27,473 nt of DNA from a bacterium (GCA_046757025.1 JBHHXN010000059.1:1-27473), one strand, 5' to 3'; positions 1 through 27,473 are shown, counted from the first letter of the stretch. The notes: generated by a model from the sequence alone, not told the origin. Numbers and translations: made by a program.

Positions 1-185
1 TCGAATTAAAGATTCTTTCAACCCAATGTCTAAATCGCAGAATCCCTGACAAACAAACATTTGAGCGAGAAGTGAATCAATGGCAAAATCAGCGTAATTT
101 TCTCAAGTCAAAAGTCGATTGGCGCTTCTCATCTGATGACGCCAGGATTAAGTTAAAACGATTATATCCAACGTTATTTTCTTGA
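1..185 (+). mobile_element. C-terminal part of an IS630-family transposase, truncated by the window start
   Basis: Frame 3 reads ELKILSTQCLNRRIPDKQTFEREVNQWQNQRNFLKSKVDWRFSSDDARIKLKRLYPTLFS* (TGA 183-185). The QCLxRRI...WxF...ARIKLKRLYP tail is typical of IS630 transposases. The element end ...TGACACGATAC is followed by TA in a CTAG context (193-196), the IS630 target. Not in the supplied ORF track. Confidence 0.85.
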
Positions 186-193
186 CACGATAC

Positions 194-600
194 TAGTGGC
201 AATTTGAATCCACTCCATGCTGGATCCGATTCCCCCGAGCAGCGTGGGTTTGAGAATGACAAACGCCGGTTGGATGGTTTGCAGCAACTCGGTTTTTTTT
301 TGAAAATCGCTCACGCCAATGAGCTCTTCATCCAGGGCGATGGGAATGGGACTACTAATACAGACCTCCGCCATTTATCCGCGTACAAACCTCGGCCAAT
401 TTGACTTCAAAATTATCCCGATCATCCACACTCAAACCTTTTAGCGGCGAAGCTTCACCCAGACCCAGAATGCCGGGGGATTCGTTTCGTTGCAAGCCCA
501 GGATGAACACTTGGTGATCATACAAAATCCCGCGGGAGGGGCCCATGGGTTTGATGAATTTCAGGGTAACTTTTTTGTACTCAGCGTGGTATGAATTCAA
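194..600 (-). pseudogene. menC: o-succinylbenzoate synthase, disrupted by internal deletion with frameshift and by IS630 insertion
   Basis: ORF 355..600 gives the Bacteroidetes-type MenC N-terminus (FIKPMGPSRG...GLGEASPLKGLSVDDR). ORF 174..374, in another frame, gives PIALDEELIG...ILKPTLLGG...EWI. The central KxK, DAN and EQP motifs are absent and the C-terminus is cut at the IS end. It lies directly downstream of menA. Confidence 0.8.
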
Positions 601-1487
601 AACAGAATGCCTACTCCAAAACTGAAACTGAACAACAGTGTGATGATCGCCATTTGTTTTAAATAAGGATCGATTTCGGCTGCTTCAAATTTCAACGAAA
701 TGCCATAACCGTTTAAAAATAAAAGCGGAATATTGATCAGGAACAAAAACTGCCAGGGGCTTTTGAAGGTCAAAAGGGTGAAAATGAGCGCGCACACCAT
801 GCCCATGATCAAGAGCAGCCAGTGATAAATACGGGCGTTCTTCTCACCCAGCCTCACAGGAATGGTAAATTTTCCAGCTAATCGATCCGAGGCCATGTCG
901 CGGATGTTGTTGATATTTAAAACCGCCACGCAGAACAAGCCGCAGGCAAGCGCCGGAAACAGCACCAGTAAATTCCAGCGGTGGGTCTGTAAATAGTAGG
1001 AACCGAACACGCCGATGATGCCAAAAAAGATCAGGACGAAAATGTCGCCCAATCCAGCATAACCGTACGGGTTGGGCCCTACTGTGTAGGTTAATGCCGC
1101 GAGAATGGCCGCCAATCCCGCTGCATAAAATAAAAGACTCTCATTTTTGATGAGCAAAAATCCTACCATGAGCGCCAGTGAAATAAACACCACCAGGGCG
1201 GTTCGCATGGCCGCTTTGGAGATCTTGCCCGACTGTACGGCTCTTTGCGGTCCCTTGCGATGCGAGCCGTCGGCGCCGTGCAGACTGTCGCCGTAATCGT
1301 TGGCCAAATTGGAAAGGATTTGCAGGATGATAGCGGTTGCGAAACAAAGTGCCGCCACCCGCCAATTAAAGTTATTTTCAGAGGCGGCTAAAAAACACCC
1401 CAGGGAAATGCTGGCCGTGGCCAGCGGCAAAGTTCGCAGCCGCAAGGCCGAAAACCAGATTTTGATGTTGGATTTTTTTTGCTGCAT
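597..1487 (-). CDS. menA: 1,4-dihydroxy-2-naphthoate polyprenyltransferase
   Basis: UbiA-family membrane protein with RLRTLPL, QILSNLANDYGD and NINNIRD motifs; men operon context. Confidence 0.95.
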   Translation of the reverse strand: MQQKKSNIKIWFSALRLRTLPLATASISLGCFLAASENNFNWRVAALCFATAIILQILSNLANDYGDSLHGADGSHRKGPQRAVQSGKISKAAMRTALVVFISLALMVGFLLIKNESLLFYAAGLAAILAALTYTVGPNPYGYAGLGDIFVLIFFGIIGVFGSYYLQTHRWNLLVLFPALACGLFCVAVLNINNIRDMASDRLAGKFTIPVRLGEKNARIYHWLLLIMGMVCALIFTLLTFKSPWQFLFLINIPLLFLNGYGISLKFEAAEIDPYLKQMAIITLLFSFSFGVGILF

Positions 1488-1647
1488 CAGATTTGGTATT
1501 TTAAATAAACCTTCTTTTTTATTTTATCAGTTGTTGGTTTTTAGCGATTGATTTTGAATTTGCTGATAAAGTTATTTACCCTCTTTTCTGTCTTTAATGG
1601 CGACTGTAAGACTTTAATATTTTTATCTGATATGTCATCAGGTTGAC

Positions 1648-1689
1648 AAGGCAAAAGGCAAAAGCCAACAGCGAAAGGCAAATAGCTGA
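1648..1689. repeat. Degenerate 7-nt tandem repeat in the menB-menA spacer
   Basis: aaggcaa aaggcaa aagccaa cagcgaa aggcaaa tagctga read directly from the sequence. Confidence 0.6.
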
Positions 1690-1732
1690 ACAAGTTAGCT
1701 TTTCTAAATTTAATTAATGCCAGTCGATCAAA

Positions 1733-2560
1733 TCAGGGATACCGCTTAAATTTCTTAAAATTTGGCGGCCGTTTTTCCACATACGCCTTTCTGCCCTCGT
1801 TGGCTTCGTCGGTGAGGTAGTAGAGCAGAGTGGCGTTGCCGGCCAGTTCCTGCAGCCCGGCCTGTCCGTCCAATTCGGCGTTAAAAGCGGATTTCAGCAA
1901 TCGAATGGCCATGGGGCTTTTGGAAAGAATTTTGTTGCACCATTCCACTGCGGTGCTCTCCAACTCTTTCAAAGGCACGACTTTGTTCACCAGGCCCATG
2001 TCTAGTGCGTCCTGTGCGTCGTATTGATCGCACAAATACCAGATTTCTCGGGCCTTTTTCTGCCCCACGCAGCGAGCTAAAAAAGAGGCGCCAAACCCGC
2101 CGTCAAAGCTGCCGACTTTGGGTCCGGTCTGGCCGAAACGGGCGTTGTCAGCGGCGATGGTCAGATCGCACACTACGTGCAAAACGTGGCCGCCGCCGAT
2201 GGCCCAGCCCGCCACCATAGCGATAACCGGTTTCGGCATGGAGCGAATCTGTTTCTGCACATCCAGAATGTTCAATCGCGGTACCCCGTCTTTGCCCACA
2301 TAGCCGCCCACGTCCCGCACGCGTTGATCGCCGCCACTACAAAACGCCTTGCCGCCTTCGCCGGTGAGAATCACTACGCCGACCTCGGTGTTTTGTCGGG
2401 CCAATTCAAACGCCTCAGACAGCTCGAACACGGTTTTGGGTCGGAAAGCGTTGTGCACTTGCGGACGGTTGATGCTGATTTTGGCAATGCCGTTGTGGTA
2501 GGTAAAAAGAATATCTTCAAACTCTTTTAACGTTTCCCACGTTATTTTTTGGTCGTTCAT
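1733..2560 (-). CDS. menB: 1,4-dihydroxy-2-naphthoyl-CoA synthase
   Basis: Crotonase fold with [35 protein letters not shown] and [14 protein letters not shown]. Confidence 0.97.
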
Positions 2561-4290
2561 GTAAACTCCTTCATCATGGATTTAAATTGCAAAAAAGTGT
2601 CTGTGTTGACTTTTTTGTCCGTAAGAATCTCCAGAATCGCTGGTTTTTCCGCGGGCGAAAAAATTTCCTTTAAAGTCCGTTCAAGCGTCGCCAGCGAATC
2701 ACAGGCGAGGTAATTCAGTCCGTGATCCTGAGCGGTGTTTTTTGCGGTTAAACCATGCTCCACCTCGAAATGCTCGGCTAATTCAGGCAAATCCCGGGCG
2801 CCGTCCAAAATTCGAAAGATTCCACCACCCTGATTGTTGATCACGACGATGCGCAGATTCGACGGCAGGTAGCGGTGCCACAAGGCGTTGCGATCGTAAA
2901 AAAACGCTAAGTCGCCGATGATGGCCGTGGTAAGGTCTTCGGTGGCCAGAGCCGCACCCACCGCCGTGCTCAAGGTACCGTCGATGCCGCTGGTACCGCG
3001 GTTCGAATTTACCCGAATTTTTGAGGTGGGCTCAAGTCCCAAAAAATTTGCCAATCGTACGATGAAACTGTTGCCCAGTTGCACCTGACTGCTTGAAGGT
3101 AGTGAGCGTAGTAGTAAATTCATGACGGAAAATTCACAATGCGGCAAGTGCTGTAGAAACGTCTTAAACGCCTGCCGGGCTCGGTGGTCCAATTTCGACC
3201 AAACACCGAAAAAGGTATTTAGATTTGGGGTTGTTTGAGTTTTTTTGTCGGATTTATTTAAATCTGCCAATCCCGCTAAATTAGTAAAAAAATACTCTGG
3301 CGAAACTGGAACCACCCGCGTCAACGATTGAAACGTATCTATGAACCGGAAGTCGGTTTGAATGTGCCAGTGGTTTTGGGGCTTGAATCGTCTCAAAAAC
3401 GACTTTAGATTTTTGGAGACCACCGGTCCACCAAAACTCACCAGCAGCTCCGGAGCCAATTCATGCAATAACGATTCTGAATCGGTTCCCGTAATGAAAT
3501 CCGAAAAAAACACTTTTTGCACACCGTGCAAATTGCTGGTAACGTCTCCGATAAAAACGGATTGTTCATCCTGTTGCAGCGCAGTTAAGGCGTCGGCAAG
3601 CGCAGGGCTGGGTTTGTTCAAGCCGCCCAGGATCAGACGCCGGCTGGCCGTCTGCCAAACCGTCATCAACTCGGACCAAACCGCATCTTCAAGAACCCGC
3701 GTGGCAGGCGTCGGAAAAATGGTTTTGCAATCCTCGTGATAATTGAATTCGGAATCGGGATACAAAGGTTCACGCAGCGGCACGTTGATGTGTACGGGTC
3801 CGGCCACCGGTTGCAGACTCAGATGGATGGCCTCCGAGATAATTCTCTCGCTGTGCCATCTGGCATCGGGATGCGAGGTATCCACCGGCAGCTCAAAGCT
3901 GCCGCGACAATGCGGCCGGAAAACTTCTCTCTGGTGAATGGTCTGATTGTCATTTTGATCGATCCACTCTGGCGGGCGATCTGCTGTGAAAACAAGGAGA
4001 GGGATTTGCTGATAAAACGCCTCGGCGACGGCCGGTGCATAATTCAACACCGCCGTGCCAGAAGTGCAAACCAGGCCCACCGGCTTTTCCAATTGCTGCG
4101 CCAGACCCAGTGCGATGAAGGCAGCAGAGCGTTCGTCCACTACGGTACGGCAGGTCAAATTCGGATGCCGCACAAAGGCCAGCGTGAGGGGTGCAGAACG
4201 GGAACCGGCAGAAATGATGAAATTGCTTACGCCGTTTCGAGCACAAATTTCAGCGATTTGGACAATTGACGGCTTAAAATTGGTCATCAC
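2557..4290 (-). CDS. menD: SEPHCHC synthase (thiamine diphosphate dependent)
   Basis: [50 protein letters not shown] and GDLAFFYD...NNQGGGIF motifs. Confidence 0.96.
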
Positions 4291-5614
4291 AGAGCACCCG
4301 GTCAGTCACAGAAATTGATTCCGAATATTCCTCAACGGATCCCTGAAACTGGTGCTTTGAATTGAGAATATTCAGCAAGGCTTTGAGCTTGAGCTCCGTT
4401 TCCACGCCTTCTTTTTCTGGAATGGAATCCTCGGTGATGCCGGAACCGGCGTACAGGATTGCTGAAGTAGGCAAAAGCTGCAAACAGCGCAAGTTGACAA
4501 ACAGTTGCGTATGGCCATGCAAATTGACTGGACCCAAAAATCCTGCGTACAGCTCGCGATCATGGGTTTCCATTTCCTGAATAAATCGATACGCCATCAT
4601 TTTGGGAACACCGCAAACCGCGGGGGTGGGATGCAAGTCTGTTAAAAATCGATTGATGTCTATCTGCCGCCTATTCTGTGCCAGATGATATCCGAATTGG
4701 GTTTTTAAATGCAGCAGGTTGCCGATCTGCACGGTGGTGGGTCCCGCCTCCTTAAAATCAGCAATGCCTTGTTGCCGAAAACACTCTCGGATGTAATCGC
4801 TGACGATGGCTTGTTCCACAAGCTCCTTTTTTCCCCAGTCCTTATCATTGGTCTTTTCCACAGAGCGCGTACCGGCTAACGCCACGGTCATCAATTCCTC
4901 ATCGCTCACGCTTATCAACAGTTCGGGAGTAGCCCCAATCCAGGTACCCATCTCTGGAATCGCCACCAGCGAAATAAAGGCATTGGGATATTCACAACAC
5001 AATTTATGGTACAGCACAAACGGATCGAAGTGTTGACGCAAATTGTACTCAACACAGCGGGAAATGACCACCTTTTCCAATTCGGTGCGGCGGATGGATG
5101 CCACCGCTTTTTCAACCCACTGGCAGTAATCGTCGTTGCTCACAGATGGAATATTTTTTGTCTCAGCCGCGGCAAACCATTTACTGGTGAGTATTCGGTC
5201 AAGACCGTTGTTTTTGCTTTGAAATGCTTGGCTCAGCTCATCAACGGTTTGCTCGTAACGGCTTTTGTTTGCCAACAGTCGTGAATGACCATTTTCATTA
5301 TTTGCGAGAAAGGTCTCAGCCGTTGAATTTTGTAAATAGAGATGACCCTCAATAAATACAGACGTGTTTTCTTCTTGACTAAAAAACGGCGTGAGTACAA
5401 AGCCCGCAGCGGCATCGTTTAGATCAAGATTTATTCTCGAGTAGGCGCCGTCAAAATTGACAACGGCACATTGCTCGCGACTGTTCGGCAAGCGCCAGAT
5501 GGCAATGGGCAAGCGATTCAAAATCGCAGCGTAATAATGCATTTTAAAATTTTCCGGATAACGCATGTGCGGCAGAATGCGCTTATCTGTGGTTCTATTT
5601 CCCTTTTCCATCAA
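4274..5614 (-). CDS. menF: Isochorismate synthase (chorismate-binding family)
   Basis: KVVISR, WIGATPELL, ALAGT, LHPTPAVCG, LFVNLRC and YAGSGIT motifs; overlaps the menD start. The start may be TTG 5614 or ATG 5611. Confidence 0.9.
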   Translation of the reverse strand: MMEKGNRTTDKRILPHMRYPENFKMHYYAAILNRLPIAIWRLPNSREQCAVVNFDGAYSRINLDLNDAAAGFVLTPFFSQEENTSVFIEGHLYLQNSTAETFLANNENGHSRLLANKSRYEQTVDELSQAFQSKNNGLDRILTSKWFAAAETKNIPSVSNDDYCQWVEKAVASIRRTELEKVVISRCVEYNLRQHFDPFVLYHKLCCEYPNAFISLVAIPEMGTWIGATPELLISVSDEELMTVALAGTRSVEKTNDKDWGKKELVEQAIVSDYIRECFRQQGIADFKEAGPTTVQIGNLLHLKTQFGYHLAQNRRQIDINRFLTDLHPTPAVCGVPKMMAYRFIQEMETHDRELYAGFLGPVNLHGHTQLFVNLRCLQLLPTSAILYAGSGITEDSIPEKEGVETELKLKALLNILNSKHQFQGSVEEYSESISVTDRVLCDDQF

Positions 5615-5743
5615 AATAGAAATGCCCTCCTTAAAAAAACCGTATCTGAATTAAAATTAGTCGCTCAACGTCAAACATCGACAACTTTTTATCACTATGT
5701 GGTAGTGTCCAAAATCAAGTATCGAAACAAATTGAAGTATTCA

Positions 5744-5816
5744 GATTGTGGATTGTGGATTGTGCAGGTTAACTATTTACACGTTAATTCCGAAATCCGT
5801 ATTCTGCAATCGAAAT
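5744..5816. repeat. Converging 7-nt tandem arrays forming an imperfect inverted repeat
   Basis: gattgtg x3 (5744-5764), a ~21-nt spacer, then aattccg aaatccg tattctg caatcga, a degenerate reverse complement. Confidence 0.65.
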
Positions 5817-5920
5817 GTTTCAGATTTCCTTTTTTCGCTTTACCCCGACGCCTGTCGGGGCCATCTTTTCGCAGCAGCTTCTGCGAAAAAGCTCAGAAAC
5901 TATGTCCGTTTACATGCGCA

Positions 5921-6430
5921 TCAAGAAATCAATTTCATCAGCAATTTAAAGCGATCGGTTGAAATGACCTTATTTTCTAAAAGTTTTTTCAAACTCTCAA
6001 TTGCAAAGCCCGTCATTTCATGCAATCGCTTTAACTTTTCGGCGCTGTGCCGATCTTCTTTATCGATGGATTCCAGCAAGGAATCGATGTTTTCCTGGAT
6101 CTTCGTGGTTAACTTCAACTCCCGATTGCGGAGTACATTGTAGATCACTTCCACTAGGTCGGTGTTGGACTGGTAGCCCGGCGACTTGGCGTTGCCGATG
6201 TTCACCTTCTCTATCACCTGATAAGCGATCAACTCCGAAAGGGTCATACTGATCAGCCCTTTGGTGACGCCCAGTTTTCGTGTGAGCTCTTTGGCGGTGA
6301 TTGGTTGATTAGACAAATAAATGTGCACCCAAACGCGCCCATGAATTTCTTTAAAGCCCCAGTACTTAATAAACTCGCCTACGGATTCGGCTAACTGCTG
6401 TATTTTATTTTCTAAACTATCCTTCTGCAT
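5921..6430 (-). CDS. GbsR/MarR-family winged-helix transcriptional regulator
   Basis: YWGFKEIHGRVWVHIYLSNQPITAKELTRKLGVTKGLISMTLSEL fits the GbsR-type N-terminal HTH; 169 aa. Confidence 0.8.
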   Translation of the reverse strand: MQKDSLENKIQQLAESVGEFIKYWGFKEIHGRVWVHIYLSNQPITAKELTRKLGVTKGLISMTLSELIAYQVIEKVNIGNAKSPGYQSNTDLVEVIYNVLRNRELKLTTKIQENIDSLLESIDKEDRHSAEKLKRLHEMTGFAIESLKKLLENKVISTDRFKLLMKLIS

Positions 6431-6469
6431 TCAGCTTCAAATGGTGTGGAAGTTAATTTAGTTCAAAAC

Positions 6470-6498
6470 AATTTAAACAATTCAGCCCTTTTTGTCAA
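6470..6498 (-). promoter_or_regulatory. Sigma70-type promoter of the GbsR-like gene
   Basis: Minus strand: TTGACA (6493-6498), 17 nt, TAAATT (6470-6475). Confidence 0.6.
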
Positions 6499-6556
6499 GC
6501 TTTTCCGCCAACCTTCCAGGTTTTAGGAACCCGGAGGGATGTTTAAACGTCTTAAC

Positions 6557-6585
6557 TTGACAATTTGAATTTATCTGTTTATATT
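6557..6585 (+). promoter_or_regulatory. Sigma70-type promoter of the 6629 gene
   Basis: TTGACA (6557-6562), 17 nt, TATATT (6580-6585); AGGAGG RBS at 6618-6623. Confidence 0.65.
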
Positions 6586-6628
6586 TTAGAACCTCAAAAA
6601 TCTTACCTTAAAATCATAGGAGGTTGCT

Positions 6629-7042
6629 ATGAGTAAATATGTGGGTGTATGGGTCAGCCACGGCTTGGCTAAAATTGTTAGCTTAAACCACAAAGGACAC
6701 TCTTCCCTCTTAACCATTGAATCCAATATTGAAAAAAAACATAAATCCACAAGCGGTTCTCCGCCGAAAACGCCTTATTCTCACGGCGGTGTAGCAGTGC
6801 CCAAATACCAGGATCGCGTCGCTCATCAACTACAACATTTCTACTCCTCCATTCTAACAAAAACCGCCTTTGCGGATCATATTTATTTACTGGGGCCGGG
6901 TCTCGCTAAAAAGGAATTAAAAAACGAATTTGAAAAAAGAAAAAACCTGGCACACAAAATAATTGATATCGAACCGTCGGATAAAATGACCGACGCACAG
7001 CTCATCGCCAAAATAAAAGCCCGGTTTGGATTCAAAAGATAA
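6629..7042 (+). CDS. Small eRF1-domain-2-like / host-attachment-like protein (putative translation-associated factor)
   Basis: Strong RBS and promoter. The pattern VGVWVSH..AKIV...FY..I......D.IYLLGPGLAKKEL...DKMTDAQLIAKIK.F resembles this family; function uncertain. Confidence 0.6.
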   Translation: MSKYVGVWVSHGLAKIVSLNHKGHSSLLTIESNIEKKHKSTSGSPPKTPYSHGGVAVPKYQDRVAHQLQHFYSSILTKTAFADHIYLLGPGLAKKELKNEFEKRKNLAHKIIDIEPSDKMTDAQLIAKIKARFGFKR

Positions 7043-7139
7043 ATGCTAACCTAAATAAAAAAATTGTGCAATCAAAAAAACAGGGCACGGCAGCCATTTC
7101 TGCCTCTGAGTTTGTTACGGTCTTTCAGGTCGAATGAAA

Positions 7140-7321
7140 ACTTAGTGCTCTATTTCATAAATAGTGGTAGGGATCACAAAATTCCATAGCCGCTACCGCT
7201 CTTCACCCTGAGTCCCGAAACGAGTTTGGGAAAGGGTGAAATTCATGGTGACTGGAATTTGATTTGAGACTCACCATGAAGCCAGGTACCCGACAATCAA
7301 TTTTGAAATAGAGCACTAAGT
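7140..7321. mobile_element. MITE-like element with 18-bp perfect terminal inverted repeat and three internal hairpins
   Basis: acttagtgctctatttca (7140-7157) is the exact reverse complement of tgaaatagagcactaagt (7304-7321). TA at 7143-7144 and 7317-7318 could be a TA target duplication. No ORF. Confidence 0.65.
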
Positions 7322-7913
7322 GCCACACACACAACCGCTTTCCAGAGCTTTAAATTTACAATCCTTGCTAAACGATTTTAGATAAATAGGTCTTGCGCTA
7401 TTTAACGACAGCATCTTGCCACCCTCCACCAAGTCGCTTAAAATTCGCTCCTTTTATTCTACCGTTGCATCTGGCATTTCGAATTCAGTGCAAACATTTT
7501 AAGAGGTAGAATAAGTCATTCCTACGGAGCTCAATTAGGTGGTGGGGATTTTTCTGTAAACATTTCACTTCTAACGGAGTTCCATCTCAGCGAACCAATG
7601 CTTGAGTTGACTCGAAAACGCTGTATGGGATCGCTCAGAATGACCAGATTGGATAAAGGCTGAGTTAGCTGGATGACCGTAATGTTACTGGCTGATTTTA
7701 AAAAGATTTCTCGGCCATCGTAAGTGATTGTTAATTTATTTACATCCATTTTAAATCCTGTAAGATTTAGGTCGTATTAATAAAAAATAAACTTCGTGCA
7801 ATTAAATGCCAAAAAATTACGAAACTAACATTATGTTAAACCGTATTCATTTTTTGTGGCTGCCCATATCATATCATGGTTTCAAATATCAGAAAATGTA
7901 TGAGGAGAAAAAC

Positions 7914-9035
7914 ATGTTTTACAAATTGATGATCCTTTTTTTGGCGTTGATTCTGATGACAGGATTCGCGCAAATGAACTGCGCCAACGGCGATGCTCAC
8001 AACAGCAACAACGGCGCCTACACAGACGAAACCAAAACGGATTCCACCGCCATCAAAAAGCATGAGAAAGAAAAAGCCAAAGAAGAAGAGGAGCTCATTC
8101 CGGTCGAAATCACCACTGCCAAAACGGGCGACATTTCTTCTTTTATTCTTTTGAGTTCGAACCTTGAAACGGAAAGAATGACCGATGTTTACGCACGAGT
8201 TCAAGGGTTAGTGGAGGAAATTTATGCTGAAGAGGGCGATTTTGTAAGCAAAAATCAGATTTTGCTCAAATTAGAGGCGGACGAGTACGAGCTAGCCGAA
8301 GCCAAAGCGAAAGTGGACTATGAGCAAGAAAAAAATCTTTACGCCAGAAAACAGGCCATGTTCGAAAAACAACTGCTCAGCAAAGAAGAGTTCGAAACCG
8401 CCAAATTTGGAGTGGACGCGAAAAAAATTCAATGGCAGCAGGCCAAGTTGAATCTGGATTATACCAGCATCACTTCACCCATTGCCGGCGTGATCGGCGA
8501 GCGGCTGGCGCGCCTGGGCGACCGCATCCAGCCCACAGACAAGCTGTTTACGGTCATCAACGCCGAGGAAATGATCGCCGTGGTACACATACCGGAAAAA
8601 GAAATCAGAACCATCTCCAAAGGACAAACAGCGTACATTACCTCCCAGCATTTGAACAACGAACGCTTTTCAGGGTGGATAAAACGCGTCAGCCCGGTAG
8701 TGGATCCACAAAGCGGCACCTTTAAGGTGACCATTGGCATTCGCAACAAGAACAACCGCTTGCGGCCGGGCATGTTTGTCAATGTTCACATCATTACCGA
8801 CACCCACAACAATACCGTGTTGATTCCGAAAACCGCCATCATTTATGAAAATGAAAATATTCACGTCTTCGTGGTGCGGGACAGCATCGCGCATAAAATC
8901 ACCCTGAAAGCGGGTTACCAGGATTTTGAAAAAATCGAATCGCTGTCCGGCATCGCAGCGGATGAAAAAATCATCGTGGTGGGTCAGGCAGGATTGAAAG
9001 ATCAGACCAAAGTCAAGATCGTGGCCGAGCGGTAG
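7914..9035 (+). CDS. RND efflux periplasmic adaptor (membrane fusion protein)
   Basis: Lipoyl-hairpin motifs (VYARVQGLVEEIYAEEGDFV, ITSPIAGVI, ISPVVDP-like VSPVVDPQSGTF, LRPGMFV). Start placed at ATG 7914 after GAGGAG, giving a hydrophobic N-terminal signal/anchor. Confidence 0.92.
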   Translation: MFYKLMILFLALILMTGFAQMNCANGDAHNSNNGAYTDETKTDSTAIKKHEKEKAKEEEELIPVEITTAKTGDISSFILLSSNLETERMTDVYARVQGLVEEIYAEEGDFVSKNQILLKLEADEYELAEAKAKVDYEQEKNLYARKQAMFEKQLLSKEEFETAKFGVDAKKIQWQQAKLNLDYTSITSPIAGVIGERLARLGDRIQPTDKLFTVINAEEMIAVVHIPEKEIRTISKGQTAYITSQHLNNERFSGWIKRVSPVVDPQSGTFKVTIGIRNKNNRLRPGMFVNVHIITDTHNNTVLIPKTAIIYENENIHVFVVRDSIAHKITLKAGYQDFEKIESLSGIAADEKIIVVGQAGLKDQTKVKIVAER

Positions 9036-9242
9036 CCGGTTTTTTGATTCCATGCCAAGATCATTTGCAAAACTTTTAATTTAAATGACCATGCTTTCCC
9101 ATTTAAAAAAAATGAGCTACTGTTCTCACGAAATGGCGGCTGTAAATAGGCAAATCACGCCCCAGTCTGTAAAATTCAAGAAGCACTAAAACGACTCATT
9201 CATTTAAAAATTACGAATATCTAAAACAAAGTGGCAAATTAA

Positions 9243-12200
9243 ATGCAAGACTCTTTTAAATCCAAAATGCAAGACTTTAAAGCACAAACCGGTAAATTCT
9301 TCACCTTTACTACCACTCGACCGGTGGCCATTTTGATGGTGGTGATCGGCGTGGTGGTTTTCGGCTGGATTTCCTACCAGCAATTGCCGGTGAACCTCAT
9401 GCCGGACATTTCCTATCCGTCGCTCACCGTACGTACCGAATACGCTGGCACCGCACCTGAGGAAATCGAGACCACCATTTCGCGCCCGGTGGAACAAGCG
9501 CTGGGCGTGGTCAACAATCTGGTCAGCATCAGCTCCATTTCCAAAGCCGGGCAGTCGGATGTAAAACTGGAGTTCACCTGGAACACCGACATGAATCAGG
9601 CCACGGCCGATGTACGGGAAAAACTGGACCAGGTGTTTCTGCCGCAGGAAGCCAAACGGCCGCTTATTCTGCGATTTGACCCGTCTCTGGATCCCATCAT
9701 GCGGCTGGGGTTGTTCGGCGACGCGTCGTTGATCTATTTGAGATATTTAGCGGACGAAGAGATCAAGCGGATTCTGGAAACCGTGGAAGGAGTGGCGGCG
9801 GTAAAAATCAAAGGCGGCCTGGAAGAAGAAATTCGCGTGGAATTGAATGAGCAGCAGTTGACCCTCATCGGCATCAACATTCAACAAGTGAAAAATCGTC
9901 TGGCCCAGGAAAACGTCAACCTGGCCGGCGGCAACTTGAAAGAAGGGCAAACGGAATATTTAGTGCGAACTTTGAACGAGTTTAAATCGGTTGATGAAAT
10001 CGGAGACGTCGTGATCGGAAACTGGAACGGAAAAGAGATCAAAATTCGAGACGTTGCTCAGGTGAAAAGGACATTTAAAGACCGTGAAATAATCACGCGT
10101 TTGAATCAAAAAGAAAGCGTGGAAATTGAAATCTACAAGGAAGCCGACGCCAACATCGTGGCGGTGGCCAAGCGTGTGAAAGAACGGGTATTCGGAACGG
10201 CCGAGCAGCAAGCTTTTGTGAAAAGACTGGAAGCGACCAAACAAAAATCCGAAGAAAAGGGAAAGACAACAAAAGCCGTTCCGAAAGGGAAACCAAGTAC
10301 CAATGGCCGCGACCGCAATCAGAAAGCGTTGCGGGAACGAATGATGACGAATTTTATCGCCTACCAGCTTCCAGTGGGCCTCGAAATGGATCTGCTTTCG
10401 GACCAGTCGGTATTCATTCAGAATTCAGTGGACGAAGTGAAAAAAACCGCGGTCATCGGCGGTATTCTGGCTGTGATCGTTCTGTTCGTGTTTCTGCGAA
10501 ATTTGACCGTCACCATGATCGTCGGCATTTCGATTCCCATTTCCATTGTGGCGACTTTTGCCCCCATGAAAATATTTGGCGTCTCATTGAACATCATGTC
10601 GCTGGGCGGCTTGGCGCTGGGCATCGGGATGCTGGTGGATAATTCCATCGTGGTGCTGGAGAGCATCGCCCGCTGCCGCGAGGAAGGCGACAATTTGATT
10701 CAAGCCACGGTGCGCGGCGTCAGCGAGGTGGGCGGCGCGGTGTTCGCTTCCACGCTTACCACCATTGCGGTGTTTTTTCCCATCGTTTTCGTGGAGGGCG
10801 TGGCAGGACAAATTTTTGGAAATCTGGCTCTCACGGTGGTCTTTTCCCTGTTGGCGTCGCTGGCGGTGGCGCTGTTTTTAATTCCCATGCTTACCTCCCG
10901 CCAGAGCTCGAAATTCATCCAGGGAATTCAAACCGACCTTCTCTTCAAACAGCACATTTTCCATTATGCCACCACCGTAAAAATCGACCAGGTGTTGTCG
11001 GATGAAAACCAAGAAAGCATCCTTGCCAAACTTACTGGTGGCGTCAGCGCTTTTGTGCAAACCATTGGGTTACTGTTGTTTAAATTGCTCAAAGCCGTGG
11101 CAGCGGTGCTCATCGCCTTCCTAAAACAACTGCTGATTTTGATCATTCTACCGTTTGTACCTGTTTTAGGATTAATCCGGATCACAGGTTTGACGAAATT
11201 TAAAAATACAAACTGGCTAAGAACTTTCGCCAGCAATCCAGACCTCTGGAAAATCACCTTTCTCAAAGAGCTCTGGCCCAGTTTTTTGATCAACCAATCG
11301 GCCCCGGCCTTGTTTGACGATTTCAAAAAGATCAAAGCACGCTTTAAACAAGCTGACTGGAAAAAGAAAATCGTGCTGGCTCTGGGACTCCCTATTTCAA
11401 CGATTTTCAGCATCATCAAGTTTGCTTTCCAATTTTTTCTGGAAATCGTGTTTCGCGTTCTGCATTTCTTTTTCATCGTGGCCGCTGTCATTTTCAAAGG
11501 ATTTTCAAACTTGCTCAGATTGGTGTTTTCAGCGCCGACTACGCTCTTTTTAGGCGCGTTTAACTGGGCCTACCAAAAACTCGAGTCGGCGTATCCGCGA
11601 CTTTTGCAGCAGTCGCTGAACAACCGCGGTCAAGTTTTAGGCGTGGTGGGAGCCTTGTTTCTTTTCAGCATCGTTGTGGTCGCGCCTCGACTGGGCAGCG
11701 AGCTCATACCCGAGGTACATCAAGGCGAATTCAACATCGATGTCACTATGCCCGTTGGCACACCGGTTGAAAAAACCGACGAAAAAGTCTACGAAATCCA
11801 AAATATTCTTAAAGACGAGCCGGGCGTCAACAAAATTGCTTCGGTATCTGGCACCGACAAAACCGCCAACACCAGCAGCGAAGAAGGCGAGCACACCTCG
11901 AAAATCACCGTGACCATGAAACGAGCCAGCAGTGTGGTGGTGGAAGAAGAACAATTGATCGAACGAATTCGGCGACAAATGCAGAATTTTTCTGGCATCC
12001 AGTGGAAGATTTCCCGACCGGTGCTTTTCAGTTTTAAGACCCCCATCGAAGTGGAGCTGCACGGGTATCATTTGCAAAAGCTACAAAAATACGCGAAAGA
12101 GCTGGAAGATCGGATGCACGCTATTCCCGGAGTCATCGATGTCAAATCCAACATCCAGCGCGGCAATCCCGAAGTACAAATTATGTACAACCGACAACTC

Positions 12201-13097
12201 CTTTCCAAATACAATTTGAATATCAGAGAAGTGGCTGCCATCGTGCGCAACAAAGTTCGCGGGGATGTCGCCACCGAGTTTAAGGAGCAGGATCGCAAAA
12301 TCGATATCCTGGTTCGCTTACAGGAAAGAGACCGAGAAAGCATTCCCGATCTGCACAGGCTAATCATCAACCCGGGAGCGGCTATACCCATTCCGCTGGA
12401 GGCGGTGGCGGACATCAAAGTACAGGAAGGCCCCGCGGAAATCCGGCGCGTTGACCAGCAGCGTACGGCCGTCATTACCGCCAACATCCGCGGCCGCAGC
12501 CTGAGCAGCATCAGTGCAGACATCTTTCGCACTCTCCAGGCTATGGAGCTTCCGGCAGATTTTACTTACACGTTGGCGGGTCAAAATCAAGAAATGGAAA
12601 CCTCTCTCGACAGTCTCAAAATGGCACTGGCACTGGCCATCTTTCTGGTTTATATCGTCATGGCTTCTCAGTTTGAATCAATGATTCATCCGTTCATCAT
12701 CATCTTCACCATTCCGCTGGCGCTCATCGGGGTGCTTTTATTTCTGTATCTACTGAACACGCCGTTGAGCATCGTGGTATTTCTGGGCATGATCATGCTG
12801 GCGGGCATCGTAGTCAACAACGCCATCGTGTTGGTGGATTATATCAACAAACTGCGCGAACGCGGTATGGAAAAAATGGAAGCCATCATTCAAGCCGGCA
12901 AAGTACGCTTGCGGCCCATCATCATGACCACCACTACCACCGTTCTGGGTTTGCTGCCCATGGCACTGGGCTTAGGCGACGGCGCCGAAATCCGTACGCC
13001 GATGGCGGTGACGGTGATCGTCGGACTGATCACTTCTACCATTCTCACGTTGATCATCATTCCGACGGTGTACAGCCTGGTGGCAAGGAAATCGTGA
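9243..13097 (+). CDS. RND permease subunit 1 (AcrB/MdtB-C-like), 1284 aa with large insertions
   Basis: RPVA..., PEEIE..ISRPVE, TM4 GMLVDNSIVVLE, GIVVNNAIVLVD and RLRPIIMT motifs. Confidence 0.93.
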   Translation: MQDSFKSKMQDFKAQTGKFFTFTTTRPVAILMVVIGVVVFGWISYQQLPVNLMPDISYPSLTVRTEYAGTAPEEIETTISRPVEQALGVVNNLVSISSISKAGQSDVKLEFTWNTDMNQATADVREKLDQVFLPQEAKRPLILRFDPSLDPIMRLGLFGDASLIYLRYLADEEIKRILETVEGVAAVKIKGGLEEEIRVELNEQQLTLIGINIQQVKNRLAQENVNLAGGNLKEGQTEYLVRTLNEFKSVDEIGDVVIGNWNGKEIKIRDVAQVKRTFKDREIITRLNQKESVEIEIYKEADANIVAVAKRVKERVFGTAEQQAFVKRLEATKQKSEEKGKTTKAVPKGKPSTNGRDRNQKALRERMMTNFIAYQLPVGLEMDLLSDQSVFIQNSVDEVKKTAVIGGILAVIVLFVFLRNLTVTMIVGISIPISIVATFAPMKIFGVSLNIMSLGGLALGIGMLVDNSIVVLESIARCREEGDNLIQATVRGVSEVGGAVFASTLTTIAVFFPIVFVEGVAGQIFGNLALTVVFSLLASLAVALFLIPMLTSRQSSKFIQGIQTDLLFKQHIFHYATTVKIDQVLSDENQESILAKLTGGVSAFVQTIGLLLFKLLKAVAAVLIAFLKQLLILIILPFVPVLGLIRITGLTKFKNTNWLRTFASNPDLWKITFLKELWPSFLINQSAPALFDDFKKIKARFKQADWKKKIVLALGLPISTIFSIIKFAFQFFLEIVFRVLHFFFIVAAVIFKGFSNLLRLVFSAPTTLFLGAFNWAYQKLESAYPRLLQQSLNNRGQVLGVVGALFLFSIVVVAPRLGSELIPEVHQGEFNIDVTMPVGTPVEKTDEKVYEIQNILKDEPGVNKIASVSGTDKTANTSSEEGEHTSKITVTMKRASSVVVEEEQLIERIRRQMQNFSGIQWKISRPVLFSFKTPIEVELHGYHLQKLQKYAKELEDRMHAIPGVIDVKSNIQRGNPEVQIMYNRQLLSKYNLNIREVAAIVRNKVRGDVATEFKEQDRKIDILVRLQERDRESIPDLHRLIINPGAAIPIPLEAVADIKVQEGPAEIRRVDQQRTAVITANIRGRSLSSISADIFRTLQAMELPADFTYTLAGQNQEMETSLDSLKMALALAIFLVYIVMASQFESMIHPFIIIFTIPLALIGVLLFLYLLNTPLSIVVFLGMIMLAGIVVNNAIVLVDYINKLRERGMEKMEAIIQAGKVRLRPIIMTTTTTVLGLLPMALGLGDGAEIRTPMAVTVIVGLITSTILTLIIIPTVYSLVARKS

Positions 13098-13186
13098 AGC
13101 ATTTAACCGAGTTGATTAAATTAGGTTAATCTGAAAATCAATTTACCGATTTAAAAAACAAAATACAAAGATAAAAGGTTAGATAC

Positions 13187-16100
13187 ATGGTTCGCTCAAA
13201 AGAAAGCCTGCTGCCCAAATTATCCGTTACCCGACCGGTGACGGTGATCATGACGCTCATCGCCCTGTTAGTGGTGGGGTTCATTGCCTTCAAACAAATT
13301 TCTGTCGATTTGATGCCCTCGGGATTCACTCCTCCTTTTTTAGGCGTCTGGACGCCCTATCCCAACTCCAATCCACAGGAAGTGGAGGAACAGATCGCCA
13401 AGCCCATCGAAGAGCAAATCCAGACCATCAGCGGCATCCGCCGGATTCAAAGCAACAGCAGCAGCAACGGCTGTTGGACTTTTGTGCAATTTGCCCAGGG
13501 AACGAATATGGACCTGGCTTATGCGCAATTGCGCGACCGCATGGATCGGGTGAAAGCTGAGCTGCCGGAAGACATCGAACGTCTGTATTTGCGCAAATGG
13601 AGCAACGACGACGACCCCATCATGTGGATGGCTCTGATTGAAAAAGAACCGCATGAGGATCCCTTTCTGCTGGTGGAACAGCACCTGCAAAAACCGCTGG
13701 AAAGAATTGACGGCGTGGCAAAAGTGGAAATCTGGGGAGCGGATGAAAAGTCGGTGCTGCTGCAAATCAATCAGGACATGGTCAAAAGCTACAAAATAAA
13801 TCTGTACGATGTCATTCAAAACTTGCGCAACGATAATTTTTCCATTTCGAGCGGCTTTGTTATCGACGGGCAGAGAAAGATCTTCGTGCGGTCGTTGGGC
13901 AAATTTCGAACCCTGGAGGAAATTAAAAACCTGCCCATCCGCGGCAACAATTTGCGCTTAAAAGACATCGCCGAAGTCAAATACGATGTACCCGAACGAC
14001 GCTGGCGGAATAAGATCGACAAAAAAAATGCCATCACTCTGGGCATTTACAAGGAATCGTCCACAAACTCCGTGGAATTGTGTCGAAAAGTAACGGAGAG
14101 GTTTGAAAACGACTTTAAAAAAGATCCCAAATTAAGCGGGTTTAGAATTGAAACTCTGTTCAATCAAGGTGAATTTATCGAAGACTCGGTTGACAATCTG
14201 CAGCGCACAGGATTGTGGGGCGGTTTGTTCGCGTTTGTGGTGCTGTATTTCTTTTTGCGTAGAATGCGCATGACCTTTATCGTCATCCTGGCGATTCCGT
14301 TATCGCTGTTAATCACGTTGACCGTGATGTACTTCATCGGCTGGTCTTTGAATTTGATCACCATGATGGGTCTGATGATCTCGGTGGGTATGGTGGTGGA
14401 TAATTCCATCGTGGTGCTGGAAAACATCTACCGAAAACGGTCGGAGGGACAGAAAGACCGCGACGCCTCTCTGCGAGGCACCAGCGAAGTGGCGCTGGCG
14501 GTTACGCTGGCCACCCTGACGACGGTGGTGGTATTTTTACCGTTGATTTTGATGAACGACAATATTGGATTTCAATTTTACATGCTGCGCATTGGTCTGC
14601 CGGTGATCGTGGCGCTGGTGGCTTCTCTGTTTGTGGCCATGGTTTTCATCCCTTTAGCCGCTACCCGCATCGTCAGTAAGCGCAAAGTTCAGGAACCTAA
14701 AGCCATCGTTCGCACGAATCAACTCTACAGAAAAATTCTGGCCTGGTCGGTGACGCACCGTGTGGAAATGTTTGTCATTATCATTTTTGCCATGCTCTCC
14801 ATGCAGTATGCCGCTTCCAACGCCAAGCAAAAAAGCGACATGCAGGGGAATATCAACGATTTTAGGCTGCATTTTGAGATGCCCGATAATTACACTATTG
14901 AAAATGCCGAACGCGTCATCCAAGCTTTCGAAGACACCATTCGCACAAAAAGCGAAATCTACGGCGTGAAAACCATCCTGGTGCGGCACTCTCACAATTG
15001 GGGCATGCTGCGGGTATTTTTAAAACCCGCTGAGAAAAAAGACTGGTATGAAATCGCTTATGAAAATCTTATCAAATCGTTCGGTATGCAACCCGGCGGT
15101 TACATGCAGCGAGAAGCCGTAATCGAAGATGTTAAAAAGCGCATGCCGGAGTTCCCCGGAGTTACCGTGCGCACTACCTGGCGTCAGCAGGCCGACGGAG
15201 ATGACGCCTCCATCGCCATCACGCTGTATGGCGACGACACCAACACCCTGGTGCACCTGGCCAAAGAAGTGGAGCGCCGGCTCAGAACTATCGAAGAGAT
15301 CATCAGCATCGAAACCGACCGCGAGAAGGGCAGCGATGAAATTCATCTGGAGATCAAACGCGAACAAGCCAAAAAATACGGCATCAATCCCACGGCCATT
15401 TCCGGGACGGTGCAATATGCTTTGCGCGGTTTTCCCCTGCCAAAATATCACACAGAAGAAAAAGAAATCGACGTGCACATTCAACTGCGGGAAGAAGACC
15501 GGCGCAATTTGTCGCAACTAAAAAACCTGACGTTTTTTACCGAATCCGGCAAGGAAATCCCCCTGGATGCGGTGGCGACTTTTTACGTTAAAAAAGGGGT
15601 GGGTGAAATCCGACGTGAAAACGGCAAAACCTACCTCACAGTAAAAGGCAATTCCACCAAAGACAATATGAAAGCGCTTTTTGGAAAAGTTGATCAGGTG
15701 ATGAAAGGCTTTGAAATGCCGTACGGTTATTCCTGGACTAAAGGACAAAATTTCCAACGCATGCAGGAAAGCAACGAAAGCGTGAATTTTGCCATCATTT
15801 TGTCCATTACCTTCGTCTTCCTGCTCATGGGCTTTTTGTTCGAATCGTTCGTGCTGCCGCTCTCGGTGATCATGGCCATTCCATTTTCATTTTTAGGCGC
15901 CTTCTGGATCATGTATCTCACCGGTACCCCCATCGATATGATGAGCCAAATCGGGTTCGTGATTTTAGTGGGAATCGTGGTCAACAACGCCATCGTGCTG
16001 ATCGATCTGATCAACCGTCTGCGCAACGAAGGATGGAATCGCTACGACGCCATTCTTGAGGCGGGCAAACAACGCTTCCGCCCCATCCTGATGACCGCGT

Positions 16101-16345
16101 TCACCACCATCGGCGGGCTTTTGCCCATGGCGGTTGGCAACACCTCGATGATCGGCATTCCTTACGCACCCATGGGGCGAACCATCATCGGCGGCTTGTT
16201 GTCATCGACTCTGCTGTCGTTAATTGCCGTGCCCTGGGCTTACACGCTTTTCGACGACATGCGGGAGTATTTCAAAAAACTGACCGCGCTGTACATTTAC
16301 AAACAAAAATCGACGGGCGCCGAGCTGGCAGAAGCCGAACAATAA
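13187..16345 (+). CDS. RND permease subunit 2 (AcrB/MdtB-C-like)
   Basis: RPVTVIM, GMVVDNSIVVLEN, GIVVNNAIVLID and RFRPILMT motifs; 1052 aa. Confidence 0.93.
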   Translation: MVRSKESLLPKLSVTRPVTVIMTLIALLVVGFIAFKQISVDLMPSGFTPPFLGVWTPYPNSNPQEVEEQIAKPIEEQIQTISGIRRIQSNSSSNGCWTFVQFAQGTNMDLAYAQLRDRMDRVKAELPEDIERLYLRKWSNDDDPIMWMALIEKEPHEDPFLLVEQHLQKPLERIDGVAKVEIWGADEKSVLLQINQDMVKSYKINLYDVIQNLRNDNFSISSGFVIDGQRKIFVRSLGKFRTLEEIKNLPIRGNNLRLKDIAEVKYDVPERRWRNKIDKKNAITLGIYKESSTNSVELCRKVTERFENDFKKDPKLSGFRIETLFNQGEFIEDSVDNLQRTGLWGGLFAFVVLYFFLRRMRMTFIVILAIPLSLLITLTVMYFIGWSLNLITMMGLMISVGMVVDNSIVVLENIYRKRSEGQKDRDASLRGTSEVALAVTLATLTTVVVFLPLILMNDNIGFQFYMLRIGLPVIVALVASLFVAMVFIPLAATRIVSKRKVQEPKAIVRTNQLYRKILAWSVTHRVEMFVIIIFAMLSMQYAASNAKQKSDMQGNINDFRLHFEMPDNYTIENAERVIQAFEDTIRTKSEIYGVKTILVRHSHNWGMLRVFLKPAEKKDWYEIAYENLIKSFGMQPGGYMQREAVIEDVKKRMPEFPGVTVRTTWRQQADGDDASIAITLYGDDTNTLVHLAKEVERRLRTIEEIISIETDREKGSDEIHLEIKREQAKKYGINPTAISGTVQYALRGFPLPKYHTEEKEIDVHIQLREEDRRNLSQLKNLTFFTESGKEIPLDAVATFYVKKGVGEIRRENGKTYLTVKGNSTKDNMKALFGKVDQVMKGFEMPYGYSWTKGQNFQRMQESNESVNFAIILSITFVFLLMGFLFESFVLPLSVIMAIPFSFLGAFWIMYLTGTPIDMMSQIGFVILVGIVVNNAIVLIDLINRLRNEGWNRYDAILEAGKQRFRPILMTAFTTIGGLLPMAVGNTSMIGIPYAPMGRTIIGGLLSSTLLSLIAVPWAYTLFDDMREYFKKLTALYIYKQKSTGAELAEAEQ

Positions 16346-16358
16346 GGGTATTTCAGAA

Positions 16359-16404
16359 AAATGCCGGGACGGCTTTACATCGAATTCGACCCGGCGTTTC
16401 TTTC
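16359..16404 (+). terminator. Possible intrinsic terminator after the RND operon
   Basis: aaatgccggg / cccggcgttt stem with a 21-nt loop, followed by cttt, 14 nt after the stop. Confidence 0.35.
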
Positions 16405-16842
16405 TCCATCCGATGACTATCAAAGCCCGTCCACACGAGTACGGCGACTTCTTGTCAACTCACTTCACAATTCTCACCGCTATTGTGGCGAAGCCGCAAC
16501 CCAAAAAGGCAAAATGATTAAGGGCAAAATAATTTTAACTTAAATTAAGCGATTTGCTATTAGCCGTTGGCTAGTAGCAAATAAAACACAATTAGCTGAA
16601 AAGGTTTTTGTAACACACCTACCGGGTAAAATGAGAGTCTCAACGTGAGTACCAAAAAATTAAATACCCAAAAGCGAAAAGCCAATCGCTGGTTTTGGGA
16701 ATAAATAAAAGCTCCTGCAAGGAGACGTTGGTTGTCAATATATTTGTTCTTTTTTTTGCGAGCTTGGTGGCTTTGCGTGATATTTTTACAAACTTTGCTA
16801 AAAAAACAAAGTTTTTGGCGGTAATAGACTAAAAACTCGGTC

Positions 16843-16871
16843 TTGATTTTTGAAATAAATTGCCGTAAATT
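16843..16871 (+). promoter_or_regulatory. Possible sigma70 promoter of the Nudix gene
   Basis: TTGATT, 17 nt, TAAATT. Confidence 0.45.
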
Positions 16872-16931
16872 TCATTATGGCGATTCAAAAAGAACCTTCT
16901 CCTAACCACACAAACATTTAGAGGCTGTCGC

Positions 16932-17468
16932 GTGAACTATTGCAGCCACTGCGGGGAAAAAGTCAAGTTTGGCGCCGTTCCCGGCGACGACATGCCGCGT
17001 TTTTATTGTGAAAACTGCCAGACCATTCACTACCAGAATCCCAAAATCATCGTGGGCTGCATTCCACGCTGGCAAGATAAAGTGCTTTTGTGTAAGCGCG
17101 CCATTGAGCCCCGTAAAGGGTTGTGGACTTTGCCGTCAGGATTTCTGGAAAACGGCGAAAACGTGGAGCAGGGTGCCATGCGGGAAACTCGCGAGGAGGC
17201 CAATGCCGAAGTCCAAATCATTCGGCTGTTTGCGGTCTACAGTTTGCCGCAACTCGGGCAGATCTATTTGCAATTTTTGTCAGATTTAATCAATCTCGAT
17301 TACCATCCAGGAATGGAAAGTGAGGAAGTGAAACTCTTTAGCAAAGAAGACATCCCCTGGGAACAAATTGCCTTCAGCGCCATTAAATTTACCCTTGACA
17401 AATATTTCAACGAAGCTTCCAACCCCCGCGCTGAAGTTTATTTAGGTACCGCCCGCAAACGAAAATAA
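16932..17468 (+). CDS. Nudix hydrolase with N-terminal zinc ribbon
   Basis: CSHCG...CENC zinc ribbon, HYQNP, and Nudix box GFLENGENVEQGAMRETREEAN; GTG start. Confidence 0.92.
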   Translation: MNYCSHCGEKVKFGAVPGDDMPRFYCENCQTIHYQNPKIIVGCIPRWQDKVLLCKRAIEPRKGLWTLPSGFLENGENVEQGAMRETREEANAEVQIIRLFAVYSLPQLGQIYLQFLSDLINLDYHPGMESEEVKLFSKEDIPWEQIAFSAIKFTLDKYFNEASNPRAEVYLGTARKRK

Positions 17469-17470
17469 GT

Positions 17471-17619
17471 TCCGGGTTCTGAGTTCCGAATTTCGAGTCC
17501 TAATTTCAATCATTATTCCCAAGATTTGAGAATTACAAATTAAGAATTATGGATTGATGATGGCGTGCTGCAGAACGAAATCCTTAAACTCGAAACTTCA
17601 AACTTCAATCCCGAACCTC
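17471..17619. repeat. Three 7-nt periodic arrays between convergent genes, outer two inverted
   Basis: tccgggt tctgagt tccgaat ttcgagt cctaatt; gaattac aaattaa gaattat ggattga; aaatcct taaactc gaaactt caaactt caatccc gaacctc. Confidence 0.6.
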
Positions 17620-18448
17620 ACGTCTTCGCCTGGCACTGCGGACAGAAAAAAGAGCTGCGGCCCACCTGCACCAGCCGTTCTATTTTCGAGTGGCAGCGAA
17701 TGCAGCTTTTGCCTTCGCGATCGTACACCGCAAGTGAAAGCTGAAAATAACCGGTCTCACCATCGCTGTTTACAAAATCATTCAAAGTAGTGCCGCCCTG
17801 TTTGATGGCGGCGTTTAAAACACTTCGAATCTGTTGCAGCAAATTTTTCCAGTCAGTCTCCCCCAGCAAGGTTACCGGAGTTGCTGGATGTATCCCAGCA
17901 AAAAACAGCGCTTCATTGGCGTAAATATTTCCCACTCCCACCATGAAATTAGCATCCATCAACAAATTTTTAATGGGTTTTTTGCGGTTTTTCGCCAGCC
18001 CAAACAATTGTCGATGATCGACCTGAGTGTCAAGCGGCTCCACCCCCAGATTTACGAGGCGGGGATGCGTGGCGAACTCCTCCGGAGTCACCGCCTCCAC
18101 CAGCCCAAATCGCCGCGGATCGCGAAAGCGCAGCTCGGCGGAACCGCTTAAATTGAACTGCACGTGATCGTGTTTTTCCAGCGGCGCCTTTTTCGTTAAA
18201 AATAAAATGCGCCCGCTCATGCCCAGATGCAAAAGCAGCCGATTTTCGTTTTCAAAGCGAACGAGCAGGTATTTAGCCCGCCGCTGAATGTCCCGTATTC
18301 TCTGGCGCACCAGCAACGAACGCAATTTGCCCTCTTCCACCGGCCAACGCAGTCGTGCATCCCGCACTACGATGCGCTTGATTCGTTTACCAGGCAACTG
18401 CTTCATCAAAGCCCGGCGAATGGTTTCAACTTCTGGTAATTCCGGCAT
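17618..18448 (-). CDS. mutM: Formamidopyrimidine-DNA glycosylase / AP lyase
   Basis: Catalytic N-terminus MPELPEVE fixes the start at 18448; RRAKYL, HLGMSG, DPRRFG, GVGNIYANEALF and C-terminal CxxC...CPxCQ zinc finger. Confidence 0.97.
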   Translation of the reverse strand: MPELPEVETIRRALMKQLPGKRIKRIVVRDARLRWPVEEGKLRSLLVRQRIRDIQRRAKYLLVRFENENRLLLHLGMSGRILFLTKKAPLEKHDHVQFNLSGSAELRFRDPRRFGLVEAVTPEEFATHPRLVNLGVEPLDTQVDHRQLFGLAKNRKKPIKNLLMDANFMVGVGNIYANEALFFAGIHPATPVTLLGETDWKNLLQQIRSVLNAAIKQGGTTLNDFVNSDGETGYFQLSLAVYDREGKSCIRCHSKIERLVQVGRSSFFCPQCQAKT

Positions 18449-18540
18449 GGATTCTCTCTTGCATAAGTGAAATGGGACTGCTATATTGGAGGCTAATTTA
18501 ACAAATAGTTTCACACAAAAGCAAATCGTATTTCATCGTT

Positions 18541-19842
18541 TTGAATAAACAAATTCTTAGGCTGGCCATCCCGAACATCATCAGCAATCTCTCGGTTCCT
18601 CTGCTGAGCTCGGTGGATACCGCGCTTGTCGGTCACCTGGAGGGAGTTTATTATCTGGGCGCGCTGGCGGTGGGCGGTATTATTTTTAACTTTCTTTACT
18701 GGGGATTTGGATTTCTGCGCATGGGCACCACGGGTCTGGCAGCGCAGGCGTACGGTGATCAAAACGACACAGAAACCATTTCGATTTTCGGCCGTACTCT
18801 TGGCATTGCGGTGATTTGCGGCGTGGGTTTGATTATGCTGCAAGTAGTTATCGCCGACGCCAGTTTTTGGCTCATTCATGCCACGCCCGAAGTGGAAAAA
18901 TACGCCCGAGAATATTTTGATATTCGCATTTACGCGGCGCCCGCTACCCTGTCTTTGTATGCGGTGCACGGCTGGTTTCTGGGTATGCAAAACGCCAAAT
19001 ATCCCTTGATTTTGACGCTATATGTAAATGGTGTCAACATCGTGTTCAATGTCTTATTCATTCAAATATTTCACATGAAAGTGGATGGCGTGGCCTACGG
19101 AACCGTCATTGCACAATTTTCGGGCCTGGCCGTGGCCGGCTGGCTGTTTTTCATAAAATATGCCGAGTTAGCAAAAAAACTGAAACGCCGTTTACTGCTG
19201 GAATTCAAAGCCTTGATACGGATTTTCATCGTCAACCGCGACATTTTCATCCGCACGTTGTTTTTGATTTTCACCTTTAGTTTTTTCACAGCGGAGTCGG
19301 CGATTTTTGGCAACGACATTTTAGCCGCCAACAGCATCCTGCTGCAACTCATCGGATTACTGGCCTTCGGTATCGATGGCTTTGCTTTCGCTTCGGAAAG
19401 CCTGGTGGGAAAATATTTTGGGGCAAAAGACCCCTCCAACTTGCGAGCCACCATCCGCTACTCCTTTCGCTGGGGGCTCGGCCTGGGACTGGTTTTTGCG
19501 GTCGCTTACTTTTTGTTCGATGAGGCAATTTTGAGAATTTTCACCAATAAAGAAACCGTCATCGCCCTGAGCATGACCTACATGCCCTGGGTGGTGGTGG
19601 CCCCGCTGACGAACAGTTTTTGCTTTATCTGGGATGGAATATTTATCGGCGCCACAGCCACTCGACCCATGCGCAACTCCATGTTTGCCAGCACCACGCT
19701 GGTGTTTCTGCCGGCTTATTTCCTCCTGCGCGATCACATCGGCAACCACAGTTTGTGGCTGGCGCTAACCCTGTTCATGATCATGCGCGGCATCACGTTA
19801 ACCTGGTATGCTAAAAAAAATATCTTTGGGGCGACTGGGTAG
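18541..19842 (+). CDS. dinF: MATE-family efflux transporter, DinF subfamily
   Basis: LAIPNIISNLSVPLLSSVDTALVGHL, FLRMGTTGL.AQA.G and NRDIFIRT motifs; TTG start. Confidence 0.88.
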   Translation: MNKQILRLAIPNIISNLSVPLLSSVDTALVGHLEGVYYLGALAVGGIIFNFLYWGFGFLRMGTTGLAAQAYGDQNDTETISIFGRTLGIAVICGVGLIMLQVVIADASFWLIHATPEVEKYAREYFDIRIYAAPATLSLYAVHGWFLGMQNAKYPLILTLYVNGVNIVFNVLFIQIFHMKVDGVAYGTVIAQFSGLAVAGWLFFIKYAELAKKLKRRLLLEFKALIRIFIVNRDIFIRTLFLIFTFSFFTAESAIFGNDILAANSILLQLIGLLAFGIDGFAFASESLVGKYFGAKDPSNLRATIRYSFRWGLGLGLVFAVAYFLFDEAILRIFTNKETVIALSMTYMPWVVVAPLTNSFCFIWDGIFIGATATRPMRNSMFASTTLVFLPAYFLLRDHIGNHSLWLALTLFMIMRGITLTWYAKKNIFGATG

Positions 19843-19893
19843 CTTCTCTACGAAAAGGACTTTGAGCGGATTGCCGGCCAGCGAAAATCCTGG

Positions 19894-21471
19894 TCAAGTT
19901 TTGGAAGAACTTTTTGAGAAAAACTTTTTCCGCAGCCAAAAAACGGCCACCAAAACCATCAAGCTGTAGATGGGCAGGTTCCCGATACGGGCGTACAGGG
20001 TCACCGGTGCATTCTCAGGCACGTGCAACTCCACATTGATGAAATCGCGCGTATAAACCGCCGTTTCTTTGGAGATGGTTCTGCCTGCAGCATCGATGAC
20101 CTGCGAGCTGCCGGTGTTCAGGGCGCGTACAATGGGTTTGCGGTATTCCACTGTCCGTGGACGCGCCATTTGTTTGTGCAGGTGCGAAGCGTCTGATCTG
20201 CCGAACCAGCCGTCGTTGGTGATGTTCACCATGAAATCTGCCTGGCGGTGCTCAAAGCCCTGAATAAATCCCACGATGATGTCCTCATAACAAATCAGCG
20301 GCAGCCAGTGCATTTTTTCATGGATTGCAAACACCGGCTTTTCACGGCCGCGGGTAAAATGCGAAATGGTGCTAGGCAGCCATTTTTCGATGATAGGAAA
20401 GGTCTCCAGAAATGGAATGTATTCTCCGAATGCCAGCAAGACAATCTTGTGGTACTTGCCGATAATCTCGCCCTGGGGGTTGAGATAAAATTGCGTGTTG
20501 TAATAAATCCGCCGGCCGCTGGCACGCTTCCCGCCAATCTCCACCGAGCCCGCCGTCAAAAACACTTCCTGTCTGCGAGCCAAATCCCGAATCGCCTGAT
20601 AGATTTGCGGCGAATTGAGAATGGGAAAATGCACAGACCCTTCCGGCCAAACCAGCAAATCAATTTTCGTTGGGCTCTCGGAGATGGCCTTCTCAGAAAT
20701 GCGGACGATGTTTTGGAATTCCTCCTCACGTTCGGCATAGCTCAACCGGGCGCCGTAAAATTTTTCCATGGAAGTGTTGGATTGCACCAGCGTGACGCCC
20801 ACGGTTTTTTTGACCGCACCGGGCTGGTTGTCGTATTTGGCCAATGCCCACCATCCGTAAACCACGATAAAAGTTAAAAACGCCGCCTGTGCAGTAAACA
20901 GTGCCCTGTTTTCACGAAACAAGGTCTGGCGATTTTGCCACACCCACCAGGGGATGTGGATGAGCGTCATGGCCACAAAGCTCAGCCCTACCACGCCGAA
21001 CAAATCCGCGGTCTGATATAAGATCAACGCCGAATCCAAACTGGTGCCGAAATACCAGGGAAAAACCTGGGGGTTGAGCTGCTCGGCCACACAAAACAAG
21101 CCCGCGATGATGAACGGATTGCTTTTCTCTCCAAAAAATCTTTCGAGATACGCCCAGAGCAGAAAATTGAGATTGTTGAACACGCTGAAGAAGAGCACCA
21201 GTCCCCAGGCTGCGAACCCGGGCATGCCGCCGTAATCCCGGGCCACGGTACTGATCCAGTGGTAACCGCAGACATTGGTGACAATGGCCATAAGCCAGTA
21301 GCCCAACAGCTTATTTTTCAGGGGAAGCTGCCGCATGCCATTTAAGAAAAAGGGCAGTAAAAACAACAGCGGTAAAATATTGTACGTTTCAAACGCTAAA
21401 AAAATACAAACGCCGCCGCCCATGGGATAGACGTATTTTTTGAGTGCCGAGCGTTCAAACTCCTTTTGCAT
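19894..21471 (-). CDS. lnt: Apolipoprotein N-acyltransferase
   Basis: N-terminal TM helices and a nitrilase domain with WPE, YHK..L..FGEYIP, ICYE, NITNDGWF and RALNTG.S. Confidence 0.92.
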   Translation of the reverse strand: MQKEFERSALKKYVYPMGGGVCIFLAFETYNILPLLFLLPFFLNGMRQLPLKNKLLGYWLMAIVTNVCGYHWISTVARDYGGMPGFAAWGLVLFFSVFNNLNFLLWAYLERFFGEKSNPFIIAGLFCVAEQLNPQVFPWYFGTSLDSALILYQTADLFGVVGLSFVAMTLIHIPWWVWQNRQTLFRENRALFTAQAAFLTFIVVYGWWALAKYDNQPGAVKKTVGVTLVQSNTSMEKFYGARLSYAEREEEFQNIVRISEKAISESPTKIDLLVWPEGSVHFPILNSPQIYQAIRDLARRQEVFLTAGSVEIGGKRASGRRIYYNTQFYLNPQGEIIGKYHKIVLLAFGEYIPFLETFPIIEKWLPSTISHFTRGREKPVFAIHEKMHWLPLICYEDIIVGFIQGFEHRQADFMVNITNDGWFGRSDASHLHKQMARPRTVEYRKPIVRALNTGSSQVIDAAGRTISKETAVYTRDFINVELHVPENAPVTLYARIGNLPIYSLMVLVAVFWLRKKFFSKSSSKT

Positions 21472-21837
21472 AGAAATTCACCTTTAAGTGAGATAAAAAT
21501 TTTAACTGTCGAGCGCGTTTTATCATTCATCCGAAACCGCGTGTAAATTGCTGAAATTACGGATTAAAATAGCAGAAATCCAACTAAAATCAAGTCGTAA
21601 TTTTGCAAAATCCAATTTAGATTCACCTTTCAAATTGTTTCAAGTTTTCAGTAAAACAAGCAATATTTAACACAAAGCCCTTATTTTTTTGAAAAATTTA
21701 TCTTGAATTTATGAAAATATTTGTATATTTAGCATAGCAGCAGATGAAATGTTTAAATTGTCGTGCTCTGGTTCTCAGAACGGCCGTTATCATGAATACA
21801 CGATGAACAGCCATTTTTTTTTTGAAAACAGACCTTT

Positions 21838-22833
21838 ATGATAATCGAAGCAAGAGCGTATGCCCGCGCAGGTTTTTTGGGCAATCCTTCCGACGGTTAT
21901 TTTGGTAAAACCATTTCCATCATCGTCAGAAATTTTGGCGCCCACATCTCCCTTTACGAAACGCCTGAGCTCCAAATCGAACCGCAGCAACAGGATTTGA
22001 ATGTTTTCAGAAATATTTACGATCTGGTGGAATCGGTTCATTTAACCGGCTACTACGGCGGCTCGCGGCTCATCAAAGCCGCCATCAAAAAATTCGGTGA
22101 ATATTGCGACGCCAATCAAATCAACTTGAAAAACAAGAATTTCACGGTTCGATATTATTCTTCCATTCCGCGGCAAATCGGCCTGGCCGGCTCCAGCGCC
22201 ATCATCACGGCCACCATGCGCGCGCTGATGCAATTCTATGAAGTCGAAATTCCCCTAGAAATCCTGCCCAACCTCATTCTTTCCGTGGAAAAAGACGAGC
22301 TGGGCATCAACTCCGGATTGCAGGATCGGGTGATTCAAACCTATGAAGGGTGCGTATATATGAATTTCGATCAGGCGATCATGAACGAAAAACAACACGG
22401 TCTGTATGAACGCATCGACCCGGCGCTGCTGCCAAAGCTGTACATCGCTTACAAAACCGAACTGGGAAAAGTCTCCGGGGCTGCGCTGAGCGGCATCCGC
22501 TCGAAATATGAAAAAGGAGAATCCGCAGTGTTGGCCAACTTGAGTAAAATCGCTGAGTTGGCTGAAAAGGGCAGGGACTTTCTACTCAAAAAACAAACTT
22601 CAAAACTGCCGGCGCTGATGAATGAAAATTTCGACTTGCGCCAGAAAATCATGTTCATCAGTGCCAACAATTTGGAGATGGTGGAAACGGCGCGCCGTTG
22701 CGGCGCTTCCGCCAAATTTGCCGGCTCCGGCGGTTCCATCATCGGTATCTACAAAGACGACGAAATGTTGACCCGGCTGCACGTGGAATTGAGAAAAATC
22801 AATGCCAGAGTCATCAAACCGTACATCGCTTAA
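21838..22833 (+). CDS. GHMP kinase resembling eukaryotic glucuronokinase
   Basis: ARAGFLGNPSDGYFGKTIS, GYYGG.RL, IPRQIGLAGSSAI, ELGI.SGLQDRV.Q.Y.G, NFDLR and KFAGSGG are the blocks I recognise from plant glucuronokinase. Confidence 0.85.
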   Translation: MIIEARAYARAGFLGNPSDGYFGKTISIIVRNFGAHISLYETPELQIEPQQQDLNVFRNIYDLVESVHLTGYYGGSRLIKAAIKKFGEYCDANQINLKNKNFTVRYYSSIPRQIGLAGSSAIITATMRALMQFYEVEIPLEILPNLILSVEKDELGINSGLQDRVIQTYEGCVYMNFDQAIMNEKQHGLYERIDPALLPKLYIAYKTELGKVSGAALSGIRSKYEKGESAVLANLSKIAELAEKGRDFLLKKQTSKLPALMNENFDLRQKIMFISANNLEMVETARRCGASAKFAGSGGSIIGIYKDDEMLTRLHVELRKINARVIKPYIA

Positions 22834-22888
22834 TTTGCATTTTTCGAATCAGTTTTATCATTGCATCTAAAAAAAGGACCGGAATTTC

Positions 22889-23746
22889 ATGATAAAAAAA
22901 GCGGTTATTCCAGCAGCGGGACTGGGTACGCGTTTTTTACCAGCCACCAAAGCGCAGCCCAAAGAAATGCTTCCCATCATCGACACTCCCACGATTCAAT
23001 ACGTGGTTCAGGAAGCCGTGGATTCCGGCATCGACGACATTCTGGTGATCTCGGGAAAAGGTAAGCGCGCCATTGAAGATCATTTCGACCGCAACCTGGA
23101 ATTAGAGAAGCACCTGGAAGAAAAAGAGGAACAAGTGATGGCCAACGAACTTCGCCGCATTGCGGATATGGCCAACATCCATTTCATTCGGCAAAAAGAA
23201 TTTAATGGATTGGGCGACGCTATTTATTACGCACGATTACACACGGCAAACGAACCGTTTGCGGTGCTGCTCGGAGACACCATCATCGATTCCGCCATTC
23301 CGGTCACTCAACAGCTCATCGATCACTACGAACAGTACCGAAACACCATCATCGGTGTGGAGCAGGTGCCGAAAGAGATCGTTTCGCGCTACGGCATCGT
23401 CGGGGGGCACCAGATCAGCGATCGCATTAATGAAGTCACGGAGTTGATCGAAAAACCCGCTATAAAAGAAAGCCCGTCCGACCTGGCCATCGCAGGGCGA
23501 TACATTTTGACGCCGGAAATTTTTAAAGCACTCGAACAAACCGCAAAAGACGCGAATGATGAACTCCAACTAACCGACGCCATGCGCATTTTGCTGAAGC
23601 GCGAAAAAATCATATCGTACACCATCGAAGGCAAAAGATACGACATCGGCAACAAACTGGACTATTTAAAAACCACGGTGGAATTTGCTTTGCGGCGCAA
23701 AGAGTTCGCCAAACCGTTTCGGCAATTTTTAAAAGAAATCTTATAA
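22889..23746 (+). CDS. galU: UTP--sugar-1-phosphate uridylyltransferase (GalU family)
   Basis: KAVIPAAGLGTRFLPATKAQPKEMLP, GKGKRAIEDHFD, GLGDAI, EKP, AIAGRY and ELQLTDA motifs. Confidence 0.9.
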   Translation: MIKKAVIPAAGLGTRFLPATKAQPKEMLPIIDTPTIQYVVQEAVDSGIDDILVISGKGKRAIEDHFDRNLELEKHLEEKEEQVMANELRRIADMANIHFIRQKEFNGLGDAIYYARLHTANEPFAVLLGDTIIDSAIPVTQQLIDHYEQYRNTIIGVEQVPKEIVSRYGIVGGHQISDRINEVTELIEKPAIKESPSDLAIAGRYILTPEIFKALEQTAKDANDELQLTDAMRILLKREKIISYTIEGKRYDIGNKLDYLKTTVEFALRRKEFAKPFRQFLKEIL

Positions 23747-23798
23747 ATGGTTCTACAAATAAATCCTTGGTCGATTTAAAATAAAACAAAAGAAAGAA

Positions 23799-25367
23799 AT
23801 GACGAAAGATCAAATTTTGAAAGCGCTCACTAAAAGTTATAAAAGCAATCAAATCGTGCCGTTGGTCCTTTCCCCGAATTTCCAGTTTGAATTGTATCCT
23901 AAATCCATCAATCGGCTGCAGGATGCATTTGTTTTTCTGGCTCGCCATGAGAACGGCAAATTCCTGTACATTTATGCAGAGGACAAAGCCAATTTAATTT
24001 TGAGCCGATTTCAAGGAGAATTTGCGCCCCTCGATTCTGAACGATCGGGATGGCTAAAGCGGTGTCCCATGACGCATGACAACGCCGAACAGGTGCGCGC
24101 TCAATTTGCTTTTGCCCGGCCGGTCTTGATCGGTCTTGAAAATTCATTCGGTATGGGCGATCGATTGGGAATCGCCAATCCGGCGCATTTGCGTGCGATC
24201 ATGGCCACCGACATGAAGCCGATTCTGGCACAGCAGTCCATTCGCGAGCTGCAGCGCACGCAGAGAAAACCCGAACAGGTCATGGATGCCGCCACCTGGG
24301 CGGTGTTGCAGGAGGGCTACAAATCGGGATTTGGCGCCGATGCCGATCATTTAAAAACCACCGACAACATCGATCTCATGGCAGCCGCCGGTTTCACCAT
24401 GTTCACGTTCGATCCCGGCGACCACGTTGTAAACGAAGCCGACACACTTACGTTCGAGCAACTAAAAGCACAAATTAACAACCTGCCCTGGGAGTTGTTA
24501 AACGACTCTCCGGAAAACTTTATTCGGCGATACGAAAATCAGCAGTTTAAAATCGGCGCTGATTTTAATTTGAAGCCCAATGAAGAACAAGTATATCGCG
24601 CCCTGGTAAAATACGGCGGCGTCATTGCACACACGAATAAATTATTTCAATATCTGAAAGAACGCTATCCGGCGCATCCGGCCGAGCTGGAACTGTCCGT
24701 CGATGAAACCGATTCGGTCACATCGCCGTTTGAGCATTTTCTGATCGCCAGCGAGCTCAGGCGACTGGAAATCCCGCTCGTGAGTTTGGCGCCAAGATTT
24801 GTGGGCGATTTTGAGAAGGGCATCGATTACAAAGGTAATTTGTCGGAGTTTCGTTCAGAATACCTAAAGCATTTGATGATAGCCGAAAAAATGGGCCCGT
24901 ACAAAATCAGCATCCATTCGGGCAGCGACAAGTTCCGCGTGTACGAAGTCATTGGCGAATTAGAGCAAGGAAGGGTGCACGTGAAAACCGCTGGCACCAG
25001 TTACCTGGAAGCCCTGCACACCGTCGCCGCGGTGCAGCCCAATCTGTTTAGGGAAATCCTCGATTTTTCCCGAGAACACTTTGAGTCGGAAAAAGCCAGC
25101 TACCACATTTCAGCCAGCCTGGACAAGGTACTGCCGGCTAATCAGTACACGGACGTCCAGCTACTGAAACTATTTGAACAGGAAGATGCGCGTCAGGTGC
25201 TGCACGTGACATTCGGCAAAGTTTTAACTTCTCAAAACGACCGCCGAGAGTATCTTTTCCGGCAGCGCATCCTGTCCTGTTTAAATGCTCATGAAGAAAC
25301 CCATTATCGTTTTTTGATCAGACATTTTGAGCGGCATTTATTACCATTTAAGAAAAGGAATTCCTGA
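23799..25367 (+). CDS. uxaE: Tagaturonate/fructuronate epimerase
   Basis: GMGDRLG, AQQSIREL.RT.R, GADADHLK, ELSVDET, SLAPRF.G.FEKGIDY, HSGSDKF and HVKTAGTSYLEAL motifs. Confidence 0.9.
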   Translation: MTKDQILKALTKSYKSNQIVPLVLSPNFQFELYPKSINRLQDAFVFLARHENGKFLYIYAEDKANLILSRFQGEFAPLDSERSGWLKRCPMTHDNAEQVRAQFAFARPVLIGLENSFGMGDRLGIANPAHLRAIMATDMKPILAQQSIRELQRTQRKPEQVMDAATWAVLQEGYKSGFGADADHLKTTDNIDLMAAAGFTMFTFDPGDHVVNEADTLTFEQLKAQINNLPWELLNDSPENFIRRYENQQFKIGADFNLKPNEEQVYRALVKYGGVIAHTNKLFQYLKERYPAHPAELELSVDETDSVTSPFEHFLIASELRRLEIPLVSLAPRFVGDFEKGIDYKGNLSEFRSEYLKHLMIAEKMGPYKISIHSGSDKFRVYEVIGELEQGRVHVKTAGTSYLEALHTVAAVQPNLFREILDFSREHFESEKASYHISASLDKVLPANQYTDVQLLKLFEQEDARQVLHVTFGKVLTSQNDRREYLFRQRILSCLNAHEETHYRFLIRHFERHLLPFKKRNS

Positions 25368-25368
25368 A

Positions 25369-26793
25369 ATGTCCAACTCACAAAAATTAATATTAGATGA
25401 AAACCGTTTTTTTGATCCCGACCCTGCTATTCGAAAAATCGCCCGCGAACTGTACGAAGAAGTAAAAGCCCTGCCCATCGTGAGTCCGCATGGCCATGTT
25501 GAGCCGGCGCTTTTTAGCGAAAACAAACCGTTTCCCAACCCAACCGAGCTCATCATCATTCCCGACCATTATGTCTTTCGCATGCTGTACTCCCAGGGCA
25601 TTCCGCTGGAAGAGCTAGGAATACCCACCCGAGATGGCTCAGTGGTCGAAACCGATCATCGAAAAATATGGCAAATATTTGGCGAAAATTTTCATCTGTT
25701 TGCCGGCACACCAACCGGAGTCTGGCTAAACCACGAATTCTCCGTAGTGTTTGGCATCGAGGATAAATTGAACGAACACACGACTTTGAAAATCTATGAC
25801 CAAATTCAAGAGAAGCTGCAATCACCTGAATTTCTACCCCGATCCCTGTTCGATCAATTCAACATAGAGGTGCTCACCACCACTGACAGCGCCGAATCGC
25901 CGCTGCAGGAACATCAAAAAATCAAAGACTCGGGATGGGGCGGCAACATCGTGCCCTGTTTTCGCCCGGACGGGGTTACGGATTTGAAGGGGCCTGGCTG
26001 GAAAGAAAACATCGTGGCTTTGAGTGAGGTCTGCGGTATGGAAATCAGCTCGTACCGCGATTTCATCTCCGCACTGGAAAGTCGGCGGGAGTTTTTCAAA
26101 TCAATGGGCGCGGTTTCCACCGACCACGGCGTGTACAGTCCGTACACGCACCAGTTGACGCCAAATGAAGCCGAAACCTTATTTGCAAAAGCGCTCAAAG
26201 GACAGGCAACGGATGCAGACGCCGCGGCATTTACCGCACATATATTGATGGAAATGGCCCGAATGAGCCTCGAAGACGGTTTGGTAATGCAGATTCACCC
26301 GGGGTCGTTTCGCAATCACAATCAGCTTTTGTTTGAGAAATTTGGTTATGACAAAGGCGCGGACATCCCCGTGCAAACAGAATATACCCGCAATTTGCGC
26401 GAGCTGTTAAATCAATACGGCAACGACGCCCGCTTCAAACTCATTTTGTTCACCTTAGATGAAACCACCTATTCAAGGGAATTGGCACCGCTGGCCGGGC
26501 ACTATCCAGCCGTCAAATTGGGACCGCCGTGGTGGTTCCACGACAGCATCGAAGGCATGACGCGTTTCCGCCAGCAGGTGATGGAAACCGCCGGCATTTA
26601 CAATACCGTGGGATTTAACGACGACACCCGCGCCTTCCCTTCCATTCCGGCCCGACACGATCTCGCCCGCCGAATGGATGCCAACTATCTGGCGTCGCTG
26701 GTTGCCCGACACATCATCGATCCATCGGATGCTCGCACCATGATCAAAGCGCTGGTTTATAATCTGGTGAAGGCGGCGTATGGGTTAGAATGA
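25369..26793 (+). CDS. uxaC: Uronate (glucuronate/galacturonate) isomerase
   Basis: PIVSPHGH, PDHYVFRMLYSQG, FRPD, TDHG, MQIHPG, WWFHDS and FNDDTRAF.SIPARHD motifs. Start at ATG 25369, just after the uxaE stop. Confidence 0.95.
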   Translation: MSNSQKLILDENRFFDPDPAIRKIARELYEEVKALPIVSPHGHVEPALFSENKPFPNPTELIIIPDHYVFRMLYSQGIPLEELGIPTRDGSVVETDHRKIWQIFGENFHLFAGTPTGVWLNHEFSVVFGIEDKLNEHTTLKIYDQIQEKLQSPEFLPRSLFDQFNIEVLTTTDSAESPLQEHQKIKDSGWGGNIVPCFRPDGVTDLKGPGWKENIVALSEVCGMEISSYRDFISALESRREFFKSMGAVSTDHGVYSPYTHQLTPNEAETLFAKALKGQATDADAAAFTAHILMEMARMSLEDGLVMQIHPGSFRNHNQLLFEKFGYDKGADIPVQTEYTRNLRELLNQYGNDARFKLILFTLDETTYSRELAPLAGHYPAVKLGPPWWFHDSIEGMTRFRQQVMETAGIYNTVGFNDDTRAFPSIPARHDLARRMDANYLASLVARHIIDPSDARTMIKALVYNLVKAAYGLE

Positions 26794-26866
26794 TTTTCAT
26801 ACGTTGATAAACTAAAAGGTGGGCTAACTAAAAAAGCCTAAAAGGATGAGTTGAGCATAATGACGT

Positions 26867-26922
26867 TCCTCGGGTAGGACTCGAACCTACATCCCGAAGT
26901 CTCGGGATAACTGCCAACCGCT
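26867..26922 (-). pseudogene. Partial tRNA-Asn copy with hairpin substitution (copy A)
   Basis: 26867-26891 is identical to the tRNA 3' part (25 nt); then tcccga-agtc-tcggga (26892-26907); then taactgccaaccgct, 13/15 identical to the tRNA. Confidence 0.85.
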
Positions 26923-27178
26923 AATGACTGGGCGGAGATGCTATTAATTCTTCAAGAAAAACCCGACTCTTTTGCTTCTTTATAAATCGCTCTCTTTTCA
27001 AGGCTTCGCTTCGGCTGCTAAATTCCTCGACAAAAACCAAGCGCCACGGAATCCCCCGCTTGCTCCAACCACCTTTACCGGAATTGTGATAAAATAATCT
27101 TATCTCGGGTGCATGGCTCACCCCAACATAATATCTATCCAATTTCTCCGAATGCAATATGTAAACAAAATGGTGCAT
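26921..27178 (-). CDS. Small standalone GIY-YIG nuclease (UPF0213/YhbQ-like)
   Basis: FVYIL...YYVG...RL..HN.G...W.LV..E.F.SRSEALKRER.IKK pattern; 85 aa. Confidence 0.9.
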   Translation of the reverse strand: MHHFVYILHSEKLDRYYVGVSHAPEIRLFYHNSGKGGWSKRGIPWRLVFVEEFSSRSEALKRERFIKKQKSRVFLEELIASPPSH

Positions 27179-27202
27179 AGCAATCGCAGGCCGGTGTAAA
27201 AT

Positions 27203-27231
27203 AAAAAACCGACTTTATCTCCAAAAGTCGG
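27203..27231 (-). terminator. Intrinsic terminator downstream of tRNA-Asn
   Basis: ccgacttt (27209-27216) / aaagtcgg (27224-27231) stem followed by a T6 run on the minus strand. Confidence 0.8.
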
Positions 27232-27240
27232 CTTTATTTG

Positions 27241-27313
27241 CTCCTCGGGTAGGACTCGAACCTACAACCTAGTGGTTAACAGCCACCCGCTCTGCCGATT
27301 GAGCTACCGAGGA
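27241..27313 (-). tRNA. tRNA-Asn(GTT), CCA not encoded
   Basis: Reverse complement TCCTCGGTAGCTCAATCGGCAGAGCGGGTGGCTGTTAACCACTAGGTTGTAGGTTCGAGTCCTACCCGAGGAG folds as a full cloverleaf with anticodon GTT. Confidence 0.97.
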
Positions 27314-27392
27314 ATTTACTGACTTATTACAAAAGCAGGACGTATTTTATTCTTACGTAAGGGTTAATTCTTGCCTTACACAACTCAAATGA

Positions 27393-27471
27393 ACCCTCAG
27401 ATGCGACTCGAACCTACATCCCGATTCCTCGGGATAACAGCCACCCGCTCTGCCGATTGAGCTACCGAGGA
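27393..27471 (-). pseudogene. tRNA-Asn-derived copy with hairpin substitution and degenerate 3' end (copy C)
   Basis: 27435-27471 is identical to tRNA nt 1-37; tcccga-ttcc-tcggga at 27419-27434; 27405-27418 is identical to the T-arm region; the last 12 nt match only 6/12. Confidence 0.85.
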
Positions 27472-27473
27472 AT

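Follow-up and report, generated by a model that had tools for sequence, protein, structure and literature searches.

Introduction

SsnA of Neisseria meningitidis (cd10448) is a nuclease that cuts single-stranded DNA a few nucleotides from a flanking hairpin. It needs the sequence of the stem and not of the loop, and it ignores double-stranded DNA and RNA (PMC11893778). In Neisseria, SsnA modulates transformation, and the NTS-ssnA-NTS arrangement was suggested by the authors of that work to be a mobile-element-like unit (PMC11893778). The supplement of the same paper places Ssn as a sister group to sparsely characterised bacterial SLX1-like proteins, and tRNA is not mentioned in its main text (PMC11893778).

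A GIY-YIG enzyme is also known at the tRNA locus of phages T4 and T6. There, cutting by the free-standing homing endonuclease SegB and recombination lead to tandem amplification of the tRNA locus (PMC13096335); the word "hairpin" does not occur in the main text of that paper. For UPF0213/Slx1-like proteins, methyltransferase neighbours are reported, and not tRNA or hairpin flanks, in the passages at hand from PMC1564403.

Here we describe a bacterial locus in which a small GIY-YIG gene lies among hairpin-bearing copies of a tRNA gene. The stretch of DNA that was analysed, 27,473 nt long and called the window below, is contig C59 of a 374-contig, 5.96-Mb assembly with a completeness of 94.8%. 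We found no account of a tRNA-linked nuclease-hairpin arrangement in the literature covered, which consisted mostly of open-licence texts and part of the supplements. Both GIY and TCCCG are absent from PMC3733652, and GIY is absent from main-text passages of PMC5737381.

Organization of the locus

Three co-oriented tRNA-Asn-derived units lie on the minus strand of the window. They had been noticed in an earlier sequence-only reading of this DNA and were confirmed by sequence and alignment. On the minus strand the order is an upstream hairpin copy (27471-27393), a 79-nt spacer, the tRNA-Asn(GTT) gene (27313-27240), a terminator-like hairpin, an 85-aa ORF (27178-26921), a second hairpin copy (26922-26867) and the end of uxaC. 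The intact tRNA-Asn(GTT) at 27240-27313 was identified by ARAGORN and by Rfam (RF00005, 69.9 bits), and it is the sole tRNA-Asn that ARAGORN calls in the whole assembly, whose completeness is 94.8%. The hairpin between the tRNA and the nuclease gene (27195-27235, minus strand) is similar to an intrinsic terminator as judged by a consensus match. On the overlapping contig C157, the upstream copy is preceded by a promoter-like stretch that resembles the one ahead of the tRNA in cassette-free relatives, the promoter being judged by eye.

In both defective copies, tRNA nt 38-47 are swapped for a TCCCG-N6-CGGGA hairpin. In the intact gene this segment (27267-27276, minus strand; ACCTAGTGGT on the plus strand) is a 3-bp fold-back with a 4-nt loop. 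The alignment confirmed that the same 10 nt are exchanged at identical boundaries for a 16-nt hairpin, TCCCGAAGTCTCGGGA at 26892-26907 in the downstream copy and TCCCGATTCCTCGGGA at 27419-27434, with a 6-bp stem and a 4-nt loop, in the upstream copy. The opposite-side decay of the copies also held. The upstream copy (27393-27471) retains the entire 5' side, that is tRNA nt 1-37 at 27435-27471 of the minus strand, as seen in the sequence alignment. Its 3' side (27393-27418, minus strand) consists of a 14-nt exact arm at 27405-27418 and then a decayed acceptor strand. In the downstream copy (26867-26922), the 3' side, nt 48-72 at 26867-26891 of the minus strand, aligns with the intact gene without a difference, and of the 5' side about 15 nt are left. 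This short 5' arm (26908-26922, minus strand) corresponds to tRNA nt 23-37 with 2 mismatches and abuts the stop codon of the nuclease gene.

The GIY-YIG gene is the only ORF of at least 60 aa between the repeats, and an integrase or recombinase gene is absent there. Integrase islands at tRNA 3' ends have an intact tRNA on one side and a duplicated 3' part on the other. The cassette is similar to such islands in its intact tRNA, its duplicated 3' part and the empty sites in relatives. However, it has no integrase and a cargo of only about 300 nt, its duplicate includes some of the 5' half together with a hairpin, and the tRNA is preceded by mirror copies. The stretch 21838-26793 of the window is an ordinary sugar-metabolism cluster with genes for a GHMP kinase, a nucleotidyltransferase, uxaE and uxaC, and with lnt on the opposite strand.

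Properties of the GIY-YIG protein

The gene at 26921-27178 (minus strand) encodes a stand-alone minimal GIY-YIG domain of 85 aa without a C-terminal Asn, which we assigned to the Slx1/UPF0213-like type from Pfam, structure matches and alignment. Pfam gives one domain, GIY-YIG (PF01541, E 2.1e-15), and this single-domain protein contains no extra DNA-binding domain; no NCBIfam model matches it. The residues Y6, Y17, G19, R27, H31 and E63 are all intact. Across 65 aligned homologues Y6 is conserved in at least 90%, and the other five residues are invariant. The structure model is confident (pLDDT 94.7), and ranks 1-13 of the Foldseek search with this model are UPF0213, Slx1 and HIGLE. The best phmmer matches are PDB 1zg2 and 1ywl (E 3.5e-06 and 5.5e-06). 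The minimal domain without a C-terminal Asn and the best sequence and fold matches are thus the likeness to UPF0213 and prokaryotic Slx1-like proteins. Over the first 80 codons, dN/dS was 0.03-0.42 in 11 of 14 hand-picked sister pairs and saturated in the other 3. This indicates that the nuclease gene is under purifying selection. At many Bacteroidota loci the ORF runs through the tRNA D-arm and the hairpin and ends with a stop in the anticodon loop. Many homologue matches from a profile search of one phylum contain internal stops.

SegB-type homing endonucleases have one or more separate DNA-binding domains besides the nuclease domain, and such a domain is missing in the one-domain 85-aa cassette protein. 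The position of a GIY-YIG gene next to tRNA genes and the gene-free alleles among relatives are reminiscent of SegB. However, SegB is a phage enzyme making double-strand breaks, whereas the cassette gene is chromosomal, encodes 85 aa and has no phage match, and the amplified units here exclude the intact anticodon segment.

In many respects the cassette is similar to Ssn. Both have a single-domain GIY-YIG gene of about 90 aa with a hairpin on both sides, a conserved stem and a free loop, and in both the hairpin is scattered through the genome as well (PMC11893778). The catalytic Tyr, Tyr and Glu stand at positions 6, 17 and 63 here and at 6, 17 and 64 in SsnA, which lies outside our alignment. 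The differences concern the repeat, the protein and the surroundings. The SRM pattern is absent in 26800-27473, and it gave 1 match in 83 loci and 0 matches overlapping a hairpin; the pattern does match at L099 and L104. In a tree of 97 proteins, those flanked by SRM-type repeats form a separate branch (99/91), and the window protein groups apart from the SRM-type proteins of related genomes and is without their NPxW-type tail. Forcing it together with the SRM-type proteins was rejected at a p-AU of 0.036, with about 100 columns and with the group named after the first tree. Finally, the hairpin is here embedded in tRNA-gene copies and replaces a native fold-back. Because the SRM pattern fails and the protein is of the Slx1-like type, we did not file the cassette as Ssn. 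The best reading is that it may work like Ssn/NTS and would extend the Ssn idea to a sister lineage on essential tRNA genes. The sequence-only reading, to which no characterised system of this form was known, missed Ssn/NTS: this is a close functional analogue, though the tRNA arrangement is not covered in the main text of PMC11893778.

We also came across other small GIY-YIG genes. A second type, with a 16-bp inverted repeat overlapping its stop codon, is located at G000:C95:17300-17620 (L256, L300), where it interrupts an apparent GxxExxY-type gene (labelled by eye); its relatives L085 and L089 lie inside integron-integrase-like sequence with similar inverted repeats. Eight Ssn-like GIY-YIG genes or remnants (L299, L301-L307) on G000:C173, C28, C129, C109, C337, C5 and C259 form a MITE-like family. 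Seven of them have internal stops, and their GTCA-type inverted repeats are missed by the SRM pattern. L126, L129 and L134 (G044) are Ssn-like GIY-YIG tandem arrays with a 423-nt period and inverted repeats of their own, away from tRNAs.

Distribution among bacteria

A protein-first scan gave 152 relatives, and the best 80 of these yielded the 79 loci that were kept; nearly all share the search peptide motif, and the relatives in the locus counts are not independent. These 79 loci belong mostly to Bacteroidota, plus Balneolota, Calditrichota, Chlorobiota and others. Among these loci from the best 80 of 152 relatives, a tRNA was called upstream in 61, mostly 31-66 nt off; a strict hairpin was found no more than 150 nt downstream in 65, compared with 0 of 71 control windows; and 2-4 tandem gene copies were present in 25. 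The upstream tRNA calls were 51 Asn, 5 Gly, 4 Val and 1 false Gln on a hairpin copy. Upstream arrays have up to 10 units (L072), and many loci are without one. Thus, hairpin replacement is recurrent and is tied to the GIY-YIG clade and to tRNA genes. A one-off duplication with no association elsewhere, which the sequence-only reading had named as the outcome that would speak against it, is countered by these homologous loci.

For 125 of 154 hairpins in 63 loci with an intact tRNA, both flanks map to the locus's own tRNA. The mean flank match was 23.7 nt to the own tRNA and 13.0 nt to other tRNAs; when the own tRNA was set against the best other tRNA, it won, tied and lost in 20, 91 and 14 cases, hence this is a weak test. 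Searching from the DNA side for the window-type junction led to 57 loci; the context was tRNA-like in 48, and 33 had the gene, always on the same strand. An intact tRNA-Asn was present in 31 of the 57, and 19 of these 31 map to a 10-nt replacement. The gene was absent in 24 of the 57 loci, many of them short, and in 8 of the 23 loci of at least 1400 nt. Orphan hairpin copies are therefore common.

A profile search matched 140 of 301 sampled genomes of one phylum (E<=1e-17). Among the 29 top new loci, the gene lies after a tRNA in 25 (Gly 12, Asp 4, Asn 3, Ala 3, Val 2, Arg 1), the hairpin is present in 23, and 4 come from genomes already covered. More distant relatives have other stems and lie at tRNA-Lys, -Ser and -Arg. 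With the queries used, phage, plasmid and viral collections yielded no cassette copy.

Segments replaced by the hairpin

The replaced tRNA segment is 25-34 in 36 loci, 28-34 in 7 and 38-47 in 3, and other sites occur too. Since 25-34 is the commonest site, the 37/38 boundary, to which the sequence-only reading had drawn attention, is not special. A tRNA intron or a 37/38-specific event was rejected, as the replacement site varies by lineage. In contrast, the observation that the native segment is a small palindrome turned out to be general. At 21 of 22 sites the ends of the replaced segment were complementary (null 5.75), and at 16 of 22 they formed two pairs or more (null 1.5); 0 of 5000 simulations reached either count. 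When 5 true tRNA helices and 4 near-duplicates were removed by hand, 12 of 13 and 9 of 13 sites remained (null 3.2 and 0.7; 0 of 20,000 simulations). The overwritten segment differs among lineages, yet its ends are complementary nearly everywhere, and an identical register recurs on differing tRNA sequences. This shows that the hairpin overwrites native mini fold-backs in a hairpin-for-hairpin swap. Extra hairpins accumulate at secondary sites within tRNA copies.

We assessed whether these replacements could be the traces of a homing endonuclease. In this case the enzyme would cut the native mini fold-back, and the hairpin would be a resistant patch or a repair scar; the cut target would be the unmodified tRNA gene or any such fold-back, which is near the idea of an immunity mark. 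We regard this explanation as unlikely, even though the replaced segments are fold-backs far beyond chance, Slx1 is structure-selective and the nearest characterised fold, empty alleles exist, and extra hairpins gather at secondary sites. In homing endonuclease systems the gene-bearing allele has lost or altered the target. Here at least 60 of the 79 loci from the best 80 of 152 relatives still have the unmodified tRNA, at a distance of a few dozen bases from the gene. Because this putative target is retained, the locus would not be immune. The earlier proposal of an immunity mark for the GIY-YIG nuclease is accordingly weak, as the intact tRNA gene persists within the same locus. Besides, a TCCCG stem that is fixed across phyla with a free loop suits a recognition site better, and the protein is without an additional DNA-binding domain. 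We find the reading of the hairpin as a putative recognition mark better than its reading as an immunity mark.

Structure of the hairpin and its spread in the genome

The motif TCCCGA-N3-8-TCGGGA has 67 matches in the genome, one place being counted twice on two overlapping contigs, whereas 120 controls with permuted hexamers gave a median of 2. Of the matches, 43 fall into three other families of short repeats, 3 into tRNA-Asn copies (2 places), and 21 lie elsewhere. A genome scan had been suggested by the sequence-only reading with an enrichment in tRNA-derived sequence in mind. The hairpin is indeed far above the controls, but only 3 of the 67 matches are in tRNA-Asn copies. It stands where sibling repeats of the same genome have CGGAGTCG or CGCAGCG. 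Since many of the siblings are hairpins in decay, the genome-wide count of hairpin-free ones (35/67) was kept out of the statistics, and clear cases alone are given here.

In a set of 79 distinct 16-mers, the variable positions 6 and 11 form a Watson-Crick pair in 77 (AT 42, CG 27, TA 4, GC 4), and 66 different loops are present. The suggested selection on the stem with a variable loop is thus supported by covariation through four pair types: the stem of the hairpin is structurally constrained, and the loop is free.

Several unusual hairpins were observed. At L239 (G003:C216), which ends at the contig end, an upstream tRNA-Asn array has nt 38-47 swapped for a different stem, TCAGGC-N4-GCCTGA. 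A full tRNA-Asn copy at L002:1364-1448 has both ends intact and a hairpin nested in a hairpin, and it still scores as tRNA-Asn in ARAGORN and Rfam. In 6S RNA (G000:C5:74896-75086, L247), a TCCCG hairpin occupies the variable terminal stem, a slot where most of 11 relatives have other hairpins (L286-L297). Two TCCCG hairpins are in frame within one 350-codon ORF (G000:C94:19044 and 19470, L246), which we take to be similar to an IS21-type transposase.

The hairpin copies might also act at the RNA level, co-transcribed with the tRNA as an antitoxin, decoy or guide for the nuclease. Type III toxin-antitoxin loci consist of a ToxN/CptN/TenpN RNase and a pseudoknot RNA repeat array, and the order of promoter, repeat array, tRNA, terminator and nuclease resembles such loci. 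One hairpin lies within the 6S RNA terminal stem, and imperfect stems, read on the sense strand of the tRNA, lean slightly to G-T pairs (8 rows, of which 6 are distinct, versus 3 A-C), which are too few to decide. However, the cassette protein is a GIY-YIG protein, and tRNA is the only Rfam family matched in the window (E<1e-3) and in 20 loci (gathering threshold). The loops are near random, and RNA tetraloops are not enriched in them, with GNRA in 1 of 77 and UNCG in 2 of 77, that is, at chance level. Some loci (L023, L074) have a second hairpin that is reverse-complementary to another, the hairpin also occurs in frame in coding sequence and in unrelated DNA repeats, and the upstream array is missing at many loci. 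SsnA does not bind RNA according to PMC11893778. We therefore rate an RNA-level system as quite improbable.

Filled and empty loci

In a census of one genus, which covered 30 tRNA-Asn loci from 31 genomes, gene and hairpin were both present in 2 loci and both missing in 28; one of the empty loci ends 38 nt past the tRNA. Both filled loci have an ORF that begins a few bases past a terminator resembling the one in the empty relatives. For the window's own family, 13 complete loci were compared, and 3 of them are filled. Another locus lacks the gene but has a hairpin copy upstream, and in a truncated locus the 38-47 site is taken by a different stem. Two rows of the family table marked as a hairpin without the gene (L226, L234) were dropped, being loose-pattern matches about 350 nt from the tRNA. 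In one of the own-family cassettes, the hairpin is placed in the 25-34 register of a tRNA with the family's sequence. When the three cassette proteins of the family were forced into one clade, a group named after the first tree, p-AU was 0.025. Since the proteins are not one clade and the 25-34 register is used, we suggest that the cassettes of this family may have arrived separately.

A neutral accident would mean that a REP-like palindrome struck tandem tRNA duplications and that the nuclease gene is a passenger. The 64 of 67 genome hairpin matches outside tRNA-Asn copies and the existence of orphan copies would fit this explanation. It is largely refuted by the co-occurrence counts, as gene and hairpin are gained or lost together (2 both, 28 neither) and their distance is tight at the 65 of 79 loci from the best 80 of 152 relatives, compared with 0 of 71 controls. 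It is also at odds with the purifying selection acting on the gene and with the recurrence of the same register on different tRNA sequences, and we give it very little probability.

The cassette could instead have been domesticated by the host, in which case it would influence how DNA is taken up or recombined at tRNA genes, for instance by keeping integrating elements out. The 3' ends of tRNA genes are common integration sites, which we counted for this idea. It also agrees with dN/dS below 1 and with the reduced integration of NTS-bearing DNA caused by SsnA (PMC11893778). The presence of the cassette is patchy in genus and family, many homologues have internal stops, and tandem arrays are frequent; these features fit with a selfish element, and domestication seems to us highly unlikely.

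The copies show a polarity. Of 47 upstream copies, 38 extend to the 5' end of the tRNA and none to its 3' end; of 83 downstream copies, 1 extends to the 5' end and 36 to the 3' end, and many of the remaining ones are broken by a second hairpin. The medians of the inner-arm length are 10-19 nt. We also considered that the element carries a whole tRNA and that the host gene is split around the cassette, and this is not favoured. The D-loop allele of the short arm beside the gene is unlike that of the intact tRNA in 10 genomes and like it in 5, while the allele of the upstream copy equals that of the intact tRNA in 3 of 5 genomes, which are small numbers.

Copy number of the units

The contig end overlaps the reverse-complemented start of C157 by 197 nt, and this overlap has the form repeat-unit-repeat. 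Depth was taken from unitigs of four runs (X1-X4) of one study, two of which are possibly the source DNA; unitig depth is a rough guide. For the piece 27284-27464 it was 47, 38, 35 and 31, compared with 11.8, 11.9, 9.2 and 7-9 in the flanks. The 158-nt upstream repeat unit (27277-27434, minus strand), which was delimited by the C157 overlap and unitig depth, is at about 3-4 times the flank depth in all four runs. The 375-nt nuclease unit (26867-27241, minus strand), delimited by unitig depth, is at about twice the flank depth in three of four runs. A 400-nt unitig, 26867-27266, had a depth of 22.8 in X2 and 20.6 in X4 with flanks at 7-12; in X3 the unit was in two pieces with depths of 20.9 and 15.3, and in X1 there was no break. 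The unitig break points match the expectation for a 375-nt loop. The upstream unit is probably present as about 3-4 tandem copies collapsed in the assembly. The nuclease unit is probably tandem in some samples, with about 2 copies (1-3 as the range), so the assembly probably under-counts both flanking units. A junction record for tandem units was not seen among the unitigs of the four runs. The run variants are at 26912, where X1 and X2 (2 of 4 runs) read the tRNA base, and at 27107, where X4 deviates and the X3 unitig is split.

Assembly chimerism of the copies, the other outcome held to be fatal in the sequence-only reading, was rejected. The same arrangement is present in complete chromosomes and isolates (for example, L005-L007 and L074), and the unitigs of the four runs cover the region with no chimera signature, while no single record spans the whole stretch. 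No RNA data set was listed as containing it, a result that carries no information on expression.

Discussion

We have demonstrated the architecture of the locus, its recurrence, filled and empty alleles, tandem arrays and stem covariation. In our opinion, the locus is rather probably a selfish cassette. Its Slx1-like enzyme is predicted to introduce nicks into single-stranded DNA at the hairpin, and the cassette would recombine via tRNA homology. By analogy with SsnA/NTS and from the Slx1-like fold, the hairpin would act as single-stranded DNA and be the site of the enzyme. Nicks would be followed by unequal recombination in the outer arms, causing harmless growth and shrinkage of the upstream and nuclease units. 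SegB is an example of a GIY-YIG enzyme whose cutting, together with recombination, amplifies a tRNA locus (PMC13096335). Crossovers in the inner arms would remove the sole intact anticodon segment, and inner homology would then erode to 10-19 nt and be lost except beside the hairpin. Apparently, the mirror-image decay of the copies arises because such crossovers would delete the intact anticodon segment. Recombination via tRNA-identical arms would amplify the cassette and carry it into empty tRNA genes, and tRNA genes may be used because these homology arms are conserved across species. Exchange at the bases of small fold-backs would write new hairpins, and this would extend in trans to other repeats of the genome. 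To our knowledge, GIY-YIG enzymes do not perform strand transfer, and for this reason the hairpin-writing step is without precedent. This gap, the frequent orphan copies and the lack of a cassette in the phage, plasmid and viral collections with the queries used count against the selfish reading.

The spread of a short hairpin in trans by an enzyme encoded next to it, with hairpins also within genes, is reminiscent of REP/REPIN-RAYT and IS200/IS605. However, the enzymes there are HUH tyrosine transposases, whereas Pfam gives only GIY-YIG here. A far-reaching form of the selfish cassette is therefore possible, although we hold it to be doubtful. In this form, a transposase-free 85-aa Slx1-like nuclease is predicted to be a hairpin writer, which cuts the base of a fold-back in single-stranded DNA and swaps in its own 16-nt hairpin, homing included. 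Each swap would replace 5-17 nt, whether in a tRNA gene, another repeat, 6S RNA or coding sequence, and tRNA homology alone would allow the cassette, about 300 nt long, to home between phyla. If true, mobile DNA would gain a new class, and compact single-stranded DNA nucleases a large family whose members each have their own stem.

The rule of fold-back overwriting points to an exchange reaction on single-stranded DNA without known precedent. The cassette accounts for a class of pseudo-tRNAs and for assembly breaks at tRNA loci. The profile matches 7,144 clusters at 50% identity (E<=1e-10), neighbouring GIY-YIG families included. Thus, the cassette offers a concrete and testable substrate for a very large uncharacterised group of bacterial GIY-YIG proteins, and, if confirmed, this family would add compact hairpin-addressed single-stranded DNA nucleases to the toolbox.
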